Origin: Candidatus Micrarchaeota archaeon
GTDB lineage: Archaea; Micrarchaeota; Micrarchaeia; Anstonellales; J096
Length of the DNA stretch: 47,860 nucleotides
NCBI GenBank assembly: GCA_015523325.1
Contig: WAKO01000015.1
Span: forward strand, 75,812-123,671
Direction of reading: 5' to 3'
A program made the position numbers and the translations under genes. Positions 1 through 47,860 of this stretch are shown one piece after another. The notes beneath the pieces were generated by a model. That model saw only the letters and a program-made list of their open reading frames with translations, was not told the origin of the DNA and made no database searches. The stretch's first letter is position 1; each line of letters opens with the position of its first letter.

Positions 1-85
1 TTGCTCTAACATCTTCTCTTGTTTAATCTTTTTATTAGAAATCTTTTTAAACCTTAGTGCTTGTTTATTGTGTTTTTGTGGGGAA

Positions 86-268
86 AGGTGTGGAGGGAAT
101 AGCCTCCCTTCTGTTTTGCGGCATTTATCTATACTCCTTTTCATTGCTTATCCTGCAGCCGTTTCACTACTTACGTTTCTGTTCTGCAGGAACTCCCTTA
201 AGGAGGTCTAAGCTCCAAGGGGGAGAACTTCCTCCCTCAAAAGAGGGTTAACCGCTCCCTCCACACCT
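86..268 (-). ncRNA. rnpB: RNase P RNA, highly reduced (~183 nt)
   Basis: GC-rich island. 13-bp terminal helix (86-98 with 256-268). Minus strand shows CR-I GAGGAAGUUCUCCC, CR-V ACAGAAGGGAGGCUA, CR-II AACAGAAAC and CR-III UGAAAC. TATA-like element about 25 nt upstream. Confidence 0.88.
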
Positions 269-370
269 ATTAATTATTTGCACAGTTGGTAATTAAAAAC
301 ATTTTGAAAATAATATGCTAAGTAGTGCTTTTGCAATGCTTTTGAAGAATAAGGAAAAAGAGGTGAGGGC

Positions 371-544
371 ATGGCGATAATAAAAGAAGGTTCAAAGGTT
401 TTAATAATAAGAGGGGCTGATGCTGGAAAAAAAGGAGAAGTAATTGAAGTAAAGAAGGAAAAAGGAAAAGGAGTTATGCTAAAAATAAAGCTGGAGAATG
501 GAAAGGAAAGAAGAATAAACCTACTTCATGTTGAGCCTCTCTAA
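371..544 (+). CDS. rpl14e: 50S ribosomal protein L14e (57 aa, KOW motif); missing from the ORF track
   Basis: MAIIKEGSKVLIIRGADAGKKGEVIEV...RRINLLHVEPL matches the L14e pattern (G.DAG KOW motif, RR.N..H.EP). SD GAGGTGA upstream. Confidence 0.8.
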   Translation: MAIIKEGSKVLIIRGADAGKKGEVIEVKKEKGKGVMLKIKLENGKERRINLLHVEPL

Positions 545-556
545 AGCGCTGAAAAG

Positions 557-1312
557 CTAATCTAAAGCCAACAGAAGCTTTGAGAGGTTTGGGAAAAAGA
601 GGAGGTTTTTTCCCTCCTCTTCTATAGCATAAGCAAACGCTCTCTCCAAATCTTTTTTTTCAAGAGATTTTAAGTAAGGACTCTTAAATCCATTCCTTAT
701 ATCATTTCCCCTAGAAAGCTTGTTAAACGCAGGCATTACTAATAGGTTTTCAAAGCAAAGGAAAAGAGGTAATTTAAACCTAGCCCCTACTTCATCCCTT
801 AAGGTTAGGGAAGGATGCTCATCACCAATTATTAAGAAATGCTTTTTTGTTTCTAATTCAAACCTCTTATCTCCATGAAGAATTAAGAAGTCAGAGAGCT
901 TAAAATACTCACAAACCTCTACTTCAGTTTTTCTAAATATGTTTTTTAGATAAAAATCATGGTTTCCTTTTATGGCTATTATCTTTTCTAAAGCTGAGGA
1001 TCTAGTTATTTCCTCTACAAACAAAACCAACTCATGCCATTCTTGAGTTATTTCTTTGGAGAAGCTATGCTTTAGGTCTCCATTAAGTACAAGCATTTTT
1101 GGCTCATAATCATTTATTAAGGAAAGTGCTCTATCAATCATCTCCTTTGTTTGCACTCTAATTCCAACTAAACTTGTTTCCTCTATTCCTATATGAAGAT
1201 CGCTAAAAATAAGGACTTTCTCATTTTTTATAAAAACAGCTCTCCTCCAATCTAAGATTAATCCATTATCAAGCTCAACCATTTCTTTAGCGATTTTCTT
1301 CAATCCAATCAC
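557..1312 (-). CDS. Lhr-associated metallophosphoesterase (calcineurin-like)
   Basis: SDLHIG, NGDLKH, GNHD, EHP and MPAF motifs; lies directly downstream of lhr. Confidence 0.85.
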   Translation of the reverse strand: MIGLKKIAKEMVELDNGLILDWRRAVFIKNEKVLIFSDLHIGIEETSLVGIRVQTKEMIDRALSLINDYEPKMLVLNGDLKHSFSKEITQEWHELVLFVEEITRSSALEKIIAIKGNHDFYLKNIFRKTEVEVCEYFKLSDFLILHGDKRFELETKKHFLIIGDEHPSLTLRDEVGARFKLPLFLCFENLLVMPAFNKLSRGNDIRNGFKSPYLKSLEKKDLERAFAYAIEEEGKNLLFFPNLSKLLLALD

Positions 1313-1319
1313 ACTCTAG

Positions 1320-3950
1320 CTACAAACCTTCAAGCTTCTCCATTAACTTTTTATGAAGCTCCATTATTATTCTTTTCTTATCCTCTCCCAAAACCACGTC
1401 ACTTGAGGAAGAAACAACCAAATTAAATGAAAATGGAGTTGGAACACTTAGCTCTCTTAAGAAAACCAACTTCCTCTTCTTAATTTTATTTAAATAATCC
1501 AACGCCTCATCAATATGCATAGCTATTTCAAATATCTCCCTATATGTTTCCTCTAGAATAGGAAAATCAGGATAGTAATGCCTTACAAGCTTTAACAACC
1601 CATCAGCACTCAACTGCTGTTTGAAGAGAGTTAACTCCCCCTTCCTCTTCGGATATCTCCTGAGTATTGCCAATCCCCTAACAGCAACTTGCCTAAACTT
1701 CCTCCTAAGCAATTCTGTTCCTTCTAATGAATTTTTTAATATTTTTTCAAACTCTTGCTCCTCATTTAAAGAGAGAAGTGATTTTATTTCCTTCTCTGAA
1801 ATTCTTTTAAAGCGAGGTAATGTGAGCATAACTCCATAATCATTAAAGCTAACTCTTATTGAACAAGCTTTTTTTGAAGCTAAAATATATGCAAAGGCTC
1901 TTGCCAAAGCTTCATTTGCTTTTCTTCCACAAAGGGTGTGGAAAATATAGTTATTGTTTTTTTGCTCATCAATGTAGTGCTCTACCAAAAAAACATCCCT
2001 TCCTGGAACTACTGCATAAAGCATTTGCTCTCTTATATAATTAAAGATTGCCTCTGCCGTTCTCTTGCTTATATCATAAATCTTTTGCAATTCCTCAACA
2101 ACCTTTTTCTTTTCTTTTTTTAACAAAATTAGTTCTTCAACCTCTTTTCTAAACTCCTCAATGTCTAAAGCAACTTCATAACTCAAAGGTAACATCTCAG
2201 AGAACCAAGAAGGAATTGTGGGTCTTTTTCCCTCCACCACATCAACATAAACGGTATTTCCTCTAGAATAAACAAACTCATAAGTTTTTCCTCCTAAAAC
2301 AAATATGTCCCCTTGAACCAATCTTTCTGCAAACTCCTCCTCAACCTTTCCTATGTATTTTCCAGCCCTACTCACAACTTTTACATAACTCTCATCAGGA
2401 ATTGTCCCAATGTTCATTAAGTAAATTGCTCTTCCCAGCTTTCCTCTCTTCCCAAATTCCTCTCCTTCTCTCCAAATCTTTGCATAAACATTCCTAGCTT
2501 CTAGCTCTTCATAAGCCCCAGCTAAAAAGTTTAACACTCTTTCAAACTCTTCTAAGCTTAAATTCCTATAAGGATAAGCTCTCCTAACCAATTCAAAAGC
2601 TTCCTTAACTTTTCTCTTCTTTTCCAAAGCCATTCCCAAAATGTGTTGGCTAAGCACATCCAATGGCTTGTTAGGAATCCTTATCTTATCAAATCTCTTT
2701 TCCAAAGCATTCCTGGCTATTATCAAATCCTCCACCATATCATCCCTATCAAGCACAACCATAACCCCATAAGATTTTTCATGTAAGCGATGCCCACTCC
2801 TCCCTATTCTTTGGAGAGCTCTTGAAACACTTTTTGGAGAACCAAGCAAAATAACCAAATCTATACTACCTATATCTATCCCTAACTCTAAAGAGGTGGA
2901 GCTTACCACAACCTTTAATTCTCCTCTCTTTAACTTTTCCTCAACATCAAGTCTCTTCTCCCTACTTAAACTAGAATGATGAGCGGCTACGAGGTTTTCA
3001 AACTTTGATTTTAACTGAAAAGAAACTCTCTCAGTTGCACTTCTAGTATTTGTAAATATCAAAGTTGTTTGATGTTCTTCAATAAGCTCCTCCAACAAAG
3101 CATAAAGCTTTTTTTGTTGCTCCTCAAAAGGAGTGTAAATAAAATCATTTACAGGGCTCTCAACTTTTATCTCAATTTCCTTAACCATACTAACATCAAC
3201 TATCTTACAACTCCTATTAGTTCCAACCAAAAACTTGGCCACTTCCTCCAAAGGGGAAACAGTAGCACTAAGCCCTATCCTTATTGCTGGTTTTTCAAGC
3301 TTCTCCTCAATTCTTTCCAAAGTTAGGGAGAGGTGGGCTCCTCTCTTATTATCTGCTAAAGCATGTATCTCATCAACTATGAGATATTTAACTCCCTCAT
3401 AAAGCAAGGAGAACTTTGAAGAGTTTAGAGAAATTGAAAGACTTTCTGGAGTGGTTATTAGGATGTGAGGGGGCTTTTTTAACATCTTAGATTTTTGATA
3501 GGAAGTAGTGTCACTAGTTCTTATTGAAACCCTTATCCCCAACTTTCCAAATAGCTTTTCTAACTCCCTTATAGGATCTTCTAAATTTCTTCTTATGTCA
3601 TTGTTTAAAGACCTAAGAGGAGAGACATAAACTGCATAAATCTTATCCTCTAACTTTGAGGATTTTTTAAGCTTAATTAGCTCATTAAGAATTGCCATAA
3701 AAGCAGAGAGGGTTTTACCACTTCCTGTAGGAGAGCTTATCAAAACGTTTTCTCCCTTATGAATTTCATAAATAGCATATCTTTGAGGAGGAGTGAAAGA
3801 TTTATACTTCTTTTTAAACCAAAAAGCTATCTCCTCCTCAAGTATCTCATAGATTTCTTCATCTTTTTTTGGTTCTTTTAAAAATTCAATAGTAGGTTTA
3901 GAGAATAATTTTTTGTTTTTGAGGTTTGAGGATTTTTCCATTTTTTCCAT
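1320..3950 (-). CDS. lhr: ATP-dependent helicase Lhr (Lhr-core, SF2)
   Basis: PTGSGKT, DEIH, SAT, AHHSSL, LELGID and QRIGRSGH motifs, plus GTIPD and IPSWFSE. Confidence 0.95.
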   Translation of the reverse strand: MEKMEKSSNLKNKKLFSKPTIEFLKEPKKDEEIYEILEEEIAFWFKKKYKSFTPPQRYAIYEIHKGENVLISSPTGSGKTLSAFMAILNELIKLKKSSKLEDKIYAVYVSPLRSLNNDIRRNLEDPIRELEKLFGKLGIRVSIRTSDTTSYQKSKMLKKPPHILITTPESLSISLNSSKFSLLYEGVKYLIVDEIHALADNKRGAHLSLTLERIEEKLEKPAIRIGLSATVSPLEEVAKFLVGTNRSCKIVDVSMVKEIEIKVESPVNDFIYTPFEEQQKKLYALLEELIEEHQTTLIFTNTRSATERVSFQLKSKFENLVAAHHSSLSREKRLDVEEKLKRGELKVVVSSTSLELGIDIGSIDLVILLGSPKSVSRALQRIGRSGHRLHEKSYGVMVVLDRDDMVEDLIIARNALEKRFDKIRIPNKPLDVLSQHILGMALEKKRKVKEAFELVRRAYPYRNLSLEEFERVLNFLAGAYEELEARNVYAKIWREGEEFGKRGKLGRAIYLMNIGTIPDESYVKVVSRAGKYIGKVEEEFAERLVQGDIFVLGGKTYEFVYSRGNTVYVDVVEGKRPTIPSWFSEMLPLSYEVALDIEEFRKEVEELILLKKEKKKVVEELQKIYDISKRTAEAIFNYIREQMLYAVVPGRDVFLVEHYIDEQKNNNYIFHTLCGRKANEALARAFAYILASKKACSIRVSFNDYGVMLTLPRFKRISEKEIKSLLSLNEEQEFEKILKNSLEGTELLRRKFRQVAVRGLAILRRYPKRKGELTLFKQQLSADGLLKLVRHYYPDFPILEETYREIFEIAMHIDEALDYLNKIKKRKLVFLRELSVPTPFSFNLVVSSSSDVVLGEDKKRIIMELHKKLMEKLEGL

Positions 3951-3997
3951 ATTGGTGGAATAACTTTATAAAATTTCGTAGCCAAGAATGGTATTAA

Positions 3998-5212
3998 ATG
4001 TACATAAGCGAGATAATGGCTTCTTATTCAGCATTAATAGGTTATGGAATGGGGATTGCATTATTTTTTGGAGTTGCTATTTATCTGATCTCTAAGATAT
4101 TAGAAAACCCAGAGCTACAAGCAAAAGGAAAAGAATACATAATGACAACCTTGGAGGGAGGAGGAATAATAGTTTTGCTTTTGTTAGTAGATTTTATAAT
4201 AAAGGAGGTAATGACAGTTTTGCTTTGTGAAAGTTGTTCTCCTTATTTAATGGCAAAACTAGCTTTAGAGAGAGTAATGGACCTGATAACTTCTGTTTAT
4301 TTTTCCCTTTATTTATTTGATGTTATAGTAGGGCCTTTTATACAAAGCTCATTAACAACTCCTACTCTAAAAATTGGCATATTCTCTGCCTCTATGGAGT
4401 TCCTTCCTCTTGCAGGATTGGATGTAATTATGGAGCTCTACTACATATTAACAAATTATACATTTGACATAACTCTAATAGCATTAGGTAGAATGGCTAT
4501 AGTTGAGTTGGCTCCAGCAATAGGGGTGTTCCTTCTTCCTCTTGGAATTATACTTAGATTTCTTCCATCAACAAAGAGGACAGGAGGGGCCATAATAGCG
4601 TTAGTTCTGTCCTTTATATATGTCTTCCCTCTTTCCATATTATTCTCAGATTATTTGATTTATGAGGTGGGTGGAGTTTATTCCCCTGGCATTGGAGACC
4701 CTACATTAGGGGATTTTGAAATAACTGGAAAAGACCTTAATTCTCTACCTACTACAAGGGAAAAGGGAGAAGAAATTTCTAAGATAACTCCTCCCAAAGA
4801 AGCAATCTCTCCTGAGCAGCTTGCTGAGAGTGCCTCTGGAAGGGCCCTAAAAGAGTTGGAAGGAGAGCTAATTGGAGTTCTATTAATTTCTGGTATTAAT
4901 GGAATAGGGGCGTTGATAAGTTGGGTTGGAGCTGGAGGGGCCTTTTCACCACAATTAAGAAGCCTTTATGTTACTGGAATTGTCATTCAAGTTATATCCT
5001 CTTCCTTATTAGTTAGCTTACTAAACCCATTCAAATGGAACCTAATAATCATATCAGCTCTTTTCATCTATATTTCTTTATTGGCAAAAGTATTGGTTAT
5101 AACTATAATAACATTCGTTTTAGAAATAATAATAACCATTACTTTCTTTAGAGCATTTTCCAGCTTTTTAGGAGGAGATTCATCACTGTTGGGATTAACA
5201 AGGCTTGTTTAG
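3998..5212 (+). CDS. Polytopic membrane protein, paralog 1 of 6 (CedA/VirB6-like)
   Basis: Multiple TM segments; LPLGIILRFLPSTKRTGGAIIALVLSFIYVFP motif; C-terminus FLGGDSSLLGLTRLV. Family call is inference. Confidence 0.6.
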   Translation: MYISEIMASYSALIGYGMGIALFFGVAIYLISKILENPELQAKGKEYIMTTLEGGGIIVLLLLVDFIIKEVMTVLLCESCSPYLMAKLALERVMDLITSVYFSLYLFDVIVGPFIQSSLTTPTLKIGIFSASMEFLPLAGLDVIMELYYILTNYTFDITLIALGRMAIVELAPAIGVFLLPLGIILRFLPSTKRTGGAIIALVLSFIYVFPLSILFSDYLIYEVGGVYSPGIGDPTLGDFEITGKDLNSLPTTREKGEEISKITPPKEAISPEQLAESASGRALKELEGELIGVLLISGINGIGALISWVGAGGAFSPQLRSLYVTGIVIQVISSSLLVSLLNPFKWNLIIISALFIYISLLAKVLVITIITFVLEIIITITFFRAFSSFLGGDSSLLGLTRLV

Positions 5213-5224
5213 GAGGTTAGAGAA

Positions 5225-6226
5225 ATGCTTCAAATAGTAATTACAGAATTCCTTCCTGTGTTTTACATCCTAGTTTTCATATCCTTCCTAATAATGTTAC
5301 TTAGGTATCTTGGAGGAAAAATACTGAAAAGGGAGGAAGATGTTGTTTATTTGAAGATAGAGCTTTCTGAGTTGTTAAAATCACTCCTAATCCTAATTTT
5401 GTTAGCTAGCTTCTACCAAGTAACAACCTCTTTTGTGATGTTTTATTATGATTCAATAGAAGGATTTATCCCTCAAGAAATAAGACAGCTAACACAAAAT
5501 AAGGATTTAATTGAGATTACTAAGCTTTATTTACTCCTAACTCTAAATAAACTACAAGATATTGTTGTATTTTTAAGTGAAATACTCCACCAAATGGAAT
5601 TATTTTCAGAAGCTATAGCAAGAGTTGGAGCTGGAGGGGCTTTGGCTATTGAAACTCCTCTCTTTATAGGGGCTGATATATTTAAGGATGCGGTGAGATT
5701 GGTGCTAACAGCTTCTATAATAGGGTTAATAAGTGTCAACGCACAGCTAATTGCTATAAGTATAATAAAAGAGATAAGCATCTACTTCCTATTTCCTGCT
5801 GGATTTATACTAAGGCTATTTCCACAAACAAGGAGTGTGGGAAATGAACTGATAAGCTTAGGAATCGTGGCTATGGTTTTGATTCCTTTTCTTTATACAT
5901 GGTTTTATACCTACTCAATAGAGATATTTAAATTACATGAAAACCATCCTAATGAAGAGTGGGAAAATCCTTTGTTAGAAAATGAAGAAGAAGGGTTCAA
6001 AGCAATTATAAATAAAGGAATAAAAGCTCTTGAAAAAGTGGCGTTGATAACAACTAGCTTATACCTATTAATTCCAATAAACTTCATAAAACTACTTGAA
6101 CCCCTAACAATTCTCCTATTTTTTGCAGTAGCTCTTCCAACCTTTGTGGTTACAATAGCTGGGTCATTAACAAGAGGAATAGCTGAGTTCCTTGAGAGCG
6201 ATATTAGGATAAGTTTTATGAGTTGA
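5225..6226 (+). CDS. Polytopic membrane protein, paralog 2 of 6 (CedA/VirB6-like)
   Basis: FPAGFILRLFPQTRSVGNELISLG motif; SD AGGAGG. Confidence 0.6.
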   Translation: MLQIVITEFLPVFYILVFISFLIMLLRYLGGKILKREEDVVYLKIELSELLKSLLILILLASFYQVTTSFVMFYYDSIEGFIPQEIRQLTQNKDLIEITKLYLLLTLNKLQDIVVFLSEILHQMELFSEAIARVGAGGALAIETPLFIGADIFKDAVRLVLTASIIGLISVNAQLIAISIIKEISIYFLFPAGFILRLFPQTRSVGNELISLGIVAMVLIPFLYTWFYTYSIEIFKLHENHPNEEWENPLLENEEEGFKAIINKGIKALEKVALITTSLYLLIPINFIKLLEPLTILLFFAVALPTFVVTIAGSLTRGIAEFLESDIRISFMS

Positions 6227-6309
6227 GGTAATTTAATTTAGAGATATATTAAGATAACTATAAATAAAGTTGTGTTAAAATATGTATTAAGAAAAAGCAA
6301 GGGATAGGA

Positions 6310-7608
6310 ATGCAAGAGATAGTTGGTATAGGAGTTGGAATATCAATAGCTATAATTGCTCTATCATATTTAATTGGAAAATTAATAGGAGAAGGAAAAT
6401 ACATCGCATTTGCAAAAAATCAGTTGGCAGAAATAGTTTTTGTAGCAATCCTGTTCTTTTCCTATAGTGCGTTTAACATATTTGTTGAAGAGATAGTTAA
6501 ATCAACAACTCCTCTATCCTATCAACAATGTGAAGAATTAAAGCAAAACCCAACATTGGATATTTATGTTCCTAAAAATGTAGATTGTGGTATTGGAAGC
6601 TCCTTAGTTTTAGTTGGAAATTTATTTGTAGAGGCAAAGTACTTAATTCTCCAATTGGCTACAATACAAGCTGGAAATGGAGTTATTGAATCTTTAGGCT
6701 ATGAAAAGCCACCTTCAGGAGGAGTAGCAATAAAAGGAAAAATTCCTGGTATTGCTGCTAGTGCCACTCTAATAAGTATAAACATAAAGACAATTCTAAA
6801 TTATTTGTTTAATGCTGTAATAATACTCTTTGTGCAAAGAGAGATAATTCTATTCATGATATTTTCAGGGCCTGCAATATTTAGCTTAGGGCTGGTTTTA
6901 AGGCTTTTCCCAGTTTTAAGGAGAGTGGGAGGGCTCTTAATGGCCATTGCCCTCTCCTTTATTGTCGTTGTTCCTTTAGTTTATACTCTCTTCAACTCCC
7001 TTTATTTAGCTTTTCCTGAAACACCAAATGCATTTAAAGAAGGAATAAGGCTTGTTAGAGTTCACATAAACCTTGTGGAAGAAGATCTTATGAGGGATCT
7101 TTTTGATGAAAAAAATATCTTTGAAGAAGAAGAAAAACTTAGAAAGGAAATAGTTGAAGGTAATTATGAAGAAATTGTGAAAGGAAATATTACTGAAATA
7201 GAGGGAGTAAGGAGAGAAGTAAGCAATAGAGGGCTAAAAGTTATTATAAAAAACGTTATAAATAATGTAATAGAGGCGTTTGAAGTTACGGTTGATTTGT
7301 TTGGAAAAGTGTTGGATATGATTGTGGAAGGTTTTAGATTTATATTCAAACTAATAAAGTTTGTTATCTTTGTGGAGGGAATGTTCTTTATTAACACAAA
7401 TATAATTATTAAGAATCTATACCTATTCTGGACAGATAATTTGCCTATAAATAATTTTGATATAGTTATTGAAGACACAGCAAATATAATGCTTTTCTCC
7501 TATCTAATGACTTTTGTTGTTGCAATAAGCACAATAGCTTTTATAAAAGAAGTTTCTCCTTTATTAGGAGGGGATATTGAGATAGCGGGTTTGACTAGGT
7601 TTATATGA
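6310..7608 (+). CDS. Polytopic membrane protein, paralog 3 of 6 (CedA/VirB6-like)
   Basis: FSLGLVLRLFPVLRRVGGLLMAIALSFIVVVP motif; C-terminus LLGGDIEIAGLTRFI. Confidence 0.6.
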   Translation: MQEIVGIGVGISIAIIALSYLIGKLIGEGKYIAFAKNQLAEIVFVAILFFSYSAFNIFVEEIVKSTTPLSYQQCEELKQNPTLDIYVPKNVDCGIGSSLVLVGNLFVEAKYLILQLATIQAGNGVIESLGYEKPPSGGVAIKGKIPGIAASATLISINIKTILNYLFNAVIILFVQREIILFMIFSGPAIFSLGLVLRLFPVLRRVGGLLMAIALSFIVVVPLVYTLFNSLYLAFPETPNAFKEGIRLVRVHINLVEEDLMRDLFDEKNIFEEEEKLRKEIVEGNYEEIVKGNITEIEGVRREVSNRGLKVIIKNVINNVIEAFEVTVDLFGKVLDMIVEGFRFIFKLIKFVIFVEGMFFINTNIIIKNLYLFWTDNLPINNFDIVIEDTANIMLFSYLMTFVVAISTIAFIKEVSPLLGGDIEIAGLTRFI

Positions 7609-7618
7609 GGGAAAGGTT

Positions 7619-8827
7619 ATGAGAACAAAAGTAGTTATAACACTCATAGCTTTGATTCTAATAATGGGGATTGGGTTTGCACAACAAAGCCCCGGAAACC
7701 AAAATTATTTTGGAGAATGGATAACAGATCCTGCCTCAAGCATAATTGGAGATTTAAGCTTTGATTCCTGCTACTCCAGAGCAGTTAAAGGAGGAATAGC
7801 CCAAACCCTATTCACAAACTCATTCATAGCTATAATGATATCTTTTCTAATTTATGTCTTCTTCTACCTAACAGCTAAAATAGCAGGAAATGAGAATGCA
7901 GGAGTTATTTTAACAACAAAGCTCTCAACACTAGGAACGCTCATATTCTTTATTTTAATAACAACCATAGCCTACTCCACTTTATATGAAAATAATGGAA
8001 TATGGCAAAAATACCAAAGGAATGCTTTTGAATACAACACTAAATTAATCCTAACAGCAGCAACCTATAGCTTTCCAGTAATTATAGCAAATTACTTTTA
8101 TTTTGCAATCTATAATTTCCAACTTCCTTTAACAACTGGAAGAAATAATGTAATAGGATTTCAATTAAGTATTGGACCTTTGTTCAAACCTCTAATAGAT
8201 ATTGCCACAACACTTTCCAGCTATTTAACAACAGTTATGGGTGTTTTTATAGGAAGGCAATACTTCCTTTGCTTAATAACTTCTAGCTTTATTACAATAC
8301 TATTTCCTATAGGTGTTTTCTTTAGAGCTTTTAACGTAACAAAAGGAATTGGAGCAACTCTCATGGCTCTTTCCTTAGCCTTCTCCATAATTTATCCCCT
8401 TCTCCTTTCCTTTAACTATGCTATTTTTGAGAGTTTAGGGACATATGACTTGGGGTTAGCTAAAACCGAAGCTTTTGGAAACTTAAATGCTTTGCTTGGA
8501 ATTATTGGAGGAGGAATTACAGTTGGAACAATAGCTGTAGCTGTTGGAAAGGCTTATGCAGCAATTTTCTCTCAATTAAATTCTTTAGGGATAACGCAAG
8601 CGTTTTTCTCTGCTCTTTACACTCCATTTTTAACTATTATGGGGCTACTCTCAATAGCTATAACAGGAATAATGATAGAGATTTACATTGGATTAATAAA
8701 TCTTCTATTGATTTATGGTTTAATACTGCCTATAGTTAATTTTTACATAACTCTGCTATTAGCTAAAGACCTTTCCAAGGCCCTTGGGGCAGAGATGGAC
8801 TTTTCAGCATTCCTAAGGCTAATTTGA
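7619..8827 (+). CDS. Polytopic membrane protein, paralog 4 of 6, with signal-peptide-like N-terminus
   Basis: FPIGVFFRAFNVTKGIGATLMALSLAFSIIYP motif; C-terminus LGAEMDFSAFLRLI. Confidence 0.6.
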   Translation: MRTKVVITLIALILIMGIGFAQQSPGNQNYFGEWITDPASSIIGDLSFDSCYSRAVKGGIAQTLFTNSFIAIMISFLIYVFFYLTAKIAGNENAGVILTTKLSTLGTLIFFILITTIAYSTLYENNGIWQKYQRNAFEYNTKLILTAATYSFPVIIANYFYFAIYNFQLPLTTGRNNVIGFQLSIGPLFKPLIDIATTLSSYLTTVMGVFIGRQYFLCLITSSFITILFPIGVFFRAFNVTKGIGATLMALSLAFSIIYPLLLSFNYAIFESLGTYDLGLAKTEAFGNLNALLGIIGGGITVGTIAVAVGKAYAAIFSQLNSLGITQAFFSALYTPFLTIMGLLSIAITGIMIEIYIGLINLLLIYGLILPIVNFYITLLLAKDLSKALGAEMDFSAFLRLI

Positions 8828-10122
8828 GGGGAAAAATGAGCGCTATACTCCAATTCATAGGAAGGGTTGCAGGAGCCCTAATAGATATCCCAACAATATT
8901 TATAGTGATCTATTCCTTCCAAAAGCTTATTGAAGAAACATTGCAAAAGGACTTCTCAAAACCATTAATATCTCTCTCCATTTGTGATGATTATGGATTA
9001 GGACTGTTAGAGGGAGAATTTGGGTTAGGAGGAATAATTGGGCTAGTTGCTCTTGCATTTTTTGTTAGTGTTGGAATAGCTGTAATAAAATACCTCTTAG
9101 GATATTTGCTTGAGAATAAAAGATACATAGCATTTCTAAAAACAGAGCTAATAGATTTAGTTTTTGTTTATCTCTTCGTGCTAGCAGGGATAGGGACATT
9201 AAAGCTTTTGTGTTTTATAAACGTGGATGCTTTTGGCGCAAGCTCAAATGGTGTGGAGCTAAATGTTTATGAGTATGCTTTTGCCTCTCTTCAAGCTATA
9301 AAGAAATACTCATTCAACTTATTAGGAGTAAACTCAGTTTTAGCTATAGCTGGATTGTTTTTAATGAAGATAAGTGTTGCAAACAATCTTTTTGGAGGAA
9401 TTGCTCTTCCTGTTTTTTCAGGACTTTCCTTCTTACTAAGGCCTGCTATTTCCACCTCCCTAATAGCTGGAACCTTGGCTTATATGTTTTATACACTTCA
9501 AATATTTGCTTATGAGTTCTTTACTTATGGAGGAATTAAGTACCTCCTTCCTTTAGGAATAATAATGAGAGCTTTTTCTCCATTAAAAAAGGTAGGTGCT
9601 ATATTAATAGGATTTTCTCTAGGGGCTAGCATAGTTTTAAGTGTTGTTTGGGGAGTAGCTTATGCCTCAATCCAACCAATAATAGGAAATAACTTAGAGG
9701 TTGTTGTTAAAGGAGAAACAACCACAGGTTTTGAAGTTGAAATGGACTTAAGAACTGGGAGAGAATTCTTAGAGGTTAGGTTTATTTCTGATTTAGCTGA
9801 TAAGTTAGAGCAAGAAGCAGAGGAAGTTAAAAATAAAGTAGAGTGCTATGTTGATGCTCCTACAGGAAGCTACATTTGTACAGGAGAGGAGACGTATGAG
9901 TTTATTCAAATAAAAGAGAGATTTGCAGAGGAAAATGAGAGAAATATTAGTAACTTAGTTAAAAGTGTATTTAGATGGGTGTTCTTTTCTCTTGGGGCTT
10001 TTGCGATAATATTAATAATACTCCCAATAATTACAACACTATTGATGATAGGAGGAATTAGGTTTTTCTCAGCGTTCTTTGGATTAGAGCTAGATATATC
10101 AAATCTTACAAAAGTAGTTTAG
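8824..10122 (+). CDS. Polytopic membrane protein, paralog 5 of 6 (start may be the ATG at 8836)
   Basis: LPLGIIMRAFSPLKKVGAILIGFSLG motif; C-terminus FGLELDISNLTKVV. Confidence 0.6.
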   Translation: MRGKMSAILQFIGRVAGALIDIPTIFIVIYSFQKLIEETLQKDFSKPLISLSICDDYGLGLLEGEFGLGGIIGLVALAFFVSVGIAVIKYLLGYLLENKRYIAFLKTELIDLVFVYLFVLAGIGTLKLLCFINVDAFGASSNGVELNVYEYAFASLQAIKKYSFNLLGVNSVLAIAGLFLMKISVANNLFGGIALPVFSGLSFLLRPAISTSLIAGTLAYMFYTLQIFAYEFFTYGGIKYLLPLGIIMRAFSPLKKVGAILIGFSLGASIVLSVVWGVAYASIQPIIGNNLEVVVKGETTTGFEVEMDLRTGREFLEVRFISDLADKLEQEAEEVKNKVECYVDAPTGSYICTGEETYEFIQIKERFAEENERNISNLVKSVFRWVFFSLGAFAIILIILPIITTLLMIGGIRFFSAFFGLELDISNLTKVV

Positions 10123-10129
10123 GGATAGC

Positions 10130-11089
10130 ATGGGATTTGATAGCGCTTTAGAGCTTTCATTAACTTTACTTGCAATAGAGATTGTTGTGGGAGCCCTACT
10201 CTATATGGCAAGTAAAATAATAAGGAGTGAAGTAATTGAAAAACTAACTAGAGAGTTTTTGATAAATGTGGTTATAACAACACTCCTTGTTTTTGTTATT
10301 TTAGAAGGGTTTGTTGGATTGATAACAGATTTTTCTAGGATTGCTGCAACTTCCTTTTTAACCTCCATCCCTAATCCACAACTAAATATCCAAGGAAATG
10401 ATTTAATAGAGATAAATCTAGCAATATTAAGAGATGTTATATTCTACTGCCTCCTAGTATTTAGAGACATTGTTTACCAATTTTATACTGCTGTCTATTT
10501 TGTACAAGGAGAAGTTAATTATAGTGGAGTTTCTGGAACTTCTACAAACCCAGGAATTTATGGGTTGTTTTTACAAAACATTATATCAAATATAATAAAT
10601 TTAGAAATACTATATTTTCTTTTATTTAAGTTGTTGCAGCTCTTCAAATACTTTGTATTCCCTATCTTATTTCCTCTAGGGGTTGCATTAAGGTCATTAA
10701 AACCAACTAGAACAATAGGGGCTTTCTTTATGGCTATTTCTCTTGCCTTTTATATAGTATTTCCTTTTGTTTATCTAACAAGCCTTTTATTTTACCCTTC
10801 CAACCTAGTTTGCTTTAGAGAGCAAATAAATTTTTACACAAATCCTTGCCAACCTTTTAGCCCCCTAACCCCTTCTCAAAGAGAAATTACAGGAAGGGCT
10901 TTGTTGTTTGAAATGGGTGAAAACCTAATAACAGCACAAATAAACAGTTATTTGAGGGATTTATTTTTGTTGTTCTGCTTTTTCCCATTAATAGCTTTTG
11001 CCCTGGCCTCAACTTCTGCTAATATAGGAACAACAATGCTTGGAGGAAGGATAGAAGAGATAGGAAGGGGAATTGTTAGGTTTATTTGA
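10130..11089 (+). CDS. Polytopic membrane protein, paralog 6 of 6 (CedA/VirB6-like)
   Basis: FPLGVALRSLKPTRTIGAFFMAISLAFYIVFP motif; C-terminus LGGRIEEIGRGIVRFI. Confidence 0.6.
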   Translation: MGFDSALELSLTLLAIEIVVGALLYMASKIIRSEVIEKLTREFLINVVITTLLVFVILEGFVGLITDFSRIAATSFLTSIPNPQLNIQGNDLIEINLAILRDVIFYCLLVFRDIVYQFYTAVYFVQGEVNYSGVSGTSTNPGIYGLFLQNIISNIINLEILYFLLFKLLQLFKYFVFPILFPLGVALRSLKPTRTIGAFFMAISLAFYIVFPFVYLTSLLFYPSNLVCFREQINFYTNPCQPFSPLTPSQREITGRALLFEMGENLITAQINSYLRDLFLLFCFFPLIAFALASTSANIGTTMLGGRIEEIGRGIVRFI

Positions 11090-11096
11090 TCATTTG

Positions 11097-11630
11097 TTAT
11101 ATTAAGCTAAGTTGCATTAAAAGAAGATCTCTTCTTTTTCCATCCCTTCCTAAATAATAATTTCTTAACCTTCCAACTACTTCAAAGCCCTTCCTTTTAT
11201 ATAGGTTTATTGCTCTATTTCCTTCAACAACTTCCAAAAACATGTTCTCCAACCCTTTTCTTTTTGCAACCTCTATTGAAAGTGAAATAAGCTTTCCCCC
11301 AACTCCAAGCCCTCTAAACTCTTTTTTAACTCCCAAGCTAATAAAACAATTTATCCTATCCTTTATTGAAAGCTCACATATTCCAACCAAATTATTTTCA
11401 AAAAATGAAGAAATAATAACAAGTGTTCCATTCTTTAGTTCAGAGTACTTTTTCCTATAATAAAGGAATTCCTCTTCAATAGTCACTTCTCTAATCACAG
11501 AGATTAAAGCATTTTCCCTAACCAATGAATTAATAAAATCTCTAAGCTCTTTTACTGAAAGAAGCTCTAGGAAGGTTGAAGGTTTTTCAATTATTAAAAA
11601 ATCAAAGCTCTTCAAAGAAATACTTTTCAT
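11097..11630 (-). CDS. GNAT family N-acetyltransferase
   Basis: VKKEFRGLGVGGKL acetyl-CoA motif and NRAINLYKRKGF. Confidence 0.9.
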   Translation of the reverse strand: MKSISLKSFDFLIIEKPSTFLELLSVKELRDFINSLVRENALISVIREVTIEEEFLYYRKKYSELKNGTLVIISSFFENNLVGICELSIKDRINCFISLGVKKEFRGLGVGGKLISLSIEVAKRKGLENMFLEVVEGNRAINLYKRKGFEVVGRLRNYYLGRDGKRRDLLLMQLSLI

Positions 11631-11645
11631 ATTCTCCCTCTTAAA

Positions 11646-13406
11646 TCACACGTAAACCCAAACTATGTAAAGGGAGAGGAGCAAAAATAAGATTATTGCT
11701 AAAGGCATTAAAGCTCTAGCCATTTCATAGCTATTATTAAAGGTTGAAAGAACTTCAACATAAAAATCCTTTCCTAAAACTCTAAGTTCCACTTCTTTCT
11801 CCAAAAACTCAGCTGTTGAGTTGCTATTCTTTAAACTCTCTAAAGCCTCAGAGGCTTTTTTAAACAAAAGATTTATCTCTTCTTCTGTGGGTGTGTATTC
11901 ATTAACCACTCCTCTCTTCAAATTAACTTCATGAGTATCAGTAGTTATTATTAGAATATTTTTAGTTAAGCTTGAGAGCTTCTTTTCAAGCATTGCTTTT
12001 CCTTTCTTTGATACTGAATTTCCATCAACAATAATCAAAAGGATCGGTTCTTTCCAATCAAACCACACACCAAAAATACCGGCTCCTCCAATAGAAGAGT
12101 TATTTGGCATTAAATGAAAATAGGAGGTTTTTAGAGGCACCTTCTCAAGCTTCTCTAATTCAAATTTAGAATCCAAAAAGCTTTGAGCTAAGGAGAGGTA
12201 CTCTTTTCCTTCTTTTGAAAAAATATTAAAGTAAGTTACATCTTTTCCTTCAGAGTTATGCATATCTGCAACAAAAACCTTATCAAACTTTTTTGAGAGC
12301 TTCTCCTTTATTAAAAGACCTAAAGTATACTCAACATCCTCTGTTGTGTTGGGCTCTCTTGTTAAAAAAACTAAAGCGTTCCTATCAAATATTAAGAAGA
12401 AAGCCTTAGCATTTTTATTGGAAAACTTGAAGAAGGAAAAGTTCTTAGCTTTCTCCTTTGAAGTCCTTTTTGAAAAGGCTAGGGAAATAACTTCTGAGAT
12501 TAGCTTTTCTTTTTGAAAAGAGCTAGCTAGGTTCATATCATGGTTTGTCAAGCTATGTAAAGAAATAGCGTTATTAAGCTTTCTTTTTAGTGAAGAGGGA
12601 AAATCACTACTCCCTAGTTTTCCAAAAGGGCCATAATGGATGGGGGGGATAACAATAAAGAATTCATTGGATTTTTTTCCATTGTTTTTTATTTTAAACC
12701 TTATTAGCTCAAGGTTTCCTCTAAACTTTTTTGAGAACTTTGTTAAAGCTTTTTCAAGCTCATTCTCTTTGAAGAACCACTGAGAAAAAAACATTTGCAT
12801 GATCCTTAAAACAGAAAACCCGAAATTCCTTTTAACAGGAAGGCTAACTAAATAGTAAAGTCCATAGATTCCAACTATAAATAAAGAGAGGGAAATTATT
12901 AGCTTTGGATTTAAAGAGAGCAAATCTTTGTAGGTCAGAGGGGCTAACAAAAAAGAGTAAATTATGAACTGAAGAAAAGAGAATATAATTGACTTCGCTT
13001 GGGATTTGAAGAACACAACCCCTACAAAATACCACATTAAAGAAGCTATTAACCCTCCTATTAAAACAAAAGCAGGCACAGCTCCTATTCCAAAAATATA
13101 AAAAAGTAAAGCAGAGATAAAGAAAAGGGTGGAGTAGATAAACCCTCCTATTCCTCCAGCAAGAAAAAATTGCTTTAAGCTTGCTTTCCTAAAAATAAGC
13201 TTAGCTAAAAGAGAAATGAAGAGGGAAGGAACAGAAAAAAGAGCCAAAAAGCTAACAACGTTTTGAAGAATTGAGTTGCTAATAAACCCTAAAACAAGGC
13301 CAAGAAAAAGGGGGTAAAGGAAAAGCAAAAAGATTATTTGTTTCCAACTTACATTAAATCCAAAAAATTTAGTAAGGTTTATTGCTTTTTTTGCTTTTTC
13401 TCTCAT
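11646..13406 (-). CDS. DUF2070-family archaeal membrane protein
   Basis: N-terminal TM bundle, then HYGPFGKLGSS, H.LTNHDMN, DMHN, DGN and TTDTH motifs. Confidence 0.8.
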   Translation of the reverse strand: MREKAKKAINLTKFFGFNVSWKQIIFLLFLYPLFLGLVLGFISNSILQNVVSFLALFSVPSLFISLLAKLIFRKASLKQFFLAGGIGGFIYSTLFFISALLFYIFGIGAVPAFVLIGGLIASLMWYFVGVVFFKSQAKSIIFSFLQFIIYSFLLAPLTYKDLLSLNPKLIISLSLFIVGIYGLYYLVSLPVKRNFGFSVLRIMQMFFSQWFFKENELEKALTKFSKKFRGNLELIRFKIKNNGKKSNEFFIVIPPIHYGPFGKLGSSDFPSSLKRKLNNAISLHSLTNHDMNLASSFQKEKLISEVISLAFSKRTSKEKAKNFSFFKFSNKNAKAFFLIFDRNALVFLTREPNTTEDVEYTLGLLIKEKLSKKFDKVFVADMHNSEGKDVTYFNIFSKEGKEYLSLAQSFLDSKFELEKLEKVPLKTSYFHLMPNNSSIGGAGIFGVWFDWKEPILLIIVDGNSVSKKGKAMLEKKLSSLTKNILIITTDTHEVNLKRGVVNEYTPTEEEINLLFKKASEALESLKNSNSTAEFLEKEVELRVLGKDFYVEVLSTFNNSYEMARALMPLAIILFLLLSLYIVWVYV

Positions 13407-13605
13407 TTTTAACTCCTTTTCTCACATTCTCCTCAACTTTCATAATTAAGTTTTTCAAATAATAAGTATTTCTAATAAATTCCTTTGCAACAACATCAAA
13501 GCTCTTTCTCCTCCTAACAGCTATCTTCATTAGCTCTAAGGTTAGATACCTCAATTCAGAGTTTGCGCTTTCTCTTTGAAACTCAAAGTCATCAAAATCT
13601 TCCAT
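13369..13605 (-). CDS. Small hypothetical protein (78 aa; start moved to ATG 13605)
   Basis: Compact helical ORF overlapping the DUF2070 start; TATA-like element upstream. Confidence 0.6.
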   Translation of the reverse strand: MEDFDDFEFQRESANSELRYLTLELMKIAVRRRKSFDVVAKEFIRNTYYLKNLIMKVEENVRKGVKNERKSKKSNKPY

Positions 13606-13718
13606 AAAGTAACCTATATCTAAAAAATTTAAATACCTTATCATAAAAATTCAAAGCTCAAAACAACTCAAAAAGAAACCAAGAGTTTAAAATCCTTCTA
13701 ATAAATAAATTCTCTACA

Positions 13719-14912
13719 ATGGAAAGTATAGAAAAGCTATTGGAAAAGCCATCAATATTTAAGGATAGGAGGGTACTATCCCCTCATTTTATTCCCTCTG
13801 AGCTTCCCTATAGAGAGGAGCACATAAAAAAAATTTTAAGAAACTTAGCAGTGGTTTTAAGAGGAGAAAAACCAAGAAACATCTTTATTTATGGAAAAAC
13901 AGGAACAGGAAAAACCTCAACAATAAAACACATAATAAGAAGGCTAGAAGAGTTTAAACAAACAAAAGGAATGGAGAACATAAAGATGTTTTATTTAAAC
14001 AGTAGGATGATGTATAATTCAAGGTACAGGATTTTAACAAAAGTTATGAAGAGCTATTACCCAGAACTGGAAAAGAGTGGGTTTGGTTTAACTTATGTTT
14101 ATGAGAAACTTGTTGAATTTTTAGAGGAAGGAAACCACTTGGTTTTAACAATAGATGAAATTGACGTTGTAAAGGATTTAGATGACTTGGTTTATACAAT
14201 AACTAGGGTTAATGACGAAGTAGAAAAAGGCTCATTAAGTGTTGTTGGGATAAGTAATAAGTTAAGCTTCAAACAAAACCTAGACCCTAGGAGTAGGAGC
14301 TCTTTATTTGAGGAAGAGCTAGTTTTCCCTCCCTACAATGCTTCACAACTAAAAAAGATTTTAATGCAAAGAGTTGAACAGGGATTTGTGAAAGGAGTGG
14401 TTAGTGAAGGGGCTATCTCTTTAATAGCTGCAATAACAGCTCAAGAAAATGGAGATGCTAGATATGCTTTAAAGCTCTTGCTAAAAGCTGGAGAGGAAGG
14501 GGAAGAAGAAGGAAGAGTAGAGGAGAAGCATGTTAAAAAGGCTATTGAAAGTGTAGAGCACGATTTGGCGGAAGAGGCAATAAAAACCCTTCCAATAAAT
14601 CAACAAATCCTCCTCTATTCCATAGCCAAAATGACTCTTGCAAATAAAAAGATGACAACATTAACAAATGATGGAAATTATTTCTTTTCCGGGGATGTTT
14701 ACAAATATTACACAAAGGTTTGTAAAGAACTTGAAAAAAAACCAAAAAGCTCAAGGTGGTATAGAGAATATATAAATGAGTTGGAAAACCTTGGATTAAT
14801 CTCTAGCATATTTACAGGAAAGGGGATAAGAGGACATACTAGACTAATAAAGCTAGGAATTTCTCCCGAAGGAGTGATAAAGAGCATAGAGAAAAGGTTG
14901 AAAAGAGAATAA
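13719..14912 (+). CDS. cdc6: Orc1/Cdc6 replication initiator
   Basis: LPYREE, GKTGTGKT, IDEID, LDPRSRSSL, FPPY and GDARYAL motifs; C-terminal winged helix. Confidence 0.95.
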   Translation: MESIEKLLEKPSIFKDRRVLSPHFIPSELPYREEHIKKILRNLAVVLRGEKPRNIFIYGKTGTGKTSTIKHIIRRLEEFKQTKGMENIKMFYLNSRMMYNSRYRILTKVMKSYYPELEKSGFGLTYVYEKLVEFLEEGNHLVLTIDEIDVVKDLDDLVYTITRVNDEVEKGSLSVVGISNKLSFKQNLDPRSRSSLFEEELVFPPYNASQLKKILMQRVEQGFVKGVVSEGAISLIAAITAQENGDARYALKLLLKAGEEGEEEGRVEEKHVKKAIESVEHDLAEEAIKTLPINQQILLYSIAKMTLANKKMTTLTNDGNYFFSGDVYKYYTKVCKELEKKPKSSRWYREYINELENLGLISSIFTGKGIRGHTRLIKLGISPEGVIKSIEKRLKRE

Positions 14913-14920
14913 GGGAAAAA

Positions 14921-15457
14921 ATGAGAAGGATAGTAATTGTAGGAATAGCACTCTTACTCTTATTTTTAGCAGGATGTATAAGAGATAGAAACTCTATAAT
15001 GCAGGAGGATTGTAATTCCTATAGTGGGATGCAAAGAGACAATTGCTTACTCTATAAATCTTACTTTATTGCCCTCCAAGGAGATAAAGAGGAGGCAATA
15101 AACAATTGTAAGGAAATACTTGGAGAAGATCCTGAAAGCACAATAGATGCAACTTCAAGCGCTATCTCATTAAAGGTCTACTTTAGATATCAAAAATACA
15201 AAAATTGTATTGAAAGAGTTGCCGTATTCTCAAAAGATGATAGAGTTTGTGAGTGGATTGATAAGCCTAAAATAAAGAACATATTCATTAATTTTCAAAC
15301 AGGAGTAAACCTAGCTCTTGACTTTATTGGAGGGTTAAGCCCAGGAGAGTTTATTCAAAATGAAGTTGAAAGGTGTAAGAAAAAAGTTTATTATGAGGCA
15401 AATCTCAAGAATTCCCTAGCTAAAAACATAGAGAGATATGTTATCTCTCCTTCTTAG
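14921..15457 (+). CDS. Cys-rich putative lipoprotein
   Basis: Basic N-terminus, hydrophobic core and LAGC lipobox; spaced Cys residues. Confidence 0.7.
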   Translation: MRRIVIVGIALLLLFLAGCIRDRNSIMQEDCNSYSGMQRDNCLLYKSYFIALQGDKEEAINNCKEILGEDPESTIDATSSAISLKVYFRYQKYKNCIERVAVFSKDDRVCEWIDKPKIKNIFINFQTGVNLALDFIGGLSPGEFIQNEVERCKKKVYYEANLKNSLAKNIERYVISPS

Positions 15458-15513
15458 ATCTCTCTTTTATGTTCTCCACATATTCATTAATTAAAATTAA
15501 ATAAAGCATTAAA

Positions 15514-15597
15514 TGCAGGGGGTGGGATTCGAACCCACGAACCCACTAAGGGACTGGCTCCTAAGGCCAGCGCCGTTGACCACTGGGCGACCCCTGC
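15514..15597 (-). tRNA. tRNA-Leu(TAG)
   Basis: GCAGGGG acceptor stem, CTGGC-CT TAG GA-GCCAG anticodon arm, long variable arm, GGTTCGAATCC T-arm. Confidence 0.97.
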
Positions 15598-15624
15598 CAA
15601 GAACCCTCTCTTGGAACCTTCCTT

Positions 15625-15857
15625 CACGGGGCCTTGCCCCCCGTGGACCCTCCTGAAAGGCCCTTAGGAGGTTCCCAAAGCTAAGGCTTTTCTAAGCCTT
15701 CTCCACGGGGCCTTGCCCCCCGTGGACCCTCCTGAAAGGCCCTTAGGAGGTTCCCAGAGCTAAGGCCCTCAGATGCTTTTTTGGGCCTTGCCCTCACGGG
15801 GCCGTGCCCCCCGTGAACCCTTCTGAAAGGTCTTTCTGAGGTTTCCAAGGCTTAGGG
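15625..15857. repeat. Three tandem GC-rich ~63-nt structured repeats (putative ncRNA modules)
   Basis: Copies start at 15625, 15704 and 15795. Copies 1 and 2 match at 62 of 63 nt; copy 3 is diverged. Each contains two hairpins. Confidence 0.9.
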
Positions 15858-15939
15858 AGTAATAATAGGATAGCTAAATAAAGATTAAAAATTTAAGCAT
15901 GACTAAACTATAAAAATTGAGAAGAGCAGAGGGATTAAT

Positions 15940-16422
15940 TTGAAGAGTGTTGAGAAAGAAAGTATAAAGAGATTATATATAAAAAGTCTAAAAGAGGAAT
16001 TAAGAGGGAAAGAGAAAGAAGAGCTGTTAAGGAGAAGAAGATCAATAAGAGTTGGATTATTAGGAGGTTTTTTTGATTTCCTTCACATAGGACATATAAA
16101 AGCTTTAAAAGAGGCTAAGGACAAGGTTGATGTTTTAGTTGTTGTTATTGCTAGGGAAAAGGAAGGGGAGTGGAAAAAACCTATACACACTATAAAGGAA
16201 AGGGTTGAGCTAGTAAGCTCAATAAAATATGTGGATATTGTTATAGAAGGAAGAGAAAACAAGCTTGAAACATTGAGAAAAGTAGATCCAGATGTAATTT
16301 TTTATGGGTATGATCAGGAAGAATTTATAAAAGAAGAAGGAGTGGAAATAGTTAGGCTTTCTCCCTATAAACCAGAAAAGATAAAGACAACAAAGATTAA
16401 GAAACACTATGGATTTTTCTAA
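15940..16422 (+). CDS. Cytidylyltransferase-family nucleotidyltransferase, probable FAD synthase (RibL-like)
   Basis: GGFFDFLHIGH (HxGH), ERVELVSSIKYVD and PDVIFYGYDQ. Confidence 0.8.
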   Translation: MKSVEKESIKRLYIKSLKEELRGKEKEELLRRRRSIRVGLLGGFFDFLHIGHIKALKEAKDKVDVLVVVIAREKEGEWKKPIHTIKERVELVSSIKYVDIVIEGRENKLETLRKVDPDVIFYGYDQEEFIKEEGVEIVRLSPYKPEKIKTTKIKKHYGFF

Positions 16423-16487
16423 ATATTTTAGAGGGAAAAAATCACAAAAAATTAGTATTTAAAACCTTCCTTATGATTGCTTAAATA

Positions 16488-17843
16488 ATGGGTGTTATTG
16501 GATTCTTAATTGCTCTCTCATTAGCTTTTCTCTCCTATTTTATAGCAAAAAGCATAAAGCTTCCTGAATTAGCAATTCTCCTCATAATAGCTTCTTTAGT
16601 AGGACCAAATGGTTTTGAATTGGTTACGATGGAAGAGGTGGAGATATTCTCTTCAATAGGAGTTATGTTTCTACTCTACATGATAGGGCTTGAGTTTAAA
16701 ACAGAGAACCTCCTTTTTTATGGGAAAAGAGGACTGTTATTTGCAGTTTTGAAGATGACGTTAGTTGCTATTCCTATAAGCATAATGGCTTATTTTTTGT
16801 TTAACTTCTCTGTTTTTCAAGCCCTTTTGTTGGGAGCAGGTTTATCAATAACAAGCACAGCAATATTTTCTCAAGTTGCAAAAAGTTTTGGAGTTCATAA
16901 AAGACCAGAAGCAAAACAATTATTTGCAGAACTAGTTTGGGAAGATATATTTGCTATTTTTCTCTTGCTCCTTGTTTCATCTTATGGAAAAGAAAGCAGC
17001 ATTTTTGTGAACATAATAGTTGGGTTGTTGTATTTTGCAATTCCTTACTTCATAGTAAGAGAAATCTCTAGCGTTTTAGTGAAAAAATTGCCAAATGATG
17101 AGGAGGTTTATTTCCTATTTTCAATGGCAATAGCCGGAGTGTTGGTTTTGGTTGGTGAGTTGCTTAACGTTTCAGAGGAGTTGGCTGCTTTTTTGGCTGG
17201 AAGTATAGTGGCTAATTTTAAGGAGATTGAGAGGATAAAACAACACCTAAAAATACTTAGCTCAACATTTATAATATTCTTCTTTTTCTCCCTAGGAATG
17301 CAAGGAAACTTACTAGTGCTATTAAATCCTTTGCTAATTGGGTTTATCTTATTTGTGCTACTAGTGAATGCTATATTTAAGACTTTTTCAACCTCATTCA
17401 TAACCCTTCTCTTCAGAGGTACTCCAAAGCAAGCTGCAATGTCTGGTTTGTTAATGATGTCAATAGGAGAGTTTTCCTTGTTGCTGGCTGATAAAGGAAG
17501 GGAATTTTTTGAAGGTTTTGATGTGTTTAGTTTTGTTTCAGGTTTGGTTTTAGTTAGTTCAGTTCTTGCATGGTATTTTCCAAAGCTTTATCCAGCTTAT
17601 GCAAGCTATTTAATAAGAGTGGTTAACCACTCCTCATCCTTGTTCAATGTTCTAAGAAAGAAGTTAGTTATACTTAAAGAAGATAAAAAAATATTTTATG
17701 CGATCCTCTTTATCCTAGCATTTCCACTTTCTAGCTTAATATTAAATAGTGCTCTTCCTTTACCACTCTTGTTGCTTGCAACTATTTCCTTAATATTTAT
17801 TGCCACATTAAGAGGTAAAAAAAGAAAAAATAAAAGCAATTAA
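16488..17843 (+). CDS. Cation:proton antiporter, CPA2 (KefB-like)
   Basis: GVMFLLYMIGLEF, SITSTAI, ED and GEFS motifs; about 13 TM segments. Confidence 0.88.
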   Translation: MGVIGFLIALSLAFLSYFIAKSIKLPELAILLIIASLVGPNGFELVTMEEVEIFSSIGVMFLLYMIGLEFKTENLLFYGKRGLLFAVLKMTLVAIPISIMAYFLFNFSVFQALLLGAGLSITSTAIFSQVAKSFGVHKRPEAKQLFAELVWEDIFAIFLLLLVSSYGKESSIFVNIIVGLLYFAIPYFIVREISSVLVKKLPNDEEVYFLFSMAIAGVLVLVGELLNVSEELAAFLAGSIVANFKEIERIKQHLKILSSTFIIFFFFSLGMQGNLLVLLNPLLIGFILFVLLVNAIFKTFSTSFITLLFRGTPKQAAMSGLLMMSIGEFSLLLADKGREFFEGFDVFSFVSGLVLVSSVLAWYFPKLYPAYASYLIRVVNHSSSLFNVLRKKLVILKEDKKIFYAILFILAFPLSSLILNSALPLPLLLLATISLIFIATLRGKKRKNKSN

Positions 17844-19255
17844 CCCTTAACAACTCCTACTGGTTTTAACTTTGCCACAACATCACTTATTCCTGCTAAT
17901 TCAACACTCCTAACAACAACATCAACATCTTTATAAGCTTGAGGAGCCTCCTCAGTAACTCCTCTCAAAGTTTTGCTTCTTACATAAATACCCTTATCCA
18001 AGAGCTGTTTTAAGAGGCTCTCAGCCCTCCAAGTTTCTCTTGCCTTTCTCCTACTCATCCTCCTTCCTGCTCCATGGCAAGAGCTTCCAAAGCTTATCTC
18101 AAGTCCTTTTTCTTTTCCAACTAAAACATAGCTTGAGGTTCCCATACTACCAGGAATTAGGACAGGTTGACCAAGCTCTTTAAAGATATTTGGCAAGTCC
18201 TTGTGGTTTGGAGGAAAGGCTCTGGTTGCTCCTTTTCTGTGTATAATTAAGTCAAATTCTTCTCCCTCAAAAACATGTTTTTCAAATTTTGCTATGTTGT
18301 GGGCTACATCATAAAGGAGAGGCATTTCTTCCTTTGAGATTGAATAGAGCTTATCAAAAACCTCTCTCACAAAATAGGTTATTATTTGTCTATTTGTGAA
18401 TGCAAAATTTATGGCAGAGTTCATAGCACTCAAATAAGATTGGGCCTCCTCCCTATAAAGAGGGAGATAAACTAACTCCAAATCAGGAAGGAAAAGATTA
18501 AGCCTCTTTGCTATTGGAAGGAACTCTCTTATATAATCACTAGCTATTTGGTGCCCATAACCTCTAGAACCACAATGGATCATAATTACTATCTGCCCTT
18601 TTTGTAATCCAAACTCATTTGCTATTGGAGAAAAAACCTTCTCAACAACTTGAACTTCTAAAAAGTGATTTCCAGAGCCCAAAGTTCCTAATTGAAATCT
18701 TCCTCTTTCCTTAGCTTTCTTTGATACTTTGGAGGGATCTCCTTTAACTCTTCCATACTCCTCAATCCTTTCCTTATCTTCTTTTAAAGCAAATCCATTC
18801 TCAATAGCCCAATCAATTCCTTTTTCTCCAACCTCATCAAGCTCTTCTTTTGAAAGCCTTATTCCACTTTCACTTCCAACACCAGAAGGAACAGATTTGT
18901 AGAGAGCATCAACCAACTCCTTTAAATTAATCTCACTAGCAAATAGAGGGGTTTTTATTAACCTAACTCCACAATTTATATCATATCCAACCCCTCCTGG
19001 AGAAACAATTCCATTCTCTTTTTCAAACGCAGCAACCCCTCCTATAGGAAATCCATAACCTTCATGAGCATCAGGCATTAAAACAGAATTCCTAAATATT
19101 CCAGGCAAGGAAGAAACATTTCTTAATTGGGAAAGGGTCTTATCTTTTTTTAAAGACCTTATTACTTCCTCAACACCAACAATTAAAGCATCAACTTTCA
19201 TTGGAGGTTCTTTTTTCATCCTCCAAATAGCTTTCCCTAGCTTTTCAAATTCCAT
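17840..19255 (-). CDS. rtcB: tRNA-splicing ligase RtcB
   Basis: MPDAHEGYGFPIG, GYDINCG, GSGNHFLE, HRKGAT and HGAGR motifs. Confidence 0.98.
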   Translation of the reverse strand: MEFEKLGKAIWRMKKEPPMKVDALIVGVEEVIRSLKKDKTLSQLRNVSSLPGIFRNSVLMPDAHEGYGFPIGGVAAFEKENGIVSPGGVGYDINCGVRLIKTPLFASEINLKELVDALYKSVPSGVGSESGIRLSKEELDEVGEKGIDWAIENGFALKEDKERIEEYGRVKGDPSKVSKKAKERGRFQLGTLGSGNHFLEVQVVEKVFSPIANEFGLQKGQIVIMIHCGSRGYGHQIASDYIREFLPIAKRLNLFLPDLELVYLPLYREEAQSYLSAMNSAINFAFTNRQIITYFVREVFDKLYSISKEEMPLLYDVAHNIAKFEKHVFEGEEFDLIIHRKGATRAFPPNHKDLPNIFKELGQPVLIPGSMGTSSYVLVGKEKGLEISFGSSCHGAGRRMSRRKARETWRAESLLKQLLDKGIYVRSKTLRGVTEEAPQAYKDVDVVVRSVELAGISDVVAKLKPVGVVKG

Positions 19256-19323
19256 TCTCTCCCCCTAAGTCTTTAATAAATCTTTAAATATTAGAGGTAA
19301 ACACTCTTAGATAATAGAACAAA

Positions 19324-19336
19324 AAAGGTTTAAAAA
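19324..19336 (+). promoter_or_regulatory. Archaeal BRE-TATA promoter (AAAGGTTTAAAAA) of a probably leaderless gene
   Basis: TATA begins 30 nt before the ATG at 19359; the same motif recurs upstream of several genes. Confidence 0.6.
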
Positions 19337-19358
19337 CCAAGAAGCTCATTTTAAAAGT

Positions 19359-19847
19359 ATGGGAATTGAGATAAAGAGCATAAAAATAGAAAAACCTGAA
19401 GAAGTTAATGTAATAATTGGAAGAGCTCATTTCATAAAAACTGTAGAGGATCTTTATGAGGCTTTGGCGGAGTCATCTCCAAGTTTAAAGTTTGGTATAG
19501 CATTTAATGAAGCTAGTGGGAAAAAACTAGTCAGGTTTGATGGAAATGATGAGGAAATGATAAAATTAGCTGTAAAAAATGCAGAAAAAATAAAAGTTGG
19601 GCATATGTTTCTAATATTCCTTAAGAACGGATATCCAATAAATGTGTTGAATAGGATAAAGCAAGTAAGTGAAGTAACCTCAATAGTAACAGCTTCAGCA
19701 AATCCTTTAGAGGTTATTGTTGCTGATTTAGGAGAAGCAAGGGCATTGCTAGGGGTTGCTGATGGAGGGAAAGTGGTTGGAATTGAGAGTGAAGAGGACA
19801 AAAGAGAGAGAAAAGAGTTCTTGAGGAAAATAGGATATAAGAGGTGA
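19359..19847 (+). CDS. Adenosine-specific kinase family protein (DUF355)
   Basis: HFIKTVEDLYEA, FGIAFNEASG, GYPINVLN, ANPLEV and FLRKIGYKR. Confidence 0.9.
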   Translation: MGIEIKSIKIEKPEEVNVIIGRAHFIKTVEDLYEALAESSPSLKFGIAFNEASGKKLVRFDGNDEEMIKLAVKNAEKIKVGHMFLIFLKNGYPINVLNRIKQVSEVTSIVTASANPLEVIVADLGEARALLGVADGGKVVGIESEEDKRERKEFLRKIGYKR

Positions 19848-19851
19848 AAAG

Positions 19852-20151
19852 TTGATAGAAAGAGGGATTGAGGAAGGGCAAAAGCCCAAAGAAAGTTCTG
19901 AGGATATTGAGAGCTTTGTAAAAAACAATAAGGAAGAGATTGAAAGAATAGCTAAAGAGAATGGAGTTACTAAAGCAGGAACTCAGGATATTGCAATAAT
20001 AGTTTGGATTAATAGTATTCATGAGGGAAAGCTTCCTAAAGATGAAGAAGTGCTTAAAAGAGTTGAAGAAATAATAAAACTTTTAAAAAGAGAGGAATTT
20101 GAAAAGCATTTGTCTCAATTTAAACTAACAGGAGATAAGATCCAGCCCTAA
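19852..20151 (+). CDS. Hypothetical protein
   Basis: SD GAGGTGA with TTG start directly after the previous gene; typical composition. Confidence 0.6.
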   Translation: MIERGIEEGQKPKESSEDIESFVKNNKEEIERIAKENGVTKAGTQDIAIIVWINSIHEGKLPKDEEVLKRVEEIIKLLKREEFEKHLSQFKLTGDKIQP

Positions 20152-20185
20152 ATCTAAACCTTAATCCCTTAAATAGTTATTAAAG

Positions 20186-20257
20186 CGCCCTGGGCCGGAC
20201 TCGAACCGGCGACCTTCCGGTTAACAGCCGGACGCTCTACCACTGAGCTACCAGGGC
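20186..20257 (-). tRNA. tRNA-Asn(GTT)
   Basis: Cloverleaf with TCCGG-CT GTT AA-CCGGA anticodon arm. Confidence 0.97.
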
Positions 20258-20358
20258 AAAAAATTAATTAGATTAATTTTAAGAAGGATTTAAAAAGAAT
20301 TTGATAAATGAGAGAAACCCTCAAACAAAACCCTAAACTGAGATAAAAACTAAAAAAA

Positions 20359-21195
20359 TTATATTAATAAAACTGGGGAAAAGAATAATGAAAATAGAAA
20401 ACCTATCAGCAAAAATGGAGAGAAGGGAATCATCTTATAAATCGTTACTTCTTTTAGCTTATCCTTTATGTCTTCAAAAACCTCTGTTGTTATAAGCCTA
20501 ACCTTTCCAACTATTCTTCTTTCCTCTTCACTAGCATAATCATAAGCAAAAACCTCATCCAAGCTTTCCTCTACTCTAACTTTTTTTACAAAGCTTCTCA
20601 ATAAGTCATCCTTATAGATAGAGACTAAAATTGAAGAAAGGAAGAGTATTGATACAACTACTAAGTAAAAAATGTTTACAAAAGGAGTATTAAACATTAT
20701 AAAGAGAAATATCAAGTATATTAAAACCAATAATACCTCTCCTCTTCCAGGTAATTTTGAGAGCCTTAATTTTGTTAAAATATAGAGAGAAACAAACACT
20801 GCAAAGAGTAGAGAAGAGAAAATAAAGATAAAGAATACAAAAGGAAGAACAGCTGGGACATTAGCAAAAACAGGAGGAATAGGGAATAGCAATGATAATG
20901 TTGAAAAAGCAAAAGCCTCTCCAAGCCCAACCTGTCCTAATTTATAGAGGAGAAAAACAACTGAAAATACTACTAAGAATTGGAAAAAAGCAAATACTTT
21001 GAATTCATTTGGATAGAATAAAACAAATACGAATGCTAAAGCTGTTAAAGTATAAACTACTCTATCAGGGATGTTTCTATCATTTTTTATATCAAAATAA
21101 GAGAAAACTATGAGATAAAACAATGCAAAAATTACCCTTAACTCCTCAAAAGGCAAGGGAATAAAATCTATGTTTTCAAGCCCTATCATTTTCAA
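20359..21195 (-). CDS. Prepilin/prearchaellin peptidase-like membrane protein (A24, PibD/FlaK-like)
   Basis: SYFDIK..R.IPD, GLGE in place of GxGD, and C-terminal IPFSPFL. Confidence 0.65.
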   Translation of the reverse strand: MKMIGLENIDFIPLPFEELRVIFALFYLIVFSYFDIKNDRNIPDRVVYTLTALAFVFVLFYPNEFKVFAFFQFLVVFSVVFLLYKLGQVGLGEAFAFSTLSLLFPIPPVFANVPAVLPFVFFIFIFSSLLFAVFVSLYILTKLRLSKLPGRGEVLLVLIYLIFLFIMFNTPFVNIFYLVVVSILFLSSILVSIYKDDLLRSFVKKVRVEESLDEVFAYDYASEEERRIVGKVRLITTEVFEDIKDKLKEVTIYKMIPFSPFLLIGFLFSLFFSPVLLI

Positions 21196-22339
21196 ACACT
21201 CTCCTAAGGAAATAAGAGTTTATATTTTTTACTATTAAGAAAGAGCATTTTAAAGTATTACCTATGATTAAGGAAAGGTTAGGAGTTGTCCTTCCATTAT
21301 CTCCACTTATAAGCTCTTTTATGTATAAACCAGCTTCTCCCCAAATATCCACAAAAATTCCAAACTTATCTCTTCCAACTTCTATTCTATAAACCCTCCT
21401 TCTCCTAACTTTATTGGCCCTTCTATCAAGGACTCTTGTAGGGGTTTTCTGATAAATGGTGGTTACCAGCTTTTTTGCATTTTCCCTCAGCTTTTGGTAA
21501 AGCTCCTCTTCCCCAATCCTTTGTTTATTCCAAGAGAGATAAGCCCTATACCATTTATCAAAATGAGAATCACTTACTAATGTTGTGAAGCTTCTCTTCA
21601 CTCTTCCTTCAATTCTAATGTTAATAATTCCTCTATAATAATTATTTATTTTATCCTCTAAATTTTTTAAGTGATTAAAAGAAGGGAAAAAACTAGCCTT
21701 TTGAAGCTCAAGAACAAAAGGTCTTCCACCCTCATTAATAACATCAACATCCTCTCTTCCAGAGGCATGTAAAAAGTATTTTTTTGCCTTAAACTCTTTT
21801 GAAAAAAACTTCCCTATTGCTTCCTCCATTGAGAGGGGATAATGCCATTTCTTTTGGCTAATACCTGGAATCAATTTTTTATAATAACCAAAAACAAAAA
21901 GATCTCCTCTAACAATGCTTATATCTTCCCCTATTATTATCTTAACCTCCCAATTATCGTTTGAAAATTCTAGGCCAAATTCCTCTCTAATAAAATCCTT
22001 TATCTTGCTATTCAGGTAATTTTTTAGAGAATTTCCAAGCTTAAAACCAAATAATTTCTCCTCCTTATTTATTAGGCTCTCAAACAAATTTAAGGAAAGC
22101 GAAAACTTTGTGATATTTCTTGATTTAAAAAATTCCTTTAGAGAGGTGTTTTCAACACTAGCATTATTTAGCTTTTTCTTTACTTCCTCCAACTTATTTT
22201 TTAGTTCTCCATCACAAACAAAGCAAGAATTACAAGAAGAGAACCAATTATCAAACCTTTTATTACATTCTCTGCATAAACAAACTAATTTCCCTAAAGA
22301 ATGTCTTAAGTCCTCATTTAAAACCTTTAAAGAGTCCAC
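21176..22339 (-). CDS. pus10: tRNA pseudouridine(54/55) synthase Pus10
   Basis: HASGREDVDV, GRPF, QKTPTRV.DRR and GLYIKELISGDNGRT. Confidence 0.93.
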   Translation of the reverse strand: MDSLKVLNEDLRHSLGKLVCLCRECNKRFDNWFSSCNSCFVCDGELKNKLEEVKKKLNNASVENTSLKEFFKSRNITKFSLSLNLFESLINKEEKLFGFKLGNSLKNYLNSKIKDFIREEFGLEFSNDNWEVKIIIGEDISIVRGDLFVFGYYKKLIPGISQKKWHYPLSMEEAIGKFFSKEFKAKKYFLHASGREDVDVINEGGRPFVLELQKASFFPSFNHLKNLEDKINNYYRGIINIRIEGRVKRSFTTLVSDSHFDKWYRAYLSWNKQRIGEEELYQKLRENAKKLVTTIYQKTPTRVLDRRANKVRRRRVYRIEVGRDKFGIFVDIWGEAGLYIKELISGDNGRTTPNLSLIIGNTLKCSFLIVKNINSYFLRRVFENDRA

Positions 22340-22422
22340 AACTAAAATTTAGGAGAATTATTTTTAAACTATTTTAGAAGAAGTAAAGGGGTAAAAAGCT
22401 AAAGCTAAACCGAATCCTTAAA

Positions 22423-23013
22423 TTATTCCCCTATTCTTAAATTTTTTAATTCCTCCTCTACCAAACTTTCACCATTTTTTAGTTTCTCAAGGTTTGTAAG
22501 ATAGTTTAAAAAATCCCTTATCTCTTCTCTTTTAATATTTTTTATTCTCAATTGGCCCTCACAAATCTTGGAAAAATGGAAATACAAACGATTCTCAGCC
22601 AAAAATAGGAGGAGAGAGAAAACCAAAACTTTATCAATTTTTAAGGGAAACCTAGCTAATAAAATTGCTGAGGAGTTAAGGATCCTTTTTCCTTCCCCCC
22701 TCAAATTATCAAAATCAAAATAAGGGTGTTTATCAAAGCTATTTCTAAATACATCCTTTAAAAGAGAAGAGAGGGCTTCTTTTAAAGAGGAAAAAGCCAA
22801 TTGTTTATTAGAAGTAGCTTTAATAACATCACATACTTCCTTATAAACAAAGGAGGGCTCTGCTTCTTTTATAATATCCATAAACTTACTTTTTAGTAGG
22901 TTGCTAAAAACCCTCTTATCCTTCTCCCTTATGTTAGAGAATAGAAAGCTTAGCTTTTCTTCACTAATCCTAAAACCCCTAACAATCCTTGGATTAAGAT
23001 AATTCTTTCCCAT
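22423..23013 (-). CDS. Hypothetical protein (start moved to ATG 23013)
   Basis: Long ORF; the shorter start avoids overlap with the divergent gene. Confidence 0.55.
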   Translation of the reverse strand: MGKNYLNPRIVRGFRISEEKLSFLFSNIREKDKRVFSNLLKSKFMDIIKEAEPSFVYKEVCDVIKATSNKQLAFSSLKEALSSLLKDVFRNSFDKHPYFDFDNLRGEGKRILNSSAILLARFPLKIDKVLVFSLLLFLAENRLYFHFSKICEGQLRIKNIKREEIRDFLNYLTNLEKLKNGESLVEEELKNLRIGE

Positions 23014-23064
23014 GAAAATAAGTTTTCCAAAAAGAATAAAAAAGTTAGATGATATTCTAAAGTA

Positions 23065-23373
23065 ATGGGTAATGGAGAGGAAGGGAATAAAGCTCAAAAA
23101 AGTAAAACAAGACTTGAATCCTTAAAGGAAATAAGAGATATATACAAAAAGCTTAGAAAGGATGAGATGAGTATGGAGGAAGTGACTGCTATTGCAAAAG
23201 ATTCCTTAAAGGTTGGAAACCTAATAAAAATAGAAAAACTATCCAATCTAATATTTGCTAGAGCTGAAGAAAAGATTAAGAGAGAATTCGCAAAAGAGCT
23301 AAAAAGGAATAATTTGGAAGAATTCGTTCCAATAAAATACAGAAAATTTATTAAAGATTTTGAAACACTTTGA
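23065..23373 (+). CDS. Hypothetical protein
   Basis: Charged helical ORF with coding-like composition. Confidence 0.55.
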   Translation: MGNGEEGNKAQKSKTRLESLKEIRDIYKKLRKDEMSMEEVTAIAKDSLKVGNLIKIEKLSNLIFARAEEKIKREFAKELKRNNLEEFVPIKYRKFIKDFETL

Positions 23374-23399
23374 TGTGTAGTTTTTAGCATTTTATTTTA

Positions 23400-23472
23400 G
23401 GGCCCGTAGTCGAGTGGTTAAGACGCCACCCTGACACGGTGGAGATCCCAGGTTCAATTCCTGGCGGGCCCA
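23400..23472 (+). tRNA. tRNA-Val(GAC)
   Basis: GGGCCCG acceptor stem; CCACC-CT GAC AC-GGTGG anticodon arm. Confidence 0.97.
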
Positions 23473-23518
23473 CTAGCCATTCTCAACTCTTTAAAATGTT
23501 TTCTAGAAATTCTTAACT

Positions 23519-24895
23519 ATGTTGAAAATACACGATAGCTACTCAGATAAAGATGTTGAAATAAAAAGTAAAGAGATAGTGCTTTATGTTTGTGGTTTAA
23601 CTCCTTATGATGATTGTCATATTGGCCATTTAAGAACTTATATTGGGTTTGATTTACTAAAAAGAGTCTTTATTTATCAAGGGGCTAAAGTATTTCACAT
23701 TCAAAATGTTACAGATGTAGATGATAAACTAATAAAAAGAGCAAAAGAGCTAGGGAAAAATGTTCTGGCAATAGCAGATTATTACGAATACAAAAGCAGA
23801 AAGCTATTTGAGGAGTTTAACATTATTTTGGCTGATGCTTACCCAAGGGTCTCACAATACATAGAGCAAATAATAAAAATGGTTGAGGTTTTGCTAAAAA
23901 AAGGATATGCATATGAGACAGAAACTGGGGTTTATTTTGAAGTTGACAAATTTAAGGAGTATGGGAGGTTAAGCAAGCAAACAAAAGAAAACCTATTAAA
24001 GCATAGGATTGAAGTAGATAAAACAAAGAAAAAACCCTATGACTTTGCTTTGTGGAAAAAGGAAGAGGATTTAATATTTTGGGAAAGCCCCTTTGGAAAA
24101 GGAAGGCCAGGATGGCACATAGAATGTTCAGCAATGGGAATAAGCTTAGCAAATAAAATAACAATACATGGAGGAGGAAGGGATTTAATATTCCCTCATC
24201 ATGAAAATGAGATTGCTCAAAGTGATTCTTACTTGGGAAGAAAACATGTTGAAAATTGGATGCATACAGGCCATTTAATGATTAAAGGAGATAAAATGAG
24301 CAAAAGCCTAGGAAACTTTATAACAGTGGAAGAAGCATTGAAAAAATGGGGGAGAGAGAGCTTGAGGATGTTCTTTATTAGTAGGAAATACTCAAGCGAG
24401 GTTAACTTTGATGAAGAAAACATAAGGGAGGCTAAAGCCTCCTTTTATAGAATAATTAACTTTATTGAGAGCTTAGAAAGCTCAAAAGGAGGAGAAAGGA
24501 GGATAAACAAGGAGATTGAAGAGCTAAGGCAAGGATTTTTTGAAAACATCTATAATGATTTGGATACTCCTCAAGCCCTTTCCCATCTATTTGAATTTAT
24601 AAGGAGGATTAATCCTATCGTAGAGGAAATTCACAGGACAGATTTAGAAAGATCATTAGCTTTATTAAAAGACATACTATTTATTTTAGGATTGGATAGA
24701 TTTTATGAGGAAAGAAAGAAAAAGCTTGAAGTGGTTAAGGAAGGTGTTGAAAAAATATTGAAAGCTAGGGAAAAGCTAAGGGAAAGGAAGCTCTTTGAAA
24801 TCTCGGATGAGATAAGAGAGGGGTTAGAGAAGTTAGGGATTGAAGTAAAAGACATGAAAAAAGGAAGTACATTTTCATTAAAAGAAGAAAGCTAG
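23519..24895 (+). CDS. cysS: Cysteine--tRNA ligase
   Basis: YVCGLT, HIGH, GRPGWHIEC, FPHHENE and KMSKS. Confidence 0.98.
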   Translation: MLKIHDSYSDKDVEIKSKEIVLYVCGLTPYDDCHIGHLRTYIGFDLLKRVFIYQGAKVFHIQNVTDVDDKLIKRAKELGKNVLAIADYYEYKSRKLFEEFNIILADAYPRVSQYIEQIIKMVEVLLKKGYAYETETGVYFEVDKFKEYGRLSKQTKENLLKHRIEVDKTKKKPYDFALWKKEEDLIFWESPFGKGRPGWHIECSAMGISLANKITIHGGGRDLIFPHHENEIAQSDSYLGRKHVENWMHTGHLMIKGDKMSKSLGNFITVEEALKKWGRESLRMFFISRKYSSEVNFDEENIREAKASFYRIINFIESLESSKGGERRINKEIEELRQGFFENIYNDLDTPQALSHLFEFIRRINPIVEEIHRTDLERSLALLKDILFILGLDRFYEERKKKLEVVKEGVEKILKAREKLRERKLFEISDEIREGLEKLGIEVKDMKKGSTFSLKEES

Positions 24896-24903
24896 GGGTT
24901 AGT

Positions 24904-26106
24904 ATGAATAAAATTGAACCAAAAAAAGAAGAAAACCCAAAAGTAATAAAGAGCCCTCATATAAAAGAAAAAATAGTAATAAATAGCTCAACATCAAATG
25001 AGAACATAAAGGTTCCTCCTTATCTGAAAAACAAAAGCTATGGGATAATAGAGGAAAAAGAATACATAAAAATAAGTGGTGGAAAAACTTACAAAGTTAT
25101 TGAGGCAACCTTCCTAAATAAGGGGGAAATAAGGAGGATAAAGCATTCCATAGATTTAACTGAAGTAATTAATAAAACCAAGGTAAATCCTAAAGAAATA
25201 GAAGTAGTGCTGATAATAACTGATGAAAAAGGAGTTGTATGCTATCTTTCTCAACAATTTGATAAAAATGTGGAAAAGTGGGCAAAAGAAAACAAAATTG
25301 AAAATTATTTTCTAAGAAAAGATATAATAGGAAAGTATAACATCCTATCCTATATTAAAGGAAAAGAAAAAGAAGAGATGAAGCAAATAATAAGAAAGAC
25401 TAGTTCTGGAGTTATGTGCCTTAAGGAATCTGCAATTAAAAAGAAGGATTTTTACTCTTCTCAATGTAAAAGCAAAAACATGCTTCATGTTATAAACACA
25501 TTCTTTAAAGAGGATGGTTTATTTCAACAAGTTTCTATAAACTTAACTCCAGCAACACTTAGAATTTGGGAAAAAGAAGAGCAATTTAATATGATAAAAA
25601 CAAAGAAGAGAAAAATAAAAACAAGAAAAAACATAAGTATTCACTATTTAGAGTATTTAATAGGAAACATTCCAAAAGGAAAAAATTTGGAAGAACTTAT
25701 AAGAAGGAAAATGGAAGAAATGAGATTTAGCTATGCGAAAAGCCTAATTACAGCAATAAATCTCCTTCCTACAGAAAAAACAAAAAGCATTGCGCTAAGC
25801 CTTATAGAAAAATCTCCAATAAAAGGAAGGTTTAAGGAATCCTCATTCATAATAAACCCTACACTAAATAATATAACAATAACCAAAGAAAACAAGATTA
25901 TTTATCTATTTCAAGCTCTCACTAAAGTTAAGGGAGAAGAAGCAGAACTATTAATTAGTGAGATAAATAAGCTAAAGGAACACCAATTTGAGTATTTTCT
26001 CTCAAAATTAGAAGAACTCAGTTCAATAATTAAAGAGGAAAATCAAAAAGAGCTTTTGGAATTAACTCTCTCAATTGTAGAATGCGAGAGTAAGATGATG
26101 AACTAA
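24904..26106 (+). CDS. Hypothetical Lys-rich protein
   Basis: 400-aa ORF with no recognised motif. Confidence 0.7.
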   Translation: MNKIEPKKEENPKVIKSPHIKEKIVINSSTSNENIKVPPYLKNKSYGIIEEKEYIKISGGKTYKVIEATFLNKGEIRRIKHSIDLTEVINKTKVNPKEIEVVLIITDEKGVVCYLSQQFDKNVEKWAKENKIENYFLRKDIIGKYNILSYIKGKEKEEMKQIIRKTSSGVMCLKESAIKKKDFYSSQCKSKNMLHVINTFFKEDGLFQQVSINLTPATLRIWEKEEQFNMIKTKKRKIKTRKNISIHYLEYLIGNIPKGKNLEELIRRKMEEMRFSYAKSLITAINLLPTEKTKSIALSLIEKSPIKGRFKESSFIINPTLNNITITKENKIIYLFQALTKVKGEEAELLISEINKLKEHQFEYFLSKLEELSSIIKEENQKELLELTLSIVECESKMMN

Positions 26107-26116
26107 AAAATAAAAA

Positions 26117-26365
26117 TTAAGAACTTTCCTTTTCTTTTATTTGCTTTAAAAGTAGAGCTAATTCTTTTCCTTTTTGAGTTAACTTAACAACCCTGAACTT
26201 TCCTCTAAACTCTGTTTCAACCAATCCCTTTGATTCCAAAGTAGACATTATGTTTGTTACATACACATATGTACACCCAGCTAATTTAGCAAGTTGGGAG
26301 AGGTAGTGGTTACCTTCCAACAAAGCAATCAATAAATTAGATGGTTTTTCTTTTAAAAACAACAC
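26117..26365 (-). CDS. Winged-helix transcription regulator (MarR/ArsR-like)
   Basis: LSQLAK...LESKGLV...VKLTQKG; SD GGAGGTGA. Confidence 0.85.
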   Translation of the reverse strand: MLFLKEKPSNLLIALLEGNHYLSQLAKLAGCTYVYVTNIMSTLESKGLVETEFRGKFRVVKLTQKGKELALLLKQIKEKESS

Positions 26366-26497
26366 AATTTCACCTCCAATAAACTTAAGCTATTTGGACA
26401 AAAACATTTATAAACTCTTCTAAAGCGGCAATCAGAAAAATAGAGGTTAAATAAGAGTTAGAGGAATTAAAAGAAAGAGTTTTAAAAGAAAGAGTTA

Positions 26498-26869
26498 TTA
26501 AATTACCTTTAAATGACACATCCTAACCTTTTTATCTAAAACCTTGCTATAATCATCAACATGATAATTTATAGTGTAGCGAAGAGGATAATCATAAGGA
26601 GGAGTTTGATTTGTAGTGTAGATTGTAACATAAAAAACCTCTTGAGAATATGGCTCAATTTTATTTAGCTTTACAGTTTTTTTCTTCCTAGAAGTTGTTG
26701 AATCAAAGCCAATCAATGCATTTTTTGGAACTTCAAAATCAAAAGAGAGGAGTATTGGGGAAGGAGTTTCATTATAAACCTCAACTATTAAATCAGAAGA
26801 TTTCCCAGATTTTGCAAGAATTCTCATAGGAACAAATCTATGCTTTACAATTATTTTTCCTTCTGCCAT
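26498..26869 (-). CDS. Hypothetical protein, beta-rich (Ig-like pattern)
   Basis: Alternating beta-strand pattern; TATA 29 nt upstream. Confidence 0.6.
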   Translation of the reverse strand: MAEGKIIVKHRFVPMRILAKSGKSSDLIVEVYNETPSPILLSFDFEVPKNALIGFDSTTSRKKKTVKLNKIEPYSQEVFYVTIYTTNQTPPYDYPLRYTINYHVDDYSKVLDKKVRMCHLKVI

Positions 26870-26929
26870 ATTTTAATAAATAGCTAATCATTTTTAAACC
26901 TTTTAATAAAAAAGCCAAAGGGGTTAAAA

Positions 26930-27216
26930 GGCAAAAGGGGCAAGTGCCAACCCAGGTTCAGTAGGCGCAAGAAAGGAACCAGTGCATAGGGGATCCACAC
27001 TCTTAACCCTAAAGCATGAGCCTATGCACTTAGGGCTGCTCTTTTCAGCCTGACCCGGTTCATGCATAGGCCCATCTAAAGGGGGAGTGCTTCAATTCCC
27101 TATGCAAAGGCCTTCTTCCTTGCCCTCCTACTTATCCTGGGTGTTCGGCCCACCATCTAGGGGATTTGTGGAAAGGGGACCCCTAGCCCCCAACCTAGGC
27201 ACTTGCTTTCCCTGCC
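26930..27216 (-). ncRNA. ffs: Signal recognition particle RNA (long form)
   Basis: Minus strand has the helix-8 SRP54 motif GAACCGGGUCAGGCUGAAAAGAGCAGCCC, terminal helix GCAAGUGCC/GGCACUUGC and long paired arms. Ends approximate. Confidence 0.9.
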
Positions 27217-27318
27217 TTTGCATTATTCGCTTGTATTATTTCAAATAATATTAAGAAAAGAGGTATAAAAATTATTTGCTTTTATGGAGTTATTGAGTAA
27301 GGAGGTTAAAGCTAATGG

Positions 27319-28665
27319 CTAGATGTTAAAATATTCTTGATAATCATAAGAGCTAGGCCTAGAGAGCTCCTCCTTGAATTCTCTAAGCTTAAGGCTTAAG
27401 TAATCTGAAATAAACTCAGAGCTAATCACTTTTCTTAGGAACTTATTGTTGTTTTCATAAGCTATTATTGCTTCATATAAGCTAAATGGTAGGGAAGGAC
27501 CTAAACAGGCTTTTCTCTCCTTTTCAGATAAAAAGTCTGGGTCTTGTTTTAGCTCATCAAATGTTTTACCCTTTGATTTTATTCCATCTAACCCCGCTAA
27601 AAGCAAAGCTGAAAGTGCAAGGAATGGATTTGCAGAGCTATCAGGAAGGCTAATTTCAACATATGTATTGTTTTCATCTTTTGCGCTGAATTTAACTACA
27701 ACGTTATTTAATGAAGAGGAATAAGCATTGTGCAAAGTGAAAGCAACCAATCCTTTATAGGAGTTTGTTGTTGGGTTTGTGAATAAAGAAATGTAGGGAG
27801 CATTAGAGATTATTCCTCCAATAAACCTTTTTGCAACATCACTAAGCCCTTCATCAGGAGAGAAAAGCTCATTGTTATCTTTTTTGAAAAGCTTAACTCT
27901 AAACCTCATCCTATTTGGAGGGCTTTTGAAAATAGGATAGGGCATGAAAGTGGCTAGAGCTCCATTCAATAAAGAAACATTTCTAGCTACGTATTTTAAG
28001 GAAATTATTGAGGAGCATGCATCAAATGCATTCATAAAATTAAAAACAATGCTTTGCTTTGAAGTAGAATTAGAGTGGGAGTTCTCAAATGAAGTTATTT
28101 TAAAGAAAGAGAATAGAGTGTCTAAGATTTGAAGTCTTACTAAGGAATAAACATCTTGAGGCATTGTTAAATTACTCCATTTCCTATCATAGGAGATTGG
28201 ATTTGAGTTCCAAGGAACCTCCCTTCCATCAAGGTTAACGCTTGGTCCTCTCTCTAAATTAACTTTATCCATAGTAACAGTCTCAAATATTGTGAACTCA
28301 CAAGAGGGTTGGATTAGCACTTTTGAAAACCCTTCCAAAGAGTAAAGAGAGAGCACTTTATTAAGAAAAGCTAAGCTGTCTTTAGGATGAGGATCTTTTT
28401 TTCTATAAACATAACAAAGCATTCTGGCTGTTGAATCCTCCCAAGGCACAATAGCAAAGCTCTCAGGAATTGGTTTGAGTAAAACGTTCTCCTCAAAAAA
28501 AGAGCTTAAAGAAGGAACTTCCAATCCATCCTCAAAAGTAGAGGATAAAATATTATTTGAGGAAACAGTGGTTTCCCTAATCCTTCCATCAATATCTAAA
28601 AACTGAAGCCTAACCCATTTTATTCCTTGAGAAGATATGGATTCAATTACTTTGGAAGGCTTCAT
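27319..28665 (-). CDS. Glutamine synthetase type I-like protein, active site degenerate
   Basis: VRLQFLDIDG, ATFMP, TNPTTNSYK, PDSSANPFLAL and LPFSLYEA framework; catalytic residues missing. Confidence 0.85.
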   Translation of the reverse strand: MKPSKVIESISSQGIKWVRLQFLDIDGRIRETTVSSNNILSSTFEDGLEVPSLSSFFEENVLLKPIPESFAIVPWEDSTARMLCYVYRKKDPHPKDSLAFLNKVLSLYSLEGFSKVLIQPSCEFTIFETVTMDKVNLERGPSVNLDGREVPWNSNPISYDRKWSNLTMPQDVYSLVRLQILDTLFSFFKITSFENSHSNSTSKQSIVFNFMNAFDACSSIISLKYVARNVSLLNGALATFMPYPIFKSPPNRMRFRVKLFKKDNNELFSPDEGLSDVAKRFIGGIISNAPYISLFTNPTTNSYKGLVAFTLHNAYSSSLNNVVVKFSAKDENNTYVEISLPDSSANPFLALSALLLAGLDGIKSKGKTFDELKQDPDFLSEKERKACLGPSLPFSLYEAIIAYENNNKFLRKVISSEFISDYLSLKLREFKEELSRPSSYDYQEYFNI

Positions 28666-28740
28666 TCCATCACCGATAGCAGTTACTCCAAAATCATTTT
28701 TAAATGTTTGTTAGAAATAAATATCTGTAAATTTTGTATA

Positions 28741-28814
28741 GCCGCGGTAGCTCAGCCTGGTAGAGCACTCGGCTGAAGACCGAGGTGTCCCCGGTTCAAA
28801 TCCGGGCCGCGGCA
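28741..28814 (+). tRNA. tRNA-Phe(GAA)
   Basis: GCCGCGG acceptor stem; CTCGG-CT GAA GA-CCGAG anticodon arm. Confidence 0.97.
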
Positions 28815-28837
28815 TAGCCAAATAATTTCTAATCCTT

Positions 28838-29527
28838 CTAAGAGATAAGGGAAAGAATAAAGTAAAACCCAACCTTGTAATTATATTTTGAGCTCCCTTT
28901 TTCTCTTTTATTTAAACCTCTATATCCAATAGAAGAAACCTTTGAAGGAGGAAATTGCTTTAGCAAATCAAAGCAAATCTTCCAGCCCTTGAAGACAACT
29001 CTTTTTTCATTTATTAGGGATAGTGCTTCTTTCCTTATTCCAAAAAACCCTGTTACAGGGTCTTTAAAAGTATTTTTCTTAGACAAAATAAGCCTAATAT
29101 TTGCAAAAAGAACTGCAGTATAGGATAGTATTTTTCTCCTAAAAGAGAGGCTTTTCCCTAAATCCTCTCTTTCAGCTAATACTAAAAGGTTGTTCTCTAA
29201 TTTTTCCAAAATTTTGGGAACAACCTCTAAAGGGTGTTGTAAATCACTATCAATAACCACTATTTTACTAAAACTAGCTGTTTTAATTGCTTTAAGAACA
29301 CTTCCAGAAAGGCCTAGAGGAGGAGAATTCTTTATGTAAATTACCCTTACTCCAAATTCCCTTTTTGCTCTATTCACTTCTTTTCCTGTTTTATCATCAG
29401 GAGAATCATCTACAACAATTATTTCTGAATTTGGAAATTCTTTGTTTAGTTTTTCAATAGTTGAAAATATAATTTGCTCTTCCTTAAAAGTAGGGATAAC
29501 AAAAGAAAAACTTTCTTTATTTACCAC
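28838..29527 (-). CDS. GT2 glycosyltransferase, dolichol-phosphate mannosyltransferase-like (GTG start at 29527)
   Basis: VIPTFKE, VVDDSPDDKT, DSDLQHP, DPVTGFF and R.KGSSK. Confidence 0.88.
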   Translation of the reverse strand: MVNKESFSFVIPTFKEEQIIFSTIEKLNKEFPNSEIIVVDDSPDDKTGKEVNRAKREFGVRVIYIKNSPPLGLSGSVLKAIKTASFSKIVVIDSDLQHPLEVVPKILEKLENNLLVLAEREDLGKSLSFRRKILSYTAVLFANIRLILSKKNTFKDPVTGFFGIRKEALSLINEKRVVFKGWKICFDLLKQFPPSKVSSIGYRGLNKREKGSSKYNYKVGFYFILSLIS

Positions 29528-29579
29528 AGAACAAAAACTTAATGAGAAGTAATTAAAAACTCTGCACAAATATTTTAAT

Positions 29580-29795
29580 GTGGAGATTGAGAGTAGGTTA
29601 GCTAGGCTTATAATAAAGGAGGTAAAAAACTATTCAAAGCTTGAAGAGATTGAAGAAATAGAGATTGAGATTCCTAAAGAAAACCTCACAATAAAGCAAA
29701 AAACACTAAAAAAGCTGTTTTCCTCAATAGGAATAAAACTGAAGGTTAAAGAGGGGAAAAATATAAGAATTATATCTATTTTAAGGAGAAGTTAA
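29580..29795 (+). CDS. Small hypothetical protein with weak HypA-like pattern, no Zn finger
   Basis: Helix-strand-helix-strand pattern (E.S.LA..II...IE.IEIEI...L..LF...G..I.I.SI); resemblance is weak. Confidence 0.45.
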   Translation: MEIESRLARLIIKEVKNYSKLEEIEEIEIEIPKENLTIKQKTLKKLFSSIGIKLKVKEGKNIRIISILRRS

Positions 29796-29803
29796 TGGAG
29801 AAG

Positions 29804-30235
29804 CTAATTAGAGAATATTGAATCAACCCATCTTTTAAGATAAAACAAATGCTCTTTATGATCTGCAGCAAAATCATCTCTTTTTAATGCTTCTTCTAAA
29901 GAAAGAATAATTACTTCTCCTTCTTCCCCTCCTCTAGCTTTTTCAAATTCCTTTGAGAGGCAAACAAAAGCAACAGCTACAACTCCTCTTGGGTCTCTTT
30001 TTGGAGAGCTTCCAACTCTTAATAAAGAAACTATCTCAACCTCTATCCCAACTTCTTCTCTAGCTTCTCTAATAGTGCATTCCTCAATACTCTCCTCCTT
30101 TTCTAAAAGCCCTCCAGGAAAAGCTAACATTCCTTTAAAAGGCTCTTCATTCCTCTTAATGAAGATAATTCTAGGGTTCTTAGTTATTGAATCTAGAATT
30201 ACAGCATCTCCTGCTAAAAACCTTTTTTCAGGCAT
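29804..30235 (-). CDS. NUDIX hydrolase
   Basis: Nudix box GGLLEKEESIEECTIREAREEVG, RDPRG and AADH. Confidence 0.92.
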   Translation of the reverse strand: MPEKRFLAGDAVILDSITKNPRIIFIKRNEEPFKGMLAFPGGLLEKEESIEECTIREAREEVGIEVEIVSLLRVGSSPKRDPRGVVAVAFVCLSKEFEKARGGEEGEVIILSLEEALKRDDFAADHKEHLFYLKRWVDSIFSN

Positions 30236-30299
30236 CTATATTACCCAAGTAAAAAGCTCTAATGATAAAAGCTAAAAAACAAAACAAAAAGAAAGGGGA

Positions 30300-30611
30300 T
30301 TAACCAAATAATCCTGCAAGTCCTGCTGCTGCTTCTTCCTCGCTCTTCTTTTCATCTTCTTGAGGTTTTTCTTCCTTCTTCTCTTCTTGTTGTGTTGGTT
30401 GAGGAGCAGCTTGGGAAACTGCAACAACAGGAGCTTCTAAAAGCTCTTCAATGTTTTGTCCTTTTAATGCCTCTGCCAAAACCTTTGCTTTTGCCTCATC
30501 TCCCTCAATTCCAGCTGCCTTTACAACAGCTAAAATGTTCTCTGCTGTAATCTCTTTTCCTGCGCTATGCAATATTAAAGCAGCATGCACATATGCATCA
30601 ACCTTTCCCAT
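30300..30611 (-). CDS. rpl12: Ribosomal stalk protein P1 (archaeal L12)
   Basis: YVHAALILHSAGKEI, acidic hinge and C-terminal GLAGLFG. Confidence 0.97.
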   Translation of the reverse strand: MGKVDAYVHAALILHSAGKEITAENILAVVKAAGIEGDEAKAKVLAEALKGQNIEELLEAPVVAVSQAAPQPTQQEEKKEEKPQEDEKKSEEEAAAGLAGLFG

Positions 30612-30626
30612 ATTATCGCCTCCTTC

Positions 30627-31493
30627 TTATTTTTCAGCCACCCTCTTTAAAGCATGAGCCTGAACTAAAGCTTTATGCACCAAATCCTTTATAAATGCTT
30701 CAGTAGGAAATCCTGCATTAACTGCTAAAGCTCTCTCAAAAGAATAGGCTTTATTTAGCAAGAATTTTGCATTCTCTGGAGTTGGATAGGAAATGTTAAC
30801 ACTTAAGTTAAATGCATCAGCATAGAGAGCCTTTATATCTTCTCTTATTTCCTCAACCTTTATTAGCAATACTTCTTGGTCAAACACTGTTTCTCCATCC
30901 CAAGCTTTATAGATTTTCAATCCAACTTTGAATGGCTTTATTCCTAAAAGCTGAAGGACAGAGGCTTTCTCCTTTGTTACAGCCTCTCCTTTTTTAACCA
31001 CAACACTATCTTTTGCTACAACTATCTTACCTCTTTCTATCTTAACATTAACTCCAGCTGCTTTAAGTTGGGATAAAGCAGGACCTGGTTGTAAATCAGT
31101 CTCTCCAGCCTCAACAACTATATCTTCTTCAGCAACATCTCCTTCCTTTGCAGGCATATCCATTAAATTATTAGCTAAATAGGTTGCTACACTATAAGGA
31201 GATTCATTTATCCCAACAACCATTACAGGGAACTCTATTTTCTCATAAAAGCTTTCTGGAATTCCTAAACCCTCTAAAGCTCTCTTTATTACAGCTAACT
31301 TTGAAACTTTTAGGAACGCTCCCTTTTGTTCTCTTAAGGATTTTCTGGATGATTGTAAAAGTTTGTCAGGAACTTTTCTCAAATCTATCAATAGGATTGA
31401 CTTAAAACCCTTCAGATTGCTTTGGATTTCCTCCACTCTTTTTTTCTTTTCTTTTATTGCCCTCCTAGACTCATCAACTTTATAAGCTCTCAT
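30627..31493 (-). CDS. rpl10: Ribosomal protein P0 (uL10)
   Basis: PAKEGDVA.EDIVVEAG.T.L.PGP and LGIKPFKVGL; lies between L1 and P1. Confidence 0.95.
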   Translation of the reverse strand: MRAYKVDESRRAIKEKKKRVEEIQSNLKGFKSILLIDLRKVPDKLLQSSRKSLREQKGAFLKVSKLAVIKRALEGLGIPESFYEKIEFPVMVVGINESPYSVATYLANNLMDMPAKEGDVAEEDIVVEAGETDLQPGPALSQLKAAGVNVKIERGKIVVAKDSVVVKKGEAVTKEKASVLQLLGIKPFKVGLKIYKAWDGETVFDQEVLLIKVEEIREDIKALYADAFNLSVNISYPTPENAKFLLNKAYSFERALAVNAGFPTEAFIKDLVHKALVQAHALKRVAEK

Positions 31494-31539
31494 AAACTCA
31501 CTCTCCTAATTTTTAGCTCTTTAATTTTTTAAACCTTAA

Positions 31540-32172
31540 TCAAACCTTAATAGCTGGAGACATTGTGAGCTTAACATAAATACTTCTTATATTTCCCTCA
31601 GGTATTTTTCTCTTTATTTCATTTATAACAGCTTCAGCATTCTCAACCAAATCTTCAATTGGCATTGATTCCTCTCCTATAAATGCATGAACAGTAGGCA
31701 AGTATTTTCCTTTAGTTTGTATTCTTACTAACCTCTTAACATCTTCAACAGCTTTTGAGAGATCTCCGACAGCTGGCTTTGGTATTTTTCCTCTAGGTCC
31801 TAAAACTCTTCCCCAATTCTTTGCTATCAGAGAGATTGCTCTTGGCTCTGCTAAAATGAAGTACTCTTTTGCTATCTTTTTAACTTCTTTTAAAGACTTG
31901 TTCTTAACATCTTCCATTAAAAGCTTCTCAACATCCTCTCTATCCTTAAACTTGCTTAAGAATTGCTCACTTCCTATAACTAAAACTTTGTTTGCCTTCT
32001 TTCCCCTTCCTTTTGGAAGTACAACATCTAAATTCAACCTATTTTCTGGTTTGGAGAAGTCTACGGCCCTAAAATTAACAATAAGTTCAACGCTTTGATT
32101 AAATTTCCTTTTCCCCTTAAACTCCATTAGCTTTTCTAAAGCTTTCTTTAAGTTTTCTAGCTTTATCTCCAT
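31540..32172 (-). CDS. rpl1: 50S ribosomal protein uL1
   Basis: RKFNQSVELIVN, GRVLGPRGK.P and YVKLTMSP. Confidence 0.97.
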   Translation of the reverse strand: MEIKLENLKKALEKLMEFKGKRKFNQSVELIVNFRAVDFSKPENRLNLDVVLPKGRGKKANKVLVIGSEQFLSKFKDREDVEKLLMEDVKNKSLKEVKKIAKEYFILAEPRAISLIAKNWGRVLGPRGKIPKPAVGDLSKAVEDVKRLVRIQTKGKYLPTVHAFIGEESMPIEDLVENAEAVINEIKRKIPEGNIRSIYVKLTMSPAIKV

Positions 32173-32210
32173 CTAATCCCTCCCACTAAATAGTGGTAAT
32201 GCGGGTTTAG
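32173..32210 (-). promoter_or_regulatory. Putative L1-binding autoregulatory hairpin overlapping the rpl1 SD
   Basis: CUAAACCC-GCAUUA-CCACUA-UU-UAGUGG-GA-GGGAUUAG directly before the AUG; asymmetric GCnnnn/GA loop as in known L1 mRNA targets. Confidence 0.7.
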
Positions 32211-32250
32211 AGCTTTTTTCTTAGGAAGTGTTTAAAAACTTTGTTATTTT

Positions 32251-33525
32251 TTAGGAGAAAACCCCAAGCTTTTTCTTGGCCTTCTCAATCTCTTCAAAAA
32301 TTCTTTCCCTAAACCCATTCACAAAATTAGGGGAAGTTAAATCAAAAACTCTTTCTCCATTTATAAAAACCTTCTCTACATTATCTCTTTTGGAGGAATG
32401 GACAATGGAGGTGTAGTAATCTCCAAAAGGAACCATATTCTCTTTTGGGTTTAAAACCACTAAATCAGCTTCAAAACCTTCCCTAATAAAACCAGAATTA
32501 AATGAGAGCGCTTTTGCTCCATTTGAAGTAGCTGCTCTAAAGATTTCTCTCGCTTTTCCAAAATTGGCTCTCCAATATTTATGTTTTTGTAAAAGAGAAG
32601 CAACCTTCATAACTTCAAAAAAATCAATAATGTTAGAACTAGCAACCCCATCACTCCCTAAAGTTAGGAGAGCTCCTTGCCTTAAAAATTCCTCAAATGG
32701 CATTATTCCTCCTGTAGCTAACTTTAAATTGCTAATTGGGTTGTGGCTTAAGGCAGCTTTTGAGGAGGAGAGGAGCTTTATTTCTCTCTTTGTAACCCAA
32801 GAGGAATGTGCAAAAACAGTATTCTCTCCTAAAACTCCAAGACTTTCCAAATACTCAACAGGCCTCTTCCCTTTTTCCTTTAAAGAGAAGAACAATTCCT
32901 CTCTAGTTTCAGCCACATGCATGTGGAAGAGCAACCCCTTTTCCCTAGAAATCTCAAAAGCCTTAACTATTAGCTCTTCACTACAAGAATAAATTGCATG
33001 GCAAGCTACTCCAGCTTTTATGTTTTCCCCATAACCTTCACATTCTCTAATCCAAGAGAGGGTTTTTGATAGCTCCTCTTTTGGGGAAGAAAACTTCTCA
33101 AACATTCCATAGCTTATGACTGCCTTTAATCCCAAAAGCTTGCAAGCATTTGCTATCTCCTTTAATCCTTTCCAATACATGTCATTAATTGCTACAACTC
33201 CACTCCTAACACAATCAGCCAAGCTTAATAAGGAGGAGTAATAAAGCAACTCCTCATTAACTTCAACCTCCTTCATAATTACTTTTTCCAACCACTCATG
33301 TAAAGGCAAATCCTCCTCACTGTTTCTCAAAAAAGTCATAGCAATGTGAGAGTGAGTGTTGAAAAAAGCTGGAATAATTATCCTTCCAGAGCAATCAATT
33401 ACTTCCCCTCTTTTAAACCCATTTACTTCCTTTCCAACATATGATATTTTTCCATCCTCAACATAAACATTAGCTTTTCCTGTTCTCTCTGAATCAACAA
33501 TAAATGCATTTTTCAAGAGAAGCAT
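32251..33525 (-). CDS. Metal-dependent amidohydrolase (MTA/SAH deaminase-like)
   Basis: NTHSH, HMHVAET, AH, HNPISNLKL and LGSDG. Confidence 0.88.
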   Translation of the reverse strand: MLLLKNAFIVDSERTGKANVYVEDGKISYVGKEVNGFKRGEVIDCSGRIIIPAFFNTHSHIAMTFLRNSEEDLPLHEWLEKVIMKEVEVNEELLYYSSLLSLADCVRSGVVAINDMYWKGLKEIANACKLLGLKAVISYGMFEKFSSPKEELSKTLSWIRECEGYGENIKAGVACHAIYSCSEELIVKAFEISREKGLLFHMHVAETREELFFSLKEKGKRPVEYLESLGVLGENTVFAHSSWVTKREIKLLSSSKAALSHNPISNLKLATGGIMPFEEFLRQGALLTLGSDGVASSNIIDFFEVMKVASLLQKHKYWRANFGKAREIFRAATSNGAKALSFNSGFIREGFEADLVVLNPKENMVPFGDYYTSIVHSSKRDNVEKVFINGERVFDLTSPNFVNGFRERIFEEIEKAKKKLGVFS

Positions 33526-33533
33526 TTTCTCCC

Positions 33534-34586
33534 CTAAACCTTAAGCTTTATCATATAAGCTTTTACCACTCTATTCCCAACCTTTATAACTTCACACCTA
33601 ACATAACCTTCTTTAATTAACTCCTTTAAATAGAGGCCAACCGTTCTTTTTCCTTTAGAAAGCTTTTTAGCTATTTCCTCTTCCGTGAGGTATTGAGAAT
33701 TTAAAAGAAGTTCTAGAATTTCTCTTTTATTTTTAGGAAGCCTTCCTAAATCCTCATCAACCAAAGAGGAGAGGAGGAGCCTCTTTGCTTCTTCAACATC
33801 CTCAATAAGTATTTTCTTATGTTCCTTACTCTCAGCAATGTTGGCAGAGTGGAAAAGCAAAACTATTCCTGCTCTAGCATTTGCTTTATGTTTTGCAGCA
33901 AATCCCGCTATTTTTCCAATAACCTCCTCATCATAACTTAAAGGGGAAAGCCCCAACTTTGCCCTATCAAATAAAATCCTCTTTATTTCTTTTGGAGAAT
34001 ATCTCCTAAACTCTAAGCTTAGTGCAAATCCAACTAGTTTTGAAAAAAACATAACTATGGGAACATTACTTATGAACACAAACATAATCTCCAATTCCTC
34101 ATTTTTAGCTAAGTTGTATAGAGAGTCTTTATCCTTAAATGAATCCACCTCATCCAAAAAAATTACCAACTTTTTTATCCTTCCTTTAGCCCTCTCTAAA
34201 AACTCTCCAAAAGAAATTCCTCTCTCTGGGATAAAAAAACCAGAAGCTCTAGCAATTTCCTTTAGCAACATAAGCAAAGAAGGTTTTTCTTTTGCATCAA
34301 TGTATAGAGAGGGGATCCCTTTTTTATTTAATTCCCTATGAAGAAATTTTGCAACAGCCGTTTTTCCAGTTCCTTGCAACCCAAAACAATAAACATGGGT
34401 CTTAACACCCCTCAAAAAAGAGTTTATAGCATACCTAATAGAATTTATTTCATTTTCCCTGCCTACTAATTCTAAAGGAACATAAGAGGGGTGGAAAACA
34501 TTTCTATTCCTTATTATCATTAAACTAAAGTTTGGAGGAAGAATTTTTAAGGACATTCCAAGAGCTAAAGGGGGAAAGCAGTTCAT
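33534..34586 (-). CDS. Divergent Orc1/Cdc6 paralog
   Basis: YVP.ELVGRENE, GLQGTGKT, LDEVD and F.RY; C-terminal HTH. True start may be internal. Confidence 0.8.
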   Translation of the reverse strand: MNCFPPLALGMSLKILPPNFSLMIIRNRNVFHPSYVPLELVGRENEINSIRYAINSFLRGVKTHVYCFGLQGTGKTAVAKFLHRELNKKGIPSLYIDAKEKPSLLMLLKEIARASGFFIPERGISFGEFLERAKGRIKKLVIFLDEVDSFKDKDSLYNLAKNEELEIMFVFISNVPIVMFFSKLVGFALSLEFRRYSPKEIKRILFDRAKLGLSPLSYDEEVIGKIAGFAAKHKANARAGIVLLFHSANIAESKEHKKILIEDVEEAKRLLLSSLVDEDLGRLPKNKREILELLLNSQYLTEEEIAKKLSKGKRTVGLYLKELIKEGYVRCEVIKVGNRVVKAYMIKLKV

Positions 34587-36217
34587 TATTCTTCAAGCTT
34601 CTTAATCTCATCCTTTAGGAAGAGCTCAACCAAAGAAGCATAAGCTGGTCTTGAAACTAAAACTCCTAAAAGAGCTCCTAAAATTGTGGAAGTAGCAAAC
34701 CCTATTATCTCAACAAAAGGAGAAAATATTAGAGGAAACATAGAAACAATTATTATTAGAGCATTAACCTTTATTATTTCAAAAGCTTTCTCCAATTTTT
34801 CCTTTATTCTTCCTCTCCTAAGCAACTCATCAGTGATAACAATTTGTGAATCTATACTAACACCAACAACAGCGATTATTCCAGCCATAGAAGCTAAGTC
34901 AAGGTTAAACGAACCAACTAAGGCAAAGAGTATTAGGACTTCTACAAAAGTAATAATTATCATTGGAACTATTAGCTTAACTCTCCTATAACGAAGAGAA
35001 ACAAACAGAGAAACAGTTAATAAAGCAACAACTAAACCAAAGAAGGAATAATAAAAGAACCTCTCTCCTAATTTGCTTGGAATTTGAGTTTTGCTTCCTG
35101 TAAATACTTTTACAGGCAAGGACCCTCCTTTTAATATTGTTTCAATTAGCCTTGCCTCCTCATCCGCCTCCTCAGGAGGAGAGTTCCCACTTATTGTAAA
35201 AACCTGAACAACATTTCCAGAAGTTACTTCCTCTCCCAAAATTGGAGAGCTAAGTAATCCTATAGCCTCCCACTTATCCAAAACAACTCCCCTCGAACCT
35301 ACCAAAAAGCTAGGTAAATCATAAAAAACTGTTACATTCTCATTATCCTTTAACAGATCAACCCACTTGCTATCCTTATAAACCAAAACATTTTTTCCTT
35401 CTGCCATAGAAAGATTAAATTCTTCATCAAACACTAATTCCATATCCACCAAAGAATCTCTTAAGGAGAGTAAAGCATCTATTTCCAATCCAGGAGGAGC
35501 TGAATCCAAAAGCTCATCTTTAGGGATAACAATTAGAGCGTTTTTGGGTCTATCTAAAAACATGTAGAGAGGTTTTCCTCCTTTTCCCTTAACTTTTTGC
35601 GCAAACTCCTCAGCAGCCTTTCTATCAATTGAAAAGGAAACCCCCCATGTTGCCCCATCCAAAAAGGAGGGGGGAACCCTTGAAACAGTTCCCTCTATTA
35701 TATTCTCTCCTCTCAAAACTACTTCTCCATCCACTATTCCTTCAAAAATTCCTTGCTTTTCTACTATTTTCTCTAGCTTTTGCAACAACTCTTCATCATC
35801 TTCAGAGAACTCAACATGTATTTGGTTGTTCCCTACTCCCCTAACAGTTATTGCTTTTAAACCTAAAAAGTCTGAGAGTCTTCTCTTTATTTCACTAACC
35901 ATTAACTCCATCGTAGCCTCATCAACTGGTTCTTGTAAAGTTAAAGGAACCCTTATTCCTCCTTTAAAATCAACTCCCATCTTTAAAGGAGTGAAGAGAA
36001 CAACAATTAAAGAGATAAAGGCTAAGCAAAATAATGCTATTAGCTTTGTTTTGCTATCTTTTGCGGTAGAGGAGAGATAACCAAAAAGTATTACTGAAAC
36101 AAGCATAACAGCTCCTGAAGAGGAAGGAGAGAAAAGCAAAATCAACGAGAATAGTAAAGCAAATGCAATTGAGAAGTTTCTCTTATTCAAATTCTTAACA
36201 AAGCTCTTAAAGTTCAT
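34586..36217 (-). CDS. secD: Protein translocase subunit SecD
   Basis: GVDFKGG, GGSLPV, LGERF, LDLASMAGII and D.QIVITDE. Confidence 0.92.
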   Translation of the reverse strand: MNFKSFVKNLNKRNFSIAFALLFSLILLFSPSSSGAVMLVSVILFGYLSSTAKDSKTKLIALFCLAFISLIVVLFTPLKMGVDFKGGIRVPLTLQEPVDEATMELMVSEIKRRLSDFLGLKAITVRGVGNNQIHVEFSEDDEELLQKLEKIVEKQGIFEGIVDGEVVLRGENIIEGTVSRVPPSFLDGATWGVSFSIDRKAAEEFAQKVKGKGGKPLYMFLDRPKNALIVIPKDELLDSAPPGLEIDALLSLRDSLVDMELVFDEEFNLSMAEGKNVLVYKDSKWVDLLKDNENVTVFYDLPSFLVGSRGVVLDKWEAIGLLSSPILGEEVTSGNVVQVFTISGNSPPEEADEEARLIETILKGGSLPVKVFTGSKTQIPSKLGERFFYYSFFGLVVALLTVSLFVSLRYRRVKLIVPMIIITFVEVLILFALVGSFNLDLASMAGIIAVVGVSIDSQIVITDELLRRGRIKEKLEKAFEIIKVNALIIIVSMFPLIFSPFVEIIGFATSTILGALLGVLVSRPAYASLVELFLKDEIKKLEE

Positions 36218-37317
36218 TTTTTCCCTCCTTTACTCTCATGTCCTTTTCTTTCTAGATAGAAAAGCAAAAGCATTGCATTTATTCCCCATGTAGCCACTAA
36301 ATCTCCTAGCAATCCTATTAATGCTACTGAAGCTATTTCATAGTAAAGTGAAATCCTAAAGTAAGAGGAAAGCAGGAAGATAACTGAAAATGCTATTATT
36401 GCTGTTACACTCATTGTTGAACCTGTTCTAAACGCTTGTTCAGCTCTTTTTGCAGGAGCCTCCTCCTTCCTCTTAATCATCCTTATTGTTAACAAAGTAT
36501 CTGTATCAAGAGAATAACCAATTATCATCAATAAAGCTGCAAAAGTTGCAAGGCTTAAAGGAATATCAAAGAAAGCCATTCCTCCTAGTGCAATAATTAA
36601 ATCAGAGAGAGCTCCAATTAAAACAGCTAAAGAAGGAATAAGCTCTCTAAAATAGATGAAAACAAAAAGACTAACCAAGAACGCTGAGATAAGAGAAATT
36701 CTTTGGGCTTCTTGAGTAAATGAAACACTCAATAGGGGAGAAACCAATTGGAAAGAGAATGACTCTGCCTTAATAACCTCTTCTATTGTATTAACTAATT
36801 CCTTCTCATAATAATCATAAACCATTCCATACAACTCATAAAAAGCTGTCCTTGCCTCATTTGGAGAGGTAGAGGTTACTTCATAATCAATTCCTAAGGA
36901 TGAGGCTACTCCAACCGCTTTTTCTAACTCCTGATTTATTAGTTTTGAGAGCTCCTCCTGTTTTTCAACATCTTGGGAAAGAACAGCTTGAGAATACTCT
37001 TCAAAATAAGAATCAATGTTCCTCTTTATATTTTCAAAGCTATCAATAAATTCAGGATGGGGAGTTGTTATTTCATACCTATACCCATTAGGAGTTGTAA
37101 AAACTTTTACTTCAGAATTAAAGCCTCTTTCTCTTAAAAAATTTTGGAATTCTTCTTTTGAAACTTCTTGAGGAGAATCAAGAACAATTAAAGAACCTCC
37201 TTTGAAATCCACTCCTAAATCAATTCCTTTAGTAAATATTTGATATAGTGAGAAAGCAACCAAAATCAGGGCTAGGAAAGAAATAACATACTTTAAGTTA
37301 GTTGTATAGATCTCCAT
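36214..37317 (-). CDS. secF: Protein translocase subunit SecF
   Basis: LGVDFKGGS, LMIIGYSLDTDTLLT and TGSTMSVT. Confidence 0.92.
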   Translation of the reverse strand: MEIYTTNLKYVISFLALILVAFSLYQIFTKGIDLGVDFKGGSLIVLDSPQEVSKEEFQNFLRERGFNSEVKVFTTPNGYRYEITTPHPEFIDSFENIKRNIDSYFEEYSQAVLSQDVEKQEELSKLINQELEKAVGVASSLGIDYEVTSTSPNEARTAFYELYGMVYDYYEKELVNTIEEVIKAESFSFQLVSPLLSVSFTQEAQRISLISAFLVSLFVFIYFRELIPSLAVLIGALSDLIIALGGMAFFDIPLSLATFAALLMIIGYSLDTDTLLTIRMIKRKEEAPAKRAEQAFRTGSTMSVTAIIAFSVIFLLSSYFRISLYYEIASVALIGLLGDLVATWGINAMLLLFYLERKGHESKGGKK

Positions 37318-37412
37318 AAAGTCACTTCCCTAAACAATAGTTCTAGTTTATTTTTGCTTGGTTTTAAAAATATTGAGCAAACTAATTAAAAAACTTAATT
37401 TTAAGTTTAATT

Positions 37413-38003
37413 GTGGCAAAATTGGTTGAAAAGGAGAAGAAAGAAGAAAAACCTCTTGCAATAAAAAGAGTAGAGGAGAGGGAAAAGCTAAAAAAGCTCT
37501 ACAAAGAAGGGGCTGCAGATATAGAGCATGTAGAGATAAAAAAGCTAGAAGAAGAGGATTTGGATGAAGCTCTAAAAATCATAGGGTCTTTTGGTATTGA
37601 GATAAATGAAGAATTAAAGAAAGACCTTTTGGAAATAATAAAGGAGGAATTAAGCTTTGGGGCTTATGTTGATAGAGTTTTAGTTGGAGTTTTATTGGCT
37701 TTTGGAGTTTTTTATGATGGAGAAGAGGTTAAGGAGAGTCCTCAAAACTCTTCCTTTATAGAAGACATATACATCATAAACTTATATGAAGGGAAAGGAA
37801 TAAGGGAAAAACTAATAGAGGAGCTTATAAAAGAATCAAAGGAAAGAGGGCTTAAGTATGTATTGTTTTTAGAGGATAAGATAATTAATCCTAAAGAAAT
37901 TGATAGAGAGAGGAAAATAATGAGGGTGTTGGCATCCTTTGGGTTTAAGTTTAAAATTAATGAGAAGGAAAACTACACATTAGCTCTAAAAGAGCTTATC
38001 TAA
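37413..38003 (+). CDS. GNAT-fold protein
   Basis: IEDIYI...YEGKGIREKLI and FGF motifs. Confidence 0.7.
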   Translation: MAKLVEKEKKEEKPLAIKRVEEREKLKKLYKEGAADIEHVEIKKLEEEDLDEALKIIGSFGIEINEELKKDLLEIIKEELSFGAYVDRVLVGVLLAFGVFYDGEEVKESPQNSSFIEDIYIINLYEGKGIREKLIEELIKESKERGLKYVLFLEDKIINPKEIDRERKIMRVLASFGFKFKINEKENYTLALKELI

Positions 38004-38014
38004 GTCCTCCTTCT

Positions 38015-38668
38015 TCAATCTTTCAATTTATTCTTATAAAAATCGCAATAATCTCTAACAACACATTCTCCACATAAAGGCTTTTTTGGTTTGCATATTG
38101 TTTGGCCATAAGCAACAAAAACCTTGTTTATTTTTCTCCTTAAGGATCTTGGAACTATTTTTTTCAATTCCTCTTCTGTTTTTTCAGGGGTTTTTGTGCT
38201 AACCAAGCCCAACCTATTGCTAATCCTATGAACATGCGTGTCTACTCCAATAACTGGCTTTTTAAAAGCTTCTCCTAACACAACATTAGCTGTTTTCCTC
38301 CCCACACCGGGTAATTTCACTAACTCCTCAAAGGTCTTTGGGAGTCCTTTCTCAACCACATGTTTTGCTATCTTAATGAGGCGGGGGGCTTTTGTTTTAT
38401 AAAATCCAACCCCATAAATTAACTTTTCCACTTCTTTAGGAGAGGCATTTGCTAAAGCTTCAGGAGTTTTAAATCTATTTATTAGATTTCTAACAGCTTT
38501 TCCAGTTGTTTCATCCTTTGTTCTAGAACTCAAAACTACAAAAATCAAAAGCCAAAAAGGAGAGCTTTCAAACCCTTTTTTTGCATAAAAAATAGGGGCT
38601 TTCCTTTGCCTTGCCAAGCTTTCCATATCCTTAAGATTTTTCTTTAGCTTTTCCAGAAATGGGTGCAT
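38015..38668 (-). CDS. nth: Endonuclease III
   Basis: HhH LPGVGRKTA, VDTHVHR and 4Fe-4S C-x6-C-x2-C-x5-C. Confidence 0.97.
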   Translation of the reverse strand: MHPFLEKLKKNLKDMESLARQRKAPIFYAKKGFESSPFWLLIFVVLSSRTKDETTGKAVRNLINRFKTPEALANASPKEVEKLIYGVGFYKTKAPRLIKIAKHVVEKGLPKTFEELVKLPGVGRKTANVVLGEAFKKPVIGVDTHVHRISNRLGLVSTKTPEKTEEELKKIVPRSLRRKINKVFVAYGQTICKPKKPLCGECVVRDYCDFYKNKLKD

Positions 38669-38804
38669 AAAAAATTAAGGAAAGGGTTTAAATTAAATGT
38701 GGGTTTCAACCCATTTAAAAAGCTTCTTCCGATTGGGAAGAAGGTTTAAAAATCAGAAAATCCAAAACCCTAAAAACATTAAAAGAGAAAAATTAGAGGG
38801 GAAA

Positions 38805-39605
38805 ATGATTGAAAAATTCATCAGGGCCTTTTTCAATAGATGCTGCCAAAACTTTATTTACAAAAAAAAGATTGAAGAGCTTGAAAAAGAGAAAAAAGAA
38901 GGAAAAATAAAATGGAGGGGTTTTTCTTACCACCTAACCTTTGATGTTGATCTTAAAGAAGATCATGAAAGATTAACAATGATTTTAAGAGAGTTGAAAA
39001 AGCTTAAAGTTAAAGCAAGCTTTGCCGTTGTAGGGAAATGGGTGGAAATATATCCAAAAATATATGAAGAAATAATAAAGGGAGGACATTGTTTAATAAA
39101 CCACAGCTATTCCCATCCTTTTAGTGAATATTTTAGTAAGAAGAGATGGAATGAATTAGAAGAAATGGAGAAAGAGGAAGAGATAAAAAGGGCTCATGAA
39201 AAAGTTCTAGAGCTAGGGTATGAAATGAAGGTGTTTAGAACCCCTCATTTTGGAAAACAAAAGGATAGAGGAATCTACAAGATATTGGAAAGGCTTGGTT
39301 ATAAAGCGAGTAGCTCATTTCTTGCAATAGATTCAAAATTTTATCCTTTCAAAGTTGGAGATGTAATTGAACTTCCCCTAGCAATTTGTAAAAAACATCC
39401 CTTCACAGCGTTAGATAGTTTTCACTCAATAAGGAAAGGGTGGCACACAAAAACAGATTTTATAAAAGTGTTTAATCAAACCTATGAGTTTTACAAAAAA
39501 ATGGAAATTCCTTTGGTTATTTATGTTGACCCAATAGATATAAACAAAGAAATTCTTAGAATTATTGCTAAGAACTCAAAAGGGTTGGATTCCCTACTTC
39601 ACTGA
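38805..39605 (+). CDS. Polysaccharide deacetylase (CE4/NodB family; start moved to ATG 38805)
   Basis: TFDVD, NHSYSH and FRTPHF motifs. Confidence 0.85.
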   Translation: MIEKFIRAFFNRCCQNFIYKKKIEELEKEKKEGKIKWRGFSYHLTFDVDLKEDHERLTMILRELKKLKVKASFAVVGKWVEIYPKIYEEIIKGGHCLINHSYSHPFSEYFSKKRWNELEEMEKEEEIKRAHEKVLELGYEMKVFRTPHFGKQKDRGIYKILERLGYKASSSFLAIDSKFYPFKVGDVIELPLAICKKHPFTALDSFHSIRKGWHTKTDFIKVFNQTYEFYKKMEIPLVIYVDPIDINKEILRIIAKNSKGLDSLLH

Positions 39606-40511
39606 TCACTTCTTAGAGTAATAAGTAGTGATCCTAACCTTTCCCATTGAGGCTGAAACCCTATTTCCTATCCCATAAACATTTATGAAAGGAATTAGCT
39701 TCCTTAGCTCTTCCCTTAATTCTTTAGTTGTTCCTTCATTTAAATAAGTAATACTTCCCACAAGCCCCTCAAATACCTCCTTTTTCTTTCTTTTCTCACT
39801 CCATCTCTCTATTGTTTCTATTCTTAATCTTCTTAATATGGGTGGAAAATTTTCTCTAATTTCTCCAAGAATAGGAAGCCTATTTATTTCAATTTTTCCA
39901 TAATATATTGCTTTTATTAAATAATATCTCCTCCCTCCATCTATAAGTATATCATACAAAGAAGGGCTCTTTAGCATAATTCCTTCCCTTCTTATTCTAG
40001 TTGGAGTAATGAATTCTACTCTAATTCTATCTTTAAGATAAGGAAACTTTCCTAATTCTTTTTTCTCTACTCTCTTACTCAAAAATCTAAGCTTCCCATA
40101 ACCCCTATTCCTATCTCTCCCTATGGAGCTTAAGTTCTCAACAGCTAAGGAGAATAATTCCACAAGCCATTTCTTTGGATAAAATATGTTTAAATTTAAA
40201 ACTAGCTCCTCTCCTGGAGAATAAGTTTTTCCCTCTAAAGGAGAAAACGTGAAAGGTCTGGGAGGAGGTATTAAATAACCAATAGGTCTAGAAAAGTCTT
40301 TTCCCAACTCGTAACTCAACCCATAAGCACAGTTTTTTAACTCCCCACAACCCTTACAAACTGCACTTCTCCAACTATCTCTATATATGCAAGACTGCTT
40401 CTTTAGCATTTCTCCAATTAAACCTCTAAGCATAAATCCGGGATATTTTGGAAGCCTCACAGGAGTTATCACTTCAAACTTATACTCAACAGAGTAGTAT
40501 TCCATAAGCAT
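39606..40511 (-). CDS. cas6: CRISPR crRNA-processing endoribonuclease Cas6
   Basis: GFMLRG, Cys cluster, PRPF, F.TPTR and C-terminal G-loop GIGNRVSASMG. Confidence 0.88.
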   Translation of the reverse strand: MLMEYYSVEYKFEVITPVRLPKYPGFMLRGLIGEMLKKQSCIYRDSWRSAVCKGCGELKNCAYGLSYELGKDFSRPIGYLIPPPRPFTFSPLEGKTYSPGEELVLNLNIFYPKKWLVELFSLAVENLSSIGRDRNRGYGKLRFLSKRVEKKELGKFPYLKDRIRVEFITPTRIRREGIMLKSPSLYDILIDGGRRYYLIKAIYYGKIEINRLPILGEIRENFPPILRRLRIETIERWSEKRKKKEVFEGLVGSITYLNEGTTKELREELRKLIPFINVYGIGNRVSASMGKVRITTYYSKK

Positions 40512-41669
40512 TCACTTTACTAGATTACTCTTAACCTTAATTTTACCTTCAAAAAGTTTTTTGACGCTGCTCTCAAAGCTTTTCCAGGATTTAGGATTAA
40601 ACTTAAAAGGAGATGTTTTCTCCTTTTTTTCAACTCTTGAAAACAAATTAACTTCTTTTTCAGAAAGATAAGTGTAAGAAGCATCAGTAGTTAAAGGATG
40701 GGCCAAAGCATTTCTTACTGAAAATAACCAATCATGCTCTTTCCTTCCCTTTCTTCCATTTGCTTGTAAAATTTCTTCAGCATTTTTCCTCTCTTCAAAA
40801 TTATATACCTCTTTCTTGGATTTTCCATTTTCCTCCAGTAACTTTGAGATATATGCTTCTCTTAAAAGCTGTATCCCTAATTGAAGGTTTCCCCTCTTAA
40901 AGGTTTCTAAACCTAAATTATATTGTCTTAAATAAATGCTCTCTTCGTTTATTAAATCATAGAACCTCCTTAAATTTTCTCTTAATAAAAAATCCAAGTA
41001 ACCCTCATCCTCTTTCTCAATCCAATTTTTAAAATAAAGTAAAAAATCATCATTAACATTTCCCAAGTTTAAGTTTATCAAAACACTCAAAGTAGCATTC
41101 ATGGATTCATAGCTTTCATCAAACTCTTTCTTTTGGTGCTTCTCAATTATTGTTCTGGCTAAATGATTAAAATCAAGATCTCTTATTGTATTTGTTAACT
41201 CAAAAATCTCCCTAAATTTATTTCTGTATTCATTCATACTGACTATATTTGTTTCTTCTCCCTTATCATCAAAGACTCCGTAGATAAAATTAATATTTTT
41301 TGTTCTAAGATTTACTCCAAAGGTTAGAGCCGCTAAAAGGAAAATAAAAGACAGGTTTCTCATAGAATGAGTAAAATCAAAGTAAATTTCGTCATACTCT
41401 TTAACTTTCTTATAAAATGAATCCAAGAGAAACTCAAAAGCACCTTCTTCCTTAAATGTTATTACTTCATAGTCCTCTAATCCTAAATTTTCTATTGAAT
41501 TTTTTGTAATTTCATTATCTAACCTATAAATTATTAAGTCAGCTCCTAAATACTTTGCCATAAGCCTAGGGTGATACTTATCTCTTCCTAATGCTCTTCC
41601 CCCGAAAAAAACATTTGCCTCCCTATAACTTTTATAGTTTCCTATGGTTGCAATAATTGCTTTTTTCAT
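40512..41669 (-). CDS. csx1: CARF-HEPN ribonuclease Csx1/Csm6-like
   Basis: DFTHSMR (DxTHG-like CARF) and HEPN RNALAH. Confidence 0.85.
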   Translation of the reverse strand: MKKAIIATIGNYKSYREANVFFGGRALGRDKYHPRLMAKYLGADLIIYRLDNEITKNSIENLGLEDYEVITFKEEGAFEFLLDSFYKKVKEYDEIYFDFTHSMRNLSFIFLLAALTFGVNLRTKNINFIYGVFDDKGEETNIVSMNEYRNKFREIFELTNTIRDLDFNHLARTIIEKHQKKEFDESYESMNATLSVLINLNLGNVNDDFLLYFKNWIEKEDEGYLDFLLRENLRRFYDLINEESIYLRQYNLGLETFKRGNLQLGIQLLREAYISKLLEENGKSKKEVYNFEERKNAEEILQANGRKGRKEHDWLFSVRNALAHPLTTDASYTYLSEKEVNLFSRVEKKEKTSPFKFNPKSWKSFESSVKKLFEGKIKVKSNLVK

Positions 41670-42307
41670 CCTCTCCCTCCTAAAAGTAGTAATAAATCAT
41701 AAATATATTCATTAAGAGTAACTTTAACTCTTCTCCCTTCTTTATTCTTTTCAATCAGGCCTTTAATCTCCAAAGTTTTTAGAGAATCACTAATTGTTGA
41801 TTTAGCTCTTTTCAATTTTTTAACCAAAAAAGCCATATCAACCTCTTTCTCTTCCTTTAAAATTCTTAAGATTTTGTAAGAAAGACCATTCCTCTTCTTC
41901 TTATTACAAACTAATTCAACAAAAACCTTTGGGGAAAATAAAAATTTCTTTTCATTCATTTGTAACATCATAATTTTAACTTTAGGCATTTCATTTATCA
42001 TGAAGTAGAGTAGTAATGCAATACTTCCTTCCTTACTCAATCCGGTTATATTAATAAGTATATCTCTTCCTTTCAGCAAAAAAGGACTTATCTTAGCCAA
42101 AATATCCTCAAAATTAGAAAAATCAGCTTCTACTTCATTTACTTTAAAAAGACCTCCTAATTTACTTTTAACTTTTTTCCAAACCTTTTTTGAATGCCTG
42201 GAGTAAACAACAACTACTTTGCTAGATGGTAAAATTTCCTCAAAAGAAGAAAATATTGGTTCTTCCCTCATCCCTACAAATATTATGTTGGTTATTTTTT
42301 CTTTCAT
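41666..42307 (-). CDS. csa3: CARF + winged-helix regulator, Csa3-like
   Basis: N-terminal Rossmann-like CARF (INITGLSK); C-terminal KSTISDSLKTLEIKGLI. Confidence 0.75.
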   Translation of the reverse strand: MKEKITNIIFVGMREEPIFSSFEEILPSSKVVVVYSRHSKKVWKKVKSKLGGLFKVNEVEADFSNFEDILAKISPFLLKGRDILINITGLSKEGSIALLLYFMINEMPKVKIMMLQMNEKKFLFSPKVFVELVCNKKKRNGLSYKILRILKEEKEVDMAFLVKKLKRAKSTISDSLKTLEIKGLIEKNKEGRRVKVTLNEYIYDLLLLLGGRG

Positions 42308-42340
42308 ACTTTACTTTTAGAAAAGAAAATATTATAAATA

Positions 42341-42357
42341 TTTGTATTTTATACAAA
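42341..42357. promoter_or_regulatory. Inverted repeat TTTGTAT-N3-ATACAAA between divergent csa3 and cas1
   Basis: Perfect 7-bp arms in the ~100-bp divergent promoter; AT-rich, so chance occurrence is possible. Confidence 0.4.
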
Positions 42358-42411
42358 CAGTTCGGAAAAATACTTTTAAATTCGTATATTATGCTAAAAA
42401 TAGGGATAAAA

Positions 42412-43329
42412 ATGATTGTGGAGGTGATGGAAAAAGGAGTGTTTATCTCAAAATCAGGAGAAAGATTAATCATTAAGAAAAAAGGAGAAAAACTAAAAGA
42501 GATACCAATTTCAAAGGTGGAAGGGCTCATAATAGGAAAGGGAATAGCCCTTTCATCTGATTCTTTGGTTCTGTGCTCAAAAAATAATGTTCCTGTCTTC
42601 TTTTATTCAAGCTCTTCCACCTACTTTTTACCTTCTAGCTCTCTATCAAAACCCTCAGTGAGAATAAGTCAAATGAAACTAAATGGAAGGAAAAAGAAGA
42701 TATTTATTTACAAATTAGTAAAATGGAAATTAGAAAATCAAAAAAGAGTTGCTCAAGCGTTTGGAGAAAAATTAGAATATGAGATAAAACCAGATTACTC
42801 TCTTCCATTAAAGGATTTTATTTCAAGAATGTTAAATAAAGAAGCTCTTAGCTCAAAAAAATATTGGAACACTTTTGCATCTAAATTCAGAGGTTTTAGA
42901 AGAGTAAAGCTATTTGCAGAGGATAACTTAAACAAAAGCTTAAACTATGGGTATGGGATACTAAAGTATAGTGTTGAAAAAGCAATCCTAAGTTGTGGAT
43001 TAGACCCTTTCATAGGGATTTATCATTCTACAAAAGATTATAGAGAATCTTTTATATTTGATGTAATGGAGCCTTTAAGGCCTTTTGTTGATTTTTGCGT
43101 CTTTTCTTTTTTGGATGAAGAGAAAATGGAAAAAGATTTCTCAGAAATAAAACATGAGCTTGCAAAAACAATTGTAGGATTCTTCAAAAAAGATAATTTT
43201 AGTATTGGAAAAATAAAAGGAAATCTTCAGAGATGTTTAATAGGACAAGGTTATTTAATTTCGGATTTTTTTAAAGGCGAAGAAAAGCTAGAATTTGTAA
43301 GAGTGAAAGAATGGAGTTTAAAAGAGTAG
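42412..43329 (+). CDS. cas1: CRISPR-associated integrase Cas1 (start moved to ATG 42412)
   Basis: EA...YW, N..LNYGY, GLDPFIGIYH and DVMEPLRP. Confidence 0.95.
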   Translation: MIVEVMEKGVFISKSGERLIIKKKGEKLKEIPISKVEGLIIGKGIALSSDSLVLCSKNNVPVFFYSSSSTYFLPSSSLSKPSVRISQMKLNGRKKKIFIYKLVKWKLENQKRVAQAFGEKLEYEIKPDYSLPLKDFISRMLNKEALSSKKYWNTFASKFRGFRRVKLFAEDNLNKSLNYGYGILKYSVEKAILSCGLDPFIGIYHSTKDYRESFIFDVMEPLRPFVDFCVFSFLDEEKMEKDFSEIKHELAKTIVGFFKKDNFSIGKIKGNLQRCLIGQGYLISDFFKGEEKLEFVRVKEWSLKE

Positions 43330-43589
43330 CTGTATTCTATGATATCAGAGATGATAATAGAAGAAAAAGGTTTTCTGATTTTTTAAAGGATATTGGATTA
43401 GAAAGAGTTCAAATGAGTGGTTTTATGGGTTGTATAAGGGAGGATTTAATTGAAAGGTTAAAAGATAAATGTAAAGAGTTTGAAGAAGACACTATCCACA
43501 TAATATGGTTATACAAATGTGGAAAAGACATAGTAGAAACATTTGGTTTTGCTCATATTCCAGAAGATGAAGACATTTACACGCTTTAA
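43311..43589 (+). CDS. cas2: CRISPR-associated Cas2
   Basis: VFYDIRDDNRR and GLERVQMSGF. Confidence 0.95.
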   Translation: MEFKRVAVFYDIRDDNRRKRFSDFLKDIGLERVQMSGFMGCIREDLIERLKDKCKEFEEDTIHIIWLYKCGKDIVETFGFAHIPEDEDIYTL

Positions 43590-44515
43590 TCCTTAAACCT
43601 AGCCACACATAACCCTGGTTTAACATAATCATCTTTATAATAAACAACATCTAGGGATTTTTTATTTACAAACCTTCTCAAAGCTTTTTCTACAGGAAAT
43701 ATCTTATAAAAAGCTTCTGTATCCCTTCCAATAATCATTAAATACCCATCCTTTATTTCTAAGAAACTCTCCAAAACTTCTATTACGCTTTGCTTTTCTG
43801 GAGGGTTTAGCTTAGAAGCCTTCAATGTTTTTAAATTAACCTTAACCATTGTTCTGGTGTAACTATCAACTCTTTCCATTATTTTCTCTAAATCTGTGGT
43901 TTGATAGTAATTTTCATAATGAGGGTTAAAAGAGAGGGAAAACTCAATTTTTTCTCCTTCATCAATCATCTCCAAAATACCTGTAGATATATTTTTAGTG
44001 CTTTTTGAAGGATTTATCTTTATGTTCTTTTCTTCACAAAAAACCCTTCTATCAATTAAGGAGGAATCCCTTATTAGCAAAGGATCCCTATTTCTTGTTT
44101 TTCCTTTTGGGGCATTTATTCCAAAAGCTGTGTTTATTGTTCCTTTTAATGTTGAAGCTGGGATATAAAGCTTTCCTCTAGTTTTAACATGAGCATGCAA
44201 TATCTTACTCCTAACATCTTCTGGAGAATAATAATAGAATTTAGCTTGTTTAGCTTTTCCTTCTCCAATAATTTTCCTAACTTTATTTTTAATCCAAGAA
44301 TATGGAGGAGCATAATTTCCATTATTTAAGTGTGAAATTATATCCCTAAGCAAATTAACATCCAAAGCATTTCTTAATTCATTCTCAAAATCATAATAAA
44401 TAGCACTATTTTCTACATCTATTAAAATCTCAAAAGGCTCTAGCAAAACATCTCCTGATGCTATAAAAATGGGAGAAAATGCTTCAATCTCTAACTTTCT
44501 AAACATTTTCACCAA
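43586..44515 (-). CDS. csm5: Type III-A RAMP Csm5
   Basis: SPIFIASG, YIPASTLKG and IRDS; operon position. Confidence 0.8.
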   Translation of the reverse strand: MVKMFRKLEIEAFSPIFIASGDVLLEPFEILIDVENSAIYYDFENELRNALDVNLLRDIISHLNNGNYAPPYSWIKNKVRKIIGEGKAKQAKFYYYSPEDVRSKILHAHVKTRGKLYIPASTLKGTINTAFGINAPKGKTRNRDPLLIRDSSLIDRRVFCEEKNIKINPSKSTKNISTGILEMIDEGEKIEFSLSFNPHYENYYQTTDLEKIMERVDSYTRTMVKVNLKTLKASKLNPPEKQSVIEVLESFLEIKDGYLMIIGRDTEAFYKIFPVEKALRRFVNKKSLDVVYYKDDYVKPGLCVARFKD

Positions 44516-45380
44516 CTCCTAGTGATATTGGTTTTCCTGGAAATACCTTTTTGCACCCATTGCAAACTAAATCCAATCCAACATCCTTGCTTTCAGAAAC
44601 AGAAAAAGCCTCAACAAAATAAAACTTATGAGAATGTGGCACACTCTCATTGAATGGAGCATAGGAGTAAACATTAGGTTTTCCAAACACTTTTCCTAAA
44701 TCCTCTTCTTTTGCAATAACATCACTCAAAAAGATGTTTAAACTTCCATCTGGAAGGTTGAAACTTGAGATGTCTTTTAACTCAAAACTACTAAAAGTAG
44801 TTTTATCTGCTGAAATTCCTAAATCTTCTAAAAATTCTAAAGCCTCCCTAAGTAAGCTCTTTTCTACTCCATCAACCAAGAAAACTCCTTTTTCCTGTTC
44901 AAACATCAACATATTATAAAGACCTGTTGAATACCTTGTTTTTTTAGGAAGCGGTTTTGTCTTTCCTTCAAATGTTTCTTTTTCTCCATCAGATTCTCTC
45001 ATTTCCTTATCTATGATCTTTGAAATTTCCTCTCTATCCTTGTCCACTAAAGCTTTTACTAACAAATTCAATTCGTTAGGAGTTAGTTTAAGCTTTTTTA
45101 TCTTCTTCTTTTTTTCATCTAAGTATTCCTCCATTTTCTTATCTTCACTAATACTCGGGAACTTCATAAGTAGATAATTAAAAACATTTTCAATTGGAAT
45201 TAAAATTTCTCCTTCTCCAGTTATTCCTAACAATCTAGAAACTCTTAAGTTTGGAATAGTAGATCCCAATTCTGAAATAGCATAAATAATAGCTCCTCCT
45301 AATTGTATGGAGGGAAGAGTTCCAAATTTGTTTATAGCTCTTCCACTAAGCTTTATGTTTTCTAGCTCCACTCTAAACAT
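44499..45380 (-). CDS. csm4: Type III-A RAMP Csm4 (Cas5 group)
   Basis: LPSIQLGGAI and LEDLGISADKT; lies between csm3 and csm5. Confidence 0.72.
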   Translation of the reverse strand: MFRVELENIKLSGRAINKFGTLPSIQLGGAIIYAISELGSTIPNLRVSRLLGITGEGEILIPIENVFNYLLMKFPSISEDKKMEEYLDEKKKKIKKLKLTPNELNLLVKALVDKDREEISKIIDKEMRESDGEKETFEGKTKPLPKKTRYSTGLYNMLMFEQEKGVFLVDGVEKSLLREALEFLEDLGISADKTTFSSFELKDISSFNLPDGSLNIFLSDVIAKEEDLGKVFGKPNVYSYAPFNESVPHSHKFYFVEAFSVSESKDVGLDLVCNGCKKVFPGKPISLGVGENV

Positions 45381-45392
45381 TTCTCTCCTCCT

Positions 45393-46139
45393 TTATTCCC
45401 TTAGAAATACTTTAACTGCTCCATATCCTCTTGTTCCGCTACCCCCTAAATAATCATCTTCTAATAAAGAGAGGCCAATTAAAACTAATTTTAAGTAATC
45501 GTTTGCATTATTTACTTTAAATCTCTTATCTAATTTTTCATAATAGTGTGAAATTCTGCTATTATAGGGTTCTTCCAACTCTCCATCTTCCAACATTATT
45601 ATCTTTCCTGAAAAAACTGTTCCTGGAACAACCCTCTCTGTTTGTCTTGGATTACTTGCTTTTGCATTATATCTATCTATTGTATTTTCAAACTTTACTT
45701 CTAAAAAATCTCTTGGTGTTTTTCCCTCATCCCTATAAATAAAATCAACTGGAGGTTGGTAATCATTAATTTGTGGCTCTTCTCTAGAGATATAAACATC
45801 TCTGAATATAACTTTGCTCATTTGGGATTGTTTATTGCTTGAATATCCAAATACTCTACAAACCGCACATTTCCCACACTTGCATATTCTTGGTTGTTTT
45901 TCATCACTAGGTTTATTCACATCATCATCTAAATTAGAAAAACTCCTGTTTCCTCTTTGCCCCTGTATTTCTAAAAGGCTTCTAACCTTTCCCTTTAACG
46001 AACTTCCCGGAATGTAAGGAAATCCCTGAGGGTCTTTAACCACAACGTTATCTATTGCTGCTATCTCATACTCTGCTTGTCCTCCTATATGCAAACCTGT
46101 TTCCACAACCACATAAAAATTTAATTTCTTCCTTTCCAT
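45393..46139 (-). CDS. csm3: Type III-A Csm3 (Cas7 group RNase)
   Basis: TGLHIGG, IDN (catalytic Asp), YIPGSSLKGK, KFENTIDR, PRQTERV and YLGGSGTRGYG. Confidence 0.95.
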   Translation of the reverse strand: MERKKLNFYVVVETGLHIGGQAEYEIAAIDNVVVKDPQGFPYIPGSSLKGKVRSLLEIQGQRGNRSFSNLDDDVNKPSDEKQPRICKCGKCAVCRVFGYSSNKQSQMSKVIFRDVYISREEPQINDYQPPVDFIYRDEGKTPRDFLEVKFENTIDRYNAKASNPRQTERVVPGTVFSGKIIMLEDGELEEPYNSRISHYYEKLDKRFKVNNANDYLKLVLIGLSLLEDDYLGGSGTRGYGAVKVFLRE

Positions 46140-46148
46140 TTTATCGCC

Positions 46149-46607
46149 TCAATTTTTTGAATATGCTGCTAAATAAGTGCATATTAACTTAAGTAAGTGA
46201 AGGATCTTTTCTTTTTTTTCCTCTTCACTTTTAGAAGCCTTCTCTAGAAATCTTGATATTCCCTTAAACCAAAATTTTCCTTGGCCATTATTTTTATTCC
46301 CCACATAAACTAACTTTGCAGCTTCATACAAAAGGTCCTTTTCTTCTAGCTCTCTTTTTTCTTGCTTTTTATATAATTCATTTATAACTGAAACAAGATA
46401 TATTGCTTTAGATACACTCAATTTATATAATGAATCATTCCTTTGCTTACTAGAAACTTTACTAAAAAATCCCTTAAACTCCTCTATAACCTCCTTCAAT
46501 TCTTTCTTGCCTTCAATATATTCATTAGCAATACTCCAAACCTCCATTTCATTTTTCTTATTCAAATCTCTTCCATATTGATTTCTATTTCTTCCAAAAT
46601 AACTCAT
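46149..46607 (-). CDS. csm2: Type III-A small subunit Csm2 (Cas11)
   Basis: Small helical protein between cas10 and csm3; AKLVY and C-terminal AY.K. Confidence 0.7.
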   Translation of the reverse strand: MSYFGRNRNQYGRDLNKKNEMEVWSIANEYIEGKKELKEVIEEFKGFFSKVSSKQRNDSLYKLSVSKAIYLVSVINELYKKQEKRELEEKDLLYEAAKLVYVGNKNNGQGKFWFKGISRFLEKASKSEEEKKEKILHLLKLICTYLAAYSKN

Positions 46608-46611
46608 AAAC

Positions 46612-47860
46612 TCACCTCTTTTCTTTTATCTCCAATCTATAGAGGAACACTCCCAAGTATAAGGCATAAATATCTGGAATTACTATATTTTCTAACTTCC
46701 TCTTTCTTTTAACATATTCTTCCTTAGCTTTAGCTAGTTCTTCCAAATACTCTTTCATCATCTTAATCTTTCTGGAATTTCTTAAGTATTTTGAGGATTT
46801 TATTTGAATTAAGTTATGAATAAAAGAAGTTGGTAATTTCTCATCAGACCCTAGCAATTCTAAAAATTCTTGTGTTGCATTCTCCAATTTAATAAATTCT
46901 GAAAGATTATAGGGCTTTGGCTTTTCCCCTGTTTTTATAAATGAAAAGGTTAATCCCGGATCACCTTTTTTCTTCTTATTTTTAGCTTCCTTAATATAAT
47001 TCTCTAATTTCATAAATATATCTCTCATAGGGGTTCCTTTTCCTACCAATAAATAAGTAGAGCTTAAGGTTATTTCGCCATTTGTGAGGTCTTTCATTCT
47101 TTTATTTAGTTCTATAACAAAATTATACATATCTTTAAGATCTCCTGCAATTAATATGTCATCTCCTCCTATATAAACAGGATAAATTAGGTATTTTTTC
47201 TCACTTAAGATATAAGAGATATGTTGTCTTAGATACCAACTTAATATTTCAGATAATTCTAAAGGCTTTGAAAGGTCCACTTTACTAACTTTCTTATAAA
47301 TCTTTCCTAAATTATCTACATCCATCTTGACGAATGCATAATAAGAAGGAAAATACTTTCTTTGAGTAGAAGTAAATTTGTCTAATAACTTTACTGAATT
47401 GGATAAAGGGAATAGATAATTAAAACCTGTCTTATTAAATGAATCCTTTATGAATGAAAAGAAATTTCCTTCTCCAAGCCTATATGAAGCAACTAAAGGA
47501 ATTACTTTGTTAAACCTTCCATCTAATTCTTTCTCTAATCCTTTTCCAATTTCTTTTGATTTTACAAAAACAGACAAATTAAATCCATCAATTGTTATTG
47601 CTTTCTCTAGTTTTTCTTTCTCATAAAAAGAGAATATCACAAAGCTATTAATTTTATCTTCCTTAGATTTTTTCAAAAATACATCTCCTATGTTAAAAGA
47701 AACTAAACAAGCAGGACACAATTCTAATTTTTCTTCTTCATTTTCACCTACATAAGTTATTTTTTCTTCTATCTCTTCACTCAACTCACCACACACTTCA
47801 CACAATTTAGCATTCTTCCCAAGTTCCAAAAACTGAGTAGAAATATTATAAGTAAGGGAA
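46612..47860 (-). CDS. cas10: Cas10/Csm1, partial (frame open to the window edge)
   Basis: CxxC...CxxC zinc finger, KMDVDNLG and YIGGDD palm motifs. Confidence 0.93.
   Translation of the reverse strand, partial: SLTYNISTQFLELGKNAKLCEVCGELSEEIEEKITYVGENEEEKLELCPACLVSFNIGDVFLKKSKEDKINSFVIFSFYEKEKLEKAITIDGFNLSVFVKSKEIGKGLEKELDGRFNKVIPLVASYRLGEGNFFSFIKDSFNKTGFNYLFPLSNSVKLLDKFTSTQRKYFPSYYAFVKMDVDNLGKIYKKVSKVDLSKPLELSEILSWYLRQHISYILSEKKYLIYPVYIGGDDILIAGDLKDMYNFVIELNKRMKDLTNGEITLSSTYLLVGKGTPMRDIFMKLENYIKEAKNKKKKGDPGLTFSFIKTGEKPKPYNLSEFIKLENATQEFLELLGSDEKLPTSFIHNLIQIKSSKYLRNSRKIKMMKEYLEELAKAKEEYVKRKRKLENIVIPDIYALYLGVFLYRLEIKEKR

Follow-up and report, generated by a model that had tools for sequence, protein, structure and literature searches.

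What are the three GC-rich hairpin units that directly precede a tRNA-Leu gene in this Candidatus Micrarchaeota archaeon: a new class of structured RNA, a removable leader of the tRNA, or a repeat? The locus lies in a 47,860-nt stretch of DNA that was analysed as a whole and is called the window below. The original prediction described three tandem units immediately upstream of the tRNA, and a repeat search of the window recovered them between 15598 and 15870 as a directly repeated 79-nt unit, whose copies occupy 15608-15686, 15687-15765 and 15778-15856, with 100, 90 and 78% identity to the first of these copies (15608-15686) and with the predicted start spacings of 79 and 91 nt. The GC-rich island that had been noted is equally clear, with a GC fraction of 0.58-0.60 across 15500-15800 compared with 0.30-0.40 in both flanks. 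Both ARAGORN and Rfam (tRNA, 57.8 bits) place tRNA-Leu(TAG) on the minus strand at 15514..15597, so that the array lies directly 5' of the gene and abuts its 5' end. A gene on the plus strand converges on this tRNA.

Read on the minus strand, as are all the features given here, the array begins with unit 1 (15778..15856, formerly copy 3), which is distal to the tRNA, proximal to the promoter and the most diverged of the three (78% identical); it scores 84.3 bits with R1, a covariance model built from 19 units. A hairpin scan located its hairpin A, a 9-bp stem with the loop GGCACGG, at 15793..15817. A type-2 linker (15766..15792), recognized from the sequence and from run counts, carries six consecutive A on the tRNA strand; the matching T6 run of the plus strand (15777-15782) is terminator-like for that strand only. 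Unit 2, in the middle (15687..15765, 90% identical to unit 3, 88.6 bits), has a hairpin A with a 9-bp stem and the loop GGCAAGG at 15702..15726. Unit 3 (15608..15686, formerly copy 1) is next to the tRNA and is the reference copy, made of a linker, a B segment and a hairpin A; it reaches 108.3 bits, and its hairpin A (15625..15645) combines a 7-bp stem with the 7-nt loop GGCAAGG, read on the tRNA strand. On contig C15 of the assembly the three hairpins A, from unit 1 to unit 3, stand at 91604-91628, 91513-91537 and 91436-91456. The junction segment next to tRNA +1 (15598..15615), defined by reading the sequence, may form a 6-bp hairpin whose last G would be G1 of the tRNA, and the same junction precedes all four tRNA-Leu genes of the genome (4/4). 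As had been anticipated, there is no TATA box beside the tRNA, and TATA-like tracts are found further upstream on the minus strand, at 15874-15883 and 15886-15897. These two boxes, about 20-40 nt upstream of the first unit, are the predicted promoter of array and tRNA according to their sequence and to a comparison of upstream regions.

Public contigs from four DNA runs of one study, labelled hydrothermal vent metagenome, match 15200-15543 and 15792-16200 without differences. The middle of the array is represented only by short contig pieces, from a second run, that cover the unit junctions, and no public contig spans the whole array. The public contigs break inside the repeats, where the depth is 300-1250 compared with 47 in the flanks, a difference that fits many copies per genome. 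The repeats are real; the exact count of three units here is that of the assembly.

To survey the rest of the genome we used an assembly of 701 kb in 24 contigs (34% GC, 86.6% complete). BLAST with the array detected about a dozen further sites, and model R1 found 26 units in 13 arrays on seven contigs, with no match outside the arrays and with distinct unit variants among them. All 26 units are on the same strand as the neighbouring tRNA. Out of the 33 tRNA genes called by Infernal above the cut-off, 11 carry an array directly upstream, ending 0-27 nt before the tRNA 5' end. These are Gly(CCC), Gly(TCC) and Gly(GCC); Leu(GAG), Leu(TAG), Leu(TAA) and the intron-containing Leu(CAA), which ARAGORN missed; Arg(CCT), Arg(TCT) and the intron-containing Arg(TCG); and Ala(TGC). 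The arrays thus cover 3/3 tRNA-Gly genes, all four tRNA-Leu genes found, 3/4 tRNA-Arg genes and one tRNA-Ala gene, and the tRNAs that bear them are intact. Two of the 11 arrays fill the entire spacer behind a tRNA-Lys. The remaining two of the 13 follow array-bearing tRNA-Arg genes, one of them fused to a 20-nt tRNA 3' fragment, and look like decayed duplicates. Together the arrays amount to 2005 nt, 1144 of which are G or C (about 57%, against 34% for the genome); most GC islands of this genome are RNA genes. The suggestion that the units form a local new ncRNA class or a tandem switch does not agree with this dispersed family of 26 units, nor with the spread of its core hairpin through other archaea that is described below.

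On the tRNA strand each unit consists of a linker, a B segment and a terminal hairpin. The linker is able to fold into a small hairpin of its own (stem AAGGCTT/AAGCCTT) or else to close the unit, the B segment contains the invariant core GGGAACCT ... CCTTTC-N-GGAGGGT, and the terminal hairpin bears a 7-nt loop, GGC-NN-GG. The hairpin scan found 22 hairpins with 7-9-bp stems in the genome, all of them within the 13 arrays and all in tRNA orientation. Their stems fall into three classes, CACGGGG (11 copies), ATAAGGGG (7 copies) and CCAGGAG (4 copies), and with one common loop on all three the hairpin has been kept through changes of its stem. Which module comes last before the tRNA depends on the tRNA family, and the hairpin reaches to 1 nt from +1 in the Gly genes and in Arg(CCT) and Arg(TCG). 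Units are often truncated, and hybrid hairpins and partial duplications are frequent as well.

Each copy in the window had been assigned two hairpins, A and B. Hairpin A is present in all three copies, and hairpin B pairs well only in copies 1 and 2. Two finer observations were reproduced: the base pair under hairpin A varies (T.G, C-G and T-A, read on the plus strand), and the G-C to A-T double change in hairpin B of copy 3 falls on pair 28-58, which is AU in 2 of the 19 aligned units. Over these 19 units the terminal hairpin shows 91% pairing, and two of its pairs are changed on both sides. Helix B reaches 76% pairing; its upper three pairs are unpaired in 5-8 of the 19 units and it contains an invariant A.G mismatch. 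Because the changes represent few events among paralogues, we regard the support for structure, with which the original prediction had found such changes consistent, as moderate for the terminal hairpin and weak for helix B. The whole window array folds better than 200 out of 200 shuffled sequences on both strands (z -4.6 and -4.7), and single units do not stand out from their shuffles (z -0.3 to -2.2).

The absence of a known family, also part of the original prediction, was confirmed. With Rfam 15 only tRNA and archaeal SRP RNA reach their gathering scores in the window, and at E<=10 the best match other than tRNA within 15400-16000 has 23.2 bits against a gathering score of 100, with no Hgc family among the matches. 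Several identities were considered and set aside. A CRISPR array is not indicated, the segments between the hairpins being themselves conserved between units and loci. C/D box sRNAs have a C box (RUGAUGA) and a D box (CUGA) about 50-70 nt apart; here GTGATGA occurs in only three linkers and CTGA in other linkers, and the two do not come as a pair within a unit. The boxes or GA pairs of H/ACA RNAs and K-turns are absent or inconsistent, as judged by eye. Replication-origin (ORB) repeats would suit the orc1/cdc6 gene at 13719-14912; the same units make up 13 arrays, all of them beside tRNAs. The open reading frames that overlap the array are short (e.g. 55 amino acids, 15681-15848) and made of repeat sequence. 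In front of the Gly and Arg tRNAs the motif TTGATAAG of the proximal hairpin occupies -27 to -20 and might pass for a weak TATA box, and the Leu and Ala junctions contain nothing similar. The B segment is complementary to the variable arm of tRNA-Leu at 14 of 17 nt, which by a rough estimate may be chance and which is inapplicable to the Gly, Arg and Ala tRNAs. A strict bulge-helix-bulge scan, relevant to a split-tRNA or BHB-processed leader, had little power: its counts were near those of shuffled sequences in most regions (e.g. 4 vs 3.45) and it missed both intron-containing control tRNAs.

The strand on which the arrays are likely to be read was assessed from their surroundings. The last 40 nt upstream of the 11 array-bearing tRNAs have 48-68% GC and contain no TATA-like box. 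The other tRNAs examined have AT-rich upstream regions, most with a TTTAAA-type box roughly 25-45 nt before +1 (none was scored upstream of tRNA-Ser(cga), which has no array). Most arrays have a TATA-like box 20-45 nt before their first unit; those without a scored box at this distance are the arrays behind another tRNA and that of tRNA-Gly(TCC). Archaeal transcription terminates at runs of T. In the 2005 nt that the arrays make up, only one run of T>=4 (a T5) is found on the tRNA strand versus 18 on the opposite strand, 10 of which are T>=5, and in the proposed helices the tRNA strand has 26 G.U cells versus 5 A.C cells. Between an array and its tRNA we found no T-run or promoter-like box in any case. 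The arrays hence lie between predicted promoter boxes and tRNA +1, on the tRNA strand and with no terminator in between. The array-bearing tRNAs include every Gly and Leu gene found and so must be expressed, most simply from a transcript whose start lies immediately upstream of the array and which continues into the tRNA.

For the removal of such leaders the window itself encodes a short RNase P RNA at 88..266 on the minus strand (RF00373, 75.2 bits, E 1.4e-21), which at 179 nt remains under the Rfam gathering score of 84. A homologue of Rpp29 is encoded elsewhere in the genome, and Pop5 gave no match in the 86.6%-complete assembly. Because the units keep to the tRNA strand, have no TATA-like box of their own and avoid T-runs on that strand, and because RNase P RNA and Rpp29 are present, the arrays are probably long pre-tRNA leaders or spacers. 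The leader of about 260 nt, on the tRNA strand and removable by RNase P, that had been proposed for the window is accordingly, on the evidence of 11 tRNAs, the upstream box, the T-runs and the RNase P components, the most likely state of this locus.

To see how widespread the arrays are we turned to relatives of this archaeon. BLAST with the array gave no match in 40 relatives, the covariance model none in 60 and the hairpin pattern none in 400 other genomes sampled from the phylum. In genomes of the same family, 27 tRNA-Leu and 13 tRNA-Ala(TGC) genes have ordinary AT-rich upstream regions, and one of these 13 tRNA-Ala genes is 100% identical to that of the array-bearing genome. By this comparison of sequences the arrays are a derived, lineage-specific state. 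The four flanking proteins had no matches at the tRNA-Leu loci of the relatives, and no empty site could be aligned to the array-bearing genome.

The hairpin itself was found much further afield. Its core element, GGAGGGTTG-R-TAAGGGG followed by a 7-nt loop and CCCCTTA-Y, was searched for as the pattern GGGTTG-R-TAAGG-N-GGG-NNN-GGCCCCTTA-Y, which has seven sites in the Micrarchaeota genome. In an unrelated archaeal lineage the pattern occurs in 9 of 41 genomes, namely a metagenome-assembled genome (L044/G041) and eight of the 40 relatives sampled for it; the carriers, with genomes of 1.5-3.2 Mb, have 1-6 copies each. It was also found, exactly, on 55 metagenome contigs of 36-56% GC. Reversed-pattern controls gave 0 matches, and neither hairpin pattern matched a viral contig. 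A scan of genome contigs returned 29 stretches, mostly single chance matches in GC-rich genomes, and only L044 was clearly related.

After removal of near-identical flanks, 64 external contexts were left for comparison. The hairpin is nearly invariant in them: one sequence accounts for 32 of the 64, and the closing pair is A-T in 44, G-C in 16 and another pair in 4. Some contexts hold 2-4 copies in tandem, repeated about every 40 nt; others hold half copies, or copies inside CRISPR arrays (contigs L149 and L152). In 11 of the 64 a second small hairpin with a TAGAAAA-type loop lies within 90 nt upstream, and it appears to resemble the linker hairpin of the Micrarchaeota units. In 27 of the 64 the hairpin lies no more than 3 nt from the end of an ORF on the opposite strand, whose TAA is part of the hairpin foot. 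One orthologous gene end could be compared in 15 genomes of the unrelated lineage: the element is intact in four (1-4 copies), partial or diverged in three and absent from eight, and the last codons of the gene change with the state of the element; owing to the divergence of the flanks, neither the ends of the element nor target duplications could be defined. Rfam searches of seven external hairpin loci matched only a tRNA. In the unrelated lineage the hairpin is usually the reverse complement relative to the adjacent gene. The rules of orientation between hairpin and gene differ between the lineages. On L127, a short AT-rich archaeal contig, a tRNA-Arg is followed, past its 3' end, by a 210-nt hairpin array of opposite orientation; the ribosomal protein S3Ae and NAC of this contig are only 40-44% identical to those of the Micrarchaeota genome.

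The family can be placed next to several known systems. Like the REP and BIME sequences of bacteria, the repeats are short GC-rich imperfect palindromes in many non-coding copies (22 hairpins and 26 units in the genome, 64 external contexts), clustered with other short motifs and variable in copy number. Bacterial REP/BIME elements often stand just after stop codons and are co-transcribed with their neighbours, and the external archaeal hairpin likewise follows stops. Unlike those elements the Micrarchaeota arrays belong to an archaeal host, are confined to the 5' leaders and spacers of tRNAs in this genome, have one orientation only (26/26 units, where BIMEs alternate) and come without a detected RAYT or Y1 transposase. 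The REP tag motif is GTAG/CGTC, and no tag of this type is seen in our alignments. Y1 transposase or TnpB is present in the unrelated genome G041 (five matches to PF01797), and both gave no match in the 86.6%-complete Micrarchaeota genome or in G428 and G411, which carry the hairpin. A match to MITE or IS ends, which the original prediction had listed as an argument against itself, comes close to what we observe: the core hairpin resembles REPs and MITEs in its position at gene ends, its variable copy number and its presence or absence at a single site.

Leaders of archaeal pre-tRNAs are normally short. Like ordinary leaders, the arrays stand between a promoter and tRNA +1 in a genome with RNase P RNA and Rpp29; the other tRNA genes of this genome and its relatives mostly have boxes about 25-45 nt before +1 and hence short leaders, whereas the array leaders would be 90-270 nt long, GC-rich, repeated and common to unrelated tRNAs. 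Nanoarchaeum equitans has split tRNA halves with GC-rich complementary leaders, and leaderless tRNAs without RNase P. It too is a tiny AT-rich thermophilic archaeon with GC-rich sequence beside tRNA genes; it differs from the Micrarchaeota genome, whose tRNAs are whole, which encodes an RNase P RNA and in which the leaders consist of tandem repeats instead of complements of half genes. Klein and colleagues are said to have described, in 2002, high-GC islands of ncRNA (Hgc RNAs) in AT-rich hyperthermophiles. There as here GC-rich islands in AT-rich genomes mark structured RNAs, and the arrays differ in having no match to an Hgc family of Rfam. The retrotransposons Ty3 and Dictyostelium TRE are guided by Pol III factors to the upstream side of tRNA genes. 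As with these, the repeats gather just upstream of tRNA genes, where insertion is harmless, with the difference that no mobilising enzyme or target duplication is known for the Micrarchaeota arrays. A 2025 survey (PMC12306157) treats REP-like palindromes in archaea in general terms and, in the portion available, mentions no link to tRNA leaders. The literature, as far as it was accessible, contains no description of repeats in archaeal tRNA leaders or of the core hairpin.

The explanation that we favour, with a rough probability of 0.55, is that a REP/MITE-like family of hairpin repeats colonised tRNA leaders that RNase P can remove. The units of the window would belong, as a single array, to a family of GC-rich hairpins that is specific to this lineage, has been amplified in tandem and sits only between promoter and mature 5' end, or in the spacer between two tRNAs, at 11 of the 33 tRNAs. 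Array and tRNA would be transcribed together from a TATA-like box upstream of the first unit to give a pre-tRNA with a hairpin-rich leader of 90-270 nt; RNase P, acting in trans, would remove this leader by a cut at tRNA +1, and tRNase Z would presumably act at the 3' end of any tRNA further upstream. The modules may descend from the REP/MITE-like hairpin element of other archaeal lineages and may have spread within this one by recombination and tandem duplication, only into tRNA leaders and spacers. In a streamlined genome of 0.7-0.8 Mb, with hardly any DNA to spare between its genes, a removable tRNA leader could be one of the few harmless sites for repeats, and selection would keep only the orientation free of T-run terminators, the one that allows the tRNA to be made. 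While the anatomy, distribution and orientation of the arrays and their relatedness to the external element are observed directly, we infer the transcription, the release by RNase P, the logic of a safe haven and the horizontal origin. That unrelated archaea have the hairpin while 400 relatives from the phylum lack it suggests that it was acquired horizontally. Its mobility is deduced from this distribution only, as no terminal inverted repeats or target duplications have been defined. We see in the arrays a repeat family in an uncommon setting and no proof of a new RNA class, and what would be new here is the occurrence of REP-like repeats in an unusual niche protected by processing, the leaders of archaeal tRNAs.

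A purely neutral history fits less well with the G.U bias, the few tRNA families concerned and the retained GC and hairpins; a neutral element should decay towards 34% GC, so the arrays, which keep about 57% GC and their hairpins, hint at selection on structure. The exclusive tie to the 5' sides of tRNAs and to particular families would also fit a tRNA-specific function. We therefore hold as possible, although rather doubtful, that the arrays are functional structured leaders in which the unit serves as an RNA module with affinity for a protein or for the processing machinery. Such leaders might shield the 5' end of the pre-tRNA or coordinate the maturation or level of one set of tRNAs, those for Leu, Gly, Arg and Ala; it is even conceivable that the units form tRNA-like three-way junctions and are set free as small RNAs. 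A GC content as high as that of the structural RNA genes of an AT-rich genome, a 7-nt loop conserved on three different stems, the excess of G.U over A.C on the tRNA strand (26 vs 5 cells), the strict tie to tRNA 5' ends and to whole isoacceptor families, and the flanking 7-nt complements that can close each unit into a three-way junction all speak for a function of this kind. The model finds the unit in 0 of 60 relatives, whose tRNA genes have ordinary promoters, and the arrays are sloppy, with truncated units, partial duplications and, on C16, hybrid hairpins with broken stems. The upper part of helix B is open in 5-8 of the 19 units and most paired columns never vary, single units fold no better than shuffled sequence, and the core hairpin is found elsewhere without any tRNA; these points all count against functional leaders.

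A more specific version, which we think improbable, would make the arrays an RNA device peculiar to this lineage: hairpins acquired horizontally, perhaps from a host archaeon with the same hairpin at its gene ends, would have been domesticated as long leaders that set the maturation or abundance of one block of tRNAs. The GGC-NN-GG loops or the three-way junctions would then recruit a protein or RNase P for all Leu and Gly, most Arg and one Ala tRNA.

We judge it unlikely to a still greater degree that the arrays act through the opposite strand or as DNA, either as terminator or insulator blocks of T-runs plus hairpins, which would keep antisense transcription of tRNA genes from passing into neighbouring genes, or as sites for a DNA-binding protein. 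The 10 runs of T>=5 on the opposite strand over 2005 nt are in keeping with terminators, as is the hairpin of the other lineage, which stands as the reverse complement right after stop codons in 27 of 64 contexts. Within the Micrarchaeota genome the ORF at C16:35539-37338 ends with its TAA inside a terminal hairpin, and a plus-strand gene of the window converges on the tRNA. Such a converging gene is seen at only 3 of the 10 array blocks, however, the tRNA orientation is kept by 26 of 26 units, and an antisense transcript would meet the tRNA before it met the array; the compensatory changes in the stems favour a folded single strand over a duplex binding site. Least probable by far is that each array is an ncRNA gene in its own right, on one strand or the other, that just happens to stand beside a tRNA, as the L127 array, which could be its own transcript, might suggest, or that the tandem structure is an assembly artefact, as the want of a public contig across the whole window array might, since same-strand transcripts with no T-run or promoter-like box before the tRNA must enter it, plus-strand genes would be interrupted by internal T6 runs, and an artefact is at odds with 13 arrays of distinct unit variants on seven contigs, with both flanks anchored, with unit junctions covered by short contigs and with a depth of 300-1250 against 47.

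In all, one tRNA gene in three of this very small genome is preceded by 90-270 nt of repeated GC-rich hairpins. This raises the question of how RNase P, with its unusually short RNA, handles stable hairpins that end 1-2 nt from the cleavage site, and of why a streamlined genome keeps about 2 kb of repeats. The hairpin element has stayed nearly identical across an unrelated archaeal lineage and many metagenomes, where it often supplies the stop codon of the adjacent gene. If the leaders are functional, they would represent a new way of controlling the supply of tRNA. If they are not, they would be a clean case of repeats persisting in a safe haven protected by processing, and might also serve to trace gene flow between a symbiont and other archaea.

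Infernal placed 33 tRNA genes in the source genome assembly, against 29 by ARAGORN. Four genes are longer than usual (contig C3, 5768-5863 and 59052-59152; C16, 37524-37605; C22, 21395-21515). From a reading of their sequences, those at C3:5768-5863 and C16:37524-37605 appear to contain introns, and these same two were missed or mis-called by ARAGORN. With regard to the components of RNase P, a candidate for its RNA lies on the minus strand of the window at 88-266, scoring 75.2 bits (E 1.4e-21) with the archaeal model, whose gathering score of 84 it does not reach, and matching the type-T model weakly (24.4 bits). The candidate is very short (179 nt), yet covers all 288 positions of the archaeal model. 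Rpp29 is present in the genome, and no Pop5 was found in this 86.6% complete assembly. The window also encodes a short archaeal SRP RNA (26940-27206, minus strand, 267 nt, 100.3 bits) and two proteins named from sequence motifs, which we take to be an Orc1/Cdc6-like AAA+ protein (13719-14912, plus strand) and an RtcB-like RNA ligase (17840-19255, minus strand).

Hairpins of this kind also occur in other settings. In one of the two orphan arrays, which follow array-bearing tRNA-Arg genes, the terminal hairpin has in its foot the TAA stop codon of a 599-aa ORF (C16:35539-37338, plus strand), and the same arrangement recurs in 27 of the 64 contexts in which the hairpin element was found in other archaea. 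Two metagenome contigs carry the element inside CRISPR arrays (L149, about 600-700; L152, about 4500-4600), where it is placed between spacer and repeat with a degenerate repeat adjoining. A further archaeal contig, the AT-rich L127, has related hairpins arrayed over 210 GC-rich nucleotides (120-330). This array follows the 3' end of a tRNA-Arg(UCG) that contains an intron, and its orientation is opposite to that of the arrays of the source genome.

Outside the window, a 20-nt tRNA 3' fragment running from T-loop to acceptor end (C15:74327-74346) is joined directly onto the last hairpin of the other orphan array and matches without differences the terminal stretch of tRNA-Arg(TCT) next to it. 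Within the window, the variable-arm region of tRNA-Leu (15539-15555) is complementary at 14 of 17 nucleotides to the B segments of unit 3 (15658-15674) and unit 2 (15737-15753), which may be due to chance or may be a trace of the unit's origin. Also outside the window, the 3' part of tRNA-Ala(TGC), whose complete gene lies at C22:17684-17756, is present a second time 1.8 kb further downstream as a 54-nt, 100% identical copy (C22:19523-19576). This partial copy corresponds to the pattern that an element would leave on integrating into a tRNA gene.
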